Sequence record: ON528737
Length of the DNA stretch: 64,000 nucleotides
Source: Shigella phage ESh27
Reading direction: 5' to 3' (one strand)
Positions within the stretch are counted from its first letter, which is position 1; every line of letters starts with the position of its first letter. The notes below the pieces were generated by a model. The model ran no database searches and had not been told where the DNA came from. It worked only from the letters and a program-made list of their open reading frames with translations. The position numbers and the translations under genes are program-made. This document shows, piece after piece, positions 1 through 64,000 of the stretch.

Positions 1-246
1 GTTAAAGTTAGAGCTGGGTTATATTTAATTATTCGCGAAAATTCTGAATTCCCTAATGGAGTAGCTCCAGGCGGTGTACGTAAAAACTACATGGCAGCGA
101 TCAGTTCATTTGTTGATGCAGCTTACGAAATCTATAAAGAAGATTATAAAGAATATCAGCAGTCACAACCGGTTATTCGTTCGATTGGTGTAAATAAACA
201 AGCACAAAAATCTATTTGGCAACGTATTAAGGAATGGTTTAAATGA
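1..246 (+). CDS. hypothetical protein, C-terminal fragment (5' end outside window)
   Basis: Frame-1 open from window edge to TGA 244-246 (..[11 protein letters not shown]); stop overlaps next start (ATGA); no family recognised. Confidence 0.45.
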
Positions 247-704
247 AATCATTTAAAGAACGCTTAGAGCTATTAGATTTAGCCTTGTCTCGTGAGACTC
301 CTGAAAGTCTAGCAGAAAAATTCCAGTCCTACGGTTATAATTATTCTGCTGATGATATAATGAATGAAGTTCCTGAAATCTGTTGGCAAACGTGCTATTG
401 GAACAATGACCAAAAAGTTCAACGTGTTATAGTATGTGCAGCTAATAGGTTTAAATTGAAGAGTGGTGGAACTCTGGTTATTCCTGGAGTTCGTCATTAC
501 TCTAAAGATATGGCTGAAGTACTTGATATAGTTGGTCCTCAATTAGTCTCGCAACAAGTTTGTGGTGACGACCAAGGCTTTATTGACCAATACTCTAATT
601 ACTGGACACGTGAAGAAGCAATGATTATTGCAACGTATGCTGGACAGGTATGTATTGAACGTGGCGGAAGTGAGAAAGAACTTTATTCAGAGGACCTTTA
701 CTAA
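243..704 (+). CDS. hypothetical early protein (153 aa)
   Basis: ORF track; ATGA overlap with upstream ORF and abutting downstream ORF, typical T-even early operon packing; no family recognised. Confidence 0.55.
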
Positions 705-985
705 TGAACCTTAAACAACTCCAGAAAGATGCTATTGAATCACGTATCCAAGATATCAAACGTCTTAATCATATGATGGAAGAAAACTATGGCATGTATG
801 CTAATCAGCCAGGTTGGGATGCTTTAGATCATCCTTATTTGGTCAATCTATGTAAAGGTGATACATTAGCAATTATTCGTGAAGGGTTAAAACCTTTCTT
901 GCGTGACATGTATATTAAAATGAACGAAGAAATTATTAGCTCGTTGCAATATCAATTAAGGAAATTAGATGATGAGAATAATTGA
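704..985 (+). CDS. hypothetical early protein (93 aa)
   Basis: ORF track; tightly packed in early operon upstream of asiA. Confidence 0.5.
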   Translation: MNLKQLQKDAIESRIQDIKRLNHMMEENYGMYANQPGWDALDHPYLVNLCKGDTLAIIREGLKPFLRDMYIKMNEEIISSLQYQLRKLDDENN

Positions 986-1196
986 TTCTAAAGCAGATTA
1001 TTTTAATTCTGTTAATGATAAGAATAAAGCTTTAATTCGCCACTTTATTACTGAGATGGGTTATACTGACTCTAAAGATTTGAAAGAACACATTATCGAA
1101 TGTTCTGTGGCTAAAAAGTTTTCTTTTACCGATAAATGTTTAAATGAGGTTATAAATCATTATGAACAATCTTGTAGCAAAACACGATTTCAATAA
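969..1196 (+). CDS. hypothetical early protein (75 aa)
   Basis: ORF track; exact start uncertain. Confidence 0.4.
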   Translation: MMRIIDSKADYFNSVNDKNKALIRHFITEMGYTDSKDLKEHIIECSVAKKFSFTDKCLNEVINHYEQSCSKTRFQ

Positions 1197-1270
1197 GGCT
1201 TCCGTCCATAAGGACAAGAAGAAATCGGAACTTCAATCTAAACGTAAACAAAAACATAAGGGTAAAGACT

Positions 1271-1558
1271 ATGCTTACTAAAATCAAAGAAAATCCTGCC
1301 ACTGAACTTGTTATTCGATGTGAAGAACTTGCAGAGCTTTATCAGGTTAACCGAGAAGTATATCGTAGTGTTGTTGCCGATATGGCAGACGAAGTATGTT
1401 CTCGTATTCCTTTTAGTGTCGATTTCAATCATATGAAGCCTGGTGAAATCACTATCGTATTTGGTTCTGACTATACTGAAGAACGGGCTTTTAATGTCCT
1501 AGAATATGAAATGTCATTCTTTGACATACAGGACTACATTGATAGTTATAAGGAATGA
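1271..1558 (+). CDS. hypothetical acidic protein (95 aa); possible Arn-like DNA mimic
   Basis: About 21 Asp/Glu vs 9 Lys/Arg; size and position near asiA match T4 arn (92 aa) but sequence identity not verifiable from memory. Confidence 0.45.
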   Translation: MLTKIKENPATELVIRCEELAELYQVNREVYRSVVADMADEVCSRIPFSVDFNHMKPGEITIVFGSDYTEERAFNVLEYEMSFFDIQDYIDSYKE

Positions 1559-1559
1559 T

Positions 1560-1721
1560 ATGAGCCATAATCTTCAGAACGTAGTAGAGGCAGAACGTGA
1601 GCGTGAGGCTTTAGTCTATAATGAACTATTAGCCACGTTCTTGGCCTTACACTCGTATGAACAAGAAGACTACACTGATTACGTTAAAAGTGTAGAAAAA
1701 GCTGTTTACAATCAACACTGA
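1560..1721 (+). CDS. hypothetical small protein (53 aa)
   Basis: ATG at 1560 directly after stop of upstream ORF; track lists a longer alternative start at 1506. Confidence 0.35.
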   Translation: MSHNLQNVVEAEREREALVYNELLATFLALHSYEQEDYTDYVKSVEKAVYNQH

Positions 1722-1767
1722 TAATGGTACTATAATCGTATCAACCAAATGGAATGAATAAAACGTT

Positions 1768-2040
1768 ATGAATAAAGATATTGAAATTGTACGTGAAATT
1801 ATTACTGTTGCTTCTATTTTGATTAAATTCTCGAGGGAAGATATTGTTGAAGACCGAGCAAATTTCATCGGATTCTTGAATGAGATTGGAATTAAAAAAG
1901 ATGGTCGACAGCTAAATCAGAGTTCGTTCAGAAAACTAATTACAAATTTAACTGCCGAAGAAAAGAAAACACTGATTAGTGAATTCAATGAAGGTTTTGA
2001 AAATATTTATCGCCATTTGACGATGTATTCTAACAACTAA
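1768..2040 (+). CDS. asiA: anti-sigma70 protein AsiA
   Basis: 90 aa, near-identical over its length to T4 AsiA as recalled (MNK.I..VREIITVASILIKFSREDIVE.RANFI.FLNEIG...). Confidence 0.9.
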   Translation: MNKDIEIVREIITVASILIKFSREDIVEDRANFIGFLNEIGIKKDGRQLNQSSFRKLITNLTAEEKKTLISEFNEGFENIYRHLTMYSNN

Positions 2041-2700
2041 TTATTTAGCCCGCCCTAATATCCTTGCTGCTTGGTTGCATATTGCAGCCAAGCGTTCTTC
2101 ATTTAACACATCCGACCCCTTATACCAATACATAGAAACAGTTCCAGCATATATGTTATCCAAATTGAAGTAAGGACAACTATACATATATGCCAGTTCC
2201 GGAGTTTTTGATTTGGTAGGTAAGAAAGCAAAATCTGTTTTAGAAGTAAAGTGAAGTCCACTTAAATGGACCGAATACTCTGCTGTCGTTTTATCGACAG
2301 GAAATCCTCCCATAGATTTTTCAGTTACTGTGCTAGGTAACTTACCTTCATACGCAATAAGGTCGACGAAATAATTTAGATTTTTAGGTCTGAAAGAATA
2401 CACCGAACTAAAATCCGCCCTTGATGTGACGTGGACTATTTGTAGTTGTTCTAAAGCCGCAGATTCAAATCGTGTATTTCTTTCTTTTTGAATTACTTCT
2501 GTGTAAGTATCATATTTCGACCTCACGTAATAATCCATAAAAATATTCCCCTTGTACCATATTAGTGCCATTAGGAACAAAAGAACTACAACAGCAACTC
2601 TGGAAATAAGAATATTTCCAGAGGCGTTATCTTTGAAAATGCGGTCTAGCAACCCAAATAAAATATCACTAAGCGAAAATGATATTCTAGGTGCTGCCAT
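2041..2700 (-). CDS. t: holin T (lysis timing)
   Basis: 219 aa; MAAPRISFS..ILFG.LDR.FKDNA N-terminus, single TMD, C-terminal ..CNQAARILGRAK as in T4 holin (218 aa). Confidence 0.92.
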   Translation of the reverse strand: MAAPRISFSLSDILFGLLDRIFKDNASGNILISRVAVVVLLFLMALIWYKGNIFMDYYVRSKYDTYTEVIQKERNTRFESAALEQLQIVHVTSRADFSSVYSFRPKNLNYFVDLIAYEGKLPSTVTEKSMGGFPVDKTTAEYSVHLSGLHFTSKTDFAFLPTKSKTPELAYMYSCPYFNLDNIYAGTVSMYWYKGSDVLNEERLAAICNQAARILGRAK

Positions 2701-2718
2701 AGACCCTCCTTTTAAGGA

Positions 2719-2726
2719 TATTTATA
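2719..2726 (-). promoter_or_regulatory. late promoter TATAAATA (gene t)
   Basis: Reverse-strand TATAAATA followed by AAGGAGG SD and ATG at 2700. Confidence 0.6.
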
Positions 2727-2745
2727 TGCTGAGAGGTATTACCAT

Positions 2746-3525
2746 TTAAATCCAGGAACCATAGATCGTGCCTGTTGCACCCCATGACGGTGAACTTCCG
2801 AATACTGCTCTGCCAGGAGCACCGCCACCAGATCTAGATAAGTGATTACCCCATCCATCTCCGCCCCGACCTCCAGCATCGCCGCCATTGCCTCCGCCGA
2901 ATTGGGAAGTGTAACCGGCGCCGCCCGGGGCGTCATAACTAGCATTACCACCCGGCCAATTAACACCACCGCCACCGAGACCAAATGGTCTGCCACCGCC
3001 ACCACCAGCTGTAGCATTTGGCGCCCAGCTATTCTGTAATGACACTGCACCACCACCGCCACCGCCTGATGCAATAACGCCATAGTTCCAAATACGAAGT
3101 CTTCCGCCGATATCATTTTGGATTACATCGCCGCCATTTGTGCCTGGGTTTCCGTTTACAGTACCGTTACCACCTCGTCCCCACATATGAACACCGCCGT
3201 GAATATTCAAAGTGACATATTCGTTAGGAGTATCACCATACATGAAGAATAAAGGAACGTCTTTAGAATATGATACCAAATTTCCGGTGATATTAAACAC
3301 TATAGGCGCACTACCTGCCTCAAAACATCTATCTCGGAACCATTGACCATTGAAGTTATGGTCTGCTCCAAGTGTGTGAATAATTTCTCTTGAGCGACCT
3401 GCAAATTGACTCATCCAGCAAGGAACACCCAATCTTAATTGACCAGCTGCTTGACTCATCCAGCGCTGACCCGTTTCATTTACGGCTGAACTTCCAATCC
3501 AGCCAGGAACTCCAACTACTGCCAT
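2746..3525 (-). CDS. 38: gp38 receptor-recognising adhesin (T2-type, glycine-rich motifs)
   Basis: 259 aa; conserved N-terminus [36 protein letters not shown]-terminal poly-Gly motifs separated by variable segments; lies between 37 and t. Confidence 0.85.
2810..3180 (-). repeat. glycine-rich motif / hypervariable segment array in gp38 adhesin
   Basis: Runs of GGN codons (CC-rich on + strand, e.g. CCACCGCCACCGCC) encoding GGGGGG, GGGGG, GGGG, GGGNGG blocks separated by short variable segments. Confidence 0.8.
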
Positions 3526-3561
3526 AATTTATACTCCAAAGGGGGCATTTCCCCCTTGTTG

Positions 3562-6500
3562 TTAGAATTTAAAATATTTACTAATTTTGCGAGCAATTTT
3601 AGTAAAGAGAGGCGTTTTCAATTCTTTAATTTCTTCGCTCATTTCCTGAATGGCCTTAATTAAAAGCGCGTTCACTGCGGAGTTTGAAATTGTTAAAATT
3701 TCTTCTGGGTTATCCTGAGATCCGACACTAGAAGTGCTAACAGCTTCCGGTAATACTTCTTGCAAATCCTGTGCGATAATACCAATCTCATGGCCGATAA
3801 CTTCGCGGTCAGAAAGAGATTTAACTTTATCATAGGTTTTAACTTTGAGTTTATTTACCTTATCCACCGCATTCTCTTCGTAGTCTTCGACATTAATTTT
3901 CAGACGACGGTCAGAACGAATATAAACGTCGTTACAATATACAGCAGCACCAGCAGTAAAATCACCGTTAGATGCAAATGCATAATCACTCCCACCCACA
4001 TGCAATACAACATGAGGATTACCACCGCCAGCATGAACACCCATCGCCGCAAGGTGCTGTTCGCCCCAATGAGTAGCTTTCCAAATGTTATATGCTTGAT
4101 TTCGTGAGTCCTGACAGTCTACCAACAATCCAGCCGGACGGTCTCGCCAGTCTACCCATGCACCACCGGAAATATTACCACGGATAAGAGCGTATTCACT
4201 ATTATATGGAACACGCTCTCCCGCTAGAATCATTGCACCCTGGAAGTGATGACTAAATGAACCACCATGATTATTGTGAATATGTAAAATACCCTCATCT
4301 GTAGCCCAGATAACAGCCTTTTCTGCATCGCTATCATCTCTAAACCAGATATGTCGTGCACCAGTTGAGTTTTTGATGGTTATTCCGTTAGGTCCATGCA
4401 CGGTCAAAGCACCAGCAACATCAAACATCAAACTGTTATCTGTCCTGCGTTCAGCATAGAAGTGATAACCTTTTGAATCGCCGACTTCCAATACTGCCGC
4501 GCGACCAACTTCTGAATTTCCCCAATTGTTGATAGAGAATCGTTCAGAGCTATTATTCATCTGATTTAGGTATAATGTACCATCAGTGAATGTTTCGCCA
4601 AAGAAACGAGTTTTAATTGCACCTGTCGCTAAAGTACGTTCAGTGGAAAAATGAGCGCCTTGACTATCTTCTAACTGGATGATGTTATCACGACCATTAT
4701 TACTATCACCCCAATGGTTAAATTTAAAATAATCTCGTGATCCTAAACGTCCCGGGTCAAAAGTCATCACGCCTTTCATGTTAATATCACCGCTGACCAG
4801 AACGTTATCTGGGAAGTTAACAGTACCGTCTTGATTAAAACGAGACGCATGGCCTTGTGAACCATCTTCTTTCAGATGATGAATAACGAATGTACCTGAT
4901 TCAATTTCGGTACCTAAAGACCAAACGGATTTACCGTTTAAAAACTTCTGTTTAACAATAGGATAATATTTGCTTACAGCGTCATCATCGATTTCCTGGA
5001 AAATAGGAGCCGCTTGAACATATTGAATGTCATAACCGCCGGCACCCGCTCCATGACCAACAAATTTAATATAGCCATTCGCAGCAAACGTATTGTAACT
5101 TGATTGTAAATCTGGAATAGTAACTTTACCGGTATCTAAAGCCATACTAAACGGGCGAAGTGGACCGATATCACCATGTTTACCTTCACCATAAGCAGTT
5201 GGAATAATATGAAGACTGCCTTCTGAACGTCTAAAAATGGCTCCATAATCTGCGTTCCAAATACGAAGAGCATTCACTGCTCCAGATGAAATTTCACCTG
5301 TTGTGTGAACTCCTCTATCTCCAGCAGTAACACCAGATGATTCAAATGAACCATTAACGTTCATTTCTACTTCGCCAGTAGTAAGTCTTTGAATATAGCT
5401 CATCCAGCTAGTTGCATCAGAAATTTCCATAATGTTTTTACGGATACCTCCGCTTGGATCAACAAACGTATTACCCCAAACTTTAATATCCATATTATCA
5501 ACCGAGCTGTATCCTGTTGTGTTGCCTCTAAACATTAGTGTAGAAGAATTATTTCTACCATCTATATTAACAGAACCACCAATAACGTCAATATTACCAG
5601 GAGTAACTAACAAACCGCCATGAGTATTAATGTTTGTGGTACCCTTGCCGCGGAAATAATGATGATAGTTACCGCCTTGATAATATCCTAAAAGAGTTTG
5701 ACCATCGCCGTATGCGTTATTATCATGGTAAGTAACAACAGTGGCCAAAGCATAGTTTTCTGTCGGTGGCGTTGTCATAAGAAGCCCATCTGGAGAATAA
5801 CCCATAACCATTTTTCTAAGGCTTTGTGTTTCCGCAGGACCGTAAATGAAAGTTTTTGTTCCGTTGTTTACTGTATGGAAATATCCATCCTGATGCCACT
5901 TAAATCCGGTATCATTATCACCAAGAACAATTGAGGCCGTTCCTAATTCAGAATATCCTTTTGGACCACCTGGAAGACCTACAGCGATAGAATGACCGGC
6001 TTTCAATCCACCGGACCAGGTAAACGACCAAAGATAAGTGTCTAAGCCATCTCCGGAATACCAGGTTATTCCGTCATTAACATTAACTTCGTGGAAAATA
6101 CCTGCTCCTACAGCATTTCGCATAACACGGAGGTGGTTAATAGCCGTTTCGCTTTCTGCCAATGGAGTGTTATTTGATAATGAATAGATGTCATAATCGC
6201 CTGTCTTCTTCCCATTTGTAATAACTTTGTCGGTCAGAATTTGTGGAGACGAAATAGATTTCCATGCTGATACTTCAGGTGAAGTAAATAGTCCACTGCC
6301 CGAAAATGCATAGGTGCTTTCATCACCAGCGGCGTAGTCTTGAACCCTGATATTAAGTACTTGTGTAGTTAAACCATCATTAGCCGGGGCATAAATGATT
6401 CCACGTTCGCGACTATTGTTATCGAAAAAACGAACATGTGCTGTACCTGAACTTTTTGTAATAAGTTCACCGCCTTCAGTCATAATCTGCCCAGCGGCAA

Positions 6501-6795
6501 TAATATCACGAGTTACTCGAGCAATACCAGTTAAATTAAAATTACCTGTCTGAGTGAAGACACCATTTAAAGTATAATCGCCAGTTTGGTTATAATTACC
6601 TGTATGAATAACATTCCCGTCAATACTACCGCCTTTAGCAAAACCCAGATCAATAATATTTCCTTGGTCATCTTTAGTAAAAAGTACACGGTCTTTTAAG
6701 TTTATAGCCAATTCACCTTCGGCTAATACTGAAGCGGCAGGACGTGCTCCTGCAGTTTTGCTTCTTTTAAATTGTATTTGTTTTAAAGTAGCCAT
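3562..6795 (-). CDS. 37: gp37 long tail fibre distal subunit
   Basis: 1077 aa; position between 36 and 38; N-terminal MATLKQIQFKRSKTAG.. as in T-even gp37. Confidence 0.9.
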   Translation of the reverse strand: MATLKQIQFKRSKTAGARPAASVLAEGELAINLKDRVLFTKDDQGNIIDLGFAKGGSIDGNVIHTGNYNQTGDYTLNGVFTQTGNFNLTGIARVTRDIIAAGQIMTEGGELITKSSGTAHVRFFDNNSRERGIIYAPANDGLTTQVLNIRVQDYAAGDESTYAFSGSGLFTSPEVSAWKSISSPQILTDKVITNGKKTGDYDIYSLSNNTPLAESETAINHLRVMRNAVGAGIFHEVNVNDGITWYSGDGLDTYLWSFTWSGGLKAGHSIAVGLPGGPKGYSELGTASIVLGDNDTGFKWHQDGYFHTVNNGTKTFIYGPAETQSLRKMVMGYSPDGLLMTTPPTENYALATVVTYHDNNAYGDGQTLLGYYQGGNYHHYFRGKGTTNINTHGGLLVTPGNIDVIGGSVNIDGRNNSSTLMFRGNTTGYSSVDNMDIKVWGNTFVDPSGGIRKNIMEISDATSWMSYIQRLTTGEVEMNVNGSFESSGVTAGDRGVHTTGEISSGAVNALRIWNADYGAIFRRSEGSLHIIPTAYGEGKHGDIGPLRPFSMALDTGKVTIPDLQSSYNTFAANGYIKFVGHGAGAGGYDIQYVQAAPIFQEIDDDAVSKYYPIVKQKFLNGKSVWSLGTEIESGTFVIHHLKEDGSQGHASRFNQDGTVNFPDNVLVSGDINMKGVMTFDPGRLGSRDYFKFNHWGDSNNGRDNIIQLEDSQGAHFSTERTLATGAIKTRFFGETFTDGTLYLNQMNNSSERFSINNWGNSEVGRAAVLEVGDSKGYHFYAERRTDNSLMFDVAGALTVHGPNGITIKNSTGARHIWFRDDSDAEKAVIWATDEGILHIHNNHGGSFSHHFQGAMILAGERVPYNSEYALIRGNISGGAWVDWRDRPAGLLVDCQDSRNQAYNIWKATHWGEQHLAAMGVHAGGGNPHVVLHVGGSDYAFASNGDFTAGAAVYCNDVYIRSDRRLKINVEDYEENAVDKVNKLKVKTYDKVKSLSDREVIGHEIGIIAQDLQEVLPEAVSTSSVGSQDNPEEILTISNSAVNALLIKAIQEMSEEIKELKTPLFTKIARKISKYFKF

Positions 6796-6803
6796 AAGTC
6801 CTC

Positions 6804-7460
6804 TTAATAATAGCCGAAATCTTGAACAGAATCCTTAATAACAATTTGGTCAAATCGTGGAACATGCGAGGGTTGAGATGCAGGATTCTGTGAGAAAAAG
6901 TTTGGGGCTGTTAGAGCGCCGGTCATCGTATCTCCTGAACGGAGTACGCGACTGTTTGCATTAGCATTAACTGTATTTATTTGACTATCAACATAATCTT
7001 TGCGAGTAAGGTCGTAATTATTTAAAGGTGCTAACGTTGTGGCTCTGAATTGAGATGCTTCAATAACGCCTTTAGAACTTATATTACCGGTGCGAGTATC
7101 AATTACAACAGTTCTTTCACCGGTACCTTGAGATGATTTAAACCCAATACCATACCACGAAACAATATCCATGTTTGTTTGGTCGAATGTCGCGGCGTCA
7201 CCACCACCAGAAAAAATACCATTCGTTTGGTCATCTGCTGTTTTGACTGCAACACCTTCGTTAAAGATTACCTTTTTGAGATATGTCCCGCCGTTTGCTT
7301 TAGATACGAAATCGTTATCAGCCGCTTTTGGCTTGTTATATTCAGTGTATAATTTAAATGTTTTATATAGGATGTCATCGCCAGCTGGCATTAAAGGAAA
7401 ATTGCCTTGATGCCATATGACGGAACCACCAACTGTACTTCCGGCTTTTAAATCGGCCAT
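6804..7460 (-). CDS. 36: gp36 long tail fibre distal connector
   Basis: 218 aa (T4 gp36 about 221 aa); synteny 35-36-37; late promoter upstream. Confidence 0.85.
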   Translation of the reverse strand: MADLKAGSTVGGSVIWHQGNFPLMPAGDDILYKTFKLYTEYNKPKAADNDFVSKANGGTYLKKVIFNEGVAVKTADDQTNGIFSGGGDAATFDQTNMDIVSWYGIGFKSSQGTGERTVVIDTRTGNISSKGVIEASQFRATTLAPLNNYDLTRKDYVDSQINTVNANANSRVLRSGDTMTGALTAPNFFSQNPASQPSHVPRFDQIVIKDSVQDFGYY

Positions 7461-7487
7461 TTCGTGTCTCCTTATTAATATTAAAAG

Positions 7488-7495
7488 TATTTATA
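7488..7495 (-). promoter_or_regulatory. late promoter TATAAATA (gene 36)
   Basis: Reverse-strand TATAAATA ~28 nt upstream of gene 36 ATG, just downstream of the gene 35 terminator. Confidence 0.55.
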
Positions 7496-7500
7496 CGCGA

Positions 7501-7522
7501 AAAGGAGACCGAAGTCTCCTTT
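7501..7522 (-). terminator. stem-loop terminator after gene 35
   Basis: GGAGAC-UUCG-GUCUCC hairpin (minus-strand reading) followed by UUUU. Confidence 0.6.
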
Positions 7523-8645
7523 ATTCTGTGTACTCTTTAAATTCCTGCCCAAATACCTTACCCGTGTCGTTAGATAACTGAGTAGGCAAGTCCATTATAT
7601 CATTACCGGTTAATGATTCATCGATGTAATTAGCACGAATACCATTTAGGCCAAACTCGGCAGGTTTTGCTATACTTCCGTTACATGATACTTCAGTGAA
7701 AATAACATTTCTTAGTCCACCTTGACCGACTGGGGCCGTACGGTAACAATATACTGTAAAGCCATCGGCTTCAGCTGGTATTTCAACATATTCTTCATAT
7801 AGCTTCCACACCCCGGCAGTTCCGTCAAAGTTTATATCTTTAGATGATATAGGAGAGCTAGATGGAGACTTAAAGAAACGAATTGAAAGTCTTGTGGTTC
7901 CTTCCTCTAGTAATGCTTCATCAGCCATTAATTGAAATTTCAAATAAAGAAAATCTGTAGGCTTTAATCCATAGTTTGCGATAGGAGTAACAAGGGATGA
8001 TGTAGGCACCCTTTTTATTTCGTTGTTAGTTCCTCCAACAGGAGATAAAAACGTTTCTAGAGCTTCATATGTACGTCTAGGATAGCCGGTAGCACCTATA
8101 TCAGCAATAGAGTCATATACAATATCTAATGGAGTTGAGTAATCCGAAATTGTTTTCTTATTACTGTATTTTATGTGTTCTAATGCAATAGTATTTTTAC
8201 CTGAAACATAAAACGCTGAATATGAAATATCAACAAGACTAGCAACTTCAATTGACGGTATAACTGAACTCCCGGCAGCTTTAAACCATTCAATTATTTC
8301 TGGCGGCAAATTAAATTTGTTATTAGAAATAAATGCGAAAATGAAATTATCTGCGTATGTATTAACAAACGAAATAAATGCAGCCGAAGTTGCATTATTT
8401 GTAGGCGCAAAATTGTATAATTTACTATCAACTATAGTTCCATTTTCCGGATTTATTACCCTAACATTTAGTCCAATACCAAAAGACTGCAACCCTAAAG
8501 GCTCGTTTTGGAACAAAATATACGGATTAGTTGTTGAAAGCGGGCATGAACCCGCTATACTTAGTTTAAATCTAACTGAATTGCTTTCCGATAAAAATGG
8601 CGTTTGGACGTATCCCTGTCCAAACCTTGCCATAAATTTTTCCAT
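7521..8645 (-). CDS. 35: gp35 long tail fibre hinge
   Basis: 374 aa (T4 gp35 372 aa); synteny between 34 and 36. Confidence 0.85.
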   Translation of the reverse strand: MEKFMARFGQGYVQTPFLSESNSVRFKLSIAGSCPLSTTNPYILFQNEPLGLQSFGIGLNVRVINPENGTIVDSKLYNFAPTNNATSAAFISFVNTYADNFIFAFISNNKFNLPPEIIEWFKAAGSSVIPSIEVASLVDISYSAFYVSGKNTIALEHIKYSNKKTISDYSTPLDIVYDSIADIGATGYPRRTYEALETFLSPVGGTNNEIKRVPTSSLVTPIANYGLKPTDFLYLKFQLMADEALLEEGTTRLSIRFFKSPSSSPISSKDINFDGTAGVWKLYEEYVEIPAEADGFTVYCYRTAPVGQGGLRNVIFTEVSCNGSIAKPAEFGLNGIRANYIDESLTGNDIMDLPTQLSNDTGKVFGQEFKEYTE

Positions 8646-8653
8646 ATAACCTC

Positions 8654-11600
8654 TTATTCAACCCATATAAATTTAACGGTTTTGTTAACCGGGTCTGGAA
8701 CAATTCTCACATTTCCTAATTGTAAGAAGTCTCGAACAGTAAGGTTTCCAATAACAGCATTATCAGATGGGATAGCACCGACATCGCTAGGTGAAGGCGG
8801 GTTGCCACTATCAAATACCATTGCAAATGAAGTCCAAGCATCTTTATTTTTCTGCCAGGTACGAGTATAACGAATACTACCACCATTTGCACCTGTAGGA
8901 TAACAAATCCAATCCTGATAAAGCGAATCTAAGCTATTACCAAATTGAGTCAAAGTACCAGGATATTTAATTTCTTGGTCACGGTTACCTTTGTTATCAC
9001 GCGTCCAATATCCAGGGAATTGGCTATATACGGCAGAATCGTTAATGTCAATAGACCAAAAACCTACAGTAGAAGCTGTTGGTTTATCGGTATAAACCGT
9101 AGCAGTTTTAACGCCGTTAGAAATAATCCTGTTATTTACAGTTAACCCACCAGTAGTTATTGTTGCACCACTTGTGATTTGAACACCATTGTCAAGACGA
9201 ACTAATCCTGTGGCATTGTTAATCGTGATCGGGCGTAAGTTATTAAACGTCCCGGTCTGGTCACCTGAGTTAGTTAATGCAATATAAGAACTGTTACCGG
9301 CATTATAAAGCATAACACCATAGTTACCGTTAATAGCTCTGAATGCAATAGGAGAACTAGAAACAATTTCGCCTGTAGCACTAATAGGCCCGGTAAAGGT
9401 AGAAACACCTGTAACATTTAATCCATTTGTAGAAACAATGCCTGTTGAATAAAGTGTTCCATTAATATTAAACGATACTTTATTATCAGAAGCGCGCTGA
9501 GAATAGAAATGGTATCCTGTTTCGTCACCAGCTTCAAATATTGTATCACGGGCACCATCTGTAGCGCTATTACCCCATGCTCTAACAACGAAATTCTCTT
9601 TATTACTAAGAGATTGGGTTCCTTTAGTGAAAACTATTTCAGAACCGCTAGAGTCATTAAGAGTTAATCTACGAGTAACAGATGCTTCGGACCCAAAAGA
9701 AGCAGTGCTTGTAGATACTAAAGGAGCACTCAGGTTGGTCTGTTTAGTAAGACTTAAAGAACCATTAACCGTCTGGTCGATGTCTCTACGGATGAACTGA
9801 AGAGAATCTAGACCATCTAACAGATTACTATCTACGGCTTTAGCTTTCAATGGCAAATAGTTAGCAAGTACACGGTTTAATTCATATGGAGATATAGCAT
9901 AGCTATTTTTTTCATATGATTCTAAAGGTTGTGTTGAACCAACTGTATCATTACCAACGAATGTAATTGAACCAGATGAAGTTTTAACAAAACCTCTTAT
10001 TGCAGTAGTAGCAGCCCATGTTGGTTCATTCTGGACAATCCATTTTAAATTCTTAGGAGATACAGCAGTATTAGCAGAAGTTCCTGTTACAGTTTCAGCC
10101 TGAGTAGCAACCTTAATCACGCCTTCAGAAGTTTCAGTGGACTTAGTCCCTAAAAGCTTTTTAGGAGTAATAAGAACATCATCTAAAGTTCCTGCATTAG
10201 ATTCAGCTTGGGTCGCTACACGAAGTGTACCACGTTGTGTTTCATTTGCTTTAGAAATATCAAGAGTATAATGGTTCCACAAGGTTCCTTCTTCAATAAG
10301 TCCGGAATCAGAATTAACACTGGTACGGTCAGAAGAATCAAAATGAGTTTTAATTTTCAGTGGAGACGAGATACGAGTATCGTCAGTTCCAGTATCAAAT
10401 TCAACTTGCGTAGCAATTTCGGCTATGCCGGATAATCCTTCCGTAGCTTTCCTATCATTTAACGTCTTAGGCGTTACTGCTCTAGTATAATCAGTTCCAG
10501 TGTTAGTTTCTGCTTGCGTAGCAATTTCAATTAAACCAATACGCCCATCAGTAGAAGTTTTCTTATGCAGAGTTTCAGGAGTCACTACAGCATTAGCCCA
10601 ACCGGCTTGTGATTCGCCAGCGATAACTTCACTTTCAATAGCAAGAATTACTGCGCCCTGTTGAGTAGGGGTAGCTTTATACTGGTCAAGAGCCTTTGGA
10701 GAAATAGTTAAATTATCTACGGCTTTGTTATAAACGTTAGTCCCAGCATTACCACGAATAGTAGCAGCTGTAGTACCAGACGTAGATGTGTATTTTACAA
10801 TACCAGATAAAACTTCAGAACCTTGACGGGCATCCAATTTCTTAGGAGTAATAATAGTGGTATCATCTGTGCCAGCATTAGTTTCAGCCTGAGTTGCAAC
10901 TTCAGCAACACCTCTACGGGTTTCAGTTGCTGTACGTTCGTTCAATTTCTTAGGAGAAATAATCAAGTCGTCTTGGAATGCAAAATCAGTATTCTGGTTA
11001 ACTTGTGCAGTTGTTGCAATACGAGCAATACCACGACGAGTTTCAGTTGCTGTACGATTTGCTAATGTTTCCGGAGTAATAGCCAGTTCTTTACCAGGAG
11101 CATTTTCTAAATCAACATTTGCTTGCGCTTGAGAAGCAAGAGCAATAACACCTAAACGAGCTCGAGTGGTATTGCTCGATGCATCGACTCGTTCGACGGT
11201 TACGGTGTTTTGTTGAACTACCCAATATTTTGTTTCAGATGAATAATCTTCTATATAAGCTAACTCAAGTACAGGTACATACGAAGTATCACCATTAAAT
11301 TCCAACTCACTAACAGAAACCCATTGTGCATCAGGTGGATACTCCGAACGTTTTGGGAACTGTAATAAAGAAATACTGCTAGCAATTGTATCGCCTTCAG
11401 CAGCTTTAATTTTTACAGTTTGCCCTTTACGCATATAATTCAACGATATTTTAACAGTATCGCCAGACAAAATATCTGTAGGCAAAGTAAGATTTACCGT
11501 CGAGATTGTATCATTATTAGTTCCAAAAACAAGAACTTCTTCATTAGGGTGTAAATCAGTATCATTACGAACTATACGTAAACGAGATTTCTGGTCACCT

Positions 11601-12487
11601 TCCCAAACACGCCATAAGCTATTAGCAGAATCATAAACAAAGAATGCTTCCGCAGTATTACGTCCTTCTGCTACATGAACACCAGCTTCTCGTATAGAAG
11701 TTGTATCATCGTAAGTTTTGACAATTGTGTGATATAATGGGTTTAATTTGTCTAAATCAACTAAATTAATAATATCGCCATTATTAGCATTACGAGGCAA
11801 TGTAATATTAATAGGAGCGGCTGATGTAAAACGTCGAATGATAAAATCATTAGGTTGCGCCTGATATGGCTTAGCAGGAGTTACTGTGACTGCATTACGT
11901 TCGTAATCAGAAACATACATTTGCCATAGGCGGTTGCTAAAAATGAAGACCATTTTAGATTTTGGGTGCGTCATTAAAACTGAACGAACCTGTTGTCCTC
12001 TAAAGTTTACAATACTTTGAGCCTCTGCAGTAATTTGAACTTTTACATAGCCTACTCTACCGCCAATATCAGACAAAATAACTGTATCGCCATCTAAAGG
12101 ATTTTGAGGCAAAGTGAAATTAATATCAGTGCCAGCTGAAGTATCAACCGCGATAGAGTTACCTACTGATAATTGGAAATCTCCGCCTTGAACTGTAATC
12201 CATTCTGCATCTGTACGAGTTGCCTTCCATTTAGCCAAAGAGAAAGGGCCCGCCGGAGCTGGAATATCGTTTAAAGCTTGATAAAAACGATTATCATAAA
12301 GAACAATAAAATCTTTTGTATACGCGCGCGTCTCGTCATAATTCTGTACGGTGTTTTCTTGCACCAAAAAGTCAACGTTCACGCCATCGGTGCCAACTGT
12401 GCGGTCAGCAAGCGCAACGTTAACTATCTTATCACCGCCTGCGTCAAGACCATCTTCGGCCCTGAACTTACGTTTGATGTCAACCAT
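8654..12487 (-). CDS. 34: gp34 long tail fibre proximal subunit
   Basis: 1277 aa (T4 1289 aa); repeated ..ATQAETN.GTDD..ITPKKL.. units; AAGAGGA SD and TATAAATA late promoter upstream. Confidence 0.92.
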   Translation of the reverse strand: MVDIKRKFRAEDGLDAGGDKIVNVALADRTVGTDGVNVDFLVQENTVQNYDETRAYTKDFIVLYDNRFYQALNDIPAPAGPFSLAKWKATRTDAEWITVQGGDFQLSVGNSIAVDTSAGTDINFTLPQNPLDGDTVILSDIGGRVGYVKVQITAEAQSIVNFRGQQVRSVLMTHPKSKMVFIFSNRLWQMYVSDYERNAVTVTPAKPYQAQPNDFIIRRFTSAAPINITLPRNANNGDIINLVDLDKLNPLYHTIVKTYDDTTSIREAGVHVAEGRNTAEAFFVYDSANSLWRVWEGDQKSRLRIVRNDTDLHPNEEVLVFGTNNDTISTVNLTLPTDILSGDTVKISLNYMRKGQTVKIKAAEGDTIASSISLLQFPKRSEYPPDAQWVSVSELEFNGDTSYVPVLELAYIEDYSSETKYWVVQQNTVTVERVDASSNTTRARLGVIALASQAQANVDLENAPGKELAITPETLANRTATETRRGIARIATTAQVNQNTDFAFQDDLIISPKKLNERTATETRRGVAEVATQAETNAGTDDTTIITPKKLDARQGSEVLSGIVKYTSTSGTTAATIRGNAGTNVYNKAVDNLTISPKALDQYKATPTQQGAVILAIESEVIAGESQAGWANAVVTPETLHKKTSTDGRIGLIEIATQAETNTGTDYTRAVTPKTLNDRKATEGLSGIAEIATQVEFDTGTDDTRISSPLKIKTHFDSSDRTSVNSDSGLIEEGTLWNHYTLDISKANETQRGTLRVATQAESNAGTLDDVLITPKKLLGTKSTETSEGVIKVATQAETVTGTSANTAVSPKNLKWIVQNEPTWAATTAIRGFVKTSSGSITFVGNDTVGSTQPLESYEKNSYAISPYELNRVLANYLPLKAKAVDSNLLDGLDSLQFIRRDIDQTVNGSLSLTKQTNLSAPLVSTSTASFGSEASVTRRLTLNDSSGSEIVFTKGTQSLSNKENFVVRAWGNSATDGARDTIFEAGDETGYHFYSQRASDNKVSFNINGTLYSTGIVSTNGLNVTGVSTFTGPISATGEIVSSSPIAFRAINGNYGVMLYNAGNSSYIALTNSGDQTGTFNNLRPITINNATGLVRLDNGVQITSGATITTGGLTVNNRIISNGVKTATVYTDKPTASTVGFWSIDINDSAVYSQFPGYWTRDNKGNRDQEIKYPGTLTQFGNSLDSLYQDWICYPTGANGGSIRYTRTWQKNKDAWTSFAMVFDSGNPPSPSDVGAIPSDNAVIGNLTVRDFLQLGNVRIVPDPVNKTVKFIWVE
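10040..11170 (-). repeat. intragenic tandem repeat units within gene 34
   Basis: Recurrent ~40-aa units (..TETRRG.A.VATQAETN.GTDD..ITPKKL..); DNA repeats e.g. GTTTCAGTTGCTGTACG at ~10920 and ~11042. Confidence 0.7.
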
Positions 12488-12521
12488 GGTAGTCCTCTTA
12501 TCATTATGTGTTCTATTTTAC

Positions 12522-12529
12522 TATTTATA
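12522..12529 (-). promoter_or_regulatory. late promoter TATAAATA (gene 34)
   Basis: Reverse-strand TATAAATA ~35 nt upstream of AAGAGGA SD and gene 34 ATG. Confidence 0.6.
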
Positions 12530-12544
12530 AATGAGTAAAAGACT

Positions 12545-12574
12545 ATTTACGCTTTCGAACTAGTATGTTACTAT
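12545..12574 (+). promoter_or_regulatory. early sigma70-type promoter (rnh)
   Basis: -35 ATTTAC, 18-nt spacer, -10 TACTAT inside conserved TGTTACTATAG block. Confidence 0.4.
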
Positions 12575-12607
12575 AGTCCAAGTTGACTAACTGAACAAGA
12601 GGTTCAT

Positions 12608-13525
12608 ATGGATTTAGAAATGATGTTGGATGAGGATTACAAAGAAGGTATTGCACTTGCAGACTTTAGTAACATTGCATTAGCAGCTGCATTAAACAAC
12701 TTTGAAGACGGTGATAAAATTACTGTTCCGATGGTTCGCCATGTAATCTTGAATTCAATTCGTAAAAACGTAGTGATGTTCCGTAAGCAAGGTTATACAA
12801 AATTTGTATTGTGCATGGATAACGCTACTTCCGGGTATTGGCGACGCGACTTTGCTTACTATTACAAGAAAAATCGTAAAACTGATCGTGAAGCTTCAAA
12901 GTGGGATTGGGAAGGATATTTTACTGCACTCCATCAAGTCGTTGATGAGATTAAGAAATATATGCCATACGTTGTAATGGATATTGACAAATACGAAGCG
13001 GATGACCATATCGGTGTATTAACTAAATATTTGTCATTAGCTGGTCATAAGGTGTGTATTGTTGCATCAGATGGTGACTTTACACAATTACACAAATACC
13101 CTAACGTTAAACAGTGGTCGCCACCGCAGAAAAAATGGGTTAAAATTAAGAATGGTTCTGCCGAAATTGATTGCATGACTAAAATTCTTAAAGGCGACCG
13201 TAAAGATGGTGTTGCGTCTGTTCGAGTTCGTGGTGATTTCTGGTTTACTCGAGTTGAAGGCGAACGAACTCCGAGTATGAAAACAACGATTATTGAAGCA
13301 ATTGCTAATGACCGTTCTCAAGCTGAAGTATTATTAAGTGCAGAAGAATATAAACGGTATCAAGAAAATTTGGTTCTCATTGATTTTGATTATATCCCTG
13401 ATAATATTGCTTCAACCATTATAGAGTATTATAACTCATATAAACAACAACCTAAAGGCAAGATTTATTCATACTTTGTAAAATCCGGCCTTTCTAAATT
13501 AACAAGTGTAATTAACGAATTCTGA
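12608..13525 (+). CDS. rnh: RNase H (5'-3' exonuclease / flap endonuclease)
   Basis: 305 aa; MDLEMMLDEDYKEG..., DNATSGYWRRDFAYYYKKNR, YEADDHI, SDGDFTQLHKYPNVKQWSP motifs match T4 RNase H. Confidence 0.93.
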   Translation: MDLEMMLDEDYKEGIALADFSNIALAAALNNFEDGDKITVPMVRHVILNSIRKNVVMFRKQGYTKFVLCMDNATSGYWRRDFAYYYKKNRKTDREASKWDWEGYFTALHQVVDEIKKYMPYVVMDIDKYEADDHIGVLTKYLSLAGHKVCIVASDGDFTQLHKYPNVKQWSPPQKKWVKIKNGSAEIDCMTKILKGDRKDGVASVRVRGDFWFTRVEGERTPSMKTTIIEAIANDRSQAEVLLSAEEYKRYQENLVLIDFDYIPDNIASTIIEYYNSYKQQPKGKIYSYFVKSGLSKLTSVINEF

Positions 13526-13532
13526 GGTAAAC

Positions 13533-13802
13533 ATGGCTAAGAAAGAAGCAGTTGAATTTAATCAAGATGTGCATGGTGAAGAACTGGCTAAACTAGTCAA
13601 GGAAGCTTCCGATAACAAACTTAAAATTTCTGGTTATAATGAACTGATTAAAGACATTCGTACTCGTGCTAAAGAAGAGCTTGGCGTTGATGGAAAAATG
13701 TTTAATCGTTTGTTAGCTCTTTATCATAAAGATGCTCGTGACCAATTTGAAGCTGAAAACGAAGAGGTAGTCGAGCTTTATGACACAGTTTTCACTAAGT
13801 GA
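13533..13802 (+). CDS. dsbA: dsDNA-binding protein DsbA (late transcription enhancer)
   Basis: 89 aa, size and position between rnh and 33 as in T4. Confidence 0.8.
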   Translation: MAKKEAVEFNQDVHGEELAKLVKEASDNKLKISGYNELIKDIRTRAKEELGVDGKMFNRLLALYHKDARDQFEAENEEVVELYDTVFTK

Positions 13803-14118
13803 TATTAAACCGGTTGATGAGGCCGGTTTATCTGAACAAGAGTTAGCAGTAAAACACGATAAAGATGATATCGCTAAATTGCTTGACCGTCAAGAAAACG
13901 GATTCATTATCGAATCCATGGTTGAACAATTTGGTATGTCTTATTTAGAAGCAACAACTGCTTTCTTGGAAGAAAATTCTATTCCAGAAACACAATTTGC
14001 TAAATTTATTCCTACAGGAATTGTTGAAAAAATTACAAGTGAAGCAATTGACGAAAACATGCTTCGCCCATCAGTTGCTCGTGGTGAAAAAACTAATACG
14101 TTAGATTTCTTATTATGA
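13780..14118 (+). CDS. 33: gp33 late-promoter transcription co-activator
   Basis: 112 aa (T4 gp33 112 aa); synteny dsbA-33-59-32. Confidence 0.85.
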   Translation: MTQFSLSDIKPVDEAGLSEQELAVKHDKDDIAKLLDRQENGFIIESMVEQFGMSYLEATTAFLEENSIPETQFAKFIPTGIVEKITSEAIDENMLRPSVARGEKTNTLDFLL

Positions 14119-14768
14119 TTAAAATACGCATGCCTCCTGATGGAGAACGTTATATTAATGGAAAATCGGTATACAAACTATACTTGATGTGCAAACAACA
14201 TTTTAATGGTCGGTATGACGTAATCAAATATAACTGGTGCATGCGTGTTTCGGATAATGCGTATCAAAAACGCCGAGATAAATATTTCTTTGAGAAACTA
14301 GCAGAGAAATATAAGTTAAAGGAACTCACTTTGATATTCATCAGTAACTTAGTTGCTAACCAAGATGCATGGATTGGTGAGATATCAGACGCTGATGCAT
14401 TAGTTTTCTATAGGGAATATATTGGACGTCTCAAACAGGCCAAGGAGACATTTGCTGAAGATGTACGTAACATCTACTATTTCAGTAAGAAAGTGGAAGT
14501 TAGTGCGCTTCAAGAGATATTTGATTATAATAATAAAGTTCAGTCGAGCTACATATTTAAATTGCTACAAAGCAATATAATTTCGTTTGAAACCTTCTTG
14601 TTGTTGGATTCATTCTTGAATATTATAGATAAGCATGACGAACTTACTGACAATTTAGTCTGGCAAAATTATTCTACCAAATTAAAGGCATATCGAAAAA
14701 TACTTCAAATCGATGGAAATGCTGCTAAGAAATTGTTCATAGAAACAATCAAATCATGTAAGTATTAA
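14115..14768 (+). CDS. 59: gp59 helicase loader
   Basis: 217 aa (T4 gp59 217 aa); immediately upstream of gene 32. Confidence 0.88.
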   Translation: MIKIRMPPDGERYINGKSVYKLYLMCKQHFNGRYDVIKYNWCMRVSDNAYQKRRDKYFFEKLAEKYKLKELTLIFISNLVANQDAWIGEISDADALVFYREYIGRLKQAKETFAEDVRNIYYFSKKVEVSALQEIFDYNNKVQSSYIFKLLQSNIISFETFLLLDSFLNIIDKHDELTDNLVWQNYSTKLKAYRKILQIDGNAAKKLFIETIKSCKY

Positions 14769-14797
14769 GCTTTATTTCTTGTGTGTTAAAATTACTT

Positions 14798-14805
14798 TAT
14801 AAATA
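14798..14805 (+). promoter_or_regulatory. late promoter TATAAATA (gene 32)
   Basis: Exact TATAAATA about 80 nt upstream of gene 32 ATG. Confidence 0.5.
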
Positions 14806-14815
14806 AATCATACCA

Positions 14816-14884
14816 GCTACGAGGTATAAGTGTCGTAGCAACCAACTGTAAATAAATTAAATAATCTAAATAAAGGTAAATATA
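14816..14884 (+). promoter_or_regulatory. gene 32 translational operator (hairpin/pseudoknot stem plus AU-rich unstructured leader)
   Basis: Stem GCTACGA(14816-22)/TCGTAGC(14833-39) followed by UAAAUAAAUUAAAUAAUCUAAAUAAAGG to the ATG; matches the known gp32 autoregulation layout. Confidence 0.65.
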
Positions 14885-15787
14885 ATGTTTAAACGTAAAT
14901 CTACTGCTGACCTCGCTGCTCAAATGGCTAAACTGAACGGTAACAAAGGTTTCTCTTCAGAAGATAAAGGCGAATGGAAGCTGAAGCTAGATGCATCAGG
15001 TAATGGTCAAGCGGTAATTCGTTTCTTGCCAGCAAAAACTGATGACGCACTACCATTTGCAATTCTTGTTAACCACGGTTTCAAGAAAAATGGTAAATGG
15101 TATATTGAAAATTGCTCTTCTACACATGGTGATTACGACTCTTGTCCTGTATGTCAGTACATTAGTAAAAATGACCTGTACAATACCAACAAAACTGAAT
15201 ATTCTCAACTGAAACGTAAAACTTCTTATTGGGCTAATATTCTGGTTGTTAAAGACCCTCAAGCTCCAGATAACGAAGGTAAAGTATTTAAATATCGTTT
15301 CGGTAAAAAGATTTGGGACAAAATCAATGCAATGATTGCAGTTGATACCGAAATGGGTGAAACTCCAGTTGATGTTACTTGCCCGTTTGAAGGTGCTAAC
15401 TTCGTTCTGAAAGCTAAGCAGGTTTCTGGTTTTAGCAACTATGATGAATCTAAATTCTTGGGTCAATCTGAAATTCCTCGTATTAATGACGAAGCATTCC
15501 AGAAAGAACTGTATGACCAGATGGTAGACCTTACTACTTTGACGGCTAAAGACCAGTTCAAATCCTTCGAAAAATTAAATGAATCTTTCGCTAAGGTTCT
15601 TGGTACTGCGGCTCTTGGTGGTGCAGCAGCCGCAGCAGCTTCTGTTGCAGATAAAGTTGCTTCTGACCTTGATGATTTTGATAAAGACATGGAAGCCTTT
15701 AGTTCTGCAAAAACTGAAGATGACTTCATGAGCTCTACCTCATCCTCTGATGATGGCGACCTTGATGACCTGTTAGCTGGTCTATAA
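14885..15787 (+). CDS. 32: gp32 single-stranded DNA-binding protein
   Basis: 300 aa; [35 protein letters not shown], Zn motif region HGDYDS.P.CQY, acidic C-terminus; matches T4 gp32. Confidence 0.96.
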
Positions 15788-15793
15788 TAAATC

Positions 15794-15815
15794 GGGAGAC
15801 TTCGGTCTCCCTTTT
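15794..15815 (+). terminator. rho-independent terminator after gene 32
   Basis: GGGAGAC-TTCG-GTCTCCC hairpin followed by TTTTG. Confidence 0.7.
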
Positions 15816-15842
15816 GAGTATCTGTAAATTACCGAAAAGGTT

Positions 15843-15871
15843 GTTTACTTCTTCCCTGGATGTGTTAGTAT
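15843..15871 (+). promoter_or_regulatory. early sigma70-type promoter
   Basis: -35 GTTTAC, 17-nt spacer ending GATGTGT, -10 TAGTAT; GAGGAAA leader follows. Confidence 0.55.
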
Positions 15872-15900
15872 AGACTTATCAACAACATGAGGAAATCAAA

Positions 15901-16293
15901 ATGGAAATCGGAAAATCTTATATCATTAACCCTTTATTTAAAGACGACTTTGTTCAAGAAGCACCACACAATAACGCTAAGATGTTAAAATTGATTGAAC
16001 TCCATGGGCCTAGTTTTGTTGTAAACGGAATGGAACCTGATTATGATAGCGATACGCCAAACGTAGTAAGTGTAACTATGGAAGATGGTACTGTATGTTC
16101 TGCCGCTGGTGAAATTGAAACTTATTTTGAGATTTATCCTGACGAGTTCAAATACTTTACTGAGGTAGATTTAGTAAAGCCTCAACCTACTAACGAAGGT
16201 ATAACTTTAGGTGTAACAAAAATCCATTGTATCGTAGATGAAACCAACGTCGACGAAATCATCGAACTTTTGCAAAAAACTTTTAAAAAGTAG
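15901..16293 (+). CDS. hypothetical protein (130 aa; frd-upstream accessory ORF)
   Basis: ORF track; own early promoter at 15843-15871 and purine-rich leader. Confidence 0.5.
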   Translation: MEIGKSYIINPLFKDDFVQEAPHNNAKMLKLIELHGPSFVVNGMEPDYDSDTPNVVSVTMEDGTVCSAAGEIETYFEIYPDEFKYFTEVDLVKPQPTNEGITLGVTKIHCIVDETNVDEIIELLQKTFKK

Positions 16294-16355
16294 TGTATAA
16301 TCAGATAGGGTTATGTTATAGTAGCCCTATCAAATCAAAAGTGAAGGAGAATAAA

Positions 16356-16604
16356 ATGAGATTACAACGTCAGAGCATCAAAGATTCTGAAGTTAAAGGT
16401 AAATGGTATTTCAACATCGTTGGTAAAGACGCTGAACTCCTTGAACAAGCTGAAGAAGCTTTACGTGAAATGGGTTGGAATGAAGAATGTGATGGATGTC
16501 CACTCTACGAAGACGGCGAAAGTGCAGGATTCTGGATTCACCACTCTGACGTTGAATCGTTTAAAGCCGATTGGAAAGTTGTTAAGAAAAATCTGAGGAA
16601 ATAA
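16356..16604 (+). CDS. hypothetical protein (82 aa)
   Basis: ATG 16356 preceded by GAAGGAGA SD; the track's longer start at 16293 lacks an SD. Confidence 0.45.
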   Translation: MRLQRQSIKDSEVKGKWYFNIVGKDAELLEQAEEALREMGWNEECDGCPLYEDGESAGFWIHHSDVESFKADWKVVKKNLRK

Positions 16605-16606
16605 AA

Positions 16607-17194
16607 ATGCTTAAATTAGTATTCGCGTGTGCTCCGACTAAAACAGTTGATGATAAACTGGAATATGCTTTTGGATTAGGTGATGGGCTGCCATGGAAGC
16701 ATATCAAACAAGATATGAGTAACTTTGTTGCTCGCACTAAAAACACTGTAATGGTTATGGGTGCTAAGACTTTTGCATCATTACCTCGTCTACTCCCAGA
16801 TCGTACTCATGTGGTTGTCACTGATATGGCCAGAAAACTGCCTAGGACTAAAACTGATGAACTTGCACGGTTCTATATCACCCAAGCAGAATTTATTACC
16901 TTGGTAATGGGTAGTGAAATTAACTTGTTAAGCCCTTCAACCGACGTACCGTTTAAACTTTCTACTGAACATGTCGATGTCTCGGTTATCGGCGGTCCTG
17001 CTCTACTTAAACAAGCATTGCCTTATGCTGATGAAATTGTTATGACTAAAATCATTAAGAAATGTCGTGTTAATTCAGACGTTCAACTTGATAAAGATTT
17101 CATCCAAGATATTATGCTTCAACGTTCTATGGTAGAATCTCATTACTACAGAATCGATGAACTCACCGAAATTACTGAGAGCGTATATAAATGA
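16607..17194 (+). CDS. frd: dihydrofolate reductase
   Basis: 195 aa; position directly upstream of td with ATGA overlap; T4 frd is 193 aa. Confidence 0.9.
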   Translation: MLKLVFACAPTKTVDDKLEYAFGLGDGLPWKHIKQDMSNFVARTKNTVMVMGAKTFASLPRLLPDRTHVVVTDMARKLPRTKTDELARFYITQAEFITLVMGSEINLLSPSTDVPFKLSTEHVDVSVIGGPALLKQALPYADEIVMTKIIKKCRVNSDVQLDKDFIQDIMLQRSMVESHYYRIDELTEITESVYK

Positions 17195-18051
17195 AACAAT
17201 ACCAATACCTGATTAATGATATCCTAGAAAATGGCTACGAAACAGACGACCGTACAGGCACAGGAACAATTGCCCTGTTCGGAACTAAATTACGTTGGGA
17301 TCTGACTAAAGGATTCCCTGCAGTAACAACTAAGAAATTAGCATGGAAAGCTTGTATTGCCGAGTTACTGTGGTTCATGTCAGGTTCTACTAATGTTAAT
17401 GAATTACGTCTTCGTACTCATGGTAGTCTAATTGAAGGTAAAACTATTTGGGACGATAATTACGAAAATCAGGCAAAAGACCTTGGTTATCATAGTGGTG
17501 AACTTGGTCCTATATATGGTAAACAATGGCGTGATTTCGGTGGTGTGGACCAATTAGTTGAAACAATCGACCGTATTAAAAAATTACCAACTGATCGCCG
17601 TCAAATTGTTTCTGCCTGGAATCCGGCCGAAATAAATCAAATGGCTCTTCCTCCTTGCCATATGTTCTATCAGTTCAATGTGCGTAATGGTCATCTTGAT
17701 TTACAATGGTATCAACGCAGTGTAGATGTTTTCTTGGGCCTGCCGTTCAACATTGCCTCGTACGCTGCCTTGACGCATATTGTGGCTAAGATGTGTAATC
17801 TTATCCCGGGTGATTTAGTGTTCTCAGGCGGCAATACGCATATCTACAGCAACCACGTAGAGCAATGCAAAGAAGTTTTACGTCGTGAACCTAAAGAGTT
17901 GTGTTCTCTTGAAATTAATTGGCCTAGTAATTTTGAGAATTGGCCTACAAAAATCCAAATGGACTGGGTTACTGGAACGATGACACATTCTGATTTCGTT
18001 CTTAAAAATTACGAATCACATCCAGCTATCAAAGCTAAAATGGCGGTATAA
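17191..18051 (+). CDS. td: thymidylate synthase (uninterrupted, no intron)
   Basis: 286 aa continuous ORF; TGTGT..FG, active-site PPCH, full-length ThyA architecture. Confidence 0.95.
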   Translation: MKQYQYLINDILENGYETDDRTGTGTIALFGTKLRWDLTKGFPAVTTKKLAWKACIAELLWFMSGSTNVNELRLRTHGSLIEGKTIWDDNYENQAKDLGYHSGELGPIYGKQWRDFGGVDQLVETIDRIKKLPTDRRQIVSAWNPAEINQMALPPCHMFYQFNVRNGHLDLQWYQRSVDVFLGLPFNIASYAALTHIVAKMCNLIPGDLVFSGGNTHIYSNHVEQCKEVLRREPKELCSLEINWPSNFENWPTKIQMDWVTGTMTHSDFVLKNYESHPAIKAKMAV

Positions 18052-18052
18052 A

Positions 18053-18307
18053 ATGATTTTACGTTTTATTAATTCATATGGCACCACAATTTTTGAAATG
18101 AAAAATCCAAGTGAACTGGATATCCCTTCACCAAATAGTGAAATCACAGTTAAAGGTGAACGATTCGTTTGTTATTCACATGAACGAATTTATGAATATC
18201 GTGAATTTTGTGGTGGATTCGGTATGGAAAAAGAACCATTGGTTTATTTCGATATCACGGTCTTGACTCCTAAAGAATACAAAGAAATTATTGCTAAGAA
18301 TAATTAA
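18053..18307 (+). CDS. hypothetical protein (84 aa)
   Basis: ORF track; between td and nrdA. Confidence 0.45.
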   Translation: MILRFINSYGTTIFEMKNPSELDIPSPNSEITVKGERFVCYSHERIYEYREFCGGFGMEKEPLVYFDITVLTPKEYKEIIAKNN

Positions 18308-18330
18308 CGCTTCAGTTTAAAAGTGTATAA
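18304..18330 (+). promoter_or_regulatory. possible middle promoter upstream of nrdA (imperfect MotA box)
   Basis: TAACGCTTCA (one mismatch to TGCTT core), 11-nt spacer, -10 TATAAT. Confidence 0.3.
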
Positions 18331-18394
18331 TAAATTAACGGGATAAATACTATCCCGTTTGGAGTAATGTCTATCAACCTATACCGAGGAATAT

Positions 18395-20650
18395 ATGCAA
18401 GTAACTAAGAGCAGTGGGGTATCCCAAAATTTTGATGCACAGAAAATTATTCAAGTATTAACTTGGCAATGTGAAGGAACACAAATCGACCCATATGAAT
18501 TGTACGAAGAAATTAAGACCCATCTTGTTGACGGGATGAGCACCAAAGATATTCAGAAGATTTGTATTAAAGTTGCAGCCAACTCGATTTCTGTCGAAGA
18601 ACCTGATTATCAATATGTTGCCGCTAAAGGATTAATGTTTGCACTTCGTAAAGATGTGTACGGACAGTTTGAACCTCCTGCTTTTATCGACCATATCTCG
18701 TATTGTGTTAATGAAGGCAAATACGACCCTGAGTTGTTGTCTAGATATTCTGCAGAAGAAATCATTTATCTCGATTCTCAGATTAAACATGAACGAGATT
18801 TTGATCTGACTTATGCTGGTGCTATGCAGCTTAAAGAAAAATACCTGGTTAAAGATAAAACAACTGGGAAGATTTATGAAACTCCACAGTTTGCTATCAT
18901 GGCTATTGGTATGGCCTTACATCAAGACGAAACTCATGACCGTTTGAAACATATTATTCGTTTTTATGATGCTGTTTCTACTCATCAAGTTTCATTGCCT
19001 ACCCCAATTATGGCAGGTGCTCGTACTCCAACTCGCCAGTTCTCTAGTTGTGTAGTTATTGAAGCCGGTGATTCGTTAAAATCTATTAACAAAACTTCAG
19101 CATCAATTATTGAATATATTTCTAAACGAGCTGGTATTGGTATCAACGTTGGTATGCTTCGTGCAGAAGGTTCTAAGATCGGTACGGGTGAAGTTCGACA
19201 TACGGGTGTTATTCCGTTCTGGAAACATTTCCAAACTGCAGTAAAATCTTGTTCTCAAGGTGGTATTCGTGGTGGTGCTGCTACGGCGTATTATCCGATG
19301 TGGCACTTAGAAGTAGAGAACCTGTTGGTTCTGAAAAATAACAAAGGTGTGGATGAAAACCGTATTCGACATATGGACTACGGAATTCAGATTAATGACC
19401 TTATGATGGAACGCCTTGGTAAAAATGATTATATTACTTTATTTAGCCCTCACGAAATGTCAGGCGAACTATATTACTCATTCTTTGAAGATCAAGATAA
19501 ATTCCGTGAGCTTTATGAGAAAGCTGAAAAAGACCCAACAATCAGAAAGAAAAGAATCAAAGCACTAGAACTCTTTGAATTGTTCATGACTGAACGTTCT
19601 GGTACTGCTCGAATTTATCCACAGTTTGTTGATAACACGAATAACTACACTCCGTTTATTCGTGAAAAAGCTCCAATTCGTCAGAGTAACTTATGCTGTG
19701 AAATCGCTATTCCAACTAATGATGTGAATGGTCCTGATGCTGAAATTGGTTTATGTACGCTGTCTGCATTCGTGCTAGATAACTTTGATTGGCAAGACCA
19801 AGACAAAATTAATGAGCTCGCTGAAGTCCAGGTACGTGCATTGGATAATCTATTAGATTATCAAAGCTATCCTGTTCCTGAAGCTCTGAAGGCTAAGAAA
19901 CGTCGTAACTTGGGTGTCGGTGTGACGAACTATGCTGCATGGTTAGCTTCTAACTTTGCTTCATATGAAGACGCTAACGATTTGACTCATGAATTGTTTG
20001 AGAGATTGCAATATGGCCTTATCAAAGCTTCAATCAAACTCGCCAAAGAAAAAGGACCTTGTGAGTATTATTCAGACACTAAATGGTCTAGAGGCGAATT
20101 ACCTATCGACTGGTACAATAAAAAGATTGACCAAATCGCAGCCCCGAACTACGTCTGTGACTGGGAAGAACTTCGAGCTGAACTCAAAGAACATGGAATT
20201 CGTAACAGTACACTTAGTGCTCTCATGCCATGCGAATCAAGCAGTCAAGTCTCAAATAGCACAAACGGTATAGAACCACCTCGTGGACCTGTAAGTATTA
20301 AAGAATCTAAAGAAGGCAACTTCCGTCAGGTTGTTCCTAATATCGAACATAACATGAGTCTTTACGACTACGCGTGGAAACTTGCTAAGAAAGGTAATAA
20401 ACCTTATTTGACCCAAGTTGCTATCATGTTGAAATGGGTGTGCCAATCTGCTTCTGCTAATACTTACTATGACCCGGCAGTATTTGAGAAAGGTAAAGTG
20501 CCAATGTCAGTAATGCTTGACGATCTGCTTTACTTCTGGTACTTTGGCGGAAAAAATCTCTACTATCATAACACTCGTGATGGGTCAGGTACAGATGACT
20601 ATGAATTAGAAACACCTAAAGCCGAAGATTGCTCTGCTTGTAAGCTTTAA
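18395..20650 (+). CDS. nrdA: ribonucleotide reductase class Ia large subunit
   Basis: 751 aa; ATP-cone N-terminus, active-site region NLCCEIAIP, C-terminal redox Cys pair (CSACKL). Confidence 0.95.
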   Translation: MQVTKSSGVSQNFDAQKIIQVLTWQCEGTQIDPYELYEEIKTHLVDGMSTKDIQKICIKVAANSISVEEPDYQYVAAKGLMFALRKDVYGQFEPPAFIDHISYCVNEGKYDPELLSRYSAEEIIYLDSQIKHERDFDLTYAGAMQLKEKYLVKDKTTGKIYETPQFAIMAIGMALHQDETHDRLKHIIRFYDAVSTHQVSLPTPIMAGARTPTRQFSSCVVIEAGDSLKSINKTSASIIEYISKRAGIGINVGMLRAEGSKIGTGEVRHTGVIPFWKHFQTAVKSCSQGGIRGGAATAYYPMWHLEVENLLVLKNNKGVDENRIRHMDYGIQINDLMMERLGKNDYITLFSPHEMSGELYYSFFEDQDKFRELYEKAEKDPTIRKKRIKALELFELFMTERSGTARIYPQFVDNTNNYTPFIREKAPIRQSNLCCEIAIPTNDVNGPDAEIGLCTLSAFVLDNFDWQDQDKINELAEVQVRALDNLLDYQSYPVPEALKAKKRRNLGVGVTNYAAWLASNFASYEDANDLTHELFERLQYGLIKASIKLAKEKGPCEYYSDTKWSRGELPIDWYNKKIDQIAAPNYVCDWEELRAELKEHGIRNSTLSALMPCESSSQVSNSTNGIEPPRGPVSIKESKEGNFRQVVPNIEHNMSLYDYAWKLAKKGNKPYLTQVAIMLKWVCQSASANTYYDPAVFEKGKVPMSVMLDDLLYFWYFGGKNLYYHNTRDGSGTDDYELETPKAEDCSACKL

Positions 20651-20705
20651 GACTTTTGATTATAATTTACTCATGGATGAGTTAATAACTAAGTGAGAAA
20701 ATATA

Positions 20706-21881
20706 ATGAGTACAGTTTTTAACACGCAACAAGTCGATGTTTTGAATGAACCGATGTTCTTTGGTTCTGGTCTTGGCCTCGCACGGTATGATATTCAGCG
20801 TCATAAAGTTTTCGAAGAACTTATTGAAAAGCAATTGTCGTTTTTCTGGCGCCCAGAAGAGGTAAACTTGATGTTGGACTCTGCGCAGTTCAATAAGCTT
20901 CCTCAGTTCCAACAGGACATCTTTACAAACAATCTTAAGTATCAATCATTATTAGATTCTATACAAGGCAGGGCCCCATCTGCGGTACTTATGGCACTTA
21001 TTTCTGACCCTTCATTAGATACATGGGTTGCAACATGGACATTCAGTGAAACTATTCACTCTCGTTCATATACTCATATTATGCGAAATCTTTATACCGA
21101 TCCATCTAAGGTATTTGATGAAATTGTATTAGACGAAGCAATCATGAAACGAGCTGAATCAATAGGTAAATATTATGATGATGTTCTAGTCAAGACTCGC
21201 CATTGGGAAAATGCTAAGGAAAATTATGAGTATTCACTAGGCTCATGCCAGCAGAATGATATTGAGATGTACGAAGAAATAATGTTTAACGCCAAGCGTG
21301 AGCTAATGAAATCTCTTTATCTCTGTTTGCACGTTATCAACTCCTTAGAAGCTATTCGTTTTTACGTATCATTTGCATGTACTTTCAACTTCCATAAAAA
21401 TATGGAAATTATGGAAGGCAATGCAAAGATTATGAAGTTCATTGCTCGTGACGAACAACTCCACCTTAAGGGTACTCAGTACATTATCCGTCAACTTCAA
21501 TCTGGTACTGACGGCGATGAGTGGGTTCAAATTGCTAAAGAATGTGAACAAGAAGCAGTTGACATTTTTATGGAAGTAAATAGTCAAGAGAAGGAATGGG
21601 CTGCGCACCTCTTTAAAGACGGTACATGTCCAGGTATAAATACACAGAGTATGTGTGCTTTTGTTGATTACTTGACTGTGTCTCGTATGAAACAGTGTGG
21701 TTTGCCGTGTCCAATTACTGATGCTCCGACCAAACATCCGTATCCTTGGATTCGTGAATATCTGAACTCTGATTTAGTTCAAGCAGCTCCTCAGGAAGTT
21801 GAAATCAGTTCTTATCTTGTTGCACAAATTGATAATGATGTAGACCAAAATGTAATCAATTCATACAAAAAATATTTCTAA
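20706..21881 (+). CDS. nrdB: ribonucleotide reductase class Ia small subunit (uninterrupted)
   Basis: 391 aa continuous ORF with di-iron/tyrosyl radical family layout; follows nrdA. Confidence 0.95.
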   Translation: MSTVFNTQQVDVLNEPMFFGSGLGLARYDIQRHKVFEELIEKQLSFFWRPEEVNLMLDSAQFNKLPQFQQDIFTNNLKYQSLLDSIQGRAPSAVLMALISDPSLDTWVATWTFSETIHSRSYTHIMRNLYTDPSKVFDEIVLDEAIMKRAESIGKYYDDVLVKTRHWENAKENYEYSLGSCQQNDIEMYEEIMFNAKRELMKSLYLCLHVINSLEAIRFYVSFACTFNFHKNMEIMEGNAKIMKFIARDEQLHLKGTQYIIRQLQSGTDGDEWVQIAKECEQEAVDIFMEVNSQEKEWAAHLFKDGTCPGINTQSMCAFVDYLTVSRMKQCGLPCPITDAPTKHPYPWIREYLNSDLVQAAPQEVEISSYLVAQIDNDVDQNVINSYKKYF

Positions 21882-21885
21882 GGAC

Positions 21886-21907
21886 GGGACTTCGGTCCCA
21901 CTTTATT
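21886..21907 (+). terminator. stem-loop (weak terminator) after nrdB
   Basis: GGGAC-TTCG-GTCCC followed by ACTTTATT. Confidence 0.45.
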
Positions 21908-22318
21908 ATGAAAGATATTGCCGCCGAATATTCCTTTATTAAATATATAGAATTGGAGCTATTAGAAGATGCAACAATTAAAACCATTGATGCCCCTAAT
22001 AAGAAAAATGTCATATACGCTATTGCTATAGATGACGAACTTGTGTATATTGGTAAAACCAAGAATTTAAAGAAACGCATTAACTATTATCGAACAGCCA
22101 TAAATCGAAAAGACCAGACTTCAGATTCAAGAAAATCACTTATGATTTTGGATGCCTTAATGCAAGGCAAAAAGGTTGAATTCTGGGCCCGCCAATGTTT
22201 TGACCTTTCAGTCACTAACGAACTCGGTTCAATGACCATTGCAACAATGGACCTTGAAGAACCGCTTTTTATCAAAAAGTTCAACCCGCCTTGGAATATC
22301 CAACATAAGAAAAAGTAG
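21908..22318 (+). CDS. denA: endonuclease II
   Basis: 136 aa (T4 EndoII 136 aa); GIY-YIG-like core VIYAIAIDDELVYIGKTKNLKKRINYY; follows nrdB. Confidence 0.88.
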   Translation: MKDIAAEYSFIKYIELELLEDATIKTIDAPNKKNVIYAIAIDDELVYIGKTKNLKKRINYYRTAINRKDQTSDSRKSLMILDALMQGKKVEFWARQCFDLSVTNELGSMTIATMDLEEPLFIKKFNPPWNIQHKKK

Positions 22319-22347
22319 TTTACATACCACAAGGATTGTGGTACAAT
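22318..22347 (+). promoter_or_regulatory. early sigma70-type promoter (rnlA)
   Basis: -35 GTTTAC, 18-nt spacer, -10 TACAAT. Confidence 0.5.
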
Positions 22348-22363
22348 TTAAAAAACTAACTGA

Positions 22364-23497
<1,134 letters not shown>

Positions 23498-23499
23498 TG

Positions 23500-23529
23500 G
23501 TTTACAAACACCAAGGAAGGTGTTACTAT
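23500..23529 (+). promoter_or_regulatory. early sigma70-type promoter
   Basis: -35 GTTTAC, 18-nt spacer, -10 TACTAT. Confidence 0.45.
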
Positions 23530-23559
23530 GGCTTTTATCAACAACACGAGGAGAAAATT

Positions 23560-24060
23560 ATGAATATGCAATTGATTACTAACGATATGGTCGTAACCGC
23601 TTTTGGAGACACAACTGACGGAATCCGAGTCTTTAAGAAAGGACGTCCAGTTGGTTATCTTACTGACCTCCGTGTTACACTGGCCAAAAATCTTAAAAAG
23701 AAAGTAAAACAAAAAGAGTATTCCACCCGATACGCCGAAGAGAAACGCGAAGCGATGCCGGAAGCAGTTAATGCCATGGTAGAATTTCTTCAAAACAATT
23801 TGACTAAATATGACGCTAATGTGTTCATTAATATTAGTCAACCAAACGTACATATCGCAGGTATAAAATTCTACATTATTTGCGACCCTCTTACCGACAA
23901 ATTCAACCGCCTCGGAATTTCAAGCCCGTATCATACAGCAGAAGAGTTGTGTGTATTGTTTGAATCGTACAAAATCCAGTGTGATGGTTTGAAAACCGTT
24001 CTTATCAATGGATTATCCCGAGATGAAATCATTGAGATTATTAAAACATGCTTAAAGTAA
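23560..24060 (+). CDS. alc: putative Alc (transcription termination on dC-DNA), by synteny
   Basis: 166 aa from internal ATG 23560 (T4 Alc 167 aa); position between rnlA and pseT.3; sequence identity not verifiable from memory. Confidence 0.4.
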   Translation: MNMQLITNDMVVTAFGDTTDGIRVFKKGRPVGYLTDLRVTLAKNLKKKVKQKEYSTRYAEEKREAMPEAVNAMVEFLQNNLTKYDANVFINISQPNVHIAGIKFYIICDPLTDKFNRLGISSPYHTAEELCVLFESYKIQCDGLKTVLINGLSRDEIIEIIKTCLK

Positions 24061-24404
24061 ATCCGATTTATGCTATAGTAGCAGCTTTTGCTCTAGCTTC
24101 TACGGTAACAATAGTTGTCTTAAACAACAAAGTTGATTCGTTGAATACTGAATTAGCTTCTGTCAAAGAGACCGCTAAAAACAATGCTAAAGTATTAGAC
24201 GACTTCAAAGTTCAATATCAGTCAATCGAAGAAATGACTTATAAGAACCGTGTTTTAGTTGACCAACTTAAGGCTGAAAATGAAAAGCTCCGTAAGGATT
24301 CGAAGAAGAAGAACGTGGTGGCAAGTAAACCAGGATTGGTTGAAAAACAAATCAACAGGTCCTTCGATTCCTTTGCAGAAGACCTCAGGAAGCTCTCAGA
24401 ATGA
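24048..24404 (+). CDS. i-spanin (Rz-like, pseT.3 equivalent)
   Basis: 118 aa; N-terminal TMD PIYAIVAAFALASTVTIVVL followed by coiled-coil-like charged region; overlaps downstream lipoprotein gene. Confidence 0.6.
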   Translation: MLKVNPIYAIVAAFALASTVTIVVLNNKVDSLNTELASVKETAKNNAKVLDDFKVQYQSIEEMTYKNRVLVDQLKAENEKLRKDSKKKNVVASKPGLVEKQINRSFDSFAEDLRKLSE

Positions 24405-24691
24405 TTAAATTAACCGCAGTTGTATTATCTATTGGCATTTTGGCTGGATGTGCCCAAGATGTGCCCTTAAGCCCTAAAGAAACTTTACATCCGCAATGGC
24501 CTGAATCTATTGTTGAATATAACCAGAAATGGCAGGTAAAGGTTATTGATGGTAATCCATGGGTTGGAATGCCATTTGAAGACTCTCAAGAATTTCGTAT
24601 CTGGTTAAACGACGTAAAAAGATATGTACATGACCAGAAGACTATGTTATGTTATTATCGTAGTGGTTTAAAAGAGGAAAAATGCCAATGA
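24401..24691 (+). CDS. o-spanin lipoprotein (Rz1-like, pseT.2 equivalent)
   Basis: 96 aa; signal peptide with lipobox ILAGC; immediately after the i-spanin gene. Confidence 0.65.
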   Translation: MIKLTAVVLSIGILAGCAQDVPLSPKETLHPQWPESIVEYNQKWQVKVIDGNPWVGMPFEDSQEFRIWLNDVKRYVHDQKTMLCYYRSGLKEEKCQ

Positions 24692-24906
24692 CTAAAGAAC
24701 AGCATGAATACATTAAAGGGCTTATCTATGAATCTGAAATGGCGGCTATGATTTATGGCCGTCTGATTCAACGATTAGAATCTTTGCCTCCGACTAATGA
24801 CCGCTTGTTAGTTCAGTCTCGTGCTAATCTGAAAAATGAATATCAGAACAAGTGGGCAGTAGCGACTAAAGCTCTTCATGAGTATATCGAATCTTTAGTA
24901 AAATAG
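24682..24906 (+). CDS. hypothetical protein (74 aa)
   Basis: ORF track; in pseT-upstream small-gene run. Confidence 0.45.
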   Translation: MPMTKEQHEYIKGLIYESEMAAMIYGRLIQRLESLPPTNDRLLVQSRANLKNEYQNKWAVATKALHEYIESLVK

Positions 24907-24935
24907 TTTACAAACTCTCGGGAGCAGAGTATAAT
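24906..24935 (+). promoter_or_regulatory. early sigma70-type promoter
   Basis: -35 GTTTAC, 18-nt spacer, -10 TATAAT; GAGGAAA SD downstream. Confidence 0.55.
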
Positions 24936-24963
24936 GCTCCTATGGATAATTGAGGAAATCTAA

Positions 24964-25262
24964 ATGAAAACATTACTAGAGAATTATATCAAACGGTCAG
25001 ATGAGTATATTGATATCTGCCGTGGAATGTCACTTGTCAATTATGATAAAGATGCAGCAAAGGCCATAGATGAAGCAGGTAAAGCTCTTCGTAAAGCTGC
25101 TAAAGAAAAAGGGTTGGATTTGCAACAACTCAAAAGTCATATGATTAAATTTATTTCTTCAAACGTTAGAAGTACGTCAATTAATAAAAACGTTGCTGAA
25201 ATTAATAAAGACCGGCGCGAACATAACATTCGTATTCTTGAAGCTTTCTTAGGAATAAAATA

Positions 25263-25263
<1 letters not shown>
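24964..25263 (+). CDS. hypothetical protein (99 aa)
   Basis: ORF track; early promoter at 24906-24935 and GAGGAAA SD. Confidence 0.5.
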
Positions 25264-26349
<1,086 letters not shown>

Positions 26350-26350
<1 letters not shown>

Positions 26351-26541
26351 TGAAACGATTATATGAAGTGATTGAGGCCATCGAACAGCATAAAGAATAT
26401 TTGTTTGTAGCCTGGCCTTTAGTAAATGGACAGTTCGGTATTGATGTGCTGGACTATGAGCATGAAGAACGTTTGGACGGTGGTATATTTGATAACGTCG
26501 ACCAGGCAATTGAATGGTTAAATGAAAATTATGTACGATAA
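26350..26541 (+). CDS. hypothetical protein (63 aa)
   Basis: ORF track; cd.x-like slot. Confidence 0.4.
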
Positions 26542-26746
26542 ACATCATGAAATCGAAGATGAAGCATACAAAATGCTTCGTAAACTAGTAGGACTTAATA
26601 TGAGTTCTACATTAATCAACAAGCTTACCGAAATTCGTAACGACCTGAATACTCGTTACAAAGGCGAATATCATGTAGAGTTTGTTCCTGTAGGCGAACC
26701 GACCGAGCAATTTGTTGTTCGAGTTAAAGTAAATACTGTACACTGA
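26522..26746 (+). CDS. hypothetical protein (74 aa)
   Basis: ORF track; cd.x-like slot. Confidence 0.4.
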   Translation: MKIMYDKHHEIEDEAYKMLRKLVGLNMSSTLINKLTEIRNDLNTRYKGEYHVEFVPVGEPTEQFVVRVKVNTVH

Positions 26747-26753
26747 GGTAATT

Positions 26754-27029
26754 ATGTTCCCTAAATATTCTGAAATTGTAAAGGTCGTTTTTAGTCAGAT
26801 TATCGCAAATCATTTCTTTGATAAGCTGGATACTGCTACCGAGCTTAAGGTCCACTCTGAACTACTCTACGTTTTGAATACACTAGTGCCTGACCAAGTG
26901 GATTCTGTGTCTGTTACGTTGTTGCCCAGCTCGGCTCATGTGATTGTTGTGTTTGGTCTTGATGCTGAACTAGTAATTCAGTGTGAAGTTGATTTCGATT
27001 CACAAGAAATTAAATGTTTTGCAATTTAA
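26754..27029 (+). CDS. hypothetical protein (91 aa)
   Basis: ORF track; cd.x-like slot. Confidence 0.4.
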   Translation: MFPKYSEIVKVVFSQIIANHFFDKLDTATELKVHSELLYVLNTLVPDQVDSVSVTLLPSSAHVIVVFGLDAELVIQCEVDFDSQEIKCFAI

Positions 27030-27059
27030 GTTTACAACACCGTAGAGTTGTGATATGAT
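27030..27059 (+). promoter_or_regulatory. early sigma70-type promoter
   Basis: -35 GTTTAC, 18-nt spacer, -10 TATGAT; GAGGAAA SD downstream. Confidence 0.5.
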
Positions 27060-27086
27060 GACTCTACCAACAATGAGGAAATTGAA

Positions 27087-27323
27087 ATGCTAAGTGAAAA
27101 TCCAATTACAGTACACGAATTTCAGATTAAAGTAAAAGAATTTGCTCAAGCACTCATCAATAAAGTGTCTGAACGTTTCCAGGATGCAACATTACGAGTT
27201 ATTCAAGAATCTCCACGTTCTTTTCTCATAATCGTTAATCCTAAAGATGGTGACCAAATTACTAATCTTAAATTAGGCAGTGATGGTCTTGTTGAAGCAA
27301 CTCGAGTATATGGAACACTATAA
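27087..27323 (+). CDS. hypothetical protein (78 aa)
   Basis: ORF track; early promoter 27030-27059 and GAGGAAA SD upstream. Confidence 0.45.
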   Translation: MLSENPITVHEFQIKVKEFAQALINKVSERFQDATLRVIQESPRSFLIIVNPKDGDQITNLKLGSDGLVEATRVYGTL

Positions 27324-27443
27324 TGAGAGCTATCTCATTACTATCGAGAATGGTCATAAATCTGAGCACTACCAACTTAACCTGTCTAATCCGGTTAAAG
27401 GTATTGTTGAATCAGAATCTGTTTATATCTCCTAAGGATTGTT

Positions 27444-28436
27444 ATGTTACCTGTCGTCGGAAAACTTATTTCTCCAAAAGAACTGGCTGAGATTATTCCT
27501 TTGTCGGAAGCTTACGCATCACAAGTGGCTTCTCATCGCGAACAAGTTAATTCGATTATGAATGGTGAAGACCCACGCAAACTTATTGTTGTAGGTCCTT
27601 GTTCAATTCATGACCCTATTGCTGCTGTTGAATACGGCAAACGTCTGGCTGAACTTCAAACTCGTCTTCCTAATGTTCTGTTAGTGATGCGCGTTTATTT
27701 TGAAAAGCCTCGAACTACCGTAGGTTGGAAAGGTCTTGTAAATGATCCATATCTTGACGGAAGTTTTGATATGAACCACGGTCTTATAGTTGCACGAACA
27801 TTGTGTCGTAAACTTCTACGTATGGGACTTCCATTAGCAACTGAAGTATTAGACCCATTCACGATTAAGTATCTTTCTGGTATTTTCTCATGGGTTGCTA
27901 TTGGCGCCCGTACGACTGAAAGTCAGACACATCGTGAAATTGCTTCAGGTCTACCGATGTGCGTAGGCTTTAAGAACGCAACCAATGGTTCTATTAAAGT
28001 AGCTACAGACGCGATGTATAGTGCCGCCTGGCCTCATCGGTATATGGGTATGGACGTCGATGGTACTGTAGGCATTGTTGAAGCTGAAGGTAATCAGAAT
28101 ACGCATATCGTATTGCGTGGCGGGACCAACGGCCCGAACTATCATTCTTCTGATATTCAAGAAGCTTCTAACAAAGCAAGGGCAGTAGGTCTGAATCATT
28201 ATGTAATGGTTGACTGTAGCCATGCAAACGCTGATGGGCATTATAGCAATCAAATTGGTATTGGTAAAAATTTAGCAGCTAATGATTTGGTCAAAGGAAT
28301 TATGATAGAATCGTTCCTACATGAAGGAAATCAAAAAATTTCTGATAATATGTCCTATGGCGTTTCCGTTACCGATGCGTGCATCAGTTGGGAACAAACT
28401 AAAGAGCTGTTAACTTATATTAATAAGGTTCAATAA
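27444..28436 (+). CDS. 3-deoxy-D-arabino-heptulosonate-7-phosphate (DAHP) synthase, type I-alpha (AroG/F/H-like)
   Basis: 330 aa; GPCSIHDP, YFEKPRTTVGWKGL, GARTTESQ, DCSHAN, ESFLHEGNQ, TDACI motifs colinear with E. coli AroG; AAGGA SD 5 nt upstream. Confidence 0.9.
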   Translation: MLPVVGKLISPKELAEIIPLSEAYASQVASHREQVNSIMNGEDPRKLIVVGPCSIHDPIAAVEYGKRLAELQTRLPNVLLVMRVYFEKPRTTVGWKGLVNDPYLDGSFDMNHGLIVARTLCRKLLRMGLPLATEVLDPFTIKYLSGIFSWVAIGARTTESQTHREIASGLPMCVGFKNATNGSIKVATDAMYSAAWPHRYMGMDVDGTVGIVEAEGNQNTHIVLRGGTNGPNYHSSDIQEASNKARAVGLNHYVMVDCSHANADGHYSNQIGIGKNLAANDLVKGIMIESFLHEGNQKISDNMSYGVSVTDACISWEQTKELLTYINKVQ

Positions 28437-29017
28437 TGAAAGCTAGCACATACCTTCAGATTGCATATCTGATTTCTCAAGAATCAAAATGTTGTTCATG
28501 GAAAGTAGGTGCCGTCATTGAAAAAGATGGACGTATCATTTCTACTGGGTATAACGGTAGCCCGGCAGGTGGTATAAACTGTTGTGACCATGCTACTGAA
28601 CAAGGTTGGTTGAAGAATAAACCAAGCCCGGTCATCGTTGCTGGGCATAAAGAAGGCACTACAGCATTTGGACGGGCCGATAATTTTGTTTTGGCTAAAG
28701 AACATCGGGCTGCTCATAGTGCATGGTCTGCTAATAACGAAATCCATGCGGAACTGAACGCAATTTTGTTTGCAGCTCGTAAAGGTAATTCTATTGAAGG
28801 TGCTACGTTATATACGACGCTTTCTCCGTGTCCTGATTGCACTAAAGCTATTACGCAGTCAGGTATTAAAAAGGTTGTATATGCAGAATTATATGACCGA
28901 TCTCCTGAAAATTGGGCAGACATTCTAAAACAAGCTGGTATTGAAGTAATTCAGTACTCTCGTAATAATCTTCGTTCTCTGAATTGGGAACAAATCCGAA
29001 ACTTTTGTGGTGAATAA
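28436..29017 (+). CDS. cd: dCMP deaminase
   Basis: 193 aa (T4 Cd 193 aa); zinc motifs HAE and PCxxC (SPCPDCTKAI); follows accessory block. Confidence 0.92.
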   Translation: MKASTYLQIAYLISQESKCCSWKVGAVIEKDGRIISTGYNGSPAGGINCCDHATEQGWLKNKPSPVIVAGHKEGTTAFGRADNFVLAKEHRAAHSAWSANNEIHAELNAILFAARKGNSIEGATLYTTLSPCPDCTKAITQSGIKKVVYAELYDRSPENWADILKQAGIEVIQYSRNNLRSLNWEQIRNFCGE

Positions 29018-29018
29018 T

Positions 29019-29315
29019 ATGATTTTAACTGAACAAGAAACTGTGGTTCTTCGTGAACGTATTAAAACTATTCTGTCTGTAGGCGTTCATTGTGTTGTAT
29101 TTGAAAAGGCTAACGGTGATGTTCGTACGATGTTTGCTTCGCGCGACGAACTTGAAGTCAAATACGAAAATAACAATCCGGCAACAGAAGTTCGTTATGA
29201 ACCTCGTGAATCAGTTCGAGCATTCGATACCAAGTTAGGTCAGTGGCGTTCTTTCCGCCTTGATAAAGTAATTTCGGTTGATGGTACTCCGGTGGAACGT
29301 TTGCTTCTTATGTAA
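29019..29315 (+). CDS. hypothetical protein (98 aa)
   Basis: ATG 29019 just after cd stop; track shows a GTG-extended start at 29007. Confidence 0.45.
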   Translation: MILTEQETVVLRERIKTILSVGVHCVVFEKANGDVRTMFASRDELEVKYENNNPATEVRYEPRESVRAFDTKLGQWRSFRLDKVISVDGTPVERLLLM

Positions 29316-29372
29316 TATGCTTTACGAATAGTATGGTATTATTAATCTATCGTCAAACAACAAGGAAATAAG

Positions 29373-29705
29373 ATGTCTGAAGTACAACTCCCAATTCGTG
29401 CTGTTGGTGAATATGTCATTCTGGTTTCTGAACCCGCTCAAGCAGGTGATGAAGAAGTTACCGAATCAGGACTTGTGATTGGTAAACGTGTTCAAGGTGA
29501 AGTTCCTGAACTATGTGTAGTTCATTCTGTAGGTCCTGATGTTCCTGAAGGTTTTGTTGAAGTCGGTGATTTGACTCCACTACCAGTTGGACAAATTCGA
29601 AATGTTCCACATCCATTTGTGGCTTTAGGTCTTAAACAACCTAAAGAAATTAAACAGAAATTCGTAACATGCCACTATAAAGCTATTCCGTGTCTTTATA
29701 AGTGA
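29373..29705 (+). CDS. 31: gp31 co-chaperonin (GroES analogue for capsid folding)
   Basis: 110 aa; [34 protein letters not shown]...[11 protein letters not shown] essentially as recalled for T4 gp31. Confidence 0.94.
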
Positions 29706-29713
29706 TATAAATA
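29706..29713 (+). promoter_or_regulatory. possible late promoter TATAAATA upstream of rIII
   Basis: Exact TATAAATA directly after gene 31 stop, ~118 nt before rIII ATG. Confidence 0.3.
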
Positions 29714-29829
29714 ACTATATGAAGAGAACACTCTTCTAAGCGGTAGCCTACAACTGAGAGACTTGTCGAAAGAAGGTGAAATTCAGACGAACGTGGCTAC
29801 TAAATATTATCTCGAATTGAGAATTTAAA

Positions 29830-30078
29830 ATGATTAAACAATTACAACACGCTCTTGAACTGCAACGCAACGCATGGAATAATGGCCACGAAAACTACGG
29901 CGCGTCAATTGATGTTGAAGCCGAAGCACTGGAAATCCTGCGATATTTCAAACATCTGAATCCAGCACAGGCCGATCTTCGTGATATCCTGGCTCAGAAA
30001 GATGAATTGAAATATGCTAAGCCTCTGGCTTCAGCAGCTCGTAAAGCAGTTCGTCATTTTGTTATTACCCTGAAGTAA
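29830..30078 (+). CDS. rIII: rIII lysis-inhibition accessory protein
   Basis: 82 aa (T4 RIII 82 aa); position after gene 31. Confidence 0.85.
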   Translation: MIKQLQHALELQRNAWNNGHENYGASIDVEAEALEILRYFKHLNPAQADLRDILAQKDELKYAKPLASAARKAVRHFVITLK

Positions 30079-30448
30079 GTTAAATCGAGGAGCCGTCGAA
30101 TTGTCTGATTATCGATTTGCGAATCGGTATGTTTTAGAAGTACCGCCCCGACAATTTTACGGTGTACCTCTTGAATGTTGTTCTTATAACGGTAAGTGCA
30201 TGCTACCCCGAGGTGATGGCTAATCGGGAGTACGCCTCAAGGCCTATATATCCATCAGTATATATCTTATCCTCGAGAAATCGAACCCGGAACCTTTAAG
30301 CTAACGGTGTGCAACAGATAAGAGTTATAAGGTATGATGACGGGTTTATGGTTATCCTGTCGTTAAATATCCAAAACCTATGTTCCCCTTGAGGGCTTGA
30401 GCAGGCAATGTCAATAAGTCCTGCATTTTCATTTAAAGAGAATTTATA

Positions 30449-30625
30449 ATGGCAAAACAAACTAAAGCAAAGAAAGCAGTTGAAAAGAAAGTCGGTGATT
30501 CTAAACGCGCTGGATACAAGCGTGGGTCGAACTCTCGTATTAATCAAACAGTTGAGAAGATCATGCGCAGAGCACGTGCAGTTCTTCGAGATGATGCTTC
30601 TCGTTTTGGAAAGGTTGTTGCATAA
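30449..30625 (+). CDS. small basic protein (58 aa, Lys/Arg-rich)
   Basis: ATG 30449, stop 30623-30625, followed at 30631 by a perfect GGGAGAC-UUCG-GUCUCCC terminator; below the track's length cut-off. Confidence 0.5.
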   Translation: MAKQTKAKKAVEKKVGDSKRAGYKRGSNSRINQTVEKIMRRARAVLRDDASRFGKVVA

Positions 30626-30630
30626 TTTTA

Positions 30631-30652
30631 GGGAGACTTCGGTCTCCCTTTT
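30631..30652 (+). terminator. rho-independent terminator after small basic-protein gene
   Basis: GGGAGAC-TTCG-GTCTCCC hairpin followed by TTTT. Confidence 0.7.
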
Positions 30653-30684
30653 GTGTGTTTAGGGCAGAAAAAGTTTAAAAAGAT

Positions 30685-30713
30685 GTTTACTCTCCTGTAG
30701 GATGTGTTACTAT
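30685..30713 (+). promoter_or_regulatory. early sigma70-type promoter (paralogue A cassette)
   Basis: -35 GTTTAC, 17-nt spacer ending GATGTGT, -10 TACTAT. Confidence 0.55.
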
Positions 30714-30755
30714 AGACTTGTACCACCTAATCAATAAAACAAACTGGAGAATAAA

Positions 30756-31124
30756 ATGAAAATCAATCTGAACTCATACATCGAATGTAAAGACCACGAC
30801 GGTTATAAAGCTATCGAAATTAAAGAATTCCAGTGGATGTTATACAAAGAGCAATTTGAGATCGTAGGTTGTATGACCCCTGAAGGTCCTTCAAATGATT
30901 TCTCTTGGAAAATTGTGTTAGCAAACTTTTTCACAGGTGACACATACGAATTAAAAACTATTATTACCGGTAAAATTCGTTCAGAAACATATGTTGACGA
31001 AGAAACTGGTTACTCTGAAGATGTTACATGGTATCAAAATGGACGCATTACAGCAGATAACCTTATCGAAAAAATGAAAGCCAAAGGTGTTTTAAATTTA
31101 GACAATTGGATTAAAGTTGCATAA
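30756..31124 (+). CDS. hypothetical protein (122 aa), paralogue A
   Basis: Own early promoter 30685-30713 and GGAGAATAAAATG leader; shares CMTP-containing core with the next ORF. Confidence 0.55.
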   Translation: MKINLNSYIECKDHDGYKAIEIKEFQWMLYKEQFEIVGCMTPEGPSNDFSWKIVLANFFTGDTYELKTIITGKIRSETYVDEETGYSEDVTWYQNGRITADNLIEKMKAKGVLNLDNWIKVA

Positions 31125-31128
31125 AACA

Positions 31129-31157
31129 GTTTACTTTGGTACAGGTTATGTTATTAT
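31129..31157 (+). promoter_or_regulatory. early sigma70-type promoter (paralogue B cassette)
   Basis: -35 GTTTAC, 17-nt spacer, -10 TATTAT; leader nearly identical to cassette A. Confidence 0.55.
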
Positions 31158-31198
31158 AGACCTGTACCAACAAACAACTTAAACATCCGGAGAATAAA

Positions 31199-31564
31199 AT
31201 GAACTACATCAACTTCGAACGTAAATATGTTTCTAACGGTATCGCTGGTTCTTCTGAAGTTATTTGCTTATGGAAACACAAAAACGGTACAGTTTGTGAA
31301 ATCGAACAGTGCATGACTCCTAATTACGTTTATATGCGATTTGAAAATGGCATCACGGTTTCAATCACGATGGAAGGTTCTACTTTTAAAATCGCTTTAG
31401 ATGATGATTTCCGTCAACGTGATTTAGGTACTCATCCTTGCTGGAATGGTGTTAATCGTAAACTTCTGGTTAAAACTTGGATTCGTCATATCCTGAGTAA
31501 CCGAGCTAAACCTGAACATCTCGAAGCAATCTTTGATGTAGTTCTTAATGAATTCGATATCTAA
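31199..31564 (+). CDS. hypothetical protein (121 aa), paralogue B
   Basis: Own early promoter 31129-31157 with leader nearly identical to that of paralogue A. Confidence 0.55.
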   Translation: MNYINFERKYVSNGIAGSSEVICLWKHKNGTVCEIEQCMTPNYVYMRFENGITVSITMEGSTFKIALDDDFRQRDLGTHPCWNGVNRKLLVKTWIRHILSNRAKPEHLEAIFDVVLNEFDI

Positions 31565-31570
31565 TTTAAC

Positions 31571-31588
31571 TGGGAGCTTCGGCTCCCA
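31571..31588 (+). terminator. intercistronic UUCG-tetraloop hairpin (terminator or processing/stability element)
   Basis: TGGGAGC-TTCG-GCTCCCA; no clear U-run. Confidence 0.35.
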
Positions 31589-31603
31589 ATTGAGGAAAAT
31601 ATT

Positions 31604-31891
31604 ATGTTTATGACCACTTATTTTGATACCCGCAAAAACTTTTGTGAAGTTGTTTTCTCTAAAGCACCTAAAGACCTTCCGGCCCATTTGCAACCTACTA
31701 GCGAGTCAATTAAACACTATGTCAACGTAGTATGTCCTTTGGAGTTTCGTACAGTAAATGGGCATGATACTTTAGCTATCACTAAACTTAATCGTGAAAT
31801 TGACATCGATCCTTCGATCGCAAGTGAAATTAACATTTCTGATATTGGCGGCGGTAATGTTAAATCACATGGCTTTCAGATGAGGTTCTAA
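31604..31891 (+). CDS. hypothetical protein (95 aa)
   Basis: ORF track; GAGGAAAA SD; 30.x slot. Confidence 0.45.
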   Translation: MFMTTYFDTRKNFCEVVFSKAPKDLPAHLQPTSESIKHYVNVVCPLEFRTVNGHDTLAITKLNREIDIDPSIASEINISDIGGGNVKSHGFQMRF

Positions 31892-31895
31892 TAAA

Positions 31896-32114
31896 ATGCT
31901 TAAAAAATTAATCAAGAAATTGTTTGGTACGGAAATGATTGAAGTTACTTATCGTGTAACAGACGTTTTTCCATATTATGCAGAAAACCGTTTAGAACCA
32001 TACGTTACGTCAATTAAAATGCCTAAAAATGACGGAAATTTATCTATCGAAGACCGTATACCTGGTTATGGTCATTGGGCTGATGTTGAAATTATAAGTG
32101 TTAAAGATGTCTGA
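31896..32114 (+). CDS. hypothetical protein (72 aa)
   Basis: ORF track; 30.x slot. Confidence 0.4.
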   Translation: MLKKLIKKLFGTEMIEVTYRVTDVFPYYAENRLEPYVTSIKMPKNDGNLSIEDRIPGYGHWADVEIISVKDV

Positions 32115-32565
32115 ATTAGAAATAAGAAGTAATTTCAAATGGCCGTCATGTGCATTAAGTAATTTCGCCCAATGGCCTTTTGTCATGGATGGTATTCAAT
32201 TCGGAGGTCTTGAAGGATTTCTCCAAGGATGTAAGGTGAAAAATGTTGAACATCAAAGACGTATATTTGGGTTGTCTGGATTGGCTGCACAGCAAGCTGG
32301 AAGGTCTTATGCAAGAGCTCAGGGCCATGGGACTCTCTTCTGGTTAGGAGTTCCATTTTCAAGATACTCTGAAGCGTGGAAAGAATTATACACAAATGCA
32401 TATTTTGAAGCAGCGATCCAAAACAAGGGGTTTCGCGATGCCTTACAAGCCTCTAAAGGAAAAATTTTGAAGCATAGCATGGCCAGCCACCTAACAAAAG
32501 ATGATACAATACTAACTGAAGCTGAATTTATTGATGTGTTAAACCTATTAAGAGACTCTTTATGA
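32098..32565 (+). CDS. YbiA/NADAR-like (DUF1768) protein, 30.3-like
   Basis: 155 aa; FSNF..W, QFGGLEGFLQG, GLSGLAAQQAG resemble YbiA-family N-glycosidase fold; position two genes before ligase. Confidence 0.5.
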   Translation: MLKMSELEIRSNFKWPSCALSNFAQWPFVMDGIQFGGLEGFLQGCKVKNVEHQRRIFGLSGLAAQQAGRSYARAQGHGTLFWLGVPFSRYSEAWKELYTNAYFEAAIQNKGFRDALQASKGKILKHSMASHLTKDDTILTEAEFIDVLNLLRDSL

Positions 32566-33380
32566 AGCCTACTATTTTGACTGATATTGATGGTGTATGT
32601 TTAAGCTGGCAATCTGGACTTCCTTATTTTGCCCAAAAATATAATCTTCCATTAGAACATATTTTAAAAATGATTCAGGACGAAAAATTTATTTCTCCTG
32701 GTAAACTATTCAATACCGACGATAACCTCGGTAAACAATTAATAGAAAAATATAATCGCTCTGATTTTATTCGTTACTTAGCGCCTTATTCGGATGCTCT
32801 TCGAGTTATCAATAAACTAAAAGAAGACTATAATTTTGTAGCCGTAACGGCGTTAGGTGATTCAATTGATGCTCGATTGAATAGACAATTTAATTTGAAT
32901 GCTTTGTTCCCAGGCGCTTTCTCTGAAGTAATGATGTGTGGTCATGATTCTTCAAAGGAACAATTATTCGAACTAGCTAAAACAAAATATAACGTAATTT
33001 GTTACGTTGACGATTTAGCTCATCATTGTGACCATGCGGCAGAAATTCTTAATGTACCGATTTATTGGTTGGCCCGTGGTGAACGTGATGATATTCCTCG
33101 TACTGCACAACGTGTACACACGTGGGATGATATTGAATCTCGTTTGGTTCCACCCGAGCATAATTCAGATTCAGATCGTGAAGACCTTTTAAAACGATTG
33201 GCGGATTTGCTTAAAGAATCTGGTGCAACAAGTCCAGGTGCATGGCCTAATCAAATTGGTGGCCCCTCGACAACACGTACTCCATATACCTGGCGAACCC
33301 CAGGACCAACCGATATGCAGCCATGGTGGACGATTCAAAACTTTCCTTTAGATTCGTCTAAATGGACTATAAATTGTTAA
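32562..33380 (+). CDS. HAD-superfamily hydrolase-like protein, 30.2-like
   Basis: 272 aa; N-terminal DxDGV motif (ILTDIDGVCL) typical of HAD phosphatases; synteny with T4 30.2. Confidence 0.5.
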   Translation: MKPTILTDIDGVCLSWQSGLPYFAQKYNLPLEHILKMIQDEKFISPGKLFNTDDNLGKQLIEKYNRSDFIRYLAPYSDALRVINKLKEDYNFVAVTALGDSIDARLNRQFNLNALFPGAFSEVMMCGHDSSKEQLFELAKTKYNVICYVDDLAHHCDHAAEILNVPIYWLARGERDDIPRTAQRVHTWDDIESRLVPPEHNSDSDREDLLKRLADLLKESGATSPGAWPNQIGGPSTTRTPYTWRTPGPTDMQPWWTIQNFPLDSSKWTINC

Positions 33381-33389
33381 GGGTTAATT

Positions 33390-33659
33390 ATGTTTGTAGT
33401 TCATGATATTACAGATGGCAAAAATACCACACGTGACTACGGTCACGTTAACATGTTCTTTCGAGACTGGCCGTTGTTTCGTTCAGTAAAAGACGCAGAA
33501 ATATTTAAAGAGTGTGTTGAACAAGGGTTCATCTACATTTCAGAATATTATGTTGAAGGACTCGGTAAACGGGTTACCACTTATCAGAAAACGCTGAAAT
33601 CGCTTCTAGATGAAGTGGCTTATAATAGAACCGTAACCAAAATCGAGGATATCAAATGA
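33390..33659 (+). CDS. hypothetical protein (89 aa), 30.1 slot
   Basis: ORF track; ATGA overlap with ligase start. Confidence 0.45.
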   Translation: MFVVHDITDGKNTTRDYGHVNMFFRDWPLFRSVKDAEIFKECVEQGFIYISEYYVEGLGKRVTTYQKTLKSLLDEVAYNRTVTKIEDIK

Positions 33660-35149
33660 TTTTAGATATTTTAAACCAAATAGCTGCGATCGGTTCTACT
33701 AAAACAAAACAGGAAATCCTTAAGAAAAATAAGGACAACAAATTACTTGAACGTGTGTATCGTTTAACATATGCACGTGGTATCCAGTATTATATTAAGA
33801 AATGGCCAGGACCAGGTGAAAGGTCCCAAGCATATGGTCTTCTTGAATTAGATGACATGTTGGATTTTATTGAGTTCACATTAGCCACTCGTAAACTCAC
33901 TGGTAATGCTGCAATTAAAGAGCTCATGGGTTATATCGCTGATGGTAAACCTGATGATGTAGAAGTCCTTCGTCGTGTAATGATGCGCGACCTTGAAGTA
34001 GGTGCTTCAGTGTCTATCGCGAATAAGGTGTGGCCTGGTCTTATTCAATTGCAACCACAGATGTTAGCATCTGCATATGATGAGAAATTGATTACTAAAA
34101 ATATTAAATGGCCCGCATTTGCCCAATTAAAAGCAGATGGTGCTCGTTGTTTCGCTGAAGTTCGCGATGATGGTGTTCAATTCTTTTCTCGCGCCGGTAA
34201 CGAATACCATGGTCTTACCCTATTAGCAGATGAACTAATGGAAATGACTAAAGAAGCTCGTGAAAGACACCCTAATGGGGTTTTAATTGATGGTGAATTA
34301 GTTTATCATTCATTTGATATTAAAAAGGCTGTGAGCTCAGGAAATGACCTGTCGTTCTTATTTGGCGATAATGAAGAATCCGAAGAAGTACAAGTTGCAG
34401 ACCGTAGCACTTCAAACGGTTTAGCAAATAAATCTCTTCAAGGGACTATTTCTCCTAAAGAAGCTGAAGGTATGGTTCTTCAAGCCTGGGACTATGTTCC
34501 TTTAGATGAAGTCTATTCTGATGGCAAAATTAAAGGTCAGAAATACGATGTTCGTTTTGCTGCTCTTGAAAATATGGCTGAAGGCTTTAAACGAATTGAG
34601 CCAATTGAAAATCAGTTAGTTCGTAATCTTGACGAAGCTAAAGTGGTTTATAAAAAATATGTTGACCAAGGTCTTGAAGGTATTATCCTTAAAAACCGTG
34701 ATTCATATTGGGAAAACAAACGCTCTAAGAACCTAATTAAATTTAAAGAAGTTATTGATATCGCTTTAGAAGTTGTAGGATACTATGAACACTCTAAAGA
34801 CCCTAACAAATTGGGTGGTGTCGAACTCGTATCACGTTGTCGTCGTATTACAACTGATTGTGGTTCAGGTTTTAAAGATACAACTCATAAAACAGTTGAC
34901 GGTGTAAAGGTTCTTATTCCTTTAGACGAGCGTCATGATTTAGACCGTGAACGATTAATGACCGAAGCTCGTGAAGGTAAATTGATCGGACGTATCGCTG
35001 ATTGCGAATGTAATGGTTGGGTTCATTCTAAAGGCCGTGAAGGTACTGTAGGTATTTTCCTTCCAATTATTAAAGGGTTCCGTTTTGATAAAACAGAAGC
35101 GGATTCATTTGAAGACGTATTTGGACCGTGGTCCCAGACAGGTTTATAA
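33656..35149 (+). CDS. 30: ATP-dependent DNA ligase
   Basis: 497 aa; MILDILNQIAAIGSTK..., adenylation lysine motif QLKADGARC, strong match to recalled T4 ligase. Confidence 0.95.
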   Translation: MILDILNQIAAIGSTKTKQEILKKNKDNKLLERVYRLTYARGIQYYIKKWPGPGERSQAYGLLELDDMLDFIEFTLATRKLTGNAAIKELMGYIADGKPDDVEVLRRVMMRDLEVGASVSIANKVWPGLIQLQPQMLASAYDEKLITKNIKWPAFAQLKADGARCFAEVRDDGVQFFSRAGNEYHGLTLLADELMEMTKEARERHPNGVLIDGELVYHSFDIKKAVSSGNDLSFLFGDNEESEEVQVADRSTSNGLANKSLQGTISPKEAEGMVLQAWDYVPLDEVYSDGKIKGQKYDVRFAALENMAEGFKRIEPIENQLVRNLDEAKVVYKKYVDQGLEGIILKNRDSYWENKRSKNLIKFKEVIDIALEVVGYYEHSKDPNKLGGVELVSRCRRITTDCGSGFKDTTHKTVDGVKVLIPLDERHDLDRERLMTEAREGKLIGRIADCECNGWVHSKGREGTVGIFLPIIKGFRFDKTEADSFEDVFGPWSQTGL

Positions 35150-35337
35150 TGAAAGCTTATTTAGAAACAGTTATTGTAGCTAAGAAGGATGGTGGAGATG
35201 TTTCCACCTCTTGCTCTCAGATTATATTAGATTTTCCTAATGAAAATTCGTATCGGGTTTTTGTAGATAACGTTAATGGGTACGAAAAAGGCCCTAATTT
35301 TGAAGTTTATCGTACTTTGCTCCCGATTGTGGATTAA
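35149..35337 (+). CDS. hypothetical protein (62 aa), alt.1 slot
   Basis: ATG 35149 overlapping ligase stop (TAATG); followed by a terminator hairpin. Confidence 0.4.
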   Translation: MKAYLETVIVAKKDGGDVSTSCSQIILDFPNENSYRVFVDNVNGYEKGPNFEVYRTLLPIVD

Positions 35338-35356
35338 GAGCCTTCGGGCTCTTTTT
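35337..35356 (+). terminator. rho-independent terminator upstream of alt
   Basis: AGAGCC-TTCG-GGCTCT hairpin followed by TTTT. Confidence 0.65.
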
Positions 35357-35392
35357 GGCATAAATATAAATTATTACTAAAAGGAAAACACT

Positions 35393-37480
35393 ATGTCTGA
35401 ACAATTAAATGAAGTGTTTGAATCTGAAGGCAGTCTTCCTGTCGTCAATTTGAACCCTAAAGCTAAAGTTCCACAAGTCTGGAAAATTGGTGATATCGAT
35501 ACAAATATTGTAGTTCGTTTATTCTCTTACCTTTCTGAAGGCGATGCTGTAAAACAAGTTAAACTTGGTGACAAATACGCTCATGTCGTTATTATGAGTC
35601 TGTCTGAAAAGGGTAATCTCGCTGAATTGAAAAATGGCCTTGGTCCTGCTCCTATTGATGCAATCAACACCATTTTCAATACAGTGTATGAACAGGTTAA
35701 AGCTCTTCGTATGGATGCAGTTCTGTTTCGATTCCCTACCAAGAAATTGAAAGGACGTGGACAGCAGCTTCAAACTCTTCTTGCTCGTTTAGTTTCTACT
35801 AAAACCGGTGGTCGTTTTAAAGTATTGTCTGCAATGTATCAATTCACAGGTAAACACACATATGTGATGATGGTTCGTAAAAATGCCAACATTGAAGATA
35901 TTAAAGGCATCCCTAACATTAACACAGAGTTGTACACGAAAGTAGATTCTGATGTTGGCGAAGTTTATGTGAGTAAAAAGACCGGCGAAAAAGTCACCAA
36001 AGAAACGGCTATCGCTGGTTCTATTGCTGCTGTAGAAGAAAAACGTAAAGATAAGCCTGTTATTGCTCGTACTAAAATTTCTCGTCGTGCTATTGCAGCA
36101 AGCCAATCTTTAGAAGCAGATCGCCAAGAAGGTGAGCTATTCCAGAAATACGAAAATTCTGCTAAAGAAGTTAGTGGCCCAGCTACAGCCGAATTACTTC
36201 CTGAAGCATATGAAATCGTACTAGCCCAAGCATCGTCCACAGCAAAAGGCACTTTAGTTGCTGATATCGAAAATAAGATTTATAATCGTATTGATGAATC
36301 CTTTAGATTTGCTGATGAAGTTTCTTATGGTAGTGTTATTAAGCCGACTTTAGAAAAGTTTGCTAAGAAAATTAAAACCGAAAAAACAACATCTGTTAAA
36401 GCATTAGCTGCTTTTGTTGAAGCTGCAAATGAAATTGCAGACTCTATTAAAGACGAATGGTTTGAAGATTTTAGACGAGATAATTTCCAACTGGCTGACG
36501 ACGTTTTAGCTGAAGTATCTGAAAAAACTTGGAAACAACGTAAATCAGCGTTCTTGTCTAATGTGATGTATACTTATGCACGAGAATCGGCCAGAGGCAC
36601 CTTTAATATAACAATGAATCGGGACCCTAAACAATACTCTGTTGCTGAAAAACGAGCTATTCGTGAATATGCCTCTTCTGCGTATACCGATATCAATAAT
36701 ATGTTGTTAGGTCGTTATAAACCGGATTTTTATGATGTTGCAGATGAAGATGAAGTTAAACGCGCTATTGATGGTCTTGATTCGGCGTTTTTAAATGGAG
36801 ACCGTTTACCTGAAGGACTAACGTTATATAGAGCCCAGTCTATCAGAATGCCTATTTACGAAGCAATGGTTAAAAATAAGGTATTCTACTTCAGAAACTA
36901 TGTTTCTACTTCATTAGCTCCTATTATTTTCGGCGGGTTTAAAGAGAACGTTGCCCTTGGACTTGCTCCTGAAGAAGTTCGCAAAGAGCTTAACATTGAC
37001 AATAATGACGAAGGTGTTACTATTTCTCCTAGTCAAGTAAGAACAGCTATGCATGCACCAGAACAAATCCGTGTTAACGTTGGATGGGCTATTGATGGCG
37101 CTCATAAAGTTAACGTGATTTACCCAGGACAGTTGAGTAATCACCCTAATGAGCAAGAAATTATTTTGCCTAGAGGCATTCTCTTGCAGATAAATAAAAT
37201 TACAGATGCGTCATCTGATACCGGTGCAGGTTTAGAATCAAACCTTAAATTTATTCAAGCTGAAGTTATGTCCTCAGACCAGTTGGATGAAGCTGTCATT
37301 TACGATGGTGATGTTCTCATGGAAACAGGCGAGGTGGTTGCTATGACGGGTGAAATCGAATCAGATGAGCCGGTATCTTTTGCCTCATTCGTAGAAATAA
37401 ACAGTGCACCTAAAGGATTGAAACTGTTAGCATCTTTAATGGATTTGGAATCGGTTCCATTTAAATTTGTTCAAGGATAG
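35393..37480 (+). CDS. alt: Alt ADP-ribosyltransferase (virion-packaged, modifies host RNA polymerase)
   Basis: 695 aa (T4 Alt 682 aa); position after ligase and before baseplate gene 54; LYRAQS segment in C-terminal ART region. Confidence 0.85.
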   Translation: MSEQLNEVFESEGSLPVVNLNPKAKVPQVWKIGDIDTNIVVRLFSYLSEGDAVKQVKLGDKYAHVVIMSLSEKGNLAELKNGLGPAPIDAINTIFNTVYEQVKALRMDAVLFRFPTKKLKGRGQQLQTLLARLVSTKTGGRFKVLSAMYQFTGKHTYVMMVRKNANIEDIKGIPNINTELYTKVDSDVGEVYVSKKTGEKVTKETAIAGSIAAVEEKRKDKPVIARTKISRRAIAASQSLEADRQEGELFQKYENSAKEVSGPATAELLPEAYEIVLAQASSTAKGTLVADIENKIYNRIDESFRFADEVSYGSVIKPTLEKFAKKIKTEKTTSVKALAAFVEAANEIADSIKDEWFEDFRRDNFQLADDVLAEVSEKTWKQRKSAFLSNVMYTYARESARGTFNITMNRDPKQYSVAEKRAIREYASSAYTDINNMLLGRYKPDFYDVADEDEVKRAIDGLDSAFLNGDRLPEGLTLYRAQSIRMPIYEAMVKNKVFYFRNYVSTSLAPIIFGGFKENVALGLAPEEVRKELNIDNNDEGVTISPSQVRTAMHAPEQIRVNVGWAIDGAHKVNVIYPGQLSNHPNEQEIILPRGILLQINKITDASSDTGAGLESNLKFIQAEVMSSDQLDEAVIYDGDVLMETGEVVAMTGEIESDEPVSFASFVEINSAPKGLKLLASLMDLESVPFKFVQG

Positions 37481-37509
37481 TTTACAAGCACATGGATGTG
37501 TGATACTAT
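37480..37509 (+). promoter_or_regulatory. early sigma70-type promoter
   Basis: -35 GTTTAC, 18-nt spacer ending GATGTGTGA, -10 TACTAT. Confidence 0.5.
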
Positions 37510-37538
37510 CATCCCATCAACAACATGAGGAAAACGTT

Positions 37539-37832
37539 ATGAAATCTATGCTTCGCTTTAATGGTCAAGAACTAGTAGTTGAAGATGTTATCCCAGCGGA
37601 TGATGCTTTTAACGAAGCCGTGATTGACGAATTGAATCGAGTATTCCCAGGTGCATTCCATATTGCTATGGAACCTCTTAAAAACTTTCGTGACCCTGAG
37701 CACACCGACCAAATTTTTATCGGTGTGGTGACAGGTCATTTAGAAACAGAGGTACCAATGGTTGTATTAGTTAAATACTCTAAAGATGATACTCCATTCC
37801 GAGCACCAGCATTCCTTTCATTCCGTAAATAA
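37539..37832 (+). CDS. hypothetical protein (97 aa), alt-adjacent
   Basis: ATG 37539 with ATGAGGAAAA SD; track start 37467 overlaps alt and the promoter. Confidence 0.45.
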   Translation: MKSMLRFNGQELVVEDVIPADDAFNEAVIDELNRVFPGAFHIAMEPLKNFRDPEHTDQIFIGVVTGHLETEVPMVVLVKYSKDDTPFRAPAFLSFRK

Positions 37833-37840
37833 ACCCCTAA

Positions 37841-37864
37841 AGGGAGACAACGTCTCCCTTTTTC
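37841..37864. terminator. terminator between convergent alt-side operon and gene 54
   Basis: AGGGAGAC..GTCTCCCT hairpin then TTTTTC. Confidence 0.55.
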
Positions 37865-38827
37865 TTATAGTCCTAAAACTCTTGATGCAGAATTCACCAC
37901 ACCTGTCAATGTGTTTATATTAGACACACCTCCAGCAGTCCCACCTAATCTAGAAAGTCTTGATACCGCACTTCCTAGCCCAGAATCATTCTGGTTATTT
38001 CCAAACATTCCTGAAACGCTACTAATAAGTCCTGATTCCAGCCATTCTAAAGCGGCCTGCCTATTTACAGCACCTGATTGCATAACGCGATAAGCAAATG
38101 TTACATCAAAAACTGTTATCTGATTATCACCATCATACGTTAACTCAGGAGAAGAGACACTAACAGGAATACATCCGGTGAACATGACAGCTGTATGTGG
38201 TAAACCATTTCGTGCGTGTAAATTAACCTGAATATCTGCTTCGACGTCTTGTGGTAAAGCACGAAGACCTGTTACAGGGTCTTGGACAGAGTTTACCCAG
38301 TCTTGCATTGCTCTAAAGTTAGATGCTTCGGAATCCATTCTAAAGCTTATTACTAACGGGTCCATTTCACGACCGGTAATTCGGATGTTCGGTGAGTTAT
38401 AGTTGAAATCTGTTTCATAAGATAATCGGTTCTCAGGCATTTTTACAGAATAAATCATTAAACCTGTATTATTATATGCCATATTGAAGAAGTCTATCAG
38501 ATAAGCTCCTACTGTGAATTCACCTAACAAGCTTTGTACCGTACGTTGACTCATTGCTCCAATCAGATATTTACTTACACCTGATTTTCGAATTAATTTC
38601 TGTGTTCCTGCTGTAATCAGGGTTGTTACGCCCTGATTGATATCACCTTGAGTCAATCCTAGCCAATCTGAATCCAACCCTAAGTTATTATAAGCAAAAC
38701 TGCCAATTGACGAAATTAGTGAAGACGATTTGGTCGACGGTGTAGTAGCAAATACACAACTAAACATATTGTTTCGTTGGAAATCTGCATTTATAGCTTG
38801 GTTATTAAATTCTTCTAAAGAGTACAT
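37865..38827 (-). CDS. 54: gp54 baseplate tail-tube initiator
   Basis: 320 aa (T4 gp54 320 aa); synteny 54-48-29. Confidence 0.88.
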   Translation of the reverse strand: MYSLEEFNNQAINADFQRNNMFSCVFATTPSTKSSSLISSIGSFAYNNLGLDSDWLGLTQGDINQGVTTLITAGTQKLIRKSGVSKYLIGAMSQRTVQSLLGEFTVGAYLIDFFNMAYNNTGLMIYSVKMPENRLSYETDFNYNSPNIRITGREMDPLVISFRMDSEASNFRAMQDWVNSVQDPVTGLRALPQDVEADIQVNLHARNGLPHTAVMFTGCIPVSVSSPELTYDGDNQITVFDVTFAYRVMQSGAVNRQAALEWLESGLISSVSGMFGNNQNDSGLGSAVSRLSRLGGTAGGVSNINTLTGVVNSASRVLGL

Positions 38828-39936
38828 TAGAAAGTCCCCGCATAAAGTGAAGAACGGTTTAATGTAATAATTTCTCGCATTGTTATCTCTAACGTAAATG
38901 TTGATGGTAAGTTAGGAGCAACAGCGAGACCATTAAATTGTCCATTTGGAGTTTTATCAAAACGTACGCTTTGAATTTGACATGGGCCAAATACATCAGT
39001 TAACCCGTCAAATTTAGACGTGTGTCCAAAGTTTTTAACCATCCAAATTGTAGGGTTGCTTACAACTAATACGTTTGTTAATGACGCAGTAATCTTTTCA
39101 AACAATGTCTTATTTTTTACAGCATCGTCTGGTGTCATAGGCTCAATAAACGTTGAACGGTACCATTCGTCTAAATAACTTTTAATCTCTTGGGCGTATT
39201 GTGATTTACCAGTCTCGCCATATGAGAAATAGTTAAAATATTGGTAAATGTTTATAATAGCCATAAGGTCTTCAGTTGAACGTGGAGTTAAATCCCATGT
39301 AAAGACTTTAGTACGGTTCTCAGCACCGCCGTACATACTACGAGAAGTCGTATAAATCTGTTCGTTATTATCAGCCATAAGCCCTTGAGTAATAGAATCT
39401 AATGCACCAAAGACTGCAGTAGAAGCAATGTTACTTAAAACACCTGTAGCAGTACCTCCACCTTTAGTAATAAGGCTATCACCGATATCATTAAAACGAT
39501 GCGAAGTTGTATCAACGTCAGATTTAGAACGCGGCAAAAGGATATTAGCAACAGGAGTTTTATTTATAGTAGATTTATTAGCTCCGGCAGGAAGCAATCC
39601 ATTTGAGAATTTAGTCACTGCATCTTTCACATTATCAGTTAAATCTGATATGATACCATTAGATGAAGTCCCGGCGTATGCCGGACGTAAATTCCTGAGG
39701 GATCCTGAATCGCGTGCAGACATATTGTACGCGGTAAATAATAATCCATTCTTATAAAGGTCTGTTACCTGGAAGTCTCCTGTGGAGTCATTTCCGGCTG
39801 CTCTTCCTGTAGGAAATTGAGCAACATAAGTTTTAGTAGTTGTTTCGGTTTTAGTGCTTTGCCCAGCACTTTCTGAGACTGGGATTGCTTTATTTAAATC
39901 CTTTGCATCTACTACTATTTCTTTTACACTAATCAT
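38827..39936 (-). CDS. 48: gp48 baseplate tail-tube cap
   Basis: 369 aa (T4 gp48 364 aa); synteny. Confidence 0.88.
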   Translation of the reverse strand: MISVKEIVVDAKDLNKAIPVSESAGQSTKTETTTKTYVAQFPTGRAAGNDSTGDFQVTDLYKNGLLFTAYNMSARDSGSLRNLRPAYAGTSSNGIISDLTDNVKDAVTKFSNGLLPAGANKSTINKTPVANILLPRSKSDVDTTSHRFNDIGDSLITKGGGTATGVLSNIASTAVFGALDSITQGLMADNNEQIYTTSRSMYGGAENRTKVFTWDLTPRSTEDLMAIINIYQYFNYFSYGETGKSQYAQEIKSYLDEWYRSTFIEPMTPDDAVKNKTLFEKITASLTNVLVVSNPTIWMVKNFGHTSKFDGLTDVFGPCQIQSVRFDKTPNGQFNGLAVAPNLPSTFTLEITMREIITLNRSSLYAGTF

Positions 39937-39944
39937 AATAATCC

Positions 39945-41717
39945 TTAATTAACACCGGTGGCATGGAAAATTCCAGGAGCCGTTGTACTTGTTACAGGGG
40001 TCATATTCTGGACTACGGTATTCTTTTTGACGACATTATTTGTGTTACTAATCGTCGCTACCGGTTGCTGTTGTTTAGATTCAGAAGCACGTCCTTTCTC
40101 TATTGACTGAACTTGTTTTGCTTCCGGAGATTTAGTTGAAGATTCAGGCTTAACTGTTGTCTGAGCTTTTTTGGCTTCAGCCATTTTATTATTTAGCTTT
40201 TCAAATCTAGCATCTAATTCCTTTTTAACGACAGGAGTTTTATTAAGTTCAGGGTCTTTAATAAGTTTACTTAAATCAGCATAAGACTTCTCAACGTTTT
40301 TAGCATTTTCCGGATTAGTCATATCGATTTTATCGATATAATCCTCAAATCTAACTAAGGCTGCCCGAGTTTCATTAGCTTTTATATATGCCTCTTTACG
40401 TTCCTCTTCAGGTAACTCTTTTAATTTTGCCGATTCCGCAGCACGCTCATCGCTTGTACTAAACTCTTCTTTATTGTCATTACCACGAACCCAGTTAGTA
40501 ACGAATGTTTTGCCGCGTTGTAACATATCAAGACCTTTAGAAACGGTTCCTAATTCCCCGTCGTCACGCTTCATTTGATATTTAGCGACTTTCTCTTGGT
40601 CTTCTTTCTTTAATTTGTTCCCAGTAGTTTCTTGGAATCCTTCTAAAGCACGTCCTTCTATTTCGTCCGCGGTATCACCAAAACCTATAGCACGCAATAT
40701 AGACGCGGAGAGTTTAGCCATTCCTAATTGAATTAGTTCACCTAAGTTCATTAATGCTGTTCCTACACCTTTGACAATAGCAACAGTTAAACCACCCCAG
40801 TCTCCAGCTTCCCACAATTGTTTTATCGAGTCAATAGAAGTGAATATATCGCTTAAGAATTTACCCCACTCTTTAGCTTCATCGGAGAATTTAGTAAAGT
40901 TTTCATCAAATAAATCCCAGGCAGAAGTGAACTTGTCTGTCCAATATTTGAAATGGACTATCAATAAATCAATACCGATAACAATACCGAGAATAAGTGC
41001 GGCCATTTTTGCTGCTTCAATAGCAGCCGTTATAGTGTATTTGAAAAGCATTCCGGCAATTCTGTCTGAAATTGATATTGATTTATTAAACCCGGTTTGA
41101 ACTGTTTTGGTGAGCATTGCAATTTTATCGCTCAATTTAAAGCTAATTCCGCCTTTAGAATCAGAAGTAGAATTAGCACTTTCTTGAACCGGGGCCGGGA
41201 AGAAATCTTCGTCTGGCTTATTATCAATCTTTTCAGGTGTAGGGAATGCTTTAAACAACTCATCAGAAGTTTCATTCTCAACCACTTTAACAGGTATTGC
41301 GTTCTCAATTACTTCAAGAGAGGTGCCTCCTGTATTTTGAATAGCGGTAGATGTTTGTAATTTTTGCTCTAATAATGTAGCTAATCGGTCTAACTTAGAG
41401 CTTATTGCACTAGAAACTTCGTTTATACTTTTAGTGACTTCAGTTTGTTTTTCAATAACTTCTGCGATAAGCTCTGTGCCTTCAGCAGTATTATCCGTCG
41501 AATTCTTTAAGTCTCCAATTGATTCAATAATTCCATTGCCTTTATCTTCTACACTTTGTGATGTGAGTTCAGACGCGGCTTGGACATCGTCTAGTTTTGA
41601 TGAAATGTTATTCAATGCTTCTAATGAATCGGTAGCTGCTGTTGCAGCTACTTTTTGTGGTTTATTATCGGCAATGACCTTATTTCTACGCATGGATTTC
41701 ATTTCTTCAGGTTTCAT
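39945..41717 (-). CDS. 29: gp29 baseplate hub / tail length tape-measure
   Basis: 590 aa (T4 gp29 590 aa); low-complexity coiled-coil N-terminal half; synteny. Confidence 0.88.
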   Translation of the reverse strand: MKPEEMKSMRRNKVIADNKPQKVAATAATDSLEALNNISSKLDDVQAASELTSQSVEDKGNGIIESIGDLKNSTDNTAEGTELIAEVIEKQTEVTKSINEVSSAISSKLDRLATLLEQKLQTSTAIQNTGGTSLEVIENAIPVKVVENETSDELFKAFPTPEKIDNKPDEDFFPAPVQESANSTSDSKGGISFKLSDKIAMLTKTVQTGFNKSISISDRIAGMLFKYTITAAIEAAKMAALILGIVIGIDLLIVHFKYWTDKFTSAWDLFDENFTKFSDEAKEWGKFLSDIFTSIDSIKQLWEAGDWGGLTVAIVKGVGTALMNLGELIQLGMAKLSASILRAIGFGDTADEIEGRALEGFQETTGNKLKKEDQEKVAKYQMKRDDGELGTVSKGLDMLQRGKTFVTNWVRGNDNKEEFSTSDERAAESAKLKELPEEERKEAYIKANETRAALVRFEDYIDKIDMTNPENAKNVEKSYADLSKLIKDPELNKTPVVKKELDARFEKLNNKMAEAKKAQTTVKPESSTKSPEAKQVQSIEKGRASESKQQQPVATISNTNNVVKKNTVVQNMTPVTSTTAPGIFHATGVN

Positions 41718-42247
41718 TCAAGCAATCCAATAATTTCTGCTATACCCTTAATAGGTCCATTAGGACCTGGAATAGCAATGGTTGTCGAAAGGTCTTCTGC
41801 CCATTTGATTACAAAAGCAGGCATCTCAAGGAAAGAAATTTCTTTCTCTTCGTCATTAACTTTTATTAAGCAACTTGATAACATTTCACTGATTGTAGCG
41901 AATTGTTCAAATTTGCCTGGAGGTCTAAAATAAAAAGTATTGCCTTGGAATTGGAATTCTGTTCGTTGGCATACATAGACGTCATCTAGTTTATAAGTGA
42001 ATCCGTCTTTTTCAACTTCAGACTTAAGTTTGTTATTAAATTCCAATATGTGTAGACATGCAAAATCAAAATCTGCGGGACTCATATTTTTACAAATAGA
42101 ATCAGCTAAGATTTTCATGTTTTCATCAGGGCCTTTAACGTCCTTTAAAAGATTATAATGTTTGAGCCCTAATTTAGGAATCATTACCTTTTTATTAGAC
42201 TGTGGTAGAATTATTTTCTTTAGAGGTAGAATCAGATTTAAGTTCAT
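41714..42247 (-). CDS. 28: gp28 baseplate hub distal subunit
   Basis: 177 aa (T4 gp28 177 aa); synteny. Confidence 0.8.
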
Positions 42248-43367
42248 TTTTAACCTTAACTGGGTTAACAGGTTCTAACACCATTGAGTTGGTAAACATG
42301 TATAGATGAGTTTGTGAGTTGTTATTTGATAACTCATGAATAACTTCATCTACGTAAAATTCGGATTTGAATTGGTTCTTTTGGTCAACAAATATAATTT
42401 TAGTAGCAGGCGTTATGTTAAAATTACCTGTAGTAGTGCATTTAGCATATCCGTCATATTGAGCCATTGTCTGAAGACGACTTGCTTCTTCAAATCCATT
42501 ACGATAGGTCATTTCGGAATATCCGCCGGATCTTGACACAAGAATAGCATTATCACCATCACCTGTAACAATAACCGGAATAGATGTATCTAAAAATGAA
42601 TGGGCGAATATCGTGGCGTTTTTAATAGGGTCTCTTGTAAATTGGTTGGCTTTAGTCATCCAGGTAAAATCCCATACTAATGGATACTCAAGCTCTTGAA
42701 TATACTGACCTACAGTATTTGGCTCACCTACAATCATCTTAATGCCTTCCTGGCCAATAAGAGTATCGTAGTCAATCATGTTTACGCCTAAAATATCTTG
42801 CCATACGAATACGAACTTATCACTCGCTGTAGCAAGTCCTAATTCTCTGACATATGCCAAATAATCATCAAATGTGCTTGTCCAAGGAATATCAGGAACA
42901 TAAGCATTAATAGTGTTTATTGGCGGAGTAATTAACGTACGGTCTTTGTATATGACACCTAACATTTCACGTATAGATTCTCCTGCGTCCGGGAAGAATG
43001 GACGCCCAAATTTAAGGTTCTCTATAGAATGTATTGTTCCAAGCTCAATTGCAATAATATTGTCACCTTTTGAGTCCACAGACACAGAATAATGTCTACA
43101 TCCGTAAATTCGAGTTCTAACTTGAAGAGGTGTGTTTGAATTTGAAACAGAGATTTGAACTATCTGTCTACCATCCATTTTAGTGTGGATGTTTTTAGTG
43201 TCATAAAATTGAAGAATCCCTTCATTTCTTCCATATAGTGAATCTCGCATGGTTAAAGTTGTTATTGTTGCTGCGAGTTCAACATATCTATTTTCTTGCC
43301 AAGCCGAATAATCTTGGTATAATTTAACGCTTAAGTTAGGATATCCTGGACGTTGGAATACTGTCAT
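42195..43367 (-). CDS. 27: gp27 baseplate hub subunit
   Basis: 390 aa (T4 gp27 391 aa); synteny. Confidence 0.88.
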
Positions 43368-44116
43368 TTTTTATGGTCCTTTTCTACTAATGTTAAAGCA
43401 ATACCACGTTCAACAGGAATCATTTGCATAATAGAATCCAATGTGTATTGACTCTTTACTAGTGAATGGTTTATCTGATAGAATGTAAAAATCTCATCAG
43501 GGTTAACTAACAATTTAAAAACCTCTAAGATATCAGTATATGTTTTAACATGACGTTCACAACAACCTAATCTAAGGGTCAAATTAATAGGATTCATAGA
43601 AGCAATAACCTTCTCGAGAGAGTCAATGTCTATTGCTTCTATTACTTGGATTTGGTTCTCTTCAGTCAAATCATTCCATGGGTACCATTCATCGTTATAA
43701 TATATTTCTTTTATGTTTTCACTTATCATTAATGCTTTGTTGTCATAAAACTTTTCAGGGAAAGAAAAACGTATTTTTATACCAGCAACATCAAGTTCAG
43801 GTTCGACTAGTTCTTTTTGATATATCTCAAATGGTGCAGTTTTTTCTTTAGAGCATTTAGGACAAGTGAAAATAACGGGAACTTTTGTTTTGCCTATAGA
43901 GCCTGCAAAAACTTGCAGGAATATAAATGGTTGCCATGTTTTAGGGTACTCGCCAAAATAATCATCAATCAGATCAGCAATTATTTCTTTTTGTTCTTGC
44001 GGCGAACGATGTTCGATATCATTTCTAACTAGTAAAAAGTCTCTATAATCCGCCACAGTGAACGGCTTAAAACGATGAACACCATCCGGTAATTTACAAC
44101 GAATTATATTAGCCAT
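43364..44116 (-). CDS. 51: gp51 baseplate hub assembly catalyst
   Basis: 250 aa (T4 gp51 249 aa); divergent from gene 26 with shared late-promoter palindrome. Confidence 0.8.
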
Positions 44117-44133
44117 AATTACTCCTTTTCTAT

Positions 44134-44141
44134 TATTTATA
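44134..44141 (-). promoter_or_regulatory. late promoter TATAAATA (gene 51)
   Basis: Reverse-strand TATAAATA overlapping the gene 26 promoter; AAAAGGAG SD before gene 51 ATG. Confidence 0.55.
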
Positions 44142-44145
44142 AATA
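44138..44145 (+). promoter_or_regulatory. late promoter TATAAATA (gene 26)
   Basis: TATAAATA 18 nt before AAAGGAG SD and ATG 44164; part of palindrome TATTTATAAATA. Confidence 0.55.
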
Positions 44146-44163
44146 CACAATAAAGGAGTTAAC

Positions 44164-44790
44164 ATGTACAAATATACGTTTACCGTACGTTTAGGCGATA
44201 AAGAAGTGAATTGTAGAGCCTTTACTTTAAAAGAATATTTAGGGCTCATAGGTGCTCGTGCTACTGGTACTATTGAATCAGCAGTGAACAATATTATCAC
44301 TAATTGCTCTAATGCTAAAAACTTGTCTAAACAAGAAGCCGAGTTATTGTTGGTAAATCTGTGGGCACATTCATTAGGTGAAGTGAATCAAGAACACACC
44401 TGGAATTGTTCCTGTGGGCATTCATTTCAAGTCTATATGAATTTATTGCACACTCAATTAGATGAACAGGCCGATCCCTGGTATTCGTTCAGTGGTATTA
44501 AAATTAAGTTCCGTCAACCTAAATTATTTGACGATAAAAATATCGCATTAATGATTGCTTCATGTATTGAGACTGTTTTTGTCAATGGAGAGTCCATCCC
44601 TGTTGAAGATTTAACTGAAGCAGAAATAAACGACCTTTACGGCCTTATAACAGAAGATGACATGATCAATATTAAAAATCTTTTGGTATCGCCATCAATT
44701 TATCTGGCAACCCCTATTAAATGTCCCAAATGTGGGGCGTCACATGTTCACACAATACGAGGCCTCAAAGAATTCTTTGAGTTATTATAA
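44164..44790 (+). CDS. 26: gp26 baseplate hub subunit
   Basis: 208 aa (T4 gp26 208 aa); synteny. Confidence 0.85.
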   Translation: MYKYTFTVRLGDKEVNCRAFTLKEYLGLIGARATGTIESAVNNIITNCSNAKNLSKQEAELLLVNLWAHSLGEVNQEHTWNCSCGHSFQVYMNLLHTQLDEQADPWYSFSGIKIKFRQPKLFDDKNIALMIASCIETVFVNGESIPVEDLTEAEINDLYGLITEDDMINIKNLLVSPSIYLATPIKCPKCGASHVHTIRGLKEFFELL

Positions 44791-45188
44791 TGTCTAATAT
44801 CAATAAACTTTATTCAGATATCGACCCAGAAATGCGTATGGATTGGAATAAGGACGTTGCTCGTTCTGTAGGACTTCGTTCTATTAAAAATAGTCTTCTT
44901 GGCATAGTGACAACCAGAAAAGGCTCACGCCCATTCGACCCTGAATTTGGATGCGATTTGGTTGATGAACTTTTCGAGAACATGACACCACTTACAGCCG
45001 ATACTATTGAGCGTAATATCCAGGCAGCTGTCCGTAACTATGAGCCTCGCATCGACAAACTTTCTGTAAGTGTAACGCCAGTATATGATGACTATACGGT
45101 TATAGTAGAGATTAGATTTTCGGTCGTAGACAACCCTGACGATATTGAACAAATTAAACTTCAGTTAGCGTCAAGCAATAGAGTGTAA
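44790..45188 (+). CDS. 25: gp25 baseplate wedge subunit (lysozyme-like fold)
   Basis: 132 aa; M.NINKLYSDIDPEM.MDWNKDV...IEQIKLQLASSNRV nearly identical to recalled T4 gp25. Confidence 0.92.
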   Translation: MSNINKLYSDIDPEMRMDWNKDVARSVGLRSIKNSLLGIVTTRKGSRPFDPEFGCDLVDELFENMTPLTADTIERNIQAAVRNYEPRIDKLSVSVTPVYDDYTVIVEIRFSVVDNPDDIEQIKLQLASSNRV

Positions 45189-45213
45189 TGCTTCAAGGCA
45201 ACCTATGTATAAT
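45186..45213 (+). promoter_or_regulatory. MotA-dependent middle promoter (uvsY)
   Basis: MotA box TAATGCTTCA (45186-45195), 12-nt spacer, -10 TATAAT (45208-45213). Confidence 0.6.
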
Positions 45214-45268
45214 GGTTTTAGGTCCTTCCGATACAGCCGGGAGATTATTAGTTAAAAGAGAGAACATT

Positions 45269-45682
45269 ATGAAGCTGGAAGATTTACAGGAAGAGTTAGA
45301 CGCAGACTTAGCTATTGATACGACAAAGTTGCAATATGAGACGGCGAATAATGTTAAGTTATACAGCAAATGGCTGCGTAAACACTCATTTATTCGTAAA
45401 GAAATGTTGCGTATAGAGACTCAGAAGAAAACTGCTCTAAAAGCAAGATTAGACTACTACTCGGGACGAGGTGATGGTGATGAATTCAGTATGGACCGAT
45501 ACGAGAAATCTGAAATGAAAACTGTCCTGGCCGCAGATAAAGATGTGCTTAAAATAGAGACTACTTTACAATACTGGGGGATTTTACTTGAGTTCTGTAG
45601 TGGTGCACTTGATGCAGTTAAGTCTCGTAGTTTTGCACTTAAACATATTCAAGATATGCGAGAATTTGAAGCGGGGCAATAA
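45269..45682 (+). CDS. uvsY: UvsY recombination mediator
   Basis: 137 aa from ATG 45269 (M.LEDLQEEL...YYSGRGDGDEFSMDRYEKSEMKTVL...); MotA-type promoter upstream; track's 164-aa start is upstream of promoter. Confidence 0.9.
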   Translation: MKLEDLQEELDADLAIDTTKLQYETANNVKLYSKWLRKHSFIRKEMLRIETQKKTALKARLDYYSGRGDGDEFSMDRYEKSEMKTVLAADKDVLKIETTLQYWGILLEFCSGALDAVKSRSFALKHIQDMREFEAGQ

Positions 45683-45906
45683 TGCGTTATTCAATTGAAG
45701 ATGCATTTAATAATGATGAAGAATTTGAAACTGAAATTAAATTCTTAATGGAAAAGTATCGTCTACGACGTCAGGATATTCGTATTCTGGCCGACCACCC
45801 TTGTGGTGAAGACGTCCTTTATATTAAAGGGAAGTTTGCCGGGTACATCGACGAGTATTTTTATACAAAAGATATGGGTATCGATATGTGCATGCGAGTG
45901 GTATAA
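45682..45906 (+). CDS. hypothetical protein (74 aa), uvsY.-1 slot
   Basis: ORF track; ATGA overlap with uvsY stop. Confidence 0.5.
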   Translation: MRYSIEDAFNNDEEFETEIKFLMEKYRLRRQDIRILADHPCGEDVLYIKGKFAGYIDEYFYTKDMGIDMCMRVV

Positions 45907-45938
45907 ATAGATATGTAATTTCAACTTAGGAGGCAATC

Positions 45939-46106
45939 ATGTCAGATAAGATTTGTGTTGTCTGTAAAACTCCAATCGATTCTGCATTGGTTGTTGAAAC
46001 AGACAAAGGTCCAGCACATCCTGGTCCTTGTTATAATTATGTACAACAATTGCCGGTTTCAGAAAGTTCAGAAGAGCAATTGAACGAAACCCAACTTTTA
46101 CTATAG
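45939..46106 (+). CDS. hypothetical small Cys-rich protein (55 aa), uvsY.-2 slot
   Basis: ATG 45939 with AGGAGG SD; CVVCK..and PCYNY Cys pairs suggest a small zinc-binding fold; below track cut-off. Confidence 0.5.
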   Translation: MSDKICVVCKTPIDSALVVETDKGPAHPGPCYNYVQQLPVSESSEEQLNETQLLL

Positions 46107-46110
46107 TGTT

Positions 46111-46160
46111 ACCTTTTTTGCCTATGGTTTTGGCCCTTCCAAAAAGGTCGGGCCTTTTTT
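46111..46160. terminator. bidirectional terminator between uvsY-side operon and uvsW.1
   Basis: GGCCC..GGGCC and AAAAAGG/CCTTTTT stems flanked by T-runs on both strands. Confidence 0.5.
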
Positions 46161-46162
46161 AA

Positions 46163-46393
46163 TTAGAAATCTTCTTCCGCATCCTCATCGTCGCCTTCAA
46201 GTTCGGCACGCTTACCTGCTAAGGCATCCCTGACAGAAATATCATCTGTATCTTTTAATTCCGTTTCTTTTATACGTTTCTTATAATAAGCTTCCAATTC
46301 TTCAAGCCCTTCTAGTGTATGACAACTAGCAATTTTACCCATGAATTCGTCAATAGATGCTTCGTATAAAAATTGTTTAAATTCAAGTACCAT
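46163..46393 (-). CDS. uvsW.1: UvsW.1 (UvsW-associated small protein)
   Basis: 76 aa, directly downstream of uvsW on the same strand as in T4. Confidence 0.6.
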   Translation of the reverse strand: MVLEFKQFLYEASIDEFMGKIASCHTLEGLEELEAYYKKRIKETELKDTDDISVRDALAGKRAELEGDDEDAEEDF

Positions 46394-46418
46394 TTTTATC
46401 TCCTAAGGGCCGAAGCCC

Positions 46419-47933
46419 TTATAAATTAATTGTTTTCATTACATAGTTAAATTTCTCATCAGCGTAACGTTGGATACGATCAATACCGTGTTTTAACAAG
46501 TAATTAAGATGAGTATACTTCTTTTTAGTATTTAATGATTTAGGTTTTACACCTGCGTCATCGATGAGATCCCAAACTGTAGCAACAGCTTTAGAACCAT
46601 GCTTACGAAGCACGCGACCTACGGTTTGAAGTACGATAATTTTTGATTTAACACCATGGGCAAAAATAACATGATGAAGATTCTTGACTGAAATACCGGT
46701 AGAGAATACTCCATATGATGCGACAATAATAATGCCTTTACCATTTTCTGCCATGACTTTAAGCGCGTTACGTGTTTCAGTATCAACTTCACCTGATACG
46801 TAATAAACTTTTTCGTATCCAAGCTCTTTAATAGCTTCAAATATTTCTTTACCGTGTGTAACGTGTTTAAACATTACAAAGGCGTTCTCGTCTTTCTTAG
46901 CCAATTTGACTGAAAGTTGAGCAATCCACTTTGTGCGTCGTTTTAGTCCGGTAATAATTTTAACTTCTTCTTGGTATGTTTTACCTTTTAATTTGGTGGC
47001 GAATTCGTCCGGATAACGAAGGAAAATACTATTAATCTTAAGCTCAGTTACCTGTCCGTCTTCCATTAATTTAGACGTGCTAACAGGACGGAAGATTTCG
47101 CCGAACATACCTACGTACTGCATTACATTGGCTTTTCCGTCTCTTAATGAGCCGGATAAACCGAATTTAAACATGCAATTATTTAATCCTGAGATGATTG
47201 AAGAAATACTTTTGCCTGTTGCTAAGTGGCATTCATCGTTCATCATCATACCGAACTGAGAGAACCATTCTTTAGGCTGCTTAACTACCGTTTGCCATGT
47301 GCCAACAATAATTGGAGCGTCGTTTTTAGATTTGTCCGCTTTATCAGCACCACCGCCAATTTTCTTAATCATCGAATGACTAAACAAGCGATAATCAACA
47401 AAATCATTAGCCATCTGGGTTGTCAATGCTGTTGTAGGGACGATAATGAGAATTTTACCTTCATAGTTCTCTAGATAATATCGAGCTAAAAGTGCTTGGA
47501 TTAGTGATTTACCTGCTGATGTCGGAAGGTTTAAAATTCGACGACGATTAACTAGTCCTTCATATACTGCATCTTTTTGATACCAATGTGGTTCGATTTT
47601 GGCATTGCCTGAATAAATTTCTTGTTTAGAAAGCCATGCGTCAAAATCTTCCCTGGTAAGGTCTTCGGTCTCAAAGATTTTAGGGTCAATCCATACAGAA
47701 TAACTCATATTGTTACAGAACTTTTTTATTTGTCCTACAAGTCCATATGGTAACAAACGATTGTAATCTAAAAGTCGAATTCTACCATCCCAGTTCCCAT
47801 ATTTGTAACGCGGGTTGAATTTGTACCCATCGGCTTCAAAGCTAAAAAAGTCGCGTAATTCATAGAACACGCTTTCGTCGCATTCAATTCTTACATGGCT
47901 AAAATCATAAAAATGTACTTTAATATCTGTCAT
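46419..47933 (-). CDS. uvsW: UvsW DNA/RNA helicase (SF2)
   Basis: 504 aa; Walker A PTSAGKS, DEAH-like NDECH, helicase C-terminal motifs; synteny. Confidence 0.92.
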   Translation of the reverse strand: MTDIKVHFYDFSHVRIECDESVFYELRDFFSFEADGYKFNPRYKYGNWDGRIRLLDYNRLLPYGLVGQIKKFCNNMSYSVWIDPKIFETEDLTREDFDAWLSKQEIYSGNAKIEPHWYQKDAVYEGLVNRRRILNLPTSAGKSLIQALLARYYLENYEGKILIIVPTTALTTQMANDFVDYRLFSHSMIKKIGGGADKADKSKNDAPIIVGTWQTVVKQPKEWFSQFGMMMNDECHLATGKSISSIISGLNNCMFKFGLSGSLRDGKANVMQYVGMFGEIFRPVSTSKLMEDGQVTELKINSIFLRYPDEFATKLKGKTYQEEVKIITGLKRRTKWIAQLSVKLAKKDENAFVMFKHVTHGKEIFEAIKELGYEKVYYVSGEVDTETRNALKVMAENGKGIIIVASYGVFSTGISVKNLHHVIFAHGVKSKIIVLQTVGRVLRKHGSKAVATVWDLIDDAGVKPKSLNTKKKYTHLNYLLKHGIDRIQRYADEKFNYVMKTINL

Positions 47934-47938
47934 AATAA

Positions 47939-48682
47939 TTACCTTAAACGGCCTTTAACATATCCATCTGGGATGGATAACGGATTTACTAATTTATTTA
48001 TAGCCCCGTTATTTACCCATATTCTGCCGGTGGTCGTAGGTTTTACTTCACAACCCTTTCTAGATTTTCTATTAAGTTGGACCATTCCTTTTACAAATCC
48101 TTCAGGCATCGGGTCCTCGGCTGATATAAATCTGTTTTCTTTACCGTTGTTAACACAAATTTTATTTAGAGTTGTAGGATTTTTAGGACCTTTAATTTTA
48201 TCAATCTTTGGCTTTCCTGTACCATACCGCCCGTGGCATGTTGGGTCTTCAGAGTATCGACGTTTATTTGTTTCAGATAGTTTTCTTTTTGTTTCTTCCG
48301 ATCTGTGTTTTCCTAAAAGATTATGACCAAGCCTCTTTATTCGTTCTTTAGCACTATTAGACATTTTAGTCTTATCAGCTTCGGTGTACTTATACCTTCC
48401 ACCTTCACCGCCTTGGCGCATATTATAATACTCGTTAGATTTGACCAAATCCTCTGTTACTAACTGAGCTTCGTATTCTAAAGCTTCAGCGGAAGTTTCA
48501 AATTGTTTAATTATTGAACGTTTAAATGATTCTTCTCCGTATTTTTTGATAGCGCGATTTAAGGCAACACCTGACCCTAGATACGAATCATTTAAATTTT
48601 CTGTAGAATGTTTGCCAATGTACTTTTTACCATTGATTAAATTTACGGTCTCATAAACAAAGTGATACATACTCTTTTCCAT
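47939..48682 (-). CDS. GIY-YIG homing endonuclease (Seg-like, SegE-position)
   Basis: N-terminal YHFVYETVNLINGKKYIGK (GIY-YIG variant), NUMOD-like HSEETKRKLSE repeats, C-terminal RIWVNNG; alternative start at 48670. Confidence 0.75.
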   Translation of the reverse strand: MEKSMYHFVYETVNLINGKKYIGKHSTENLNDSYLGSGVALNRAIKKYGEESFKRSIIKQFETSAEALEYEAQLVTEDLVKSNEYYNMRQGGEGGRYKYTEADKTKMSNSAKERIKRLGHNLLGKHRSEETKRKLSETNKRRYSEDPTCHGRYGTGKPKIDKIKGPKNPTTLNKICVNNGKENRFISAEDPMPEGFVKGMVQLNRKSRKGCEVKPTTTGRIWVNNGAINKLVNPLSIPDGYVKGRLR

Positions 48683-48698
48683 GTAATAAATATAGTTA

Positions 48699-48706
48699 TA
48701 TTTATA
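48699..48706 (-). promoter_or_regulatory. late promoter TATAAATA (Seg-like endonuclease)
   Basis: Reverse-strand TATAAATA 17-29 nt upstream of the candidate start codons. Confidence 0.45.
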
Positions 48707-48719
48707 ATGAGGAAATATC

Positions 48720-49388
48720 ATGATCGATAAAGACTATATTGAAGAGTTACGTGCTCTTTCTGATAAAAAGGAAGCCAAAGCTAAACTGTTCGAATATGCG
48801 AAACAATTTGGCATTAGTGTTAAGAAAACAAAATCATTCGATAATATTGTTATTGATATCGAAGAAGCTCTTAACGCACTGGCTGATGAACCGTTACCTG
48901 AAACTGATGGATTATCTATTACTGATTTAATTACTGCCGCAGATGATGTGGACGGTGTTAATTTCACCAACGAAGAAGTTAAAGAAGAAGCTATTCTGTT
49001 GTTTGATTCTCCAACAGAACAAGTTGAAGTATTAGAAGTTGTCGAACAAGAAAAAGAATTCGACCATGATAAATTTGAAGAAGCAATTACTCAGGTTGTT
49101 GAATCTGAAAAGGAGCCTGAGACAGAGGTAAATAAAGAAGTAAAATTTGTTCTGCCTGAAAATTTTAGTCCTACACTCATTAAATTAGGCAAAGGCCTAG
49201 GATATGTTACTGTTCCTTGGTGGATTTATCAATGGATAGCCGAAACACCTGATTGGAAATCTCGCCCAACCAGTTTTGTGCACGCTTCTGCTCACCAAAC
49301 ATTATTTAGCTTAATTTATTATATTAATCGCGATGGATCAGTTCTAATTCGTGAAACTCGTAATTCTTCTTTCATAACATTAAAATAA
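48720..49388 (+). CDS. inh: putative Inh (inhibitor of prohead protease), by synteny
   Basis: 222 aa, acidic; immediately upstream of hoc as in T4. Confidence 0.5.
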   Translation: MIDKDYIEELRALSDKKEAKAKLFEYAKQFGISVKKTKSFDNIVIDIEEALNALADEPLPETDGLSITDLITAADDVDGVNFTNEEVKEEAILLFDSPTEQVEVLEVVEQEKEFDHDKFEEAITQVVESEKEPETEVNKEVKFVLPENFSPTLIKLGKGLGYVTVPWWIYQWIAETPDWKSRPTSFVHASAHQTLFSLIYYINRDGSVLIRETRNSSFITLK

Positions 49389-49397
49389 GGATAACTT

Positions 49398-50540
49398 ATG
49401 ACATTCACTGTCACGTTATCTCCTTTAACTCCTACAGGGGTTATTGGAGGTTCACAAACATTCACTGCTACACCTGCAGGTGAAACTCCAGATGGTACTA
49501 TTACATATGTCTGGACTGTAGATGATATAGCACAGGAGTCTACGGCTGCTACAATGGATTATACTCTTGCTTCTCCGGCAGGAACAAAAAAAATTAAAGT
49601 GGTTGCAACTAATACACTTTCCGCAGGAGATCCGGAAATAGCTGAAGCGTCAACAACTATCACTGTTAATAAGAAAGAAAATAATTCTACCGTCGCTGTT
49701 ACTCCGGCTTCTCCGGCGGCAGTAGAAATTGGAACAGCAACAACATTCACTGCTAATGTAAGCAATCAACCTAGTGGTGCTGCTATTGCTTATACATGGA
49801 AAGTTGATGGGGTCGCTGTTGATGGTCAAAAGCAATCAACCTTTGAATATACACCAACAACTGAAGGAACTAAGTCTATAACTTGCTCTGTCACAGTGAC
49901 TGCAACTGATTACGTTGATAAAACAGTAGAATCATCAGCGGTTTCTTTGACTGTAAATAAAAAGGCTAATTCTTCAACACTAAAAATTACGCCTGAGTCT
50001 CCGACTACAGTCTTTGGTGTTCCTATTACTTTAACTGCAAATGTCTCCGGTGCACCTTCAGGTGCTACTACATCATTCCAGTGGTCAATGGATGACAGTA
50101 ATATTCCAGATGCAACTTCTGCTACGTATAAATTCACTCCAACCGAGGTCGGAAGTAAAACTCTTAAATGCACCGTATCTGTTTCTGCATCAAATTATGT
50201 TACAAAAGAAATTTCAGCAGAAGCAACAGTAGTAACTAATAATGCTACATTTAATAGTGCCACCATTTCTTTATCTCCCCCATCAGTTAATACTACTGTT
50301 GGTGGAACTGCAACTTTAACAGCATCTGTTACTGGTGCTCCAGGTGATACTAATATTGTGTATTCTTGGAAGAAAGACAACGTAGCAGAAAGTAATTCTA
50401 CTAATACTTACAGTATTGATACCTCCTCAGCTGGTACTCATACAATTAAAGTTGAAGCAGTATTAACTAAAGATAACTATACTTCAAAGACAATTAGTTC
50501 AACCGCTGAAGTTGTTATTGCTGAACGGACTCCAATTGAA
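49398..50540 (+). repeat. four tandem Ig-like domain repeats in hoc
   Basis: Four ~95-aa units each with (T/S)F(T/Q)A..., Y.W... and T..VT/VS..NY/DY signatures. Confidence 0.7.
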
Positions 50541-50813
50541 CCAGAAGGTGAACTACCTTATGTTCATCCTCTTCCACACCGTACTTCAGCTTACATCTGG
50601 TGTGGTTGGTGGGTTATGGATGAAATCCAAAAAATGACTGAAGAAGGTAAAGATTGGAAAATTGACGATCCAGGTAGTAAGTATTACTTGCATCGTTATA
50701 CGCTTCAGAAGATGATGAAAGACTATCCAGAAGTTGATGTTCAAGAATCACGTAATGGATACATCATCCATAAAACTGCGCTAGAAACTGGTATCATTTA
50801 TACATATCCATAA
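49398..50813 (+). CDS. hoc: Hoc highly immunogenic outer capsid protein (4 Ig-like domains + capsid-binding domain)
   Basis: 471 aa; N-terminus MTFTV...TFTATP and C-terminal EPEGELPYVHPLPHR.SAYIWCGWWVMDEIQKMTEEGKDWK match T4 Hoc; four ~95-aa Ig-like repeats. Confidence 0.92.
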   Translation: MTFTVTLSPLTPTGVIGGSQTFTATPAGETPDGTITYVWTVDDIAQESTAATMDYTLASPAGTKKIKVVATNTLSAGDPEIAEASTTITVNKKENNSTVAVTPASPAAVEIGTATTFTANVSNQPSGAAIAYTWKVDGVAVDGQKQSTFEYTPTTEGTKSITCSVTVTATDYVDKTVESSAVSLTVNKKANSSTLKITPESPTTVFGVPITLTANVSGAPSGATTSFQWSMDDSNIPDATSATYKFTPTEVGSKTLKCTVSVSASNYVTKEISAEATVVTNNATFNSATISLSPPSVNTTVGGTATLTASVTGAPGDTNIVYSWKKDNVAESNSTNTYSIDTSSAGTHTIKVEAVLTKDNYTSKTISSTAEVVIAERTPIEPEGELPYVHPLPHRTSAYIWCGWWVMDEIQKMTEEGKDWKIDDPGSKYYLHRYTLQKMMKDYPEVDVQESRNGYIIHKTALETGIIYTYP

Positions 50814-50817
50814 TCGT

Positions 50818-50845
50818 AAGGGGCTTCGGCCCCTTTCTTCGTTTT
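50818..50845 (+). terminator. rho-independent terminator after hoc
   Basis: AAGGGGC-TTCG-GCCCCTT hairpin followed by T-rich tract. Confidence 0.6.
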
Positions 50846-50907
50846 AAAGCATATAAAACACAACTTGAGATTGATGTATATAATGGCACAAACCAAATAA
50901 CACTGGA

Positions 50908-51108
50908 TTGATTATGAGAGCTGAAGTTGAAGTTTATACATTACATGAGGCGGGATTTTCATTCGTAGAAATTGCTCAAAAAATCGGTTTACAACCTAAA
51001 GAAGTTGGATTACTATGGACTAAAGCCGAGACAGCTCGGTCAAAGTTTAAAGCAAAAGAAAAAGTTGTATACCGTAAACGTTTGATTAACAAAAAGGTGA
51101 AGAAATGA
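50908..51108 (+). CDS. hypothetical protein (66 aa), 24.3 slot
   Basis: ORF track; between hoc and rnlB. Confidence 0.45.
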   Translation: MIMRAEVEVYTLHEAGFSFVEIAQKIGLQPKEVGLLWTKAETARSKFKAKEKVVYRKRLINKKVKK

Positions 51109-51356
51109 GTTTTGCACAGGAATTAAGAGAAAGGGCCCTGGCCACTAAAGCCAATTTGTTGAGTGATTTTATTACTAACTTCTCTGTGATGGCAGAGAAA
51201 GCCGCTGACAAAGGCCAGACACAATTCACGTACTATCCGTCAAAGAATGATTTAACTATAACTGAACAAGTCGGTCAATGGCTTCGTGATAATGGCTTTC
51301 AGTACAAAATTAATCATGACCAGCGTGATGGTCATTGGATAGAAATCAAGTTCTAA
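51105..51356 (+). CDS. hypothetical protein (83 aa), 24.2 slot
   Basis: ORF track; ATGA overlap with upstream ORF. Confidence 0.45.
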   Translation: MSFAQELRERALATKANLLSDFITNFSVMAEKAADKGQTQFTYYPSKNDLTITEQVGQWLRDNGFQYKINHDQRDGHWIEIKF

Positions 51357-51384
51357 TATGCTTTACATTTTTTGATGGTATAAT
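51356..51384 (+). promoter_or_regulatory. MotA-dependent middle promoter (rnlB)
   Basis: MotA box ATATGCTTTA (51356-51365), 13-nt spacer, -10 TATAAT (51379-51384). Confidence 0.5.
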
Positions 51385-51475
51385 GAATCTAGGTTCTATC
51401 CATTCAAATTAAACATCGGGTCGGAGATAGAGTCTCTGCTAATTATTTTGATATTATTATTTATAATGGTGATTT

Positions 51476-52483
51476 ATGTTTAAGAAATACAGCAGTCTTG
51501 AAAACCACTACAATAGCAAGTTTATTGAGAAAATTCGTTCACAAGGACTTGATGTAGGCGTTTGGGTAGCACGTGAGAAAATCCATGGGACCAACTTCTC
51601 GTTAATAATTGAACGTGACAACGTCACATGCGCCAAGCGCACAGGCCCTATTCTTCCAGCAGAAGATTTTTATGGTTATGAAATAGTACTCAAAAAGTAT
51701 GATAAAGCTATTAAAGGCGTTCAAGAAGTCATGGGCAGTATTTCAACTTCAGTGCCGGTGACATATCAAGTCTTTGGTGAATTCGCTGGTGGTGGAATTC
51801 AGAAAGGTGTTGACTACGGTGAAAAAGATTTCTATGTATTCGATATCATCATAAACACTGAAAGCGGTGATACTTATTACATGAGTGATTACGAAATGCA
51901 AGATTTCTGTAATACGTTTGGTTTTAAAATGGCACCAATGCTTGGACGTGGAACATTTGATGCTCTTATCATGATTCCAAACGACCTTGATTCCGTCTTA
52001 GCCGCTTATAACGCTACTGCATCAGAAGACCTTGTCGAAGCAAATAATTGCGTATTTGATGCTAATGTTATTGGCGATAATACGGCAGAAGGTTATGTTC
52101 TGAAGCCTTGTTTCCCTAAATGGCTGCCAAACGGTACTCGTGTAGCGATTAAGTGCAAGAACTCTAAATTCAGTGAAAAGAAAAAGTCTGATAAGCCTAT
52201 TAAAACTCAGGTTCCATTAACTGAAATTGACAAAAACTTGCTTGATGTTCTAGCTTGTTATGTTACATTAAATCGTGTTAATAATGTTATTTCTAAGATT
52301 GGGACTGTAACGCCAAAAGATTTTGGCAAAGTGATGGGATTGACTGTTCAAGATATTCTGGAAGAAACTTCTCGTGAAGGTATTGTATTAACATCATCTG
52401 ATAATCCGAATCTTGTTAAGAAAGAATTAGTCCGAATGGTGCAAGATGTTCTGCGTCCTGCATGGATTGAATTAGTATCATAA
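51476..52483 (+). CDS. rnlB: RNA ligase 2
   Basis: 335 aa; [19 protein letters not shown]... and adenylation lysine motif [10 protein letters not shown] match recalled T4 Rnl2 (334 aa). Confidence 0.92.
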
Positions 52484-52484
52484 C

Positions 52485-52515
52485 AAAAAAAAAAGGGACC
52501 GTAAGGTCCCTTTTT
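52485..52515. terminator. bidirectional terminator between rnlB and gene 24
   Basis: A10-GGGACC-GTAA-GGTCCC-T5: symmetric hairpin with A-run and T-run. Confidence 0.7.
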
Positions 52516-52518
52516 CGT

Positions 52519-53802
52519 TTATTCATCTATAATAATTTTAGGCAATTTAACACCAAGTAAAACAGACAAGTCTGAACGTCCTGCCATTTTATCCATGTCC
52601 CCGCCATCAATTACTCTCGCTTCTTTTTCATCTTTTGCTACTGTGTAAGGATTTGCTGATAAAGCATATCTAACCAATAAACCTATAGATGGTTGTAAGC
52701 TTTCCGGATCAACTACAACTTTAAATGCACCGACATGTTCCGGGTCGTCTAAATCCATTCCTTCAGTGTATGGAGCATAAAAGATGGACCCTACAATTTC
52801 TTTTTCGCCGATATTTTCTACAACACCCACAATAACATAATCTAACGGACTGTTAGTATCGCAATAAAGCGGTAAACCATTAGCTAAGAACCCGTAAGCA
52901 TTTTGTGAAAGATACTTATCATCTTCTGGTTTATGTTTTAACCAACCGGAAGCAGCAAGAATAGCAGCTGCACGAGCTGAAGCTACACAAAACGTCGCAG
53001 TATAAGTTGACTCTTTTTGAATGTGGGATACCATTTCACACACCATTCGATATAACGAACGACCTGCTTCCGGAGCGGATGCATAGCTCAAGTCAATAAA
53101 TCCAGTGTCAGTAATTCCAGTAACTTTATAACGTTTCGATACAGTAATTAAAGACTGAAGAATATCTTTATTAATTTCATCAGCCATTTCAGTAGCAAGC
53201 AAATCTTCTAAGAAGTTAGGGGCATCAAATCCATTCGCTTCCAAATCTTGCGCTAATTCAACCGTGAGACCGGTTTTAAGTTTACGAGATTTGACTGAAG
53301 TTTGCCATTTATTAATCTGGAATCTTGCATCAGAAATTTCGCTACCAGAGCTTTCAAATTTGCTTGTCACCGCTGCATCTGAAAATAACCGTACCTTTAA
53401 ATGAACGACTGCAATCTGAAGAGCCAATTCTAGATCACTTTCTTGAATATCTGCAAATGGCGTATCTTCTAACACTTTATAGACGATATTATTATATTTG
53501 AAAAAATCGCCTTTATTTAGTGTGACTTTTGATTCTTCTGTGAGCTCGGTAATTTTTTCTCGGTCTACATATCCAGCTTCACCTGCATAAGTAGCACCAG
53601 TTTTAAACGTTAATTCGTTGTCTGGGTTAAGATATTTGATACCATAAAAAGCAGCAACAGGTTGATTAGTTCTTTGTGTTGCTACAATGTCAGAATATAT
53701 TAATTTAGTCGTAGCGCGAGTCAAAGCAACGAGATTTGGGCGACCAATTGAGTTGCTAGTAGACGTTGTAGATTCACGCAATAATTTTTGGATTTTACTC
53801 AT
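52519..53802 (-). CDS. 24: gp24 head vertex protein
   Basis: 427 aa (T4 gp24 427 aa); gp23-like fold region; synteny; late promoter upstream. Confidence 0.9.
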   Translation of the reverse strand: MSKIQKLLRESTTSTSNSIGRPNLVALTRATTKLIYSDIVATQRTNQPVAAFYGIKYLNPDNELTFKTGATYAGEAGYVDREKITELTEESKVTLNKGDFFKYNNIVYKVLEDTPFADIQESDLELALQIAVVHLKVRLFSDAAVTSKFESSGSEISDARFQINKWQTSVKSRKLKTGLTVELAQDLEANGFDAPNFLEDLLATEMADEINKDILQSLITVSKRYKVTGITDTGFIDLSYASAPEAGRSLYRMVCEMVSHIQKESTYTATFCVASARAAAILAASGWLKHKPEDDKYLSQNAYGFLANGLPLYCDTNSPLDYVIVGVVENIGEKEIVGSIFYAPYTEGMDLDDPEHVGAFKVVVDPESLQPSIGLLVRYALSANPYTVAKDEKEARVIDGGDMDKMAGRSDLSVLLGVKLPKIIIDE

Positions 53803-53828
53803 TGCATTTTTCCTTATGTGATATAGAT

Positions 53829-53836
53829 TATTTATA
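53829..53836 (-). promoter_or_regulatory. late promoter TATAAATA (gene 24)
   Basis: Reverse-strand TATAAATA ~27 nt upstream of gene 24 ATG. Confidence 0.55.
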
Positions 53837-53842
53837 AAGATT

Positions 53843-53872
53843 GTTTACAACGTATTTGGTATGTGATACTAT
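53843..53872 (+). promoter_or_regulatory. early sigma70-type promoter (89-aa ORF between 24 and 23)
   Basis: -35 GTTTAC, 18-nt spacer, -10 TACTAT in TGTGATACTATAGAC block. Confidence 0.5.
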
Positions 53873-53902
53873 AGACTTATTAACTACAGAGGAGTAAACA
53901 AA

Positions 53903-54172
53903 ATGACTAAAGCACGTTTCTTACGAGATACTTTAAAAGTTCTGGAAGCTGAAGCGGTTAAGTTAGTAGAAAAATATGGTGCAAAAGTTAATGGTAATGC
54001 CTTCAACAAAGTATGGATGAAAGTTGATTCTGAAGCTCGAGCTAAAGGCTATTGGGCCACCGATAAACTTGCATCATTCAAAAACAAAGACGGTTCTCCA
54101 GCATATGTCCAAGAAGGTATGCCTAATTGGCAAAATATTTTGAAAACTTACATCGAAATTGCACAGAAATAA
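53903..54172 (+). CDS. hypothetical protein (89 aa) in the 23/24 intergenic accessory slot
   Basis: Own early promoter 53843-53872 and AGAGGAG SD; opposite strand to flanking late genes; T4 carries segD at this position. Confidence 0.5.
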   Translation: MTKARFLRDTLKVLEAEAVKLVEKYGAKVNGNAFNKVWMKVDSEARAKGYWATDKLASFKNKDGSPAYVQEGMPNWQNILKTYIEIAQK

Positions 54173-54200
54173 AACCAAAAATGGGAGACCGAAGTCTCCC
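54171..54200 (-). terminator. rho-independent terminator after gene 23
   Basis: Minus-strand GGGAGAC-UUCG-GUCUCCC then AUUUUUGGUUUU. Confidence 0.7.
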
Positions 54201-54224
54201 AAAATAAGATTTAATCAATTAAGA

Positions 54225-55793
54225 TTAGATGCCTTTTACATATACACGGCGGAAGTAAGCGTTCTTACCAAGGCTGTTCAGGATAGACGGCATACCGGAC
54301 TGGATGCGAGCACCTGGAGCCTGCAGGGAACTTTCAGCAAACGGGTTAACACCGATACCGTAACGAGTTTTAAAGCCCATTACCGGCTGGAAGTTCTTAG
54401 GATCGGAACCACGCAGTGGGGTAAGTGCAACGTAAGGAGCATAGTAAATACCTGCATCCATTTCGTTAGCGCCTTTGTAACCAACGGTGAAGTAATCCTG
54501 TTTAGCATATTGGTCGATGTATACGCGGTATTTACCACCAAGTACACCGGCAAATACGGACTTAGTAGTGTCGGTATTAAAACCAGAAGCCAGACCCTGT
54601 GCAGCATAAGAAATGCCAGTATCAACTGAAGCCAGTACGTTAACTACGTTACGGGAAGCGATAATGAAGTTACCTTCACCACGACCGGTTTGACGAGCAA
54701 TTTCAACTGCTTCTTTATCAATCTGGAACAACAGAGATTTAAAGCTTTCACCAGCCCAACGAGCACCACGGATATCAATCGGGTCCTGGAAGTCAAATAC
54801 ACCAGCTTTAGAACCCGGAGTCAGGGTCATACCAGATTTACCAACCTGAGCGGAGTAGTTAATCCAGTCAACAACTTCACGGTTGATTTCTAGCATAATT
54901 TCTGTAGCCAGGATACCGCTCAGTTCAGCATCAGCATCCATACCGTGTACTGCACGGAGGTCTTGTGCCAATTCGATGGAGTAAGCTGCTTTCAGCTGAC
55001 GAGATTTAGCTTCAATAACTTGTTTGTCGATACGGAAGCCCATTTCGTTCCATGGGTTATCAGTAGAACCGTTGAAACCTTCCTGGAGTTCAGCGATAGA
55101 AGTAGCCATACCTTCAGCGATTTCTACCAGTGCACCAGCTTCCATTTGTTTCTTAATTTCAGCATCTAATTTAGTTGCATCGTTAGCACTAGCATCGATT
55201 GTTACTACAGCGGAAGCTTGCAGATATACAGTACCAGTTTCCTGGAAGAAGTGAGTATAGATATCACCTACAACGGTTTGTGTGCTAGCAGCCAACGCCG
55301 GGAATTTCTTAGCAGCGCCCTGACCAGAGAACATTGCATCCGGAGCATACATCGGATGGAAAGCTTCTTTAGCGCCAGCAGCGATAGGGTCTTTACCATA
55401 TACTGCACGGAGAGCAAATACCTGACCGGTAGGGCTGTTCATAGGCTGAACACCACAAATATCAAAAGCGATCAGATTAGGAATAGCACGACGAACCATA
55501 CCCATAACTGCTGGCCCAATCTGGGTTACTGCACCAGAGGTTTGACCTGCTGCGATGTTCTGAGCATTATAACCGTGGTCACCACCAATTTCAGCTTCGG
55601 TCAAGAAAGAACCAAATGCCTGAGCGATTTTCTCGTCTTTATATTCAGGGGATACTTCGAAATCTTTTTCCTGGTTTTCGAAGATTTTAGCGATAATAGC
55701 CTGCTTGCTATTAGCGATTTCCGGCAGGCCTTCACCTTCCAGCAGTTCTTTCCATTTGTCTACGAGCTGAGCTTTAGTTTTGATAGTAGTCAT
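54225..55793 (-). CDS. 23: gp23 major capsid protein
   Basis: 522 aa; N-terminal propeptide ..FLTEAEIGGDHGYNA.. cleavage region and overall sequence match T4 gp23 (521 aa). Confidence 0.97.
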   Translation of the reverse strand: MTTIKTKAQLVDKWKELLEGEGLPEIANSKQAIIAKIFENQEKDFEVSPEYKDEKIAQAFGSFLTEAEIGGDHGYNAQNIAAGQTSGAVTQIGPAVMGMVRRAIPNLIAFDICGVQPMNSPTGQVFALRAVYGKDPIAAGAKEAFHPMYAPDAMFSGQGAAKKFPALAASTQTVVGDIYTHFFQETGTVYLQASAVVTIDASANDATKLDAEIKKQMEAGALVEIAEGMATSIAELQEGFNGSTDNPWNEMGFRIDKQVIEAKSRQLKAAYSIELAQDLRAVHGMDADAELSGILATEIMLEINREVVDWINYSAQVGKSGMTLTPGSKAGVFDFQDPIDIRGARWAGESFKSLLFQIDKEAVEIARQTGRGEGNFIIASRNVVNVLASVDTGISYAAQGLASGFNTDTTKSVFAGVLGGKYRVYIDQYAKQDYFTVGYKGANEMDAGIYYAPYVALTPLRGSDPKNFQPVMGFKTRYGIGVNPFAESSLQAPGARIQSGMPSILNSLGKNAYFRRVYVKGI

Positions 55794-55810
55794 TTGTGTT
55801 AACCTTTAAA

Positions 55811-56623
55811 TTAGAAACGAGATGCGACTTTCGCATATAAACTTACATTAGAATTCTGTTCTACCTGAGTTGTGGTAGTGTCAACTGCTTCGGCAACAAA
55901 ATTAAGACCGGCAGCGTCATTGTCAACTGTATTTATACTTTCGGTAATAGCGGCTTCTTCTTTAGTAGAACCTTTAACCATTTCTACAATAGCAGTTAAC
56001 TTAGTACCAAATGCGTCAGAATAATCCATACCTTCAACCAGGCCAATAACTTTTTCTTTCTGAGATTCAGTCAGGTCTTTTACGCTTTCATTAATAGCAG
56101 TTTCACGCTGAACGTAATTGATATATGCATCACGTTTGGTAACTTCTTCGAACAAACGAGCGGTTTCTTCTTTATGTTCGGCCAGCTCTTCTTCCATTTC
56201 TGCTACAACATCTACAGATTCTTCTGGAACAACAACGTTATGTTCAACAAACAGTTCTTTCAGACCACCAAGCATGGATTCAAACAAATCAGCTTTAATG
56301 CCTTTATCAACTGCGATTTGGTTTTCTGCGAGCCATTCTTTTGCAAGATGGTCCAGGAATTTAGAAGCTTGTTCAGCCAATTTTTTATCAGCTTTCTCTT
56401 CAGCATCTTCTTTAGCCTTTTCAACTTCTTCTTCGGCTTTTTCGGCGATGGCTTTGATATGAGATTCAGCAAGTTTGACTGCTTCCTGCTTAACGGTGGC
56501 TTCGAATACAGTGCTGAAATTAGCTTTAACGTCCGGAGACAGTTCTACTGATTCGAAAACACTATTAAGAGCAACTGAAGTCTCGATATTCTGAGCTTCT
56601 TTCAAAAGTTGTTCTTTGATCAT
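55811..56623 (-). CDS. 22: gp22 prohead scaffold core protein
   Basis: 270 aa, highly charged coiled-coil; synteny 21-22-23. Confidence 0.88.
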   Translation of the reverse strand: MIKEQLLKEAQNIETSVALNSVFESVELSPDVKANFSTVFEATVKQEAVKLAESHIKAIAEKAEEEVEKAKEDAEEKADKKLAEQASKFLDHLAKEWLAENQIAVDKGIKADLFESMLGGLKELFVEHNVVVPEESVDVVAEMEEELAEHKEETARLFEEVTKRDAYINYVQRETAINESVKDLTESQKEKVIGLVEGMDYSDAFGTKLTAIVEMVKGSTKEEAAITESINTVDNDAAGLNFVAEAVDTTTTQVEQNSNVSLYAKVASRF

Positions 56624-56653
56624 TTTAGTGTCCTGTGGTTTAGATTACATTAT

Positions 56654-56661
56654 TATTTATA
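56654..56661 (-). promoter_or_regulatory. late promoter TATAAATA (gene 22)
   Basis: Reverse-strand TATAAATA at the gene 21/22 junction. Confidence 0.5.
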
Positions 56662-57298
56662 ATGCTTTTAAACTCTCTGCGAGAGCTTTAAATGCTTCAT
56701 CAGCACTGTTTTTGGTGATTTCCACCGAATTTTCTGATTCTGATATTTGTTTAGGAGTAACCCAAGCATCTGGAGCAGAAGGTCCCCATACGGCATCTAC
56801 GCCGACGGTTAATTTAAATCCTTCGTTCACGATACGGTACCCTTTATTGGTGTCGGTTAAAGAACCAAGACCACGAGAGGAAACACCTGGAATCCAACCA
56901 GCTCGTATATTAGCAGCTAATTTATCGCCGGGACCATGGTCGCCTTCAATAATTCTAGCGCGTCCATATACATCGTTTCCTTTCCACCACATATCTTCAA
57001 TAATGATAGCGGCTTGCATAGGGTCAACATTTGCGCGAGGTGGATGGTTTAATTCTCCAAGGGCTTGTTTAGTTGCGACTTGTTCTTTAATATAGTCACT
57101 TACTGCTTTTTCCAAAACGCGTTTAGGATATAAACGTTTATTTCGGTTAACAACCTCTGCCTGAAGAAAAATACCTTCTATATAAAGCCCTGGTTTTAAG
57201 CCAGAATCTTTTCCATCATGAGATTCCAACATTGGAACGCCATCAATAATCTCACCGGGTTGACCCCAAGTTTCAATAAGTAACTCGGGTTTATTCAT
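56657..57298 (-). CDS. 21: gp21 prohead protease
   Basis: 213 aa (T4 gp21 212 aa); synteny. Confidence 0.88.
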   Translation of the reverse strand: MNKPELLIETWGQPGEIIDGVPMLESHDGKDSGLKPGLYIEGIFLQAEVVNRNKRLYPKRVLEKAVSDYIKEQVATKQALGELNHPPRANVDPMQAAIIIEDMWWKGNDVYGRARIIEGDHGPGDKLAANIRAGWIPGVSSRGLGSLTDTNKGYRIVNEGFKLTVGVDAVWGPSAPDAWVTPKQISESENSVEITKNSADEAFKALAESLKAL

Positions 57299-57723
57299 TA
57301 GCTTAATCCTAATGCTTTACGACGTTTAAGAGCTTTTTTACGCTTACGCAAGCCTTTAACTTGGCCTGAAGGGTTAGCTTTTTTAGCTTTAACGACCTTA
57401 CGAGCGATTTGTCTACGTTTTGCTTTAGAAAGACCGGTTGTTTGGAACGCGTTACGTTCACGAGTTTTACGGTCTTTAGTGCGGGTGACTTCACCGCGAG
57501 AAGAAACATGTTTAACGATAAACTCATTTAACTGTTCTTCATTAATAATGGAAGCCATTGCAACAGCTAAATCCGTTTCAGTTTCAAGCATGTTCTCGAT
57601 AATAGTATTTATATCGTCAATATCGAGAGCAGAAGACAATGCATCGATTCGGCCCTGTGCTTCAGGAATAAGTGCTTCGACATTTTCGAGTACCAATTCA
57701 TAAGATTCAGGGATAAGATACAT
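57298..57723 (-). CDS. 68: gp68 prohead core protein
   Basis: 141 aa (T4 gp68 141 aa); synteny. Confidence 0.75.
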
Positions 57724-57953
57724 TATTCATCGTCCTCATCATCTTCGTCGTCATCGTCTTCATCAGCGTCGTCTTCCGAAGCTTTAGCTTTCTTTTCTTC
57801 TTCAGGTTCTTCGCCTTCAATCAAAAATTGAGAAGCGATTTCTGCTTTGCGTGCTTCAATCAAATGAACCGTTTTTTCTGCCATTGCACTTTCAAAAAAC
57901 TTTCGAGTAGCAACGAGGTCGTTTGATTTAATAGCTTGAATTAAATCGTCCAT
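57723..57953 (-). CDS. 67: gp67 prohead core protein
   Basis: 76 aa with poly-acidic C-terminus ([11 protein letters not shown]); synteny between 20 and 68. Confidence 0.72.
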
Positions 57954-59524
57954 TAAAAATCCTCTTGTTCTTGGTCGGGGTCTTGGAAACGAGCCTCTTT
58001 CGACTCTTCTTCAATTTGCTTAGCCTCTTGTTCAATTTCCTCGTCAGACATCTGAAGAATATCTTTCATAGCTGTTCTGTGAGAAATATATTTACCAATA
58101 AATGGTTCGGCCATCTGAAGCATATTAATGCGACGCTCCAGAATCTCAGCATCCTTTAATTCCGAGAAATAACTATCCCGATGAAATTTTATCTTAATAT
58201 TATTTATTTCATCATTCCACTCATCTTCTGTAATAATTCCTTTAAGAATTAAATTGGTTTTAAGCGGATCTAGGAATATCTCTTCAAATTTATGTTGCAG
58301 CTCACGAATAAATTTACCAAATGTCAATTCATCTCGTGTAATAGAAGTACCGGCATCAAACTGTATACCGCCTTGGTCGCTTGGAATACGGGTAATTGGA
58401 ATACGTAAAGCCATATAAAGCGCATTACGGAACCAACGTACATCTTCCATATTTCCAGTATTATCTGCACCCGGTAATGTATCAACTTCTGTTACTGCTT
58501 TACCATCACGTCGTTGTAACCAATAATCTTCGGTCATCGACATAATATGCTGCTGGTTTTTAATCTTGCCTGTAGTAGCATCATATGCAATACGGTTTTT
58601 CATCGTATTCATAACATGTTGCATATGTTCTGCTGCTTTTCTTGAAGGCATATTACCTGTATCAACGTACCATACACGACGATCAGGAGCACGAGTAATA
58701 CGATAAATTACGACGGCATCTTCAAGAAGTTTTAATTGGTTCGCCGGCTTAATAGCCCGATGCAAATAACCAATGATATTTTTACCACAACAATCAACTA
58801 AACCAGAATGGGCATAAACAATCGCGGCTTTAGGGATTTTTATTTTTGTGCCAGCTTCATATATGCGACCGTCACAAGCATAAGATTCGTGTGATGTGTC
58901 ATAAATGAAATATTCTTTATAACCCTTGACTATTTTAACACCGGCTTCAGTGGTTGTAATAACTTCACGGACATATTGAACTTGACGTGGGTCTAAACGA
59001 CGAAGCTCTTTAATACCTTCTTTAGGGCGTTTAGGGTCAATAATTTTATGGAAGAAAATTCGAGAATCCACATACCAACGTCTAAAATGGTCTGAACCTT
59101 TACGTTGGAAAGATAAATGATTTAACACTTCGTTAAATTCATCCAACATCATTGATTTGATATTTGGACTAAATTTTGTGTTGTCTAAATTTATAGAAAC
59201 GACTTCTGTATCATCTTCATATACGATAGCATCGGAAACTATTTCAGAGACTGCATTGTCTACTTCATAGTTCGTCATCAAATTTCGGTATGTATCGATT
59301 AATTCACGGGTTGATTTGAGCCCTGGTTCTTGGCTACCAAACATTCTCTGAAACATAGCATTATATGTTTGCTGTGCTTCATTTTCAGATACTTCGTATT
59401 CTTTAGCACCATCATCTAATTTTGGTGTGGTAATCGATTCTAAATTTTCTTTTTCTTGGTCTTTGTAATCACGTTCGTCCATTTTTGCCCATGGAGCAAA
59501 CAAACTTAAGATATTAAATTTCAT
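57953..59524 (-). CDS. 20: gp20 portal vertex protein
   Basis: 523 aa (T4 gp20 524 aa); synteny; late promoter upstream. Confidence 0.92.
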
Positions 59525-59552
59525 TGTATTCTCCGAATGGGAATTATAGTTA

Positions 59553-59560
59553 TATTTATA
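59553..59560 (-). promoter_or_regulatory. late promoter TATAAATA (gene 20)
   Basis: Reverse-strand TATAAATA ~30 nt upstream of gene 20 ATG. Confidence 0.55.
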
Positions 59561-59584
59561 TGGACTTCTCCGTCATCACGGGAA

Positions 59585-59604
59585 GTTGGGGAGAAATCCC
59601 CAAC
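59585..59604 (-). terminator. intercistronic hairpin after gene 19
   Basis: 7-bp stem GTTGGGG/CCCCAAC with 6-nt loop, 5 nt after gene 19 stop; no U-run. Confidence 0.3.
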
Positions 59605-59608
59605 CAGA

Positions 59609-60100
59609 TTATTCCCACCAATCAAGAGCAAGAGTTACTTCGAACGTTTCAATCTCGTTATTGCTGTCCCAGTCAAGAGATACTTCACCAACGTTAGTAG
59701 GCCACAAGCCAACAATTTCAACTTCTTTAGTGACCGTTTTAGCATCACGAGCAAATTGACGAACGATAGCAGTCTTTTTATATTCAGCAGGTTTACCACC
59801 GGTAATTTCATTGCCTTGTCCTGCTGCAATACCTTGCCAATCAACAAATTTCTGACGAATACTATGAGCATCGTCGTTCATTACTGTAATAGTCCAATCA
59901 TCGAATGTACGGTCACCGGCCACGTTAATTTTACGGTTCATATAAGAAACAGGAACCTTTTCAACGATCGCAGCAGGAAGAGCAGTAGCACGACACTGGA
60001 AGCTAAAGTTTTGCCCAAGATAAGAGATTTCTACTTCGAACAGGTTAGGGCGAGCGAAATCACCAGATTCGAAGGCACGAGTTACGTCATCTACAAACAT
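59609..60100 (-). CDS. 19: gp19 tail tube protein
   Basis: 163 aa (T4 gp19 163 aa); synteny. Confidence 0.9.
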   Translation of the reverse strand: MFVDDVTRAFESGDFARPNLFEVEISYLGQNFSFQCRATALPAAIVEKVPVSYMNRKINVAGDRTFDDWTITVMNDDAHSIRQKFVDWQGIAAGQGNEITGGKPAEYKKTAIVRQFARDAKTVTKEVEIVGLWPTNVGEVSLDWDSNNEIETFEVTLALDWWE

Positions 60101-60172
60101 ATTAGCCTCTGTAGTAATATGGGCTTAGGATTAACCGGATGCCCATAGAATTAATTTTTAAACGATATAGTA

Positions 60173-60180
60173 TATTTATA
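60173..60180 (-). promoter_or_regulatory. late promoter TATAAATA (gene 19)
   Basis: Reverse-strand TATAAATA between gene 18 hairpin and gene 19 ATG. Confidence 0.55.
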
Positions 60181-60200
60181 TGGGCTACCGAAATAGCCCA
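60181..60200 (-). terminator. intercistronic hairpin after gene 18
   Basis: 7-bp stem TGGGCTA/TAGCCCA with loop CCGAAA, immediately upstream of the gene 19 late promoter. Confidence 0.4.
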
Positions 60201-60212
60201 TCAGGCGTCTTA

Positions 60213-62195
60213 TTAGCCACCTACAGCACCAATCAGTTCGTCGAAATCAGCACCAGTTGCTGTTGCTACAAAGTTCAACGTAATATAATTTATCGAGCGG
60301 GCAGGTTGTAAGTAGAAAGTAGCTACAAATTCATTACGGTCGATAACTGCTGGGGTGTTATTGGTAGTATCACAAACAACTTTAAAGTTATATACACCAC
60401 CGAGAGCTTTAATACCCTGTAGATATTGAGAAGTCTCTGTACGGAAAGAAGAACGGGTGAATGCGTTATTCAATTCAAACAGGCGATATTTGGATGCCGA
60501 ACCAATGTTCGTTTTAACCATGTTAAACAAACGACGTACGTTAATACGGTCAAATGGCGAAGGAACAGAAGTGGCAGTTTTATCACCATACAGAACATAT
60601 CCATCACCACCGGTACCAGTAACAGGGTTAATAGCTTCCTGATACAAACGATCTCGTTGTGCTTGACGAGTTTCAATTGCAAGCTTAATAACGTTAAGAA
60701 TTTGTCCACGGTTATAACCGGCTGGAGACATCCAAGGCTGAGAAATATTGTCTGTTCGAGCACAAAGACCGGCGATATCAGCAGCTAATGGAACCCAACG
60801 ATTCACATCGTTATATTTGTCATATTGATATTTATAGTTACCATCAATAGCAGCATAAGTAGAACTTATATTAAAGTTATTATCAGTGTAAGTTCCTGAC
60901 GCTGTACGCCAATCAACCAGATTATCAACTGCACGATTAACAGGAATACCAACTACAGCTGCACGTGGAGGCGAGCAAAGAACCAAGCAATCTTGACGAG
61001 AATCACCAATTGCTACAACGTGTTTCTGAACTGTAGAAGCAACTTCTAAAGATTCACCAGCACAAGAACCAGCAATAAACAGCTGTGCATTAACCGATTC
61101 ACGGTCAGCAAACAAATCCCAAGCTTCCATTAAATCACCGGCTTCAACCGTTTCATTAGATGATAAGCCACCATTCAGTTTGATTACGCCAGAGAAACCT
61201 TTTGGCCAACCTTGTGCCGTAGCGAAAATATAATTGCTTGCGCCTTTAGCAAAGAAATCGTCAATGAAGATATTGCTACCATAAATATCTCGTTCACCAC
61301 GTTTAGTAGAAAGAACTACGCTCTGGACTACCGCGTCGTTGCGACGAACGATAATTGCATATTGGTCGTCAGTCTGTGGACCGTACCCAAAGATTGCTTT
61401 AGCAGTAGAATAACGAGTGCCACCATCAGGATAAATTTTTAACTGGGCTGAAGCACCTTTGTCATAGTCTGCTTTAGATACGATTTCAATTTCGAGCTGG
61501 TCTCCAAGTTCACCTGGATAAAGAGCAACTACACCCGGGACACCATATTTTTTAATAGATTCTTGGAAAGTTAGAGAAGTAATAGCTTCTTCTGAAGTTT
61601 CAACTTCAGTCAACAGAATACCAGAATCCATTACAACTGAATCAATAGTAATTACTGCAGACAGACCAGAAGAAGACCCAGACATTTCGGCAGTCCAGTT
61701 TGAACCTAATTCAGGATATTCGCCGATTTCTTTCGCTTTAGCGATAATTTTACCTGAAGGAATAAAGATATTCAAAATTTTACCGTCAGAATCAACTGAA
61801 GTAACTTCACCGTCTGGTTCGATAACATCTGTAGAATATTTAACTACAACTTTATCACCGACTCTGTAGTTGGTGCCAGCCGAAGAAATAGTAAAATTAA
61901 TGTTTCCTGCCACAGGAGATGAGTTCTTAGCAGTATCACGATCAACAGCGCGTACAACACGAAGGTCATTACCATATTGAAGGAAGTTCATAGCAGACAT
62001 GAAATAATCTGCGGTGTCTGTGTTAGGAGTACCAAACATATCAACCAACGCAACTTCATCGGTGATTTGTTTAATCTGGAATGCAGGTCCCCATTGGAAT
62101 TTTCCAGCCAGGGCAGCAGTACCAGTGGAGTTATTAACTACAGTACTCTGTACGGTAGTTTCTTTGAGCTCAACGCCCGGAGAGAGAAGTGCCAT
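60213..62195 (-). CDS. 18: gp18 contractile tail sheath protein
   Basis: 660 aa (T4 gp18 659 aa); synteny; late promoter upstream. Confidence 0.93.
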   Translation of the reverse strand: MALLSPGVELKETTVQSTVVNNSTGTAALAGKFQWGPAFQIKQITDEVALVDMFGTPNTDTADYFMSAMNFLQYGNDLRVVRAVDRDTAKNSSPVAGNINFTISSAGTNYRVGDKVVVKYSTDVIEPDGEVTSVDSDGKILNIFIPSGKIIAKAKEIGEYPELGSNWTAEMSGSSSGLSAVITIDSVVMDSGILLTEVETSEEAITSLTFQESIKKYGVPGVVALYPGELGDQLEIEIVSKADYDKGASAQLKIYPDGGTRYSTAKAIFGYGPQTDDQYAIIVRRNDAVVQSVVLSTKRGERDIYGSNIFIDDFFAKGASNYIFATAQGWPKGFSGVIKLNGGLSSNETVEAGDLMEAWDLFADRESVNAQLFIAGSCAGESLEVASTVQKHVVAIGDSRQDCLVLCSPPRAAVVGIPVNRAVDNLVDWRTASGTYTDNNFNISSTYAAIDGNYKYQYDKYNDVNRWVPLAADIAGLCARTDNISQPWMSPAGYNRGQILNVIKLAIETRQAQRDRLYQEAINPVTGTGGDGYVLYGDKTATSVPSPFDRINVRRLFNMVKTNIGSASKYRLFELNNAFTRSSFRTETSQYLQGIKALGGVYNFKVVCDTTNNTPAVIDRNEFVATFYLQPARSINYITLNFVATATGADFDELIGAVGG

Positions 62196-62222
62196 TTTAA
62201 TTCCTCTTAATTTGCTTTATTT

Positions 62223-64000
<1,778 letters not shown>

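Follow-up and report, generated by a model that had tools for sequence, protein, structure and literature searches.

Among described systems, the closest to the locus considered here is gene 30.9 of phage T4, which is situated between rIII and 30.8 and encodes gp30.9 (NP_049823, UniProt P17310), a protein catalogued in PHROG 1427 as a 'conserved hypothetical protein'. The in vivo expression of rIII and 30.9 was reportedly addressed by Driukas & Nivinskas in 2003. In T4, the 30.9 transcript falls into the early class, and the protein went undetected by mass spectrometry (PMC9697503 Table S2). A K/R-rich protein of 6.5 kDa may be expected to offer few usable tryptic peptides. Knock-down of T4 30.9 by CRISPRi-ART had no fitness effect, the gene being scored 'Not Fit' (PMC11879866 supplement), and transposon insertions at 6/6 sites led to its being scored 'Non-essential' (HIDEN-SEQ preprint supplement). 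The neighboring rIII gene is served in T4 by early (proximal), middle and late promoters, and the RIII protein binds ribosomal protein S1 and blocks RegB activation (PMC9409239). Gene 30.9 is already known and annotated and is dispensable in T4, being one of the many conserved, non-essential early genes of that phage that have no known function.

Systems from outside this gene neighborhood also invite comparison. The N protein of phage lambda binds boxB RNA through its N-terminal arginine-rich peptide. In T4, a pseudoknot in the leader of gene 32 provides for autoregulation by gp32, and ribosomal proteins act likewise at the leaders of their own mRNAs. T4-type phages, furthermore, possess PeSL (promoter-early stem-loop) cassettes (Arbiol et al. 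2010, PMC2839356; Comeau et al. 2014, PMC4122927), for which the T4/PST pair yields the promoter consensus TTTACW-N17-TAYWAT (PMC4122927).

The DNA analyzed here (the window) is a stretch of 64,000 nucleotides from Shigella phage ESh27 (sequence record ON528737). The surrounding stretch is that of a T4-like phage (Mosigvirus); it is matched by approximately 950 phage records and is 99.2% identical in DNA, at this locus, to Escherichia phage phiC120. The plus-strand gene order is cd, 31.1, 31, rIII, a 370-nt ORF-free spacer, the 30.9 ORF, a terminator and 30.8, of which the genes of immediate concern are the following.

29830-30078, plus strand: rIII, lysis-inhibition accessory protein, first cistron of the unit (phrog_1457, E=1.6e-42; annotated as rIII in phiC120, JS98 and T4).
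30449-30625, plus strand: gene 30.9 ortholog, 58 aa, 6.5 kDa, pI 11.35, final cistron of the unit.
30756-31124, plus strand: gene 30.8, which opens the next transcription unit (Pfam Phage_30_8, E=2e-43).

The initial annotation had reported an ORF of 58 codons with a clean ATG, and its coordinates, length and translation are all accurate: the ATG occupies 30449-30451, 58 sense codons extend to 30622, and the TAA at 30623-30625 is followed by TTTTA. It had also presented the gene as missed by the ORF track. The ORF is indeed unlisted there, because its 58 aa fall below the 60-aa threshold, and it appears once the minimum is lowered; no novelty is implied, since the same 177-nt CDS is already annotated in phiC120 (KNT62_gp059), JS98 ("30.9") and T4 (gene 30.9, NP_049823/P17310). 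The ORF matches phrog_1427, a family of unknown function, with E=1.4e-30 over residues 1-56. Its homologs form 66 clusters, every one from T4-like phages, and tblastn locates 30.9 in 1005 GenBank phage records. In phiC120, JS98 and T4, as here, 30.9 lies between rIII and 30.8 and shares their strand, and rIII is found upstream of it in 28/29 sequences (28 related loci and the window), the exception being a truncated locus. T4 gp30.9 equals the ESh27 protein in length (58 aa) and is identical to it across residues 15-55 (tblastn), with the same position between rIII and 30.8, terminator arrangement and PHROG family; it differs in a few N- and C-terminal substitutions, with T5 for A5 and the end VVA instead of QKA. 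By these comparisons the 58-codon ORF is the ortholog of phage T4 gene 30.9. Because it is the ortholog of an already annotated and non-essential T4 gene, it is ordinary as a discovery.

ORFs of 30 aa or more number 37 within 4 kb, and a single terminator-like site was observed in 2 kb where 1.2 were expected from shuffles. The match to an ORF and a terminator is not, on its own, beyond chance, and the case for 30.9 therefore rests on comparative evidence. The ORF was extracted from each of 28 related loci, giving 25 distinct CDS. All 28 loci keep an ATG-initiated frame of 53-60 codons. Conservation of the reading frame, the check that the initial annotation had proposed, is borne out: the sense frame is open in 25/25 distinct CDS as against 0-13/25 for the remaining five frames (13/25 for the antisense frame of the 83-aa ORF, 7/25 for the +1 frame and 0/25 for the others), and the median pairwise dN/dS is 0.31. 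When measured against the window, dN/dS ranges from approximately 0.12 to 0.6, the lowest values coming from the diverged pairs, which are the informative ones. Divergence averages 0.18, 0.15 and 0.33 at codon positions 1, 2 and 3, respectively, and indels comprise whole codons only and are confined to the Lys/Ala-rich N-terminus. The two ORFs that overlap the gene, at 30296-30547 (minus strand, 83 aa) and 30480-30662 (plus strand), had been suspected of being artefacts; neither is conserved in relatives, and the suspicion is upheld.

A profile search of 1.84 billion representatives returned only 15 hits to 30.9, which are small phage proteins apart from a spurious repeat protein (P0070). The most distant homologs, at 45-60% identity, retain SKRAGYKR-x-SNKR and a helix QLxRxARKAL, the protein motif being kept where the DNA has diverged. 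One of them (P0071) follows a DNA-ligase gene, where a TTGACC-17-TATAAT promoter and an AAAGGAG ribosome-binding site of its own precede it and a hairpin and T-run come after; this locus looks like an independent promoter-gene-terminator unit, an early gene cassette complete in itself. Another distant homolog (P0067) is found in the vicinity of a Gp30_7 gene.

These comparisons bear on the proposal that the 58-codon frame is untranslated and owes its conservation either to constraint at the RNA level (structured RNA, terminator region) or to an 83-aa antisense gene at 30296-30547. Such a proposal would accommodate the failure of proteomics to detect the T4 protein, the antisense frame that stays open across the CDS in 13/25 relatives and the demonstrably structured RNA of the adjoining sequence. 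It does not, however, account for a sense frame that is open without exception, for substitutions that fall mostly at third codon positions (dN/dS ~0.3), for whole-codon indels, or for distant homologs that keep the protein motif, one of them behind its own promoter and Shine-Dalgarno sequence; moreover, the antisense ORF extends into the leader, where the T4 sequence differs. We consider this proposal extremely unlikely. On the comparative evidence, 30.9 is a genuine protein-coding gene under purifying selection.

The encoded protein contains 10 K and 8 R residues against 5 D/E, with a net charge of +13 and a pI of 11.35. AlphaFold2, supplied with a 36-sequence alignment, gives a model of modest confidence (overall pLDDT 68.8), in which residues 4-15 fall below pLDDT 50 and a helix spanning residues 29-53 reaches approximately pLDDT 90. 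The predicted architecture is that of a disordered Lys/Ala-rich N-terminal tail, a near-invariant SKRAGYKR-x-SN-x-RIN motif and one long Arg-rich helix; residues S18, K19, A21, K24, S27, N28, R41, R43, A44, V45, R47, G54 and K55 are invariant. Searches with the peptide found 0 families in Pfam at E<=1, 0 in NCBIfam at E<=10 and 0 in PADLOC-DB at E<=10, the last being a weak test since that library holds defense systems rather than phage counter-defense. Sequence and profile searches of the PDB gave no ribosomal chains, the best profile hit being a SlmA helix at a chance-level E of ~0.4. Thus, no ribosomal-protein or RNA-binding family match was obtained from Pfam, NCBIfam, PADLOC or the PDB, and the 15 hits among 1.84 billion representatives provide no link to any characterized family.

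The initial annotation had suggested a peptide that binds nucleic acid or the ribosome. Composition, together with the predicted tail and Arg-rich helix, fits such a role, and our best inference is that 30.9 may be a small nucleic-acid-binding accessory protein whose target is probably RNA. The comparison with arginine-rich-motif peptides such as that of lambda N is apt in that 30.9 is short, highly basic and predicted to be largely disordered bar one Arg-rich helix, and in that both are phage early proteins encoded beside conserved RNA hairpins. There is neither sequence similarity to lambda N nor any defined nut-like site, and the likeness is one of functional analogy only.

Another role for so basic a protein would be that of a ribosome-associated factor, substituting for or adding to the small basic ribosomal proteins. 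Its size, charge and extended architecture are akin to theirs, and a ribosomal function would suit co-transcription with rIII, since RIII is an S1-binding protein that blocks the activation of RegB (PMC9409239). Nevertheless, 30.9 matches no ribosomal-protein family, such as bS21, bL34, bL35 or bL36, in Pfam or NCBIfam and no PDB chain, ribosome structures included; outside T4-like phages its family is absent, only 15 representatives having been found in 1.84 billion proteins, and its knock-down or disruption carries no fitness cost. A ribosomal role is consequently, in our estimation, highly improbable. As a putative RNA-binding accessory protein, 30.9 is of value as a well-delimited candidate for the class of small T-even phage proteins that take over the host or bind RNA, having its own terminator, strong purifying selection and an invariant basic motif.

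The 3' boundary of the unit is occupied by two elements.

30630-30659, plus strand: intrinsic terminator with an 8-bp stem, UUCG loop and T-run, conserved in position.
30685-30713, plus strand: candidate T4-type early promoter for 30.8, (G)TTTACT-N16-TACTAT, read from sequence.

A terminator composed of hairpin, UUCG loop and T-run had been placed 5 nt past the stop codon, and it is present as described: the hairpin A-GGGAGAC-UUCG-GUCUCCC-U occupies 30630-30649, its stem holds 5 G-C pairs, and TTTGTGTGTT follows. An 8-10 bp GC-rich hairpin with a T-run, 4-15 nt past the stop, is found in 27/27 distinct downstream sequences, and at least five differing self-complementary stems occur among the relatives (GGGAGAC, GGACUCC, GGGAACC, GGGGCUCC and GGGACUC). 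Conservation of the hairpin through differing stems supports the view that 30.9 ends at a conserved intrinsic terminator. About 35 nt beyond it, TTTACT (30686-30691) and TACTAT (30708-30713) each agree with the PeSL consensus; they are separated by 16 nt, or by 17 nt if counted from GTTTAC, the consensus being N17. The arrangement resembles a PeSL cassette in that, between small accessory genes, a candidate early promoter of T4 type lies no more than ~40 nt past a GC stem-loop terminator; it differs in the promoter spacer, which is 16 nt rather than 17 from TTTACT. The terminator and the 30.8 promoter candidate may be regarded as a candidate PeSL-like cassette.

Taken together, we judge it highly probable that the 30.9 ortholog is a genuine accessory gene, forming the last cistron of a terminator-closed unit of rIII, the 370-nt structured spacer and 30.9, and encoding an early and probably RNA-binding protein. 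The conserved terminator would close this unit and, with the candidate T4-type early promoter that follows, would insulate rIII-30.9 from 30.8. The protein would act early in infection as a small binder of nucleic acid, most probably RNA, much as arginine-rich peptides do when they fold upon their target, and would serve host take-over or counter-defense while being dispensable on laboratory E. coli. Its translation would start at a weak Shine-Dalgarno sequence that ends a long structured leader; the placement of such a sequence at the end of a conserved structured leader makes it probable that 30.9 expression is under post-transcriptional control.

The ORF-free region that the initial annotation recognized ahead of 30.9 is real, extending over 370 nt from 30079 to 30448. 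It had been taken there as mere background; it is instead a conserved structured RNA. The corresponding spacer of T4 measures 244 nt, that of ESh27 being longer because of an extra RNA core of 141 nt. The modules of the spacer, which span 30084-30443, are as follows.

30084-30178, plus strand: module W, nested stems around a UGCG-loop hairpin (Alifold consensus of 15 distinct sequences; also in T4).
30187-30327, plus strand: leader core, a 141-nt multi-helix structured RNA closed by a covarying stem, with a hairpin capped by a GAAA tetraloop and with the single-stranded stretches CAAGUGCAUG and GCUAACGGUGUGCAACAGAU, which are invariant.
30337-30382, plus strand: module X, a putative H-type pseudoknot with stem S1 AUGACGGG/CCUGUCGU and stem S2 formed by loop GGUU/UAUGG with AACC/CUAUG.
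30382-30399, plus strand: module Y, a small hairpin GUUCCCCUUGAGGGCUUG, single copy in the window.
30401-30424, plus strand: module Z, a stem GCAGG...CCUGC located after module Y.
30425-30443, plus strand: a weak hairpin AUUUUC/GAGAAU over the Shine-Dalgarno sequence, predicted by MFE folding for both the window and T4.

The minimum free energy of the whole spacer is ordinary (z = -0.98), and nothing remarkable is seen on either strand. Structure in this region is visible only by comparative analysis. The modules are differently ordered between lineages and, on the covariation described below, the rIII-30.9 spacer is a conserved modular mosaic of covarying structured RNA.

The core provides the most extensive evidence for structure. 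An alignment of 19 distinct sequences contains 43 predicted base pairs in 8 helices, with 98.5% of cells paired and 16 pairs showing compensatory double changes; none of 500 shuffles attains these values, and in controls with slid partners only 26-41% is paired. The many G-U pairs and the GAAA loop place the core on the plus (mRNA) strand. A covariance model of the core scores 105-178 bits in approximately 35 T4-like loci or metagenome contigs, once per genome. BLAST shows spacer positions 110-256 to be shared at 90-93% identity with T4-like phages of Klebsiella, Edwardsiella and Enterobacter, the rIII proteins of which are only 65-78% identical to that of the window. The core is missing from T4, both by covariance model and by spacer comparison, and the slot that it occupies between TCTTGAATGT and TATGATGACG is polymorphic, containing the core, a different 45-nt element or nothing. 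Its position among the modules varies between lineages, and it behaves as a discrete cassette.

Searches for described RNAs were negative in the following scopes. Rfam 15 scans of 3 kb and of 311 nt, with thresholds set permissively, yielded chance-level hits only (E>=0.02, far under gathering scores), none of them on the core, and ARAGORN found no tRNA or tmRNA in the leader. Across 185,579 bacterial or archaeal genomes the invariant 20-mer of the core went unmatched, and comparison of the spacer with E. coli genomes revealed no similarity; these results argue against mimicry of a host RNA by sequence. No described RNA was found for the rIII-30.9 spacer in the literature searched, and the leader RNA is possibly new. 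A metagenome hit (L097) was set aside as a chance 20-mer inside a CDS, and we rejected the idea that GGTTCGATTTC, read on the minus strand, is tRNA-like, ARAGORN being negative and the G-U pairs and GAAA loop suiting the plus strand only.

It is conceivable that the core is an autonomous RNA, whether a riboswitch aptamer, a self-cleaving or processing element that splits the rIII mRNA from that of 30.9, or a stable non-coding RNA, with 30.9 a mere neighbor. Covarying stems, invariant junction and loop nucleotides and a 5' leader position, the features by which a riboswitch-class fold is recognized, are all found in the core, and the first two form a pattern typical of aptamers and ribozymes. 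The identity of the core (~90-93%) where rIII proteins share only 65-78%, its placement on the mRNA strand by G-U pairs and the GAAA loop, its behavior as a discrete cassette in a polymorphic slot and the lack of an Rfam family match are further points in keeping with autonomy. Against this, no ligand, cleavage site, own promoter or own terminator was found for it; an alternative-pairing expression platform was sought without success, and other modules separate the core from the ribosome-binding site. The whole-spacer free energy is ordinary (z = -0.98), the high identity of the core could be due in part to the cassette having recently been exchanged horizontally, and T4 and other lineages have lost the cassette and kept 30.9, for which it is not required. 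An autonomous core is thus a possibility that we entertain with some doubt.

The remaining modules lend further support to a structured leader. In module W, compensatory changes convert GCCGU/ACGGU to GCCAU/AUGGU, AUCGAUU/AAUCGGU to AAUGAUU/AAUCAUU, and GAAUUGUC/GACAAUUU to GAACUGUC/GACAGUUU. Module X is found in nearly all relatives, T4 included, and lies either upstream or downstream of the core. For its stem S1, 83% of cells are paired and 28 are double-change cells, values reached by 0/500 shuffles. Stem S2, which is just 4-5 bp in the window/T4 type, has 16 distinct strand variants and scores 5.44 for pairing with its own partner as against 4.11 with the partners of other phages. Relatives also carry module Y, in variant forms that include CCCUUAGGGG and CCUCUUAGAGGG, and in some cases it is found at the spacer's 5' end. 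At the position of module Z, Klebsiella-type phages have a longer GGGAGC...GCUCCC stem, an equivalence drawn from position and not from alignment. The 30.9 Shine-Dalgarno sequence is poor (AAGAG, 8 nt before the ATG), and the hairpin at 30425-30443, for which an analogous UCC...GGA hairpin exists in other lineages, may tentatively be modeled as occluding it; this hairpin is itself thermodynamically unremarkable (z ~0). Two candidate coding elements in the leader were rejected: a 10-codon AUGAUG... frame inside module X, the frame and length of which shift between phages, and in-frame upstream AUGs of Klebsiella-type phages (MYFSKMED...), which are out of frame or stopped in two loci (L023 and L019).

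The leader is well supported by covariation as an RNA structure and, as such, appears to be the feature of the locus most worth following up. The structured spacer matters more than 30.9 itself, offering a 141-nt covarying RNA and at least two further covarying modules in relatives of one of the best-studied phages. Should the core prove to sense a ligand, to act as a ribozyme or to serve as a protein-binding platform, it would represent a new RNA class in a tractable model system, and a functional leader RNA would, if real, give gene 30.9 a testable functional context.

It is tempting to speculate that the protein and the leader are partners, with 30.9 binding a leader module and so repressing its own translation, as do gp32 and ribosomal proteins, or assembling with it into a small ribonucleoprotein. 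An intact 30.9 ORF lies 42-165 nt downstream of the invariant 20-mer in 34/35 genuine core-bearing loci, the exception being a short metagenome contig in which a deletion removes the 30.9 ribosome-binding site and first 22 codons. Module X, likewise, precedes 30.9 in nearly all of the Tevenvirinae-type relatives examined, among them T4; the weak Shine-Dalgarno sequence sits inside a small hairpin at the leader end, and the protein resembles an arginine-rich RNA-binding peptide. The gene 32 and ribosomal-protein leaders are comparable in presenting a conserved structured element in a 5' leader, and the gene 32 case also in its T-even phage and in its nucleic-acid-binding product, a property that is putative for 30.9. 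Module X differs from the gene 32 pseudoknot in having no sequence relation to it and no Rfam match, and the regulatory likeness is by analogy. Several observations speak against such coupling. Distant 30.9 homologs have short unstructured leaders and strong Shine-Dalgarno sequences; no co-variation of protein and RNA is seen, 30.9 being near-identical in phages with and without the 141-nt core; changes of module order between lineages suit independent elements better than one protein-binding platform; and co-occurrence can be explained by synteny in a conserved block. T4, PM2 and others have 30.9 but no core. The lack of a long leader in distant homologs and of the core in T4 indicates that the 30.9 protein is independent of the core RNA, and we regard binding of the leader by 30.9 as unlikely.

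A bolder proposal joins these strands: the spacer would be an undescribed family of modular structured RNA in T4-like phages with a riboswitch- or ribozyme-like core, and 30.9 would be its regulated output or protein partner, the two forming one control module or ribonucleoprotein early in infection. This is an attractive scheme to which we would nonetheless assign a low probability, and the reading of 30.9 as an accessory gene at the end of a terminator-closed unit remains the one that we favor.

At the 5' end of that unit, two sites bear on its transcription.

29706-29713, plus strand: T4 late-promoter consensus motif TATAAATA, read from sequence.
29782-29810, plus strand: rIII-proximal, sigma-70-like promoter candidate TTCAGA-17-TATTAT (consensus scan, 9/12 matches).

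By analogy with T4, the rIII-30.9 unit would be read from an early promoter proximal to rIII. The number of sigma-70-like matches is no higher than expected by chance, and it is because the T4 literature gives an rIII-proximal early promoter that we take the site at 29782-29810 to be, likely, the early promoter of the unit. The late-promoter motif lies upstream of rIII, just past the gene 31 stop codon.

The leader spacer between rIII and 30.9, the T4 gene 30.9 ortholog encoding a 58-residue basic protein, appears to be made up of small RNA cassettes in shuffled order. It has these features:

30084-30178, + strand: leader domain W
30088-30091, + strand: GGAG, the recognition motif of the RegB endoribonuclease
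30187-30327, + strand: conserved structured RNA core of 141 nt, inside the spacer
30337-30382, + strand: module X, a putative H-type pseudoknot with a covarying stem 1
30382-30399, + strand: leader hairpin Y
30401-30443, + strand: stem Z, with a weak hairpin covering a poor Shine-Dalgarno sequence

Of the 43 base pairs predicted for the core, 16 show compensatory changes; its junction sequences are invariant, and one of its hairpins is capped by a GAAA tetraloop. Between distant T4-like genera its identity is 90-93%; T4 itself lacks it, and a search of Rfam 15 returned no match. The slot that the core occupies is bounded by TCTTGAATGT and TATGATGACG and is polymorphic. Module X is found in nearly all relatives, T4 included, with its A-rich loop (GUUAAAUAUCCAAAAC) conserved and with a putative stem 2 that would be formed by pairing of the loop with the downstream strand. 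Its position relative to the core varies, lying downstream in the window and upstream in Klebsiella-type phages. Other lineages carry further modules that are absent from the window. Examples are a hairpin whose loop reads UGUACGC, an element of 45 nt (CGTCAGAAAAG...TAAGTC), and a long stem, GGGAGC...GCUCCC, that bears several GAAA loops.

The GGAG motif, a candidate site of RegB cleavage, lies 10 nt past the rIII stop, where domain W begins. S1-dependent activation of RegB is reportedly inhibited by RIII, the product of the neighbouring gene (PMC9409239).

One related metagenome locus (contig QZLZ01027750.1, 1537 bp) is near-identical to the window and carries a deletion that fuses hairpin Y (CCCCTTGAGGG) directly onto codon 23 of 30.9, with the loss of stem Z, the ribosome-binding site and codons 1-22. 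This is either a natural loss-of-function variant of 30.9 or an assembly artefact.

Downstream of 30.9 lies the following arrangement:

30630-30713, + strand: terminator stem-loop, then (G)TTTACT-N16-TACTAT

It resembles published PeSL (promoter-early stem-loop) terminator/early-promoter cassettes; in T4-type phages, such cassettes have been linked to the modular shuffling of genes (PMC2839356, PMC4122927).

Upstream, the start codon of the 31.1 homolog is ambiguous, a minor point:

28436-29017, + strand: cd
29007-29315, + strand: 31.1 homolog, longest open reading frame, GTG start

Read from this GTG, the frame shares its first 11 nt with the end of cd; the start annotated in phiC120, the nearest relative, falls 2 nt past the cd stop. 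The 31.2 gene carried by T4 and JS98 is absent from the window.

In several deposited phage genomes (e.g. GenBank OR525701.1, OL870316.1 and KY290975.3) the 30.9 homolog is named '1,4-alpha-glucan (glycogen) branching enzyme, GH-13-type', a label that also appears in UniRef and is spreading through databases. On a basic peptide of 58 residues, it is evidently an automatic mis-annotation.

Follow-up and report, generated by a model that had tools for sequence, protein, structure and literature searches.

T4-like phages carry promoter-early stem-loop (PeSL) cassettes (Arbiol et al. 2010, PMC2839356; Comeau et al. 2014, PMC4122927). As these two accounts describe them, a stem-loop stands upstream of the promoter, between its -35 and -10 elements or overlapping the -10 element, and a Shine-Dalgarno (SD) sequence and an ATG lie at the 3′ end (PMC2839356, PMC4122927). 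For the PST/T4 cassettes the promoter consensus is given as TTTACW-N17-TAYWAT (PMC4122927), while excision as mini-circles and termination at the stem-loop in vivo are described as shown experimentally only for RB49/phi1 (PMC2839356). Among the early genes of T4 are 30.7 and 30.8, which belong to this class at both the RNA and the protein level (PMC9697503 supplement); our literature searches found no functional study of gp30.7 or gp30.8.

Here we describe the same two genes in Shigella phage ESh27 (sequence record ON528737), in a window that is one 64,000-nucleotide stretch of DNA read 5′ to 3′. The first-pass annotation of this window had taken the locus for a tandem duplication of a complete promoter, leader and ORF unit followed by divergence, giving two paralogues with a shared core and a conserved Cys-Met-Thr-Pro (CMTP) motif, a pattern that it associated with host-takeover or anti-defence genes. 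In this RB69-like (Mosigvirus) phage the locus most probably holds, instead, two independent early units whose proteins, gp30.8 and gp30.7, are unrelated, with a repeated PeSL-type cassette of ~90 bp acting as a recombination seam.

Results

Genes of the locus

The region is 98.6% identical at the DNA level to Mosigvirus phages, and the RB69 annotation at the same locus reads 30.9/30.8/30.7/30.6/30.4. Three genes concern us here:

30449..30625, + strand: gene 30.9, a 58-aa basic protein, the upstream neighbour (ORF list, RB69 annotation, PHROG 1427)
30756..31124, + strand: gene 30.8, 122 aa, PF06019 (Phage_30_8), PHROG 1507
31199..31564, + strand: gene 30.7, 121 aa, PF06919 (Phage_T4_Gp30_7), PHROG 1582

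Pfam membership was defined as a whole-protein HMM score over the gathering cut-off of the family, which is 25 bits for PF06019 and 27 bits for PF06919. The ORF at 30756-31124 scored 147.6 bits against PF06019 (E = 2.1e-43, profile positions 3-123 of 124) and the ORF at 31199-31564 scored 174.2 bits against PF06919 (E = 9.6e-52, full profile covered); in the Pfam scan, at E <= 1, neither ORF matched the family of the other. Two antisense ORFs, at 30803-30943 and 31424-31693, were set aside as unsupported. The predicted fold of gp30.8 (pLDDT 93.8) is largely beta, with a single helix; that of gp30.7 (pLDDT 83) is built of seven strands, with two helices at the C-terminus. PDB sequence searches with the single proteins and with profiles gave nothing usable, the best match being farnesyltransferase alpha at E 0.3-0.4, and the gp30.8 sequences hold no conserved catalytic-looking pattern. 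Our guess for each of them is a small, non-essential protein with an accessory or binding role. Of the findings here, only the early expression of the T4 orthologues has any bearing on a host-takeover or anti-defence role.

In T4 the two genes occupy the same place, between 30.9 and 30.6, and have evolved at very different rates: gp30.7 here is 93% identical to its T4 counterpart, whereas gp30.8 is only 37% identical to that of T4 and 55% to that of RB69, which places it in a different allele class.

Promoter cassettes and hairpins

The regulatory features of the locus, in order of position, are as follows:

30630..30659, + strand: UUCG-tetraloop hairpin, intrinsic-terminator-like, a stem-loop at 30630-30649 followed by a U-rich tail (terminator scan)
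30667..30755, + strand: 30.8 regulatory cassette, comprising an A/T-rich upstream stretch, promoter, leader and SD block
30685-30713, + strand: 30.8 promoter, GTTTAC-N17-TACTAT, with the -35 element at 30685-30690, a 17-bp spacer and the -10 element at 30708-30713
31115..31198, + strand: 30.7 regulatory cassette, comprising promoter, leader and SD block
31129-31157, + strand: 30.7 promoter, GTTTAC-N17-TATTAT, with the -35 element at 31129-31134, a 17-bp spacer and the -10 element at 31152-31157
31136..31170, + strand: perfect 11-bp inverted repeat TTGGTACAGGT / ACCTGTACCAA flanking the -10 element of the 30.7 promoter, the stem-loop of that cassette
31565..31594, + strand: UUCG-tetraloop hairpin after 30.7, with its core stem-loop at 31571-31588 (RNA fold -14.9 kcal/mol, z -3.2)

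The two promoters, the similar leaders and the ORFs of about 121 aa are thus all present as the first-pass annotation had described them, and the -35 element of the second cassette begins 4 nt after the stop codon of 30.8. Both sites match exactly the features of an early promoter (GTTTAC, a 17-18-bp spacer, TAnnAT and A/T-rich sequence upstream), the 14 nt ahead of the -35 element being AAGTTTAAAAAGAT for 30.8 and AGTTGCATAAAACA for 30.7. T4 early promoters have the same GTTTAC at -35, the same 17-18-bp spacer ending in TGT, the same TAnnAT and an A-rich upstream stretch, and from this consensus and the T4 orthologues both sites are predicted to be T4-type sigma-70 early promoters. T4 early-promoter features recur at ten further sites of the window, all on this strand; the stricter pattern GTTTAC-N17-TANNAT occurs three times in the window, where 0.28 occurrences would be expected.

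The leaders begin with AGACTTGTACCA in the 30.8 cassette and AGACCTGTACCA in the 30.7 cassette, so that their common start is AGACYTGTACCA, and they are A/C-rich. The segments TATAGACTTGTACCA (30711-30725) and TATAGACCTGTACCA (31155-31169) are the sole 0-mismatch copies in the window, and the SD block GGAGAATAAAATG is identical in the two cassettes, at 30746-30758 for 30.8 and 31189-31201 for 30.7, with a third copy at 16346. Compared with the usual T4-type early promoter, both cassettes have a longer leader (~45 nt against ~30 nt) and have GTACCA and GGAGAATAAAATG in common; the leader of the T4 30.8 promoter differs from the 30.8 leader here and is shorter.

As a direct repeat (families D1 and D2), the cassettes align at 74% over one stretch of 57 nt and at 75% over another of 32 nt, the spacing being 444/443, and the repeated part is this ~90-bp regulatory cassette only. 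Among the 55 pairs of early promoters in the window, the 30.8 and 30.7 promoters are the most alike, at 77% against a mean of 63 ± 5%, which bears out the claim of a real promoter and leader repeat. The similarity of the pair is only slightly above the family background, however: the promoters at 15843 and 53843, which are unlinked, agree at 75% overall and at 14/16 positions after the -10 element.

The hairpin at 30630-30659, with an RNA fold of -14.1 kcal/mol (z -2.7), ends the 30.9 unit ~35 nt upstream of the 30.8 promoter. The inverted repeat at 31136-31170 folds at -19.5 kcal/mol (z -4.2), and its 11 bp were reached in none of 2000 shuffles; PEi26 and Roth79 also have a stem at the equivalent position, formed by other sequences (z -6.1 and -4.0, respectively). 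The 30.8 promoter has no inverted repeat around its -10 element (z +1.0), the 5′ arm being absent. Inverted repeats around the -10 element had been suspected at many early promoters of the window, and the shuffle test supports 2 of 12, those at 31129 and 27030; in PEi26, such repeats were seen by eye at all six early promoters scanned. The hairpin after 30.7 is without a U-tract, lies directly ahead of the 30.6 SD and coincides with a mosaic breakpoint in related Mosigvirus genomes; similarity to mar005P1-type genomes ends at query position 1211, ~31610 in the window.

Upstream of the locus, a covarying candidate structured RNA of ~137 nt was seen at 30189-30326. Rfam scans of 29700-32300 and 30170-30345 gave only sub-threshold terminator-like or chance matches.

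Gene exchange at the cassettes

Identity between the window and RB69 is at least 92%, and mostly 95-100%, as far as 30759 and from 31120 onward, whereas across the 30.8 ORF it falls to 50-70%, apart from one 40-nt block at 88%. The cassettes bound a 30.8 allele that is swapped relative to RB69, with edges at 30759 and 31120. In phage WG01 a T4-type 30.8 (40% identity) is paired with a 30.7 at 99% identity, and Roth79, Metamorpho, PEi26, Kosakonia 305 and COW86c carry one or two extra ORFs between the cassettes, amounting to 1-1.5 kb in other genera. In Kpn6N there is a single hybrid cassette, whose upstream half matches the 30.8 promoter region and whose 3′ end matches that of 30.7, with the crossover inside the common GGAGAAT block. 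Such a hybrid joins 30.9 to 30.7 in 33 records of Klebsiella phages (Kpn6N and 32 others), while the other 194 matching records mostly have the two halves at separate places; the junction in the Klebsiella phages could represent an insertion instead of a deletion.

The leaders also vary together, as a comparison of five lineages brings out. Over the 20 nt after the -10 element, the two leaders of one genome are identical at 14-20 of 20 positions in four of the five lineages, T4 being the exception with 6/20, whereas orthologous promoters compared between lineages average only 8.9-10.1/20. Lineage-wide promoter consensus could explain part of this co-variation.

The two proteins compared

The CMTP motif occupies residues 39-42 of gp30.8 and 40-43 of gp30.7. 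BLASTP of one against the other gave 10 identities in 32 positions at E = 0.018 for this single comparison, and the Smith-Waterman score of 37, against 27.3 ± 4.7 in shuffles, was reached by 4.6% of them. Of the shuffles, 14% had a common 4-mer somewhere, and 0.9% had one within ±3 positions. At the DNA level, the ungapped identity of the two ORFs is 28% against a composition expectation of 27%. Profile-profile comparison with hhalign returned a probability of 0.11%, or 0.57% with deeper profiles, and its best stretch lay away from CMTP.

Searches of billions of proteins kept the two families apart. All 58 matches to the gp30.7 family profile were to PF06919 only, with no gp30.8; the gp30.8 profile had 29 matches, mostly proteins of ~100-133 aa, with no gp30.7, and the three weakest of this size were all PF06019 when scanned against Pfam. 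Two SprB-repeat proteins of 1000-1400 aa were rejected as gp30.8 homologues, their 11-12 weak repeated matches being motif-level. With tblastn over ~1000 phage genomes each protein was found at exactly one place per genome (1037 and 996 records) and there was no cross-match between them. In the Foldseek searches with each predicted model, the significant matches among the best 50 listed were likewise to the model's own family only, and none of those of the other family appeared in the list. In other genera genes 30.8 and 30.7 are not adjacent, and each is found without the other.

CMTP is conserved in neither family. The gp30.7 family has YMTP, VSP, WDD, WED or WET at this position, with the cysteine replaced by Y, W or F; in the gp30.8 family, only T41 of the motif comes close to invariance among 31 diverse members, T4 reading ETTE there. 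Taken together, gp30.8 and gp30.7 are not detectably related. No significant protein similarity was found beyond the shared leader, and on the first-pass annotation's own terms its reading falls with that result: the regulatory half of the proposed duplication stands as a repeat, but a duplication of the ORFs, with a shared core and paralogy, is not supported.

Discussion

It is highly improbable, and close to refuted, that an ancestral promoter, leader and ORF unit was duplicated in tandem and that its ORFs then diverged past recognition, with CMTP as the remnant. This reading would account for the near-equal ORF lengths, the same layout and spacing of the units, the regulatory cassettes that are closest to each other, the nearly co-positioned CMTP with its 0.9% frequency in shuffles, the BLASTP E-value and two models that both run from an N-terminal beta meander into a C-terminal helix or helices. 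Yet the hhalign probabilities are negligible and their best stretch is not at the motif, the motif itself varies in both families, and no cross-match appeared in the profile searches, in tblastn or among the Foldseek matches listed. The coding DNA of the two genes is no more alike than chance predicts, unrelated ORFs separate the genes in four other genera, each gene is also found without the other, and the identities of 37% and 93% to T4 speak of very unequal rates.

At the other extreme, the two cassettes might have no specific relationship at all, their similarity being the generic T-even early-promoter and ribosome-binding consensus and their adjacency a matter of chance. Other promoters of the window do have GTTTAC, TGT before the -10 element, TACTAT and AGACTTATCAAC-type starts, and unlinked pairs come close, not only the one at 15843 and 53843 but also pairs reaching 15/16 in Roth79 and 12/16 in PEi26. 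We nevertheless consider this improbable: the 30.8 and 30.7 promoters still rank at the top of 55 pairs; GTACCA, the ~45-nt leader and the exact 13-mer GGAGAATAAAATG are absent from the other promoters; the two leaders co-vary across lineages; a recombinant junction falls inside the common block; and the spacer of the 30.8 promoter, though only 7/17 identical to that of PEi26 without gaps, is by eye recognisably orthologous to it with an indel. Also unlikely is that the common leader is a co-regulation element, bound by a factor of the phage or the host either in the DNA or at the 5′ ends of both mRNAs, and kept by selection and not by recombination. The common segment does begin where transcription is expected to start, each lineage conserves it as a pair, and the inverted repeat of the 30.7 promoter is kept with different sequences, suggesting selection on structure. 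Such a factor would, however, have to co-evolve with a sequence that changes wholly from lineage to lineage (agacctgtacca in one, gtacactcaatc in another); there is no known factor or motif, the Rfam scan of 29700-32300 gave no match, T4 is without leader similarity, the 30.8 promoter is without the 5′ arm of the repeat, and the recombinant junctions show exchange at the site.

Two independent early units that share a repeated cassette remain the most probable reading. Host RNA polymerase would start at both promoters early in infection, with the terminator of 30.9 shielding the first unit from upstream transcription. Because just 4 nt and no U-tract terminator stand between the units, transcripts from the 30.8 promoter would continue into 30.7, and the 30.7 promoter would boost transcription of 30.7 and the downstream genes. 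Since the cassettes are direct repeats, they would also offer the homology by which recombination can exchange, remove or add the gene or genes between them, and such recombination, or gene conversion, would preserve the likeness of the two leaders in any one genome. More tentatively, the cassettes may form an actively homogenised recombination module, in which gene conversion maintains the likeness of the two copies from the -10 element to the start codon in each genome, even as this stretch drifts from genus to genus. The stem of the 30.7 cassette would then be selected as a structure, a proposal based on its persistence with three unrelated sequences. If true, a homogenised module of this kind would tie promoter function to the cassette exchange of accessory genes that evolve fast, of which 30.8 is an example.

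For annotation, gp30.8 and gp30.7 should not be filed as a paralogue pair or as a "CMTP family"; the locus shows the modular build that is ordinary in phages, with no duplicated pair of genes. It offers a clean example, outside the phage pairs originally studied, of repeated early-promoter cassettes as gene-exchange seams. The evidence for such seams lies in an allele swap bounded within a few bases by the cassettes, in a two-state polymorphism within one genus (33 records against ~190) with its junction in the common ribosome-binding block, and in leaders that co-vary across genera.

Comparison with PeSL cassettes

Set beside the PeSL cassettes as the two published accounts describe them, the architecture here fits. 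Both cassettes have an A/T-rich upstream stretch and a predicted sigma-70-type early promoter that fits TTTACW-N17-TAYWAT, and both end in an SD (GGAGAATAAAATG) and a start codon. The stem-loop of the 30.8 cassette would be the 30.9 terminator, upstream of the promoter in what PMC4122927 gives as the PST/T4-type position, and that of the 30.7 cassette lies over the -10 element. The setting is also alike, namely a hyperplastic stretch of small non-essential ORFs with replacement, insertion and deletion of ORFs between tandem copies. The likeness is incomplete: the 30.7 stem-loop is without a U-tract, which makes terminator action doubtful, and the 30.8 copy is without an inverted repeat inside its promoter, so that its stem-loop component is weak unless the upstream terminator is counted. 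Nothing here alters what is known in kind.

The 30.8-30.7 locus

The region 30400-31900 shares 98.6% identity with Mosigvirus phages (among them OLB35 and phiC120) and 89.6% with RB69, in whose annotation the genes run cd, 31.1, 31, rIII, 30.9, 30.8, 30.7, 30.6, 30.4, 30.3 ... 30 (DNA ligase). This order and identity make the two ORFs of the first-pass annotation genes 30.8 and 30.7:

30756-31124, + strand: gene 30.8, 122 aa; PF06019, PHROG 1507
31199-31564, + strand: gene 30.7, 121 aa; PF06919, PHROG 1582

Both Pfam assignments are well over the cut-off (147.6 bits for gp30.8 against PF06019, 174.2 bits for gp30.7 against PF06919), the PHROG assignments are to 1507 and 1582 respectively, and neither protein matches the other's Pfam or PHROG family at E<=1. 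Identity to T4 is 37% for the fast-evolving gp30.8 and 93% for the slowly evolving gp30.7. The T4 orthologues of both are early at the RNA and protein level (PMC9697503 supplement). We found no PDB relative of either protein by sequence or profile, and no functional study of either in the literature; small early accessory genes may serve in anti-defence or host takeover, but none of the present results points that way. A metagenome-contig protein, P0037 (154 aa, predicted), carries PF08010 and the gp30.7 domain PF06919 together, which suggests a deletion or fusion at the 30.7 locus in some uncultured phage.

The repeated cassettes

Each gene is preceded by a cassette of promoter, leader and Shine-Dalgarno (SD) sequence. 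The early promoters P30.8 (30685-30713, GTTTAC-N17-TACTAT) and P30.7 (31129-31157, GTTTAC-N17-TATTAT) are as first annotated, and the pattern GTTTAC-N17-TANNAT occurs three times in the window, where 0.28 would be expected. The leaders are indeed similar, TATAGACYTGTACCA at 0 mismatches being found solely at the two cassette sites, and a repeat finder gives two families of direct repeats, one of 57 nt (74%) and one of 32 nt (75%), spaced by 444 and 443. Copies of GGAGAATAAAATG lie at 30746 and 31189, plus one at 16346. This third exact copy (16346-16358) falls inside a mechanically called GTG-start ORF, 16293-16604, whose true start is therefore probably the ATG at 16356.

The window has about 12 same-strand sites where an SD and an ATG follow the T-even early-promoter pattern. 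When 11 cassettes were globally aligned from -49 to the ATG (55 pairs), those of 30.8 and 30.7 were the most alike, with 77% where the mean is 63+-5%; the second-best pair (75%) belongs to promoters 15843 and 53843, 38 kb apart. The 30.8/30.7 pair ranks second of 66 over the 16 nt after the -10 (13/16) and second in the promoter spacer (10/17). Its similarity exceeds the background, though not by much, and by these rankings the two cassettes are a subfamily of a dispersed set of similar elements.

Are the ORFs paralogues?

To the first-pass annotation the ORFs looked like part of the tandem duplication, diverged paralogues with a common CMTP motif. The DNA-level repeat of the regulatory cassette stands, but it does not extend to the ORFs, whose coding DNA, anchored at the ATG, shows 28% identity where composition alone predicts 27%. 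BLASTP of gp30.8 against gp30.7 gives 10 identities over 32 residues (E=0.018 for a single comparison), and the Smith-Waterman score of 37 against 27.3+-4.7 for shuffled sequences is reached by 4.6% of shuffles. Aligning the family alignments A2 (25 sequences) and A3 (15) with hhalign returns a probability of 0.11%; with the wider alignments A5 (50%-cluster representatives added, exhaustive profile search) and A6 (profile-search hits among 5.8 billion proteins added) it is 0.57%, E=0.1, with CMTP outside the aligned stretch. All 58 hits of the gp30.7 profile search have PF06919 only; the gp30.8 search yields 29 representatives, mostly proteins of ~100-133 aa, and the weakest three of these, scanned against Pfam, have PF06019 in 3/3. 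Across 50,697 phage records, tblastn detects gp30.8 in 1037 and gp30.7 in 996, with a single location in every record, so each query misses the neighbouring gene. The AlphaFold models (pLDDT 93.8 for gp30.8, 83 for gp30.7) differ in secondary-structure order, and in Foldseek searches of BFVD the significant matches of each are its own family only, without overlap among the 50 matches listed for each. The ORFs thus have no relationship detectable by BLASTP, Smith-Waterman, hhalign, profile, tblastn or Foldseek, and the reading as diverged paralogues is not upheld.

The CMTP residues are present in both proteins (39-42 in gp30.8, 40-43 in gp30.7) but are variable in both families. Relatives of gp30.7 have YMTP, VSP, WDD, WED or WET at this position; among 31 diverse relatives of gp30.8 the one near-invariant residue of the four is T41, and T4 gp30.8 has ETTE. 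Shuffled sequences have a common 4-mer in 14% of cases anywhere and in 0.9% position-matched. CMTP is no family feature. What is repeated is the regulatory cassette only; elements of this kind are known, and here the cassette marks recombination seams as well.

The gp30.8 profile search also returned two SprB-repeat proteins of 1000-1400 aa, P0107 and P0111, each with 11-12 low-score matches to profile residues ~14-74; these weak, repeated matches probably reflect resemblance to a short beta-hairpin motif, not homology.

Hairpins around the promoters

30630-30659, + strand: UUCG-tetraloop hairpin with U-rich tail, 3' of 30.9; -14.1 kcal/mol
31136-31146 and 31160-31170, + strand: 11-bp perfect inverted repeat TTGGTACAGGT/ACCTGTACCAA bracketing the P30.7 -10 (repeat finder)
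31571-31588, + strand: second UUCG hairpin, 3' of 30.7, without U-tract, directly 5' of the 30.6 SD

P30.8 begins ~35 nt past the first hairpin and itself lacks an inverted repeat (z +1.0), complementarity extending over 4 nt at most. P30.7 starts 4 nt past the 30.8 stop codon; the 11 bp of its repeat are reached by 0/2000 shuffles, and as RNA the repeat folds at -19.5 kcal/mol (z -4.2), followed 3' by CAAACAAC without a U-tract. Its 3' arm is the segment common to the 30.8 leader.

By shuffle test, an inverted repeat over the -10 reaches significance in 2/12 early promoters of the window. In Edwardsiella phage PEi26 (L010, reverse strand), all six scanned (7115, 8012, 17821, 20633, 26259 and 32366) show, by eye, an inverted repeat of ~9-13 bp bracketing it. 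This stem-loop design is far more widespread in PEi26 than in the phage of the window. The neighbouring PEi26 promoters 7115/8012 are identical at 14/16 nt after the -10.

Comparison across phages

Genes and promoter motifs were mapped in RB69, T4, mar005P1, the Klebsiella Jiaodavirus phages Roth79, Metamorpho and Kpn6N, PEi26, Kosakonia 305 and Erwinia COW86c. Among these, 30.8-30.7 adjacency is confined to the E. coli T-evens; Roth79, Metamorpho, PEi26, Kosakonia 305 and COW86c have 1-2 ORFs of 150-175 aa in between. Past the -10, the P30.8 and P30.7 leaders of any one phage resemble each other, and the lineages differ.

Leader common to P30.8 and P30.7, by lineage
Window: agacYtgtacca
Jiaodavirus: agacctgtaccacccaaac
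PEi26 and Kosakonia 305: gtacactcaatc
COW86c: a.aa.ctcaataa.caa

Over 20 nt, the two leaders of one genome are identical at 14-20 positions in 4/5 lineages, T4 being the exception with 6 (mean 13.8), against means of 8.9 (P30.8) and 10.1 (P30.7) for orthologous promoters across lineages. The promoter spacers show no such within-genome likeness in this comparison. The P30.7 stem is kept with unrelated sequences in the window, in PEi26 (GCTGATTGAGTGT/ACACTCAATCAGC, -23.6 kcal/mol, z -6.1) and in Roth79 (TTGGGTGGT/ACCACCCAA, -25.2 kcal/mol, z -4.0).

Host-genus records number 29 for Aeromonas and 17 for Salmonella with 30.8, and 30 for Salmonella with 30.7, Aeromonas being outside the top genera listed; as these counts differ, gain and loss of the two genes are independent. 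In RB69, whose 30.8 allele is 55% identical to that of the window, P30.8 (L001 2788-2816) has a -10 that reads TTCTAT against TACTAT, losing the key second-position A, and the promoter may be weakened by it.

The ORFs lying between 30.8 and 30.7 in Klebsiella, Edwardsiella, Kosakonia and Erwinia phages (sequences L004 2212-3205, L005 2183-3154, L008 3209-4196 and L007 2406-2927) form a loose family of 150-175 aa. One of them matches frd.2 of the window (PF03197, 15901-16293), which a similar early promoter drives at 15843, and related ORFs also stand just after 30.7 in Roth79, Kpn6N, COW86c and mar005P1. Unlike 30.8 and 30.7, these ORFs do make up a dispersed family of paralogues at this locus.

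Recombination seams

Identity between window and RB69 is at least 92% (mostly 95-100%) as far as 30759 and from 31120 onward, and 50-70% over the 30.8 ORF save for one 40-nt block at 88%. The swapped 30.8 allele thus has the two cassettes as its borders. In the comparison with T4, divergence extends from the end of 30.9 as far as the 30.7 promoter. In phage WG01, a T4-type gp30.8 (40% identity) is found together with a gp30.7 99% identical to that of the window. Kpn6N has a single cassette, with terminator, -35 and spacer as in P30.8 of Roth79 and Metamorpho, and 3' end and ORF those of 30.7; the switch lies inside the common CGGAGAAT block. This junction is contiguous in 33 phage records, and in most of the other 194 matching records the halves lie apart (a total of 336 places in 227 records).

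In mar005P1-type Mosigvirus, similarity to the window ends at ~31610, right after the UUCG hairpin 3' of 30.7, and a 204-aa ORF and 30.5 take the place of 30.6 (L009 2704-3570); ~31610 is another mosaic breakpoint at a hairpin.

A candidate structured RNA upstream

About 30189-30326, + strand: ~137-nt element in the rIII-30.9 spacer

This element keeps 90-99% nucleotide identity, much above the flanking genes, in 369/407 T4-like phage records, from phages of Klebsiella, Escherichia, Enterobacter, Yersinia and other hosts; T4, RB69 and mar005P1 lack it, and an exact 27-mer of it has no match in 185,579 bacterial and archaeal genomes. Sixteen distinct copies give seven helices with 99.4% of cells paired and a GAAA tetraloop on one hairpin. 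Compensatory changes occur at 10/42 pairs, against 4.0+-1.4 in shuffles (10 reached in 0/500) and 0-1 in slid controls, and the G-U pairs point to the + strand. With no match in Rfam, and none found by sequence in the literature, it looks like an undescribed structured RNA.

Relation to PeSL cassettes

[quoted passage not shown] The stem-loop either precedes the promoter, falls between its -35 and -10, or overlaps the -10. For the PST/T4 pair these accounts give the promoter consensus TTTACW-N17-TAYWAT. They also place PeSLs in clusters in hyperplastic regions, beside indels or replacements, and describe mini-circles excised in RB49/phi1 through recombination of tandem copies (PMC2839356, PMC4122927). 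The 30.8 and 30.7 cassettes of the window have the sequence-level hallmarks of a PeSL and fit this kind of element.

Follow-up and report, generated by a model that had tools for sequence, protein, structure and literature searches.

A probable SegE-type homing endonuclease gene at the inh/uvsW site of a Mosigvirus and the mosaic uvsW 5′ end beside it

The 64,000-nt stretch of Shigella phage ESh27 DNA that was analyzed here (record ON528737, hereafter the window) very probably carries an intact SegE-type free-standing homing endonuclease gene, the Mosigvirus counterpart of T4 segE at the inh/uvsW site. The records nearest to the window are 98.6-99.9% identical over the segE region and place it among the T4-like coliphages of the genus Mosigvirus. 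The gene is an ordinary member of a well-documented family that represents no new kind of element or mechanism, and several deposited genomes already have it annotated as a homing endonuclease; the family, the locus, and the mechanism are textbook knowledge of T4. The present analysis adds a clean population-level footprint and the modular mosaic of the protein.

The segE-like coding sequence was assigned to 47939..48670 on the minus strand (243 aa and a stop codon) based on the list of open reading frames (ORFs), the start of T4 SegE, and the 732-nt or 744-nt coding sequences of relatives. The longest minus-strand ORF (47939..48721) encodes 260 aa from its first ATG, and the candidate start codons are located at 48721, 48682 (247 aa), and 48670 (243 aa, MYHFVYE). 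The ATG at 48670 is probably the start because T4 SegE and four annotated relatives begin there, and a GGA is found 9 nt upstream of it. The ATG at 48682 is annotated as the start in the records of three other relatives, and T4 contains no ATG at the positions that match the upstream starts, including 48682. A start at 48721 is improbable because the longest ORF overlaps the start of inh. Both neighboring genes were defined by their ORFs and the annotation of relatives: the uvsW helicase gene (46419-47933, minus strand) is separated by a gap of 5 nt from the downstream end of segE, and inh (48720-49388, plus strand), encoding the inhibitor of prohead protease, is divergent from segE. No terminator-like site was found between segE and uvsW, and the two genes are probably co-transcribed. 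An earlier sequence-only reading had proposed a Seg-like GIY-YIG ORF between uvsW and inh, which was confirmed by the ORF, the Pfam matches, and the flanking genes; the two peptides quoted in that reading (YHFVYETVNLINGKKYIGK and RIWVNNG) are both found in the translation. A tblastn search of the window for paralogues of segE returned only segE itself. Downstream of uvsW, a 76-aa ORF (46163-46393, minus strand) is annotated as "DNA helicase" or UvsW.1 in relatives; its counterpart in Yersinia phage MHG19 matches Pfam UvsW-1, and separate uvsW and uvsW.1 ORFs are the split arrangement usual in T4-like phages.

The protein matches the Pfam families SegE_GIY-YIG (PF19835, 29.7 bits, cutoff 25) and GIY-YIG (25.8 bits, cutoff 22.6), and the best PHROG is PHROG 314 "homing endonuclease" (E = 3e-43). 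Three parts were distinguished, all encoded on the minus strand: a GIY-YIG catalytic domain (aa 1-91, 48398..48670), a helical linker with the NUMOD3-like motif GKHRSEETKRKLSETNKRR (aa 96-165, 48176..48385), and two repeated beta-hairpin modules (aa 166-205 and 206-243, 47942..48175) that form the presumed DNA-binding tail. An AlphaFold (AF2) model of the protein, built from 79 homologues, displays pLDDT values of 96-98 across the N-terminal domain, helices at 101-145 (247-aa numbering) within the linker, and two C-terminal hairpins over which the mean pLDDT of 10-residue blocks is 82-97. The NUMOD3 match of the linker is sub-threshold (17.1 bits, cutoff 20.4). The two hairpin modules align as an internal repeat with the consensus xxVNNGxxNxxIxxxxxxPxG[FY]VKG, and the last module matches a PHROG of HNH homing endonucleases. 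A search with the C-terminal tail identified no Pfam family and no convincing match in the PDB. The RIWVNNG tail previously described as DNA-binding is present in the protein, and a role of its hairpin modules in binding DNA is suggested by their position and by the modular design of I-TevI.

The best structural match of the AF2 model is the catalytic domain from I-TevI, the endonuclease of the T4 td intron (PDB 1MK0/1LN0). A sequence search of the PDB with the single protein gave nothing meaningful, and a profile of the family reached I-TevI marginally (E = 0.015). Within the profile alignment, residues Y6, Y17, E67, and N83 (243-aa numbering) pair with Y6, Y17, E75, and N90 of I-TevI; Y6, Y17, and N83 are invariant among the 79 homologues and E67 is present in at least 90% of them. 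No residue in this alignment pairs with R27 of I-TevI, the helix of which falls into a gap. The canonical Arg is also missing in T4 SegE and in all 79 homologues, which instead contain a loop with invariant H21, Y30, G32, and S33 (KH...D.Y.GSG, invariant in the SegE family). The sequence-only reading had named the loss of the Arg or Glu of the GIY-YIG core as a sign of a degenerate domain. The Glu is kept, together with the Asn, and the canonical Arg helix is without a counterpart, as in T4 SegE. Since T4 SegE, which is biochemically active (PMC2988022, PMC2330249), shows this arrangement too, the lack of the Arg appears, as judged from the alignment, to be a trait of the SegE family and not degeneration, and the Arg criterion would not apply to the SegE subfamily.

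The similarity to I-TevI extends to the modular layout, in which a nuclease at the N-terminus is followed by an extended DNA-binding region at the C-terminus, but sequence identity to the window protein is only ~21-24%, the R27-bearing helix stands in place of the SegE loop, and I-TevI is intron-encoded and equipped with a zinc finger and a helix-turn-helix whereas the window gene is free-standing. The structural match and the annotation "group I intron endonuclease" in the KAW3E185 record are the two observations that would favor an intron-encoded I-TevI-like endonuclease. Such an identity is extremely improbable given that the gene is located between two genes and not within one, that both flanking genes are intact and separate, and that relatives with an empty site have the same flanking genes uninterrupted with just a 50-nt spacer between them. 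Furthermore, an Rfam search of positions 46000-51000 (E <= 1) identified no intron or relevant RNA element, and no zinc-finger or helix-turn-helix family was detected in the window protein in the Pfam search.

The best characterised homologue of the free-standing SegE-type enzyme is T4 SegE (205 aa), which is 49% identical over the full length with a gap of 51 columns in the middle of the protein. T4 segE is described as a free-standing gene inserted between inh and uvsW that targets uvsW and for which homing was demonstrated (PMC2988022). In RB30 and RB52, which are without segE, T4 SegE is reported to cleave in the hoc.1-uvsW region, and homing to be ~100% efficient with co-conversion of the flanks (PMC2330249). 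The location of cleavage differs slightly between the two sources ("uvsW" in PMC2988022 and "hoc.1-uvsW intergenic region" in PMC2330249), both of which cite Kadyrov et al. (1997) for T4 SegE. The order of genes in the T4 record is hoc(-), inh(-), segE(+), uvsW(+), identical to that of the window, so that the proposed correspondence to the position of T4 segE was borne out. A blastn comparison of T4 with the window runs through both junctions at 71-76% identity and is interrupted solely in the middle part of segE (48106-48483). The two loci share the orientation (inh<- ->segE->uvsW), the start motif MYHFVYET, a sporadic distribution, and a uvsW 5′ tract that is diverged from that of the empty relative. 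T4 SegE differs from the window protein in that it is without the ~50-aa helical NUMOD3-like linker and carries a basic C-terminal extension of 12 aa that is missing in the window protein. Activity was demonstrated for the T4 enzyme, and that of the window protein is predicted.

SegE-like genes are found in the same inh/uvsW slot in Yersinia phage MHG19 (P0005, 216 aa) and in a metagenomic T4-like contig (P0002, 187 aa), both with the gene order inh(-), segE(+), uvsW(+), as in T4. The identity of the window protein to these alleles and to T4 SegE depends on the part of the protein that is compared. The GIY-YIG part (aa 1-95) is 85% identical to P0002, 70% to MHG19, and 67% to T4 SegE. The linker (aa 96-165) is 71% identical to P0002 and 61% to MHG19, and shows no similarity to T4 SegE at the DNA or protein level. 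The hairpin modules (aa 166-243) display 48-49% identity to P0002, 45-50% to MHG19, and 60-76% to T4 SegE. P0002 and MHG19 contain a single C-terminal hairpin module, in contrast to the two T4-like modules of the window protein. Overall, the window protein looks like a mosaic with an N-terminus and linker similar to the MHG19/P0002-type allele and a C-terminus similar to T4 SegE.

Of the 141 Mosigvirus records that match, 10 carry segE (>=99.4% identity), and the remaining ones match only the 46 nt next to inh. The empty phages contain a clean uvsW-inh spacer of 50 nt with no remnant of segE. Set against eight empty-site Mosigvirus genomes, one of which is O157 typing phage 3, the window contains an extra segment of 737 nt (47942..48678, without strand assignment) that is flanked by a 2-nt GG repeat (ATGG/...AAGG/TAATT, with slashes marking the junctions). 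On the coding strand, the empty site reads TATAAATATAACTATATTTATTAC ATGG/TAATTTGAC ATG(uvsW) and the occupied site reads ...TTAC ATGG/AAAAGAGT ATG...(segE)...TTTAAGG/TAATTATT ATG(uvsW). This junction would fit either a gain by homing or a precise loss between the GG repeats. The empty site of T2, a Tequatrovirus without segE, is almost identical to that of the Mosigviruses, with 9 differences over the 98 positions that start at the inh ATG and end at uvsW nt 45; 98-nt intervals further into uvsW contain 14-28 differences each.

A T4-type late promoter motif (TATAAATA, exact match) is located at 48699-48706 on the minus strand, 28 nt upstream of the segE ATG, and T4 contains the motif at the same distance from its segE. 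The window contains 21 copies of TATAAATA, approximately three-fold more than the 7.3 expected; the expectation came from shuffled sequences, none of which contained as many as 21. The same motif is present in the 50-nt spacer of the empty-site phages, directly upstream of uvsW, as well as in T2, and the SA79RD record annotates the spacer copy as a late promoter. Because the empty sites carry an identical TATAAATA upstream of uvsW, the promoter is not segE's own; from the comparison of sites, the upstream motif is the resident late promoter of uvsW and segE was inserted between this promoter and uvsW. The suggestion that segE has its own late promoter was therefore correct for the presence of an exact motif directly upstream and incorrect for its ownership. 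A second exact TATAAATA (47995-48002, minus strand) is embedded in the 3′ end of segE, where the codons encode GAINKL; it precedes the uvsW ATG by 62 nt and is a candidate replacement promoter that may serve uvsW. T4 differs at the matching place, where it has AATAAATA. The embedded motif agrees with the statement that segE contains promoters for the gene downstream of it (PMC2988022). Sigma-70-like sites were not enriched, no terminators were found, and the region upstream of segE shows no MotA-box middle promoter pattern. The inh-segE spacer also contains a near-perfect palindrome (48687-48706, ATAAATATA-GT-TATATTTAT) that reads an exact TATAAATA toward segE and uvsW and AATAAATA toward inh. 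The palindrome is conserved in T4, T2, and the empty-site Mosigviruses, and looks like a bidirectional late promoter.

The promoter within segE raises the question of what maintains the gene. One explanation is that segE is a decaying or inactive relic retained for the promoter and ribosome-binding site that uvsW now needs: the embedded TATAAATA and the uvsW Shine-Dalgarno sequence (AAGG) are both located inside the 3′ end of segE, embedded promoters favor keeping an endonuclease gene (PMC2988022), and the canonical Arg is missing. However, the segE ORF is intact in all 11 carrier genomes, the nine variable segE sites among them comprise seven synonymous and two nonsynonymous changes, and dN/dS is 0.07-0.08 for the nuclease and linker (compared with P0002) and 0.10 for the C-terminal modules (compared with T4). 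The gene thus appears to be under purifying selection, and with intact ORFs, mostly synonymous changes, and a dN/dS of 0.07-0.10 a relic is very unlikely. The relic explanation is further opposed by the conservation of nearly all family-invariant residues, by the diversity of segE, which is low compared with that of the flanks and points to a recent spread, and by the empty-site phages, which express uvsW without segE so that retention of the gene is not forced.

The population footprint of the segE gene was analyzed in a 14-kb alignment around the locus that includes four carriers and four empty phages. The background divergence is ~1-3%. In the 300-nt intervals that cover the uvsW 5′ end, the difference from the window rises to 6-17% in the empty phages but not in the carriers. 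Among the 21 fixed differences between carriers and non-carriers in the 14 kb (four vs four), 18 are located at 47817-47934, corresponding to uvsW nt 1-117, and the uvsW 5′ differences are nearly all synonymous with a single amino acid change (T22V). The resulting tract of mosaic, mostly synonymous polymorphism linked to segE (47793..47941, minus strand) covers the segE-uvsW spacer and uvsW nt 1-141; in empty alleles it probably contains the sequence that SegE recognizes and cuts. The tract resolves into recombining blocks once more genomes are added: in BEU50, segE is combined with empty-type blocks (B and C) at uvsW nt 36-81, OLB35 is without segE but has carrier-type blocks from uvsW nt 63 on, and ZQ3 has an intermediate tract. 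Perfect linkage to segE is limited to the spacer and to uvsW nt 6 and 9. A simple origin of the whole uvsW tract from one foreign donor was rejected based on the presence of blocks D and E in empty Mosigviruses and on the combination of segE with empty-type blocks in BEU50. Codon 9 of uvsW (47907-47909) is TAT, CAT, CAC, or CGC in the 11 carriers, which are otherwise nearly identical, encoding Tyr, His, or Arg. Its interpretation as a cleavage scar is unsupported, as the Tyr/His polymorphism is also found in the empty phage G53 and in T4, both of which encode His.

Two further comparisons address the age of the gene and the recurrence of the tract. Divergence among carriers is 0.39% in segE and 1.5-2.1% in the uvsW and inh flanks (4-5x less in segE), indicating that the common ancestor of the gene is more recent than that of the carrier genomes. 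Between T4 and T2, the first two 100-nt intervals of uvsW contain 28 and 11 differences, respectively, and the later intervals mostly contain 0-2, with 5 and 8 in two of them. A cross-genus partition test with T4, the window, T2, and O157 typing phage 3 identified 10 columns that partition by segE status and 10 that partition by genus within uvsW nt 1-150, compared with 0 by segE status and 101 by genus within nt 151-600 (Fisher p = 1.5e-9, four genomes).

Homing with co-conversion of neighboring markers, the biology implied by the sequence-only reading, fits both the presence and absence of segE among near-identical phages and the mosaic uvsW 5′ tract. The footprints are compatible with, without proving, a conserved spacer-uvsW target that was repeatedly broken and repaired from segE templates with variable tract lengths. 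An alternative is that the nuclease is active but that the mosaic reflects an ordinary recombination or selection hotspot at the translation start of uvsW, in carriers that share one ancestor. A hotspot agrees with the distribution of the blocks (D and E are of the carrier type in the empty ZQ3 and OLB35, B and C of the empty type in the carrier BEU50) and with the polymorphism of uvsW codon 9 in empty phages such as G53. This alternative is nevertheless unlikely, since the localised divergence recurs independently between T4 and T2 (28 differences in the first 100 nt), the ten columns that split by segE status across genera are confined to nt 1-150, and segE is far less diverged than its flanks, which shows that the carriers are no simple clone. 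In addition, both sources report exactly the uvsW 5′ region as the target of T4 SegE (PMC2988022, PMC2330249).

The uvsW tract also bears on the mosaic protein. Mosigvirus SegE might be a natural chimera, recombined from two alleles that compete for the inh/uvsW site, with a nuclease domain and NUMOD3 linker of the MHG19/P0002 type and a double-hairpin tail of the T4 type, in which case the polymorphisms in uvsW nt 1-150 that carriers of both genera share would record the homing of a SegE-type cassette between Tequatrovirus and Mosigvirus; this is a tentative reading that is rather doubtful at present. Alternatively, the mosaic could have arisen by differential loss of modules from a longer ancestor together with convergent protective substitutions.

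The homing of segE into the inh/uvsW site may proceed as follows, where we infer the enzymatic activity, the exact cut site, the promoter use, and the protective substitutions. The segE gene would be transcribed late from the resident TATAAATA promoter, which drives uvsW in phages without segE. In a mixed infection with a segE-less relative, the enzyme would use its C-terminal hairpin and NUMOD3 modules to bind the conserved empty site, which begins in the inh-uvsW spacer and reaches some tens of nucleotides into uvsW, and would cut near the uvsW 5′ end. Recombinational repair from the segE genome would then transfer segE and, by co-conversion, a uvsW 5′ stretch of variable length, and the carrier's own site, being interrupted and substituted, would be less prone to self-cleavage. 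Free-standing homing endonucleases shape which alleles survive co-infection by related phages, which is relevant where T4-like phages are mixed in therapy cocktails. The locus is a clean natural example with an identifiable empty site, graded recombinant uvsW 5′ alleles, and endonuclease alleles with shuffled DNA-binding modules, and could be used to study, on a small scale, how targets are recognized and how long co-conversion tracts are.

Additional polymorphic and mosaic segments were observed in the neighborhood of the locus. A second polymorphic homing-endonuclease site is located at 53803-54224, between gene 24 (52519-53802, minus strand) and gene 23 (54225-55793, minus strand). KAW3E185 and JK45 carry a 660-nt segD-like GIY-YIG gene between these two genes; the endonuclease site of the window is empty and contains only an 89-aa ORF (53903-54172). 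The hoc gene (49398-50813, plus strand) encodes 471 aa with Ig-like repeats, and its nucleotide sequence is ~35-46% diverged from hoc in each of the seven Mosigvirus genomes of the comparison. The hoc gene of AlbertHofmann is of nearly the same length, yet it is equally among the diverged ones, and the adjacent inh gene is only 1-4% diverged. The boundaries of the hoc divergence are sharp (~49390 and ~50600), which suggests a cassette-like replacement of this head decoration gene. The 5′ part of rnlB (51329-52078) forms a local mosaic segment that is 8-15% diverged from most relatives, with a patch from ~51630 that is only 2-3% diverged from LF82-41.

Follow-up and report, generated by a model that had tools for sequence, protein, structure and literature searches.

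Does the head decoration protein Hoc of Shigella phage ESh27 carry one immunoglobulin (Ig)-like domain more than its counterpart in phage T4, and if so, where did this domain come from? This question was raised by an open reading frame in a window of 64,000 nt of the ESh27 genome (sequence record ON528737), the whole stretch of DNA analyzed here. The original prediction had interpreted the product as a Hoc protein with four Ig-like repeats, one of them gained by duplication within the gene. We therefore examined the identity of the gene, the number of its domains, and the relationship of the additional domain to those of other Hoc proteins.

A known hoc allele at its usual locus

The reading frame starts with ATG, is intact, and encodes 471 amino acids (Table 1). 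The protein matched PHROG 1149 ("Hoc-like head decoration") with an E-value of 1.9e-136, and the gene aligned to hoc of phage RB69 (NC_004928, 112612-114027) over 1416 of 1416 nt with 97.7% nucleotide identity. The similarity extended to the surroundings: 20 kb around hoc were 97-98% identical to RB69 and relatives, and the gene order uvsW-inh-hoc-24.3-24.2-rnlB-24-23 was that of RB69 and T4, with a homing endonuclease gene (HEG) located after uvsW in the window. At NCBI, the entry for ESh27 (P0001) represents the identical 471-aa protein, and its cluster at 90% identity comprises 54 members. These matches, together with a T4-like capsid-binding domain (see below), identify the protein as Hoc, in line with the initial assignment. 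We thus regard the gene as the known RB69-type hoc of an RB69-like T-even phage and assign a probability of roughly 0.9 to this reading, taken jointly with the function and the allele exchange discussed below. The four-Ig allele is the standard RB69 allele; it has been public as RB69 hoc since 2003 and arose elsewhere than in ESh27.

The gene is flanked by a candidate ribosome-binding site and a terminator-like hairpin (Table 1). At the position homologous to this hairpin, the genome of phage DalCa bears an annotated rho-independent terminator. No exact T4 late-promoter motif (TATAAATA) was found on the plus strand immediately in front of inh or hoc; the sequence AATAAATA, which has one mismatch to this motif and is located about 27 nt upstream of inh, was given no weight. 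The calculated isoelectric point of the protein was 4.80, compared to 4.74 for T4 Hoc, and a published table lists 4.72 for RB69 Hoc (Fokine 2023, PMC10385173). Because Ig repeat arrays can be mis-assembled in principle, we also considered that a repeat had been collapsed or expanded, or that two genes had been fused, by assembly or annotation. The chance of such an artefact appears negligible: the same 1416-nt gene occurs in about 30 independently sequenced genomes, the DNA of its four domains has diverged too far for mis-assembly, and the uninterrupted frame is accompanied by the predicted ribosome-binding site and terminator.

Table 1. Features of the hoc locus; coordinates refer to the 64,000-nt window
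Feature	Coordinates	Strand	Basis and remarks
inh (prohead protease inhibitor), upstream neighbour; proposed to flank the exchangeable hoc segment on its left	48720..49388	+	RB69/T4 synteny
Shine-Dalgarno-like AAGGA (candidate)	49387..49391	+	sequence, inferred; 6 nt 5' of the hoc ATG, overlaps the inh stop codon
hoc CDS, RB69-type allele A-b-C-d plus capsid-binding domain	49398..50813	+	ORF list; 471 aa plus stop
Ig-like domain 1 (D1), cassette A, aa 1-94	49398..49679	+	HMM unit; 62% identical to T4 D1
Ig-like domain 2 (D2), cassette b, aa 95-190	49680..49967	+	HMM unit; 58% identical to T4 D2
Ig-like domain 3 (D3), cassette C, aa 191-285, without T4 counterpart	49968..50252	+	HMM unit; gap in T4 alignment
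Ig-like domain 4 (D4), cassette d, aa 286-380, positional equivalent of T4 D3	50253..50537	+	HMM unit; 42% identical to T4 D3
C-terminal capsid-binding domain, aa 381-471	50538..50810	+	88/91 identical to T4 Hoc 285-376
Intrinsic-terminator-like hairpin AAGGGGCTTCGGCCCCTT with downstream T-rich tail	50818..50845	+	terminator scan, sequence; starts 5 nt past the hoc stop; GC-rich

Four Ig-like domains and a T4-type capsid-binding domain

A domain HMM derived from the Ig units in T4 Hoc and the query Hoc detected exactly four full-length Ig-type units (residues 1-94, 95-190, 191-285 and 286-379), with scores of 114-119 bits for each. In BLASTP comparisons among the four units, all pairs gave E-values between 1e-10 and 1.6e-25, much lower than expected by chance. 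Pfam families Ig_3, I-set, PKD and Ig_2 exceeded their gathering thresholds; the best stretch for Ig_3 and I-set (residues 290-360) fell into domain 4, while PKD and PKD_3 matched residues 103-174 in domain 2. Structure prediction led to the same result. The AlphaFold2 model, computed from an alignment with 37 homologs, exhibited four consecutive all-beta modules of seven strands each (residues 4-91, 98-187, 194-281 and 289-375); pLDDT mostly exceeded 90 across residues 1-380 and was about 90-95 in the strands of domain 1. Foldseek searches with this model retrieved tandem-Ig arrays, such as Dscam1 Ig1-4 and ICAM-5 D1-D4, as well as RB49 Hoc (3SHS; E = 1.4e-10). The presence of four Ig-like domains of about 95 aa is thus confirmed by the agreement of domain HMM, internal BLASTP, Pfam, AlphaFold2 and Foldseek, and the count of four repeats instead of three stands.

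Comparison with T4 located the additional domain. T4 Hoc comprises 376 aa in PDB chain 5vf3_Z and its gene spans 1131 nt in NC_000866, so that the length given in the original prediction was correct. A phmmer alignment to 5vf3_Z (domain E-value 8.9e-84) paired residues 1-191 of the query with T4 residues 1-191 and residues 289-471 with T4 residues 194-376, so that about 97 residues of the query, at roughly 192-288, remained unpaired. With four HMM units against three, the protein indeed contains one Ig domain more than T4 Hoc.

The C-terminal domain had been predicted to be essentially identical to that of T4. This was borne out: T396S, I422T and G426D were the only differences. The domain matched PHROG 21694 (E = 2.6e-40) and aligned to the solved T4 Hoc chains 5vf3, 8t1x and 8t9r. 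Residues W401, W404 and W405 correspond to W306, W309 and W310 of T4 Hoc, for which an aromatic role in capsid contact has been described along with the T4 Hoc structure (Fokine 2023, PMC10385173), and they were invariant among the 37 aligned homologs. The AlphaFold2 model of this domain was poor (pLDDT below 50), probably owing to the lack of variation in this part of the alignment; its fold is therefore assigned from the 97% identity to the T4 domain of known structure.

Ig number, cassette exchange and the origin of the additional domain

To judge how unusual four domains are, we compared Hoc proteins of related phages. Among the best 120 clusters at 90% identity, three length classes were evident, namely 376-379 aa (80 clusters), 468-472 aa (31) and 567-570 aa (9), which contained exactly three, four and five HMM units, respectively; the four-Ig form is hence common among relatives. 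It was also present in Tequatrovirus, the genus of T4, for instance in wV7 (474 aa), WilhelmHis (472 aa) and ECO4 (472 aa). Occurring in RB69 as well as in these phages, the four-Ig feature is not specific to ESh27. A family-wide search with the capsid-binding domain alone against 1.84 billion representatives yielded 138 proteins, in which the number of Ig-sized units preceding this domain, as estimated from length, ranged from 0 to about 15; two units were estimated for 43 of the representatives, three for 19 and four for nine. In the literature, the number of Ig-like domains strung together in Hoc homologs varies and reaches 10 in phage Muldoon (Fokine 2023, PMC10385173), and a two-Ig variant is known from phage phiPNJ-9 (Fu et al. 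2024, PMC11853027). Given that 1-10 Ig domains have already been reported, four is an ordinary step. An explicit domain count for RB69 Hoc was not found in the literature searched.

Clustering of all individual Hoc Ig domains defined a set of cassette types. In this notation, T4 Hoc reads A-B-D and the protein studied here A-b-C-d, with b and d denoting the RB69-type forms of T4 D2 and T4 D3. The commonest architectures were A-B-D (79 clusters), A-B-B-D (29) and A-B-B-B-D (8). Further combinations included A-B-b-C-d (P0002; 567 aa, five Ig domains, 24 members), A-B-b-D (P0013; 472 aa), A-b-D (P0010; 376 aa, three Ig domains) and B-C-d (P0003; 379 aa), which lacks D1. The loci of P0002 and P0010 had an RB69-type backbone and the same neighbouring genes.

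The domain without T4 counterpart, cassette C, was most similar to D2. Identity amounted to 39% to D2 of the same protein, 35% to T4 D2 and 27-33% to the remaining domains. In a tblastn search of the phage collection, C was matched with at least 90% identity in only 30 records, including a 100% identical copy in phiC120; all other matches were below 45% and corresponded to D2 of T4-type Hocs. Neither the phage collection nor the 138 diverse Hoc representatives (50% identity) contained a donor or a relative of C closer than about 44%.

The simplest account of such a domain would be a recent tandem duplication of one of three Ig domains in ESh27 or its immediate ancestors. D3 is indeed nearest to D2, with a BLASTP E-value (1.6e-25) better than those against D1 or D4, and tandem duplication of D2 is real elsewhere: adjacent copies in A-B-B-D and A-B-B-B-D alleles were 74-86% identical, which marks these alleles, as judged from their sequences, as genuine recent tandem duplications. 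In the present protein, however, D2 and D3 share only 39% identity, far from the more than 70% between adjacent middle domains that characterizes A-B-B-D-type alleles. The search for long direct DNA repeats within hoc returned short, low-identity matches only, and we rejected a recent duplication on this ground. Junctions between the domains shared no more than 7 nt of exact identity, and intragenic unequal crossing-over via microhomology was likewise rejected for the RB69-type allele. Moreover, the same allele is found in about 30 genomes including RB69, at 95-98% nucleotide identity. We thus consider a recent duplication very improbable.

A domain tree pointed in the same direction. Neighbour-joining of 24 domains (94 columns, 300 bootstraps) grouped b with B to the exclusion of C in 80% of bootstraps, whereas C paired with its own D2 in only 2%; C, b and B together were monophyletic in 65%. 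The position of C outside b+B suggests an old paralogue of the D2 family, whose branching preceded the separation of RB69-type and T4-type D2 domains, or else one that evolved unusually rapidly after this separation. The gain by intragenic duplication contained in the original prediction is therefore weakly supported, and as a recent event it is not supported; a gain of C, its loss from T4-type alleles and its import by recombination are equally plausible.

Loss would follow an ancient duplication of D2 that preceded the split of T4-type and RB69-type alleles, after which both copies, b and C, were kept in the RB69-type, and the T4-type form A-B-D was shortened. Under a clock-like reading of the tree, the duplication predates the b/B split, and loss of Ig domains does happen, as seen from P0003, which lacks D1, and from phiPNJ-9 Hoc, which lacks D3 (PMC11853027). 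On the other hand, C-like domains were absent from T4-type alleles and from Hocs of other genera, with identities to C being bimodal (at least 90% or below 45%). In addition, support in the tree, which comprises 94 columns, is moderate, and the same topology would arise if evolution had accelerated after duplication. Taken together, we regard an ancient duplication as quite possible, albeit at less than even odds.

Import would mean that C, alone or together with d, entered a three-Ig allele of the A-b-D kind from a divergent, unsampled hoc. Recombination at the level of cassettes is clearly seen in P0010, whose A-b-D architecture equals A-b-C-d with D in place of C-d and with breakpoints at domain boundaries. 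Along its DNA, 97% identity to the window extended as far as hoc nt 567, where D2 ends with the SLTVNKK junction, and resumed at 95% from hoc nt 1141, where EPEGELPY opens the binding domain; a T4-type D3 lies between these points. Cassette d is unusually distant from T4 D3 (42%), and C and d may therefore share a history. Exchange of the whole allele between lineages is seen in DalCa (see below). Yet nothing resembling a donor emerged from the searches described above, and we hold this origin to be unlikely.

Exchange at the hoc locus was apparent beyond P0010. The Tequatrovirus phage DalCa has an inh gene of T4 length, yet carries the RB69-type hoc allele. In 60-nt windows, its DNA was 95-100% identical to our window from about 49280 to 50813, but only 55-78% over most of inh and 40-80% downstream; the last ~100 nt of inh thus lie within the high-identity island common to both phages. 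Conversely, in the Mosigvirus mar005p1, identity was 93-94% up to position 49705 and again from 50538, while the middle was unrelated. The RB69-type hoc allele was detected in about 30 records, as opposed to 151 phage records with RB69-type inh. The type of inh was considered as a proxy for genus, but phage JK45 is filed as Tequatrovirus and yet possesses RB69-type inh and uvsW; we therefore speak of backbone instead of genus where the distinction matters.

These patterns indicate that hoc alleles and cassettes have been swapped between T-even lineages, so that hoc does not track genome phylogeny. From the breakpoints in identity, we infer homologous recombination in conserved flanks as the probable mechanism by which the allele moves, although one of the P0010 breakpoints, with only about 9 nt of common sequence, speaks against it. 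The 3' end of inh together with D1 would serve as the left anchor and the near-invariant capsid-binding domain as the right one. One may go further and suppose that the Ig region of hoc is a hot spot of cassette exchange between Mosigvirus and Tequatrovirus, where in-frame swaps of whole alleles or single cassettes, C among them, during co-infection change both the length (three, four or five Ig domains) and the ligand specificity of the fibre on virions that are otherwise nearly identical, and that C is a distinct adhesion module. We put this forward as a tentative suggestion; if true, C might address a different glycan or mucin target and be more than a mere spacer. Since variation in Ig number is documented, the discovery value of the locus is small, and we consider the cassette mosaicism and the cross-lineage exchange of hoc a modestly interesting by-product.

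Predicted fibre and comparison with known Hoc proteins

By analogy to T4, each gp23* hexamer would receive one monomer at its centre, docked through the C-terminal alpha/beta domain. With a binding domain 97% identical to that of T4, the protein probably sits as a monomer at the gp23* hexamer centres of expanded capsids and is probably dispensable for growth. The four N-terminal Ig beta-sandwiches would point outward as a roughly linear, acidic fibre, which may touch glycans on mucus or bacterial surfaces weakly and reversibly; domain C would add one Ig length, roughly 45 Å, to the ~180 Å of T4 Hoc. Capsid binding, fibre length and the role in adhesion are thus deduced by homology. T-even phages have been reported to adhere to mucus via Hoc (MUC2, fucose), with binding residues that vary with domain architecture (PMC11853027). 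MUC2 contacts in other Hocs have been reported to involve E29 and G33 (phiPNJ-6 Hoc) and S183-L184-T185 (PMC11853027). In the protein studied here, E29 and G33 are present in domain 1, and domain 2 retains S183-L184-T185 within the SLTVNKK junction motif. An effect of the additional domain on adhesion, as had been proposed, is a plausible and reasonable hypothesis. The hoc cassette mosaic offers a natural panel of variants for effects of domain number and type on adhesion. For candidates in phage therapy, mucosal retention may differ between phages that share a backbone and carry three-, four- or five-Ig alleles.

Among known Hoc proteins, that of RB69 (NP_861884.1; NC_004928 / AY303349) is the closest, with 471 aa, the same four-Ig architecture and the same neighbours inh and 24.3. 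It represents the same allele and differs by a few percent of point changes; RB69 lacks the SegE-like homing endonuclease gene found here between uvsW and inh. T4 Hoc (NP_049793; 5VF3, 8T1X, 8T9R) resembles the present protein in locus, in its similarly acidic isoelectric point and in the SLTVNKK junction motif, but possesses three Ig domains (A-B-D) without cassette C, and its D3 is the counterpart with only 42% identity discussed above. At the DNA level, no similarity between the two genes was detectable across hoc nt ~340-1140, while an exact 30-nt match to T4 marks the 5' edge of the capsid-binding domain, at the boundary of the Ig and C-terminal parts. The Hocs of wV7, WilhelmHis/Bas35, ECO4 and UGKSEcP1 (568 aa) share the locus, the capsid-binding domain and the possession of four or five Ig domains. 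In these Tequatrovirus proteins, however, the additional domains are recent tandem copies of T4-type D2, cassette C does not occur, and overall identity to the Hoc described here is about 58%. More distant is RB49 Hoc, whose N-terminal fragment (3SHS) likewise forms a linear string of Ig-like domains (phmmer E = 6.7e-5), but it has three domains, and sequence identity is as low as about 16-22%. A conserved C-terminal anchor combined with a variable number of Ig domains is found again in Hoc of Serratia phage Muldoon (10 Ig domains, 1174 aa), which is distant in sequence (PMC10385173), and in the two-Ig Hoc of phiPNJ-9, which has been described as a domain deletion relative to T4 that lacks D3 (PMC11853027).

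Hoc alleles and their genomic backbones

Alignment of the window (~49280–50813) with the locus of the Tequatrovirus DalCa (L009, 2380–3916) revealed an island of 95–100% nucleotide identity, spanning all of hoc and the last ~100 nt of inh, within flanks that were only 55–78% identical. At the level of sequence, such an island indicates that the whole hoc allele was recently passed between Mosigvirus-type and Tequatrovirus-type genomes. Shigella phage JK45 (MK962757.1, locus L010), listed as Tequatrovirus in the NCBI taxonomy, combined uvsW and inh sequences 97–98.5% identical to the RB69-like window with a T4-type Hoc of 376 aa; either its taxonomy label or its local genome is mosaic. Further hoc alleles with other orders of Ig domain types were found on RB69-type backbones, and the breakpoints in these three alleles (P0002, P0010 and P0003) coincided with domain boundaries.

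Coordinates of hoc alleles on relatives' backbones and of the SegE-like gene (letters denote Ig domain types)
Feature	Location	Strand	Length	Description	Backbone
P0002	L005 6001–7704		567 aa	five-Ig hoc allele, A-B-b-C-d	RB69-type
P0010	L006 6001–7131		376 aa	three-Ig recombinant hoc, A-b-D	RB69-type
P0003			379 aa	hoc allele without D1, B-C-d	RB69-type
SegE-like ORF	window 47939–48721	−	260 aa as listed	GIY-YIG homing endonuclease; Pfam SegE_GIY-YIG

Capsid anchor and split hoc annotations

The last 276 nt of hoc (50538–50813), coding for the capsid-binding domain, were 96.4% identical at the DNA level to those of many T4-type phages (e.g., LF82-1 and LH01) and 85.6% identical to those of T4 itself, while no DNA similarity to T4 was detectable in the Ig-coding middle of the gene. 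A strongly constrained capsid anchor could account for this pattern, as could repeated recombination. Two Hoc-like CDSs were annotated across the hoc region in the close relatives NRG-P0074 (PQ480333.1, H75) and a20 (OQ067374.1, H89). Together with a hoc alignment length of 1417 instead of 1416 nt in NRG-P0074, this annotation suggests that hoc is frameshifted, and possibly inactivated, in both phages. If true, inactivation would fit a dispensable Hoc.

Late-promoter motifs and the SegE-like gene

The T4 late-promoter core TATAAATA occurred 21 times on both strands of the whole window (expected 7.3 ± 2.4), a count matched by 0 of 100 shuffles, with 16 of the 21 copies on the minus strand. The same scan returned no copy directly upstream of inh or hoc on the plus strand. 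One minus-strand copy (48699–48706) lies immediately upstream of the SegE-like ORF, whose Pfam match has an E-value of 8.5e-7. Since the GIY-YIG core begins at M18, the true start of this ORF is probably located at ~48670. RB69 has no gene between uvsW and inh, where the window carries the SegE-like ORF. T4 segE occupies the same slot, flanked by uvsW and inh, and its product is 49% identical to the window protein, which contains an insertion of ~50 aa.

Follow-up and report, generated by a model that had tools for sequence, protein, structure and literature searches.

An accessory gene with an early-type promoter in the variable interval between capsid genes 24 and 23 of T-even phages

In phage T4 the interval between the capsid genes 24 and 23 carries segD, a free-standing gene for a GIY-YIG homing endonuclease. 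In Shigella phage ESh27 (sequence record ON528737), a Mosigvirus and thus an RB69-like T-even phage, the same interval holds an 89-aa open reading frame (ORF), which raises the question of what this ORF is and what it is doing between two late genes. The DNA analysed, hereafter the window, is a single stretch of 64,000 nucleotides. A preliminary description of it had reported a plus-strand 89-aa ORF between the minus-strand genes 24 and 23, with its own GTTTAC early promoter and Shine-Dalgarno sequence, and all of these elements were found within 1–2 nt of where they had been placed:

52519–53802, minus strand: gene 24, capsid vertex protein, 427 aa (ORF list; gp24 in the 99% identical PhAPEC2 record); left boundary of the slot
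53829–53836, minus strand: gene 24 late promoter, TATAAATA on the minus strand, which reads TATTTATA on the plus strand
53843–53872, plus strand: early-type sigma-70 promoter (scan), with the -35 element GTTTAC(A) at 53843–53849, a 17-nt spacer and the -10 element TACTAT at 53867–53872
53889–53894, plus strand: Shine-Dalgarno sequence GAGGAG (read from the sequence), 8 nt upstream of the ORF ATG
53903–54172, plus strand: 89-aa ORF with an ATG start (ORF list), the intact form of RB69ORF189c/188c, PHROG 6003
54182–54201, minus strand: intrinsic terminator of gene 23, an 8-bp stem with a UUCG loop, then a T run on the minus strand
54225–55793, minus strand: gene 23, major capsid protein, 522 aa (ORF list and PhAPEC2 record); right boundary of the slot

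Genes 23 and 24 are so named because annotated genomes 99% identical to the window carry these names. The ORF unit is oriented against both late capsid genes, the ORF being antisense to 23 and 24.

The ORF is a genuine gene, and purifying selection acts on the protein it encodes. The dN/dS ratio is 0.07–0.18 (eight informative pairs), and the three differences between the window and PhAPEC2 ORFs are all synonymous. Length and motifs are conserved among 30 homologues reaching down to ~30% identity, and K3, F6, G31, N32, N35 and Q70 are invariant in 25 homologues of 83–93 aa. The gene was already known: it is annotated in more than 100 genomes, its product is 100% identical to a Mosigvirus "hypothetical protein" deposited on 262 contigs, residues 1–89 match positions 1–90 of the 90-position PHROG 6003 profile (E = 2.1e-45), and a promoter was predicted for it in RB69 in 2006. 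In the PhAPEC2 record it is annotated by its similarity to RB69ORF188c. Two indels, +1 and -1, split the frame of the RB69 reference into fragments of 29 aa and 41 aa (RB69ORF189c/188c). Literature searches found no papers on RB69ORF188c or phrog_6003.

The encoded protein is basic (pI 9.6, net charge +5 to +6) and soluble, and no membrane segment is evident from its sequence. Its charge is also compatible with nucleic-acid binding. AlphaFold2, given the family alignment, returned a model with a pLDDT of 94.8 (at least 93 in all five models) in which helices 3–25 and 31–48 are followed by a beta-hairpin (52–60/66–70) and a last helix (76–88). The ORF is thus predicted to encode a compact three-helix plus beta-hairpin protein without known relatives: searches of Pfam, NCBIfam, PDB sequence profiles and folds found none, in agreement with the earlier remark that the protein contains no recognisable motif. 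A GIY-YIG domain is absent according to Pfam and NCBIfam, and the sequence is unrelated to SegD of T4 or LF82-16. Family and structure searches detected no sequence or fold homology to a characterised anti-defence or host-takeover protein, and a scan of species-representative bacterial genomes with the alignment of the 83-aa subfamily found no homologue. Pfam DUF4859 was discarded as noise (E = 0.003, below the curated cutoff, in 3 of 25 members). We also rejected the 655-aa protein P0013, whose 30-residue match involved the Mosigvirus subtype only, was absent from the other subtypes and was inflated by five repeats, which we take to resemble cytochrome-b5-type domains.

What might such a protein do? 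It may bind an enterobacterial host macromolecule, in host takeover or counter-defence, and binding of this kind would make the gene useful on some hosts only. That its mode of action is to bind or inhibit a host protein we rate a little short of an even chance; the idea is drawn solely from analogy to phage genes that are likewise small, mobile and early. A small, basic factor that binds nucleic acid, for example an early/late transcription regulator or an RNA-binding protein, in place of a host-protein inhibitor, is unlikely. Such a factor would agree with the pI of 9.3–9.8 and net charge of +3 to +9 of 12 of the 13 homologues examined, and with weak, non-significant Foldseek matches to winged-helix-like structures including ORC2, DnaD-N and Cdt1. 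However, K3 is the sole invariant basic residue, the other invariants being F, G, N, N and Q; the DNA-binding folds were matched at TM 0.2–0.3 with E > 0.3, and the structure search with a better model returned generic helical bundles only. A weak profile match to the DsbA-like ORF of the window (13533–13802) was rejected as well, at an hhalign probability of 1.8%.

The reading of the ORF as an accessory gene draws on the distribution of the slot contents. A comparison of the 23–24 region across T-even phages, which the preliminary description had proposed, shows the slot to be polymorphic, with four states: empty, ORF alone, ORF with segD, and segD alone. The empty slot (~83 bp; 83 bp in G29 and inferred from match spans for many others) is found in most Tequatrovirus, in several other genera and in KPV15, Merlin and PEi26. 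The ORF alone occupies the slot in Mosigvirus (the window and ~120 records), Gaprivervirus, WG01 and Dhakavirus, whereas the ORF and segD stand in tandem in the Dhakavirus phages 04086 and IME08 and in the Mosigvirus phages LF82-x, ATK48, JQD51 and BEU50. In these tandem slots, segD starts 4 nt downstream of the ORF stop (04086 and LF82-16) or adjoins the ORF (ATK48, JQD51 and BEU50), and would belong to the same transcription unit. Finally, segD without the ORF is present in T4, T6, MHG19, NM4.3 and others; in T4 it lies, as had been proposed, at this very position, on the same strand as the ORF. The ORF does not correspond to a named T4 gene at this place, no homologue of the 89-aa protein having been found in T4. 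Upstream of T4 segD, the search for an ORF remnant yielded only a short CGGAGT/AAAATG resemblance to 04086, which is too short for us to claim a deletion in T4.

Three genera (239 phage records) carry the ORF at this syntenic position; it lies between genes 23 and 24, on the strand opposite to theirs, in PhAPEC2, VR20, WG01, 04086, KIT06, LF82-16, RB69 and two metagenomic T4-like contigs. It is dispensable: many relatives have an empty slot, the RB69 reference carries a frameshifted ORF, and in mogra and 310Ecol104PP the ORF is truncated. The earlier view that the slot holds this ORF instead of an endonuclease is right for the window, where the ORF stands alone, but the ORF is no one-off cargo, being maintained in three genera under purifying selection. 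Similarly, the proposed hotspot with exchanged cargo is borne out in that the slot is variable and its alleles have been swapped between genera, but not in that one gene replaces the other, since the ORF and segD co-occur in tandem.

Two phages point to such swaps. The flanks of LF82-16 are 87–100% identical to the window (mostly >94%); its ORF region is 47–65% identical to the window and up to 97–99% identical to Dhakavirus 04086, and the Shine-Dalgarno sequence marks the junction. In KIT06, T4-type flanks enclose an ORF 93–96% identical to that of WG01, a cassette acquired without segD. By these comparisons, cassette alleles have moved horizontally across genus boundaries. Homologues are also present outside the T4-like phages, in arrays of small same-strand ORFs on contigs related to ~145-kb myoviruses (ABPH49, Kashira), and on contigs related to ~48-kb Klebsiella phages. 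Read by eye, the flanks of three of these four distant homologues contain promoter- or hairpin-like elements (P0024 and P0009 are preceded by promoter-like hexamers; P0024, P0009 and P0026 are followed by hairpins), and neither element was found by eye around P0025. A PHROG scan of the neighbours at one non-T4 locus returned families of unknown function and an endonuclease only.

The proximity of segD suggests that the ORF could be functionally part of the SegD mobile element, whether as a co-mobile partner, as a regulator of SegD, or as a landing site or hitch-hiker spread by co-conversion. The tandem spacing in five phages fits this proposal, as do the joint entry of the Dhaka-type ORF and segD into a Mosigvirus backbone and the promoter common to the slot states. 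We nevertheless regard it as quite improbable: most carriers hold the ORF without segD, KIT06 gained the cassette on its own, T4, MHG19 and NM4.3 hold segD without the ORF, and no GIY-YIG gene is adjacent to the four homologues from other phage types (five loci checked).

The promoter scan matched TTTACA-17-TACTAT at 53844–53872, with an extended -10 TG at 53864–53865; the full GTTTAC hexamer lies at 53843–53848, and transcription is expected to start near 53879–53880. Upstream of the ORF, and codirectional with it, there is thus a -35 element GTTTAC with a -10 element resembling TATAAT, as in T4-type early genes, the promoter consensus of which has been described (PMC1524935). Within 800 bp of this AT-rich region, two promoter-like matches were found where 2.2 are expected, and a single match is therefore at chance level; support for the promoter comes from comparison across 19 slots of diverged phages. 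Among these, the hexamers are 88% identical pairwise versus 43% for the spacers, although the spacer length is 17 nt in 19/19, and the early promoter is separated from the late promoter of gene 24 by 7 nt in 17 slots and by 6–7 nt in 18. GGAG or GAGGAG is kept across all homologous T4-like slots. The promoter first proposed for the window alone is backed by a geometry kept in 19 slots. In RB69, the early promoter Pe:109605 and the late promoter Pl:109573 were predicted at the homologous sites in 2006 (PMC1524935 and its supplement).

The promoter geometry is common to all filled slot states; empty T4-like slots have no such early promoter. Its T4 counterpart, TTTACA-17-TATTAT with TG, sits ahead of segD, and the same promoter position would, judging from its placement, drive segD in other phages, either alone or downstream of the ORF. 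T4 segD has been classed as "early RNA, middle protein", and mass spectrometry has picked up SegD peptides (PMC9697503 supplements). In a 2010 review, segD is without an identifiable promoter; the conserved promoter provides a sequence-based explanation for its early transcription in T4.

On the left, the late promoter box of gene 24, 26 nt upstream of the gene 24 ATG, is separated from the divergent GTTTAC by 6 nt in the window and is kept in every compared slot, the empty one included. On the right, every compared slot, empty ones too, ends with the same or an equivalent hairpin. This hairpin had been described as a shared terminator. It does lie just downstream of the ORF and is stable when folded on the plus strand (-13.5 kcal/mol, z = -5.2), but it has the form of a canonical intrinsic terminator on the minus strand only, where the UUCG loop is followed by TTTTTGGTTT and it ends gene 23. 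On the ORF side it is followed by AAAATAAGATTT, without a U tract, and forms a stable hairpin at the 3' end of the ORF message. With the nearest further terminator-like site of the plus strand ~2.5 kb away, the cassette is not fully insulated.

Anti-late RNA exists in T4, as known from older literature. One may thus imagine that the transcript itself is the product, reaching antisense into gene 23 or occluding the gene 24 late promoter and so silencing the capsid genes early, the ORF being incidental. The spacing of 6–7 nt between the late TATAAATA box and the early -35 hexamer, seen in 18 of 19 slots, and the lack of a good plus-strand terminator for ~2.5 kb would suit this mechanism. It is nonetheless highly improbable, as the protein is under strong purifying selection and has a confident predicted fold, conservation at the protein level extends to homologues in unrelated genomic settings, and in most T4-like phages the slot is empty and lacks a promoter of this kind. 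That the frame of the ORF is open only by chance, in a spacer rich in A and T, as a promoter match at chance level and the two fragments annotated in the RB69 reference might suggest, is refuted by the dN/dS values, the 30 homologues of conserved length and motifs, the PHROG 6003 match (E = 2e-45) and the pLDDT of 94.8.

The best reading is a self-contained early unit, comprising promoter, ribosome-binding site and 89-codon gene, set between the late promoter of gene 24 and the terminator of gene 23. From its sequence and from the example of T4 segD, this unit would be transcribed by the host RNA polymerase in the first minutes of infection, and an expressed early accessory gene cassette is very probable. 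Taken as a whole, a dispensable, mobile, early-expressed accessory gene that would act on a host factor is the probable answer, the last step being the most conjectural. We propose only tentatively that the protein, of a new fold, inhibits a host factor or defence system early in infection, and that it is encoded by an autonomous promoter-gene cassette that moves between unrelated enterobacterial phage lineages and serves as a docking site for SegD, T4 being the ORF-less state of the same unit with its segD driven by the early promoter of the cassette. The gene itself is an ordinary accessory gene already in databases, and the comparative picture is modestly useful: the two main capsid genes of T-even phages are separated by a slot with four states, and the exchange of cassettes between genera is documented. 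As a small, strongly conserved family (~30 members) without a fold relative found, which hops between unrelated virulent phages, it is a reasonable candidate for host-takeover or counter-defence screens.

Small T-even early proteins of host takeover or counter-defence include Alc, AsiA, Arn, Dmd and MotB. The 89-aa protein is like them in size, early sigma-70 promoter, dispensability and patchy distribution among relatives, but unlike them in sequence and fold, as far as family and structure searches detect. The locus also recalls the morons of lambdoid phages, a concept discussed for T4-like phages (PMC1524935): one accessory ORF with its own promoter lies between genes that are adjacent in relatives (83-bp slot), and homologues in unrelated phages have promoter- or hairpin-like flanks. 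In contrast to morons, the promoter belongs to the early type of T4, the hairpin has the form of a true terminator on the opposite strand only, and the phage is virulent, hence without prophage expression. RB69ORF189c/188c is the same gene at the same position, its frame split in RB69 and intact in the window. Finally, the T4 segD locus shares the slot, the strand, the position and geometry of the promoter, and the closing terminator hairpin; it differs in its product, the window protein being 89 aa long without GIY-YIG domain or SegD similarity, and in some phages both genes stand in tandem.

The slot between gene 24 (capsid vertex protein) and gene 23 (major capsid protein) had been described as a hotspot with exchanged cargo, in which an 89-aa early-promoter ORF replaces the T4 occupant segD, a GIY-YIG homing endonuclease gene. 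The region was read directly and its ORFs were listed; the ORF, promoter, Shine-Dalgarno sequence and hairpin were all found in place.

Features of the 23-24 slot in the window
52519-53802, minus strand: gene 24 (ORF list)
53836-53829, minus strand: gene 24 late promoter box, TATAAATA
53843-53848, plus strand: GTTTAC, upstream of the 89-aa ORF
53867-53872: TACTAT, after a 17-nt spacer with TG at its end, upstream of the ORF
53889-53894: GAGGAG, 8 nt before the ATG of the ORF
53903-54172, plus strand: 89-codon ORF with an ATG start, between genes 24 and 23
54201-54182, minus strand: terminator-like site, the only one from the consensus scan
54225-55793, minus strand: gene 23 (ORF list)

GTTTAC is the T4 early -35 element (Nolan et al. 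2006, PMC1524935), and the consensus scan gave the promoter as TTTACA-17-TACTAT with a TG-extended -10. As only 6 nt separate the late box from GTTTAC (window 53829-53849), the gene 24 late and ORF early promoters lie back to back. The hairpin at 54182-54201, annotated as a terminator in the PhAPEC2 record, had been regarded as a shared terminator. It folds stably on either strand; however, a T run follows it on the minus strand only, so it is the terminator of gene 23 and, on the ORF strand, merely a 3' stem-loop. No terminator-like site was found on the ORF strand between 54202 and 56710 (∼2.5 kb), the next lying near 56711, so early transcription may continue in antisense through the end of the ORF towards gene 23 and into it.

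The 89-aa ORF is a real gene. A tblastn search returned 239 phage records, about 120 at ≥90% identity and 119 at 30–38%. An exhaustive profile search among 1.84 billion proteins found only 7 representatives at 50% clustering, and a profile search of 90% clusters gave 30 proteins of 51–160 aa. M1, K3, F6, G31, N32, N35 and Q70 are invariant in all 25 members aligned over their full length (83–93 aa). Nei-Gojobori dN/dS was 0.07–0.18 (eight informative pairs), and the three differences between the window and PhAPEC2 ORFs are all synonymous. Existing annotations already include it, as a hypothetical gene with no assigned function: PhAPEC2 labels it a hypothetical protein similar to RB69ORF188c, the exact protein occurs on 262 contigs in public collections, every time as "hypothetical protein", and all of it aligns with PHROG 6003, a family of unknown function (E = 2e-45). 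Its promoter had likewise been predicted, as RB69 early promoter Pe:109605 (109555-109605, minus strand) falls within the slot, as does late promoter Pl:109573 (Nolan et al. 2006, PMC1524935). With a 631-bp megablast query for the slot, 120 phage records matched at ≥80% coverage, with identity up to 99.5%; among the matches listed, the best were RB69-like phages (Mosigvirus). The RB69 reference itself (NC_004928) has two separately annotated pieces in the slot, ORF189c (29 aa) and ORF188c (41 aa). This split results from one +1 and one -1 indel, about 150 nt apart in the alignment with the window and PhAPEC2 (broken ORF at 3792-4032 of the RB69 locus, homologous to window 53903-54172), which point to a genuine pseudogene or else to an error in the old sequencing. 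Phages mogra and 310Ecol104PP also have truncated forms.

Comparison of the 23-24 region across T-even genomes revealed a variable slot. A 1631-bp query spanning the ends of both flanking genes gave match spans of about 1631 bp in Mosigvirus, about 2020 bp in T4 and T6, and about 1292 bp in most Tequatrovirus, in which the slot is therefore about 83 bp, as it is in Klebsiella phage KPV15, Citrobacter phage Merlin and Edwardsiella phage PEi26. Four states were defined from fetched examples and slot sequences.

States of the 23-24 slot
A, empty, terminator directly after the late promoter: G29
B, early promoter and ORF: window, PhAPEC2, VR20, WG01, KIT06
C, early promoter, ORF and segD: 04086, LF82-16
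D, early promoter and segD: T4, Yersinia phage MHG19, Citrobacter phage NM4.3

Adjacent coordinates indicate state C for ATK48, JQD51 and BEU50 as well. The ORF is the commoner occupant, with roughly 239 records against about 100 carrying a full-length SegD homologue. In 19 filled slots, the -35 is TTTACA (TGTACA once), the spacer exactly 17 nt and the -10 TAYWAT or CATAAT; in 17 of them TTTACA and the late box are 7 nt apart, a spacing shared by the window. Pairwise identity is 88% over the hexamers but 43% over the spacers. Two tandem gp24 paralogues adjoin the slot in VR20 (Gaprivervirus), WG01 (Dhakavirus) and two metagenomic T4-like contigs (L016, L018), and a single gp24 is present in the window, T4 and 04086. 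Shigella phage JK36 (locus coordinates 2227-4640) has two overlapping CDS annotated for gene 23, both labelled 'major capsid protein', and its region exceeds that of the window by about 850 bp; a partial duplication or an artefact of assembly might explain this.

Windowed identities over the alignment of gene 24, slot and gene 23 identified two clear mosaics.

Chimeric slots (coordinates of each locus)
LF82-16, 2104-3190: Mosigvirus backbone with Dhakavirus-type ORF and segD
KIT06, 2104-2521: Tequatrovirus backbone with Dhakavirus-type ORF cassette

Both capsid genes of LF82-16 are 87–100% identical to the window (mostly above 94%), whereas identity in its ORF region is 47–65% with the window and reaches 97–99% with Dhakavirus 04086, the switch point lying right at the Shine-Dalgarno sequence. 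The KIT06 capsid genes are 92–100% identical to T4 and mostly 95–98% to G29; its ORF is 93–96% identical to that of Dhakavirus WG01. These mosaics make the hotspot idea right in substance, although the ORF and segD do not rule each other out; the interpretation offered in the preliminary description is partly supported.

Distant homologues outside T4-like phages came from metagenomic contigs (L010, L013, L014) and from loci L011/L012; searches of isolate phages other than T4-like ones, and of species-representative bacterial genomes with 83-aa subfamily patterns, found none. Homologues P0009, P0025 and P0026 sit within long same-strand arrays of tiny ORFs on 35–141-kb metagenomic contigs, one such locus resembling Acinetobacter phage ABPH49 and Serratia phage Kashira; P0024 is preceded by a primase-like gene, on a contig similar to Klebsiella phages of roughly 48 kb. 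The array loci adjoin Phage_g100, T7 gp0.6-like and DUF7222 genes; at other loci, a primase gene precedes the family member, with NinX and Ead/Ea22-like genes nearby. Judged by eye from printed flanks, three of the four homologues have promoter- or hairpin-like flanks: P0024 (upstream, a terminator-like hairpin, TTGACG-17-TATACT and a Shine-Dalgarno sequence; a hairpin downstream), P0009 (promoter-like hexamers, hairpin downstream) and P0026 (a hairpin on each side). P0025 shows no clear promoter.

The preliminary description recognised no motif in the protein, and this was upheld: Pfam returned just DUF4859, below threshold, and there was no match in NCBIfam, in a PDB sequence profile search or, at E≤0.001, with Foldseek against PDB. 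The sole BFVD return was a member of the ORF's own family, and a repeat-protein and a DsbA-like match were examined and rejected. Resemblance to known families or folds was thus uninformative. By inspection, the sequence has no hydrophobic membrane segment. AlphaFold2 gave one good model of five from a six-sequence alignment, and pLDDT 93–95 in all five from 25 sequences; the predicted fold comprises helices 3–25 and 31–48, a beta-hairpin (52–60 and 66–70) and helix 76–88.

The protein is conserved, under selection and, by prediction, compactly folded, and its transcription unit is mobile and dispensable, with a conserved sigma-70 early-type promoter. The ORF would be transcribed by host RNA polymerase immediately after infection, and its product would act on a host macromolecule in a way useful only conditionally, which would explain the patchy distribution, the natural knock-outs and the horizontal spread. 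That the target is a host protein is our tentative preference, held at slightly below even confidence. With a pI of 9.6 and a net charge of +6, the protein is basic; binding to nucleic acid is an unlikely alternative reading. In state C (04086, LF82-16), segD starts 4 nt past the ORF stop; a SegD-linked role is more doubtful still, and a role at the RNA level is very improbable. Modest specialist interest attaches to the comparative results: the four-state slot, inter-genus cassette exchange and a candidate segD promoter in T4.

In T4, a segD-specific promoter was reported as not identifiable and very low transcript levels were expected (review by Edgell et al. 2010, PMC2988022). The T4 slot (NC_000866) carries, directly upstream of segD and on its strand, TTTACA-17-TATTAT with TG (10 of 12 matches; 4282-4254, minus strand of the fetched locus), at a position homologous to the early promoter of the window. 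From its sequence, this site is a candidate segD promoter. In Wolfram-Schauerte et al. 2022 (PMC9697503), segD is classed as an early RNA and middle protein, and SegD peptides are recorded; the early RNA class lends indirect experimental support to early firing of the promoter type found in the window.
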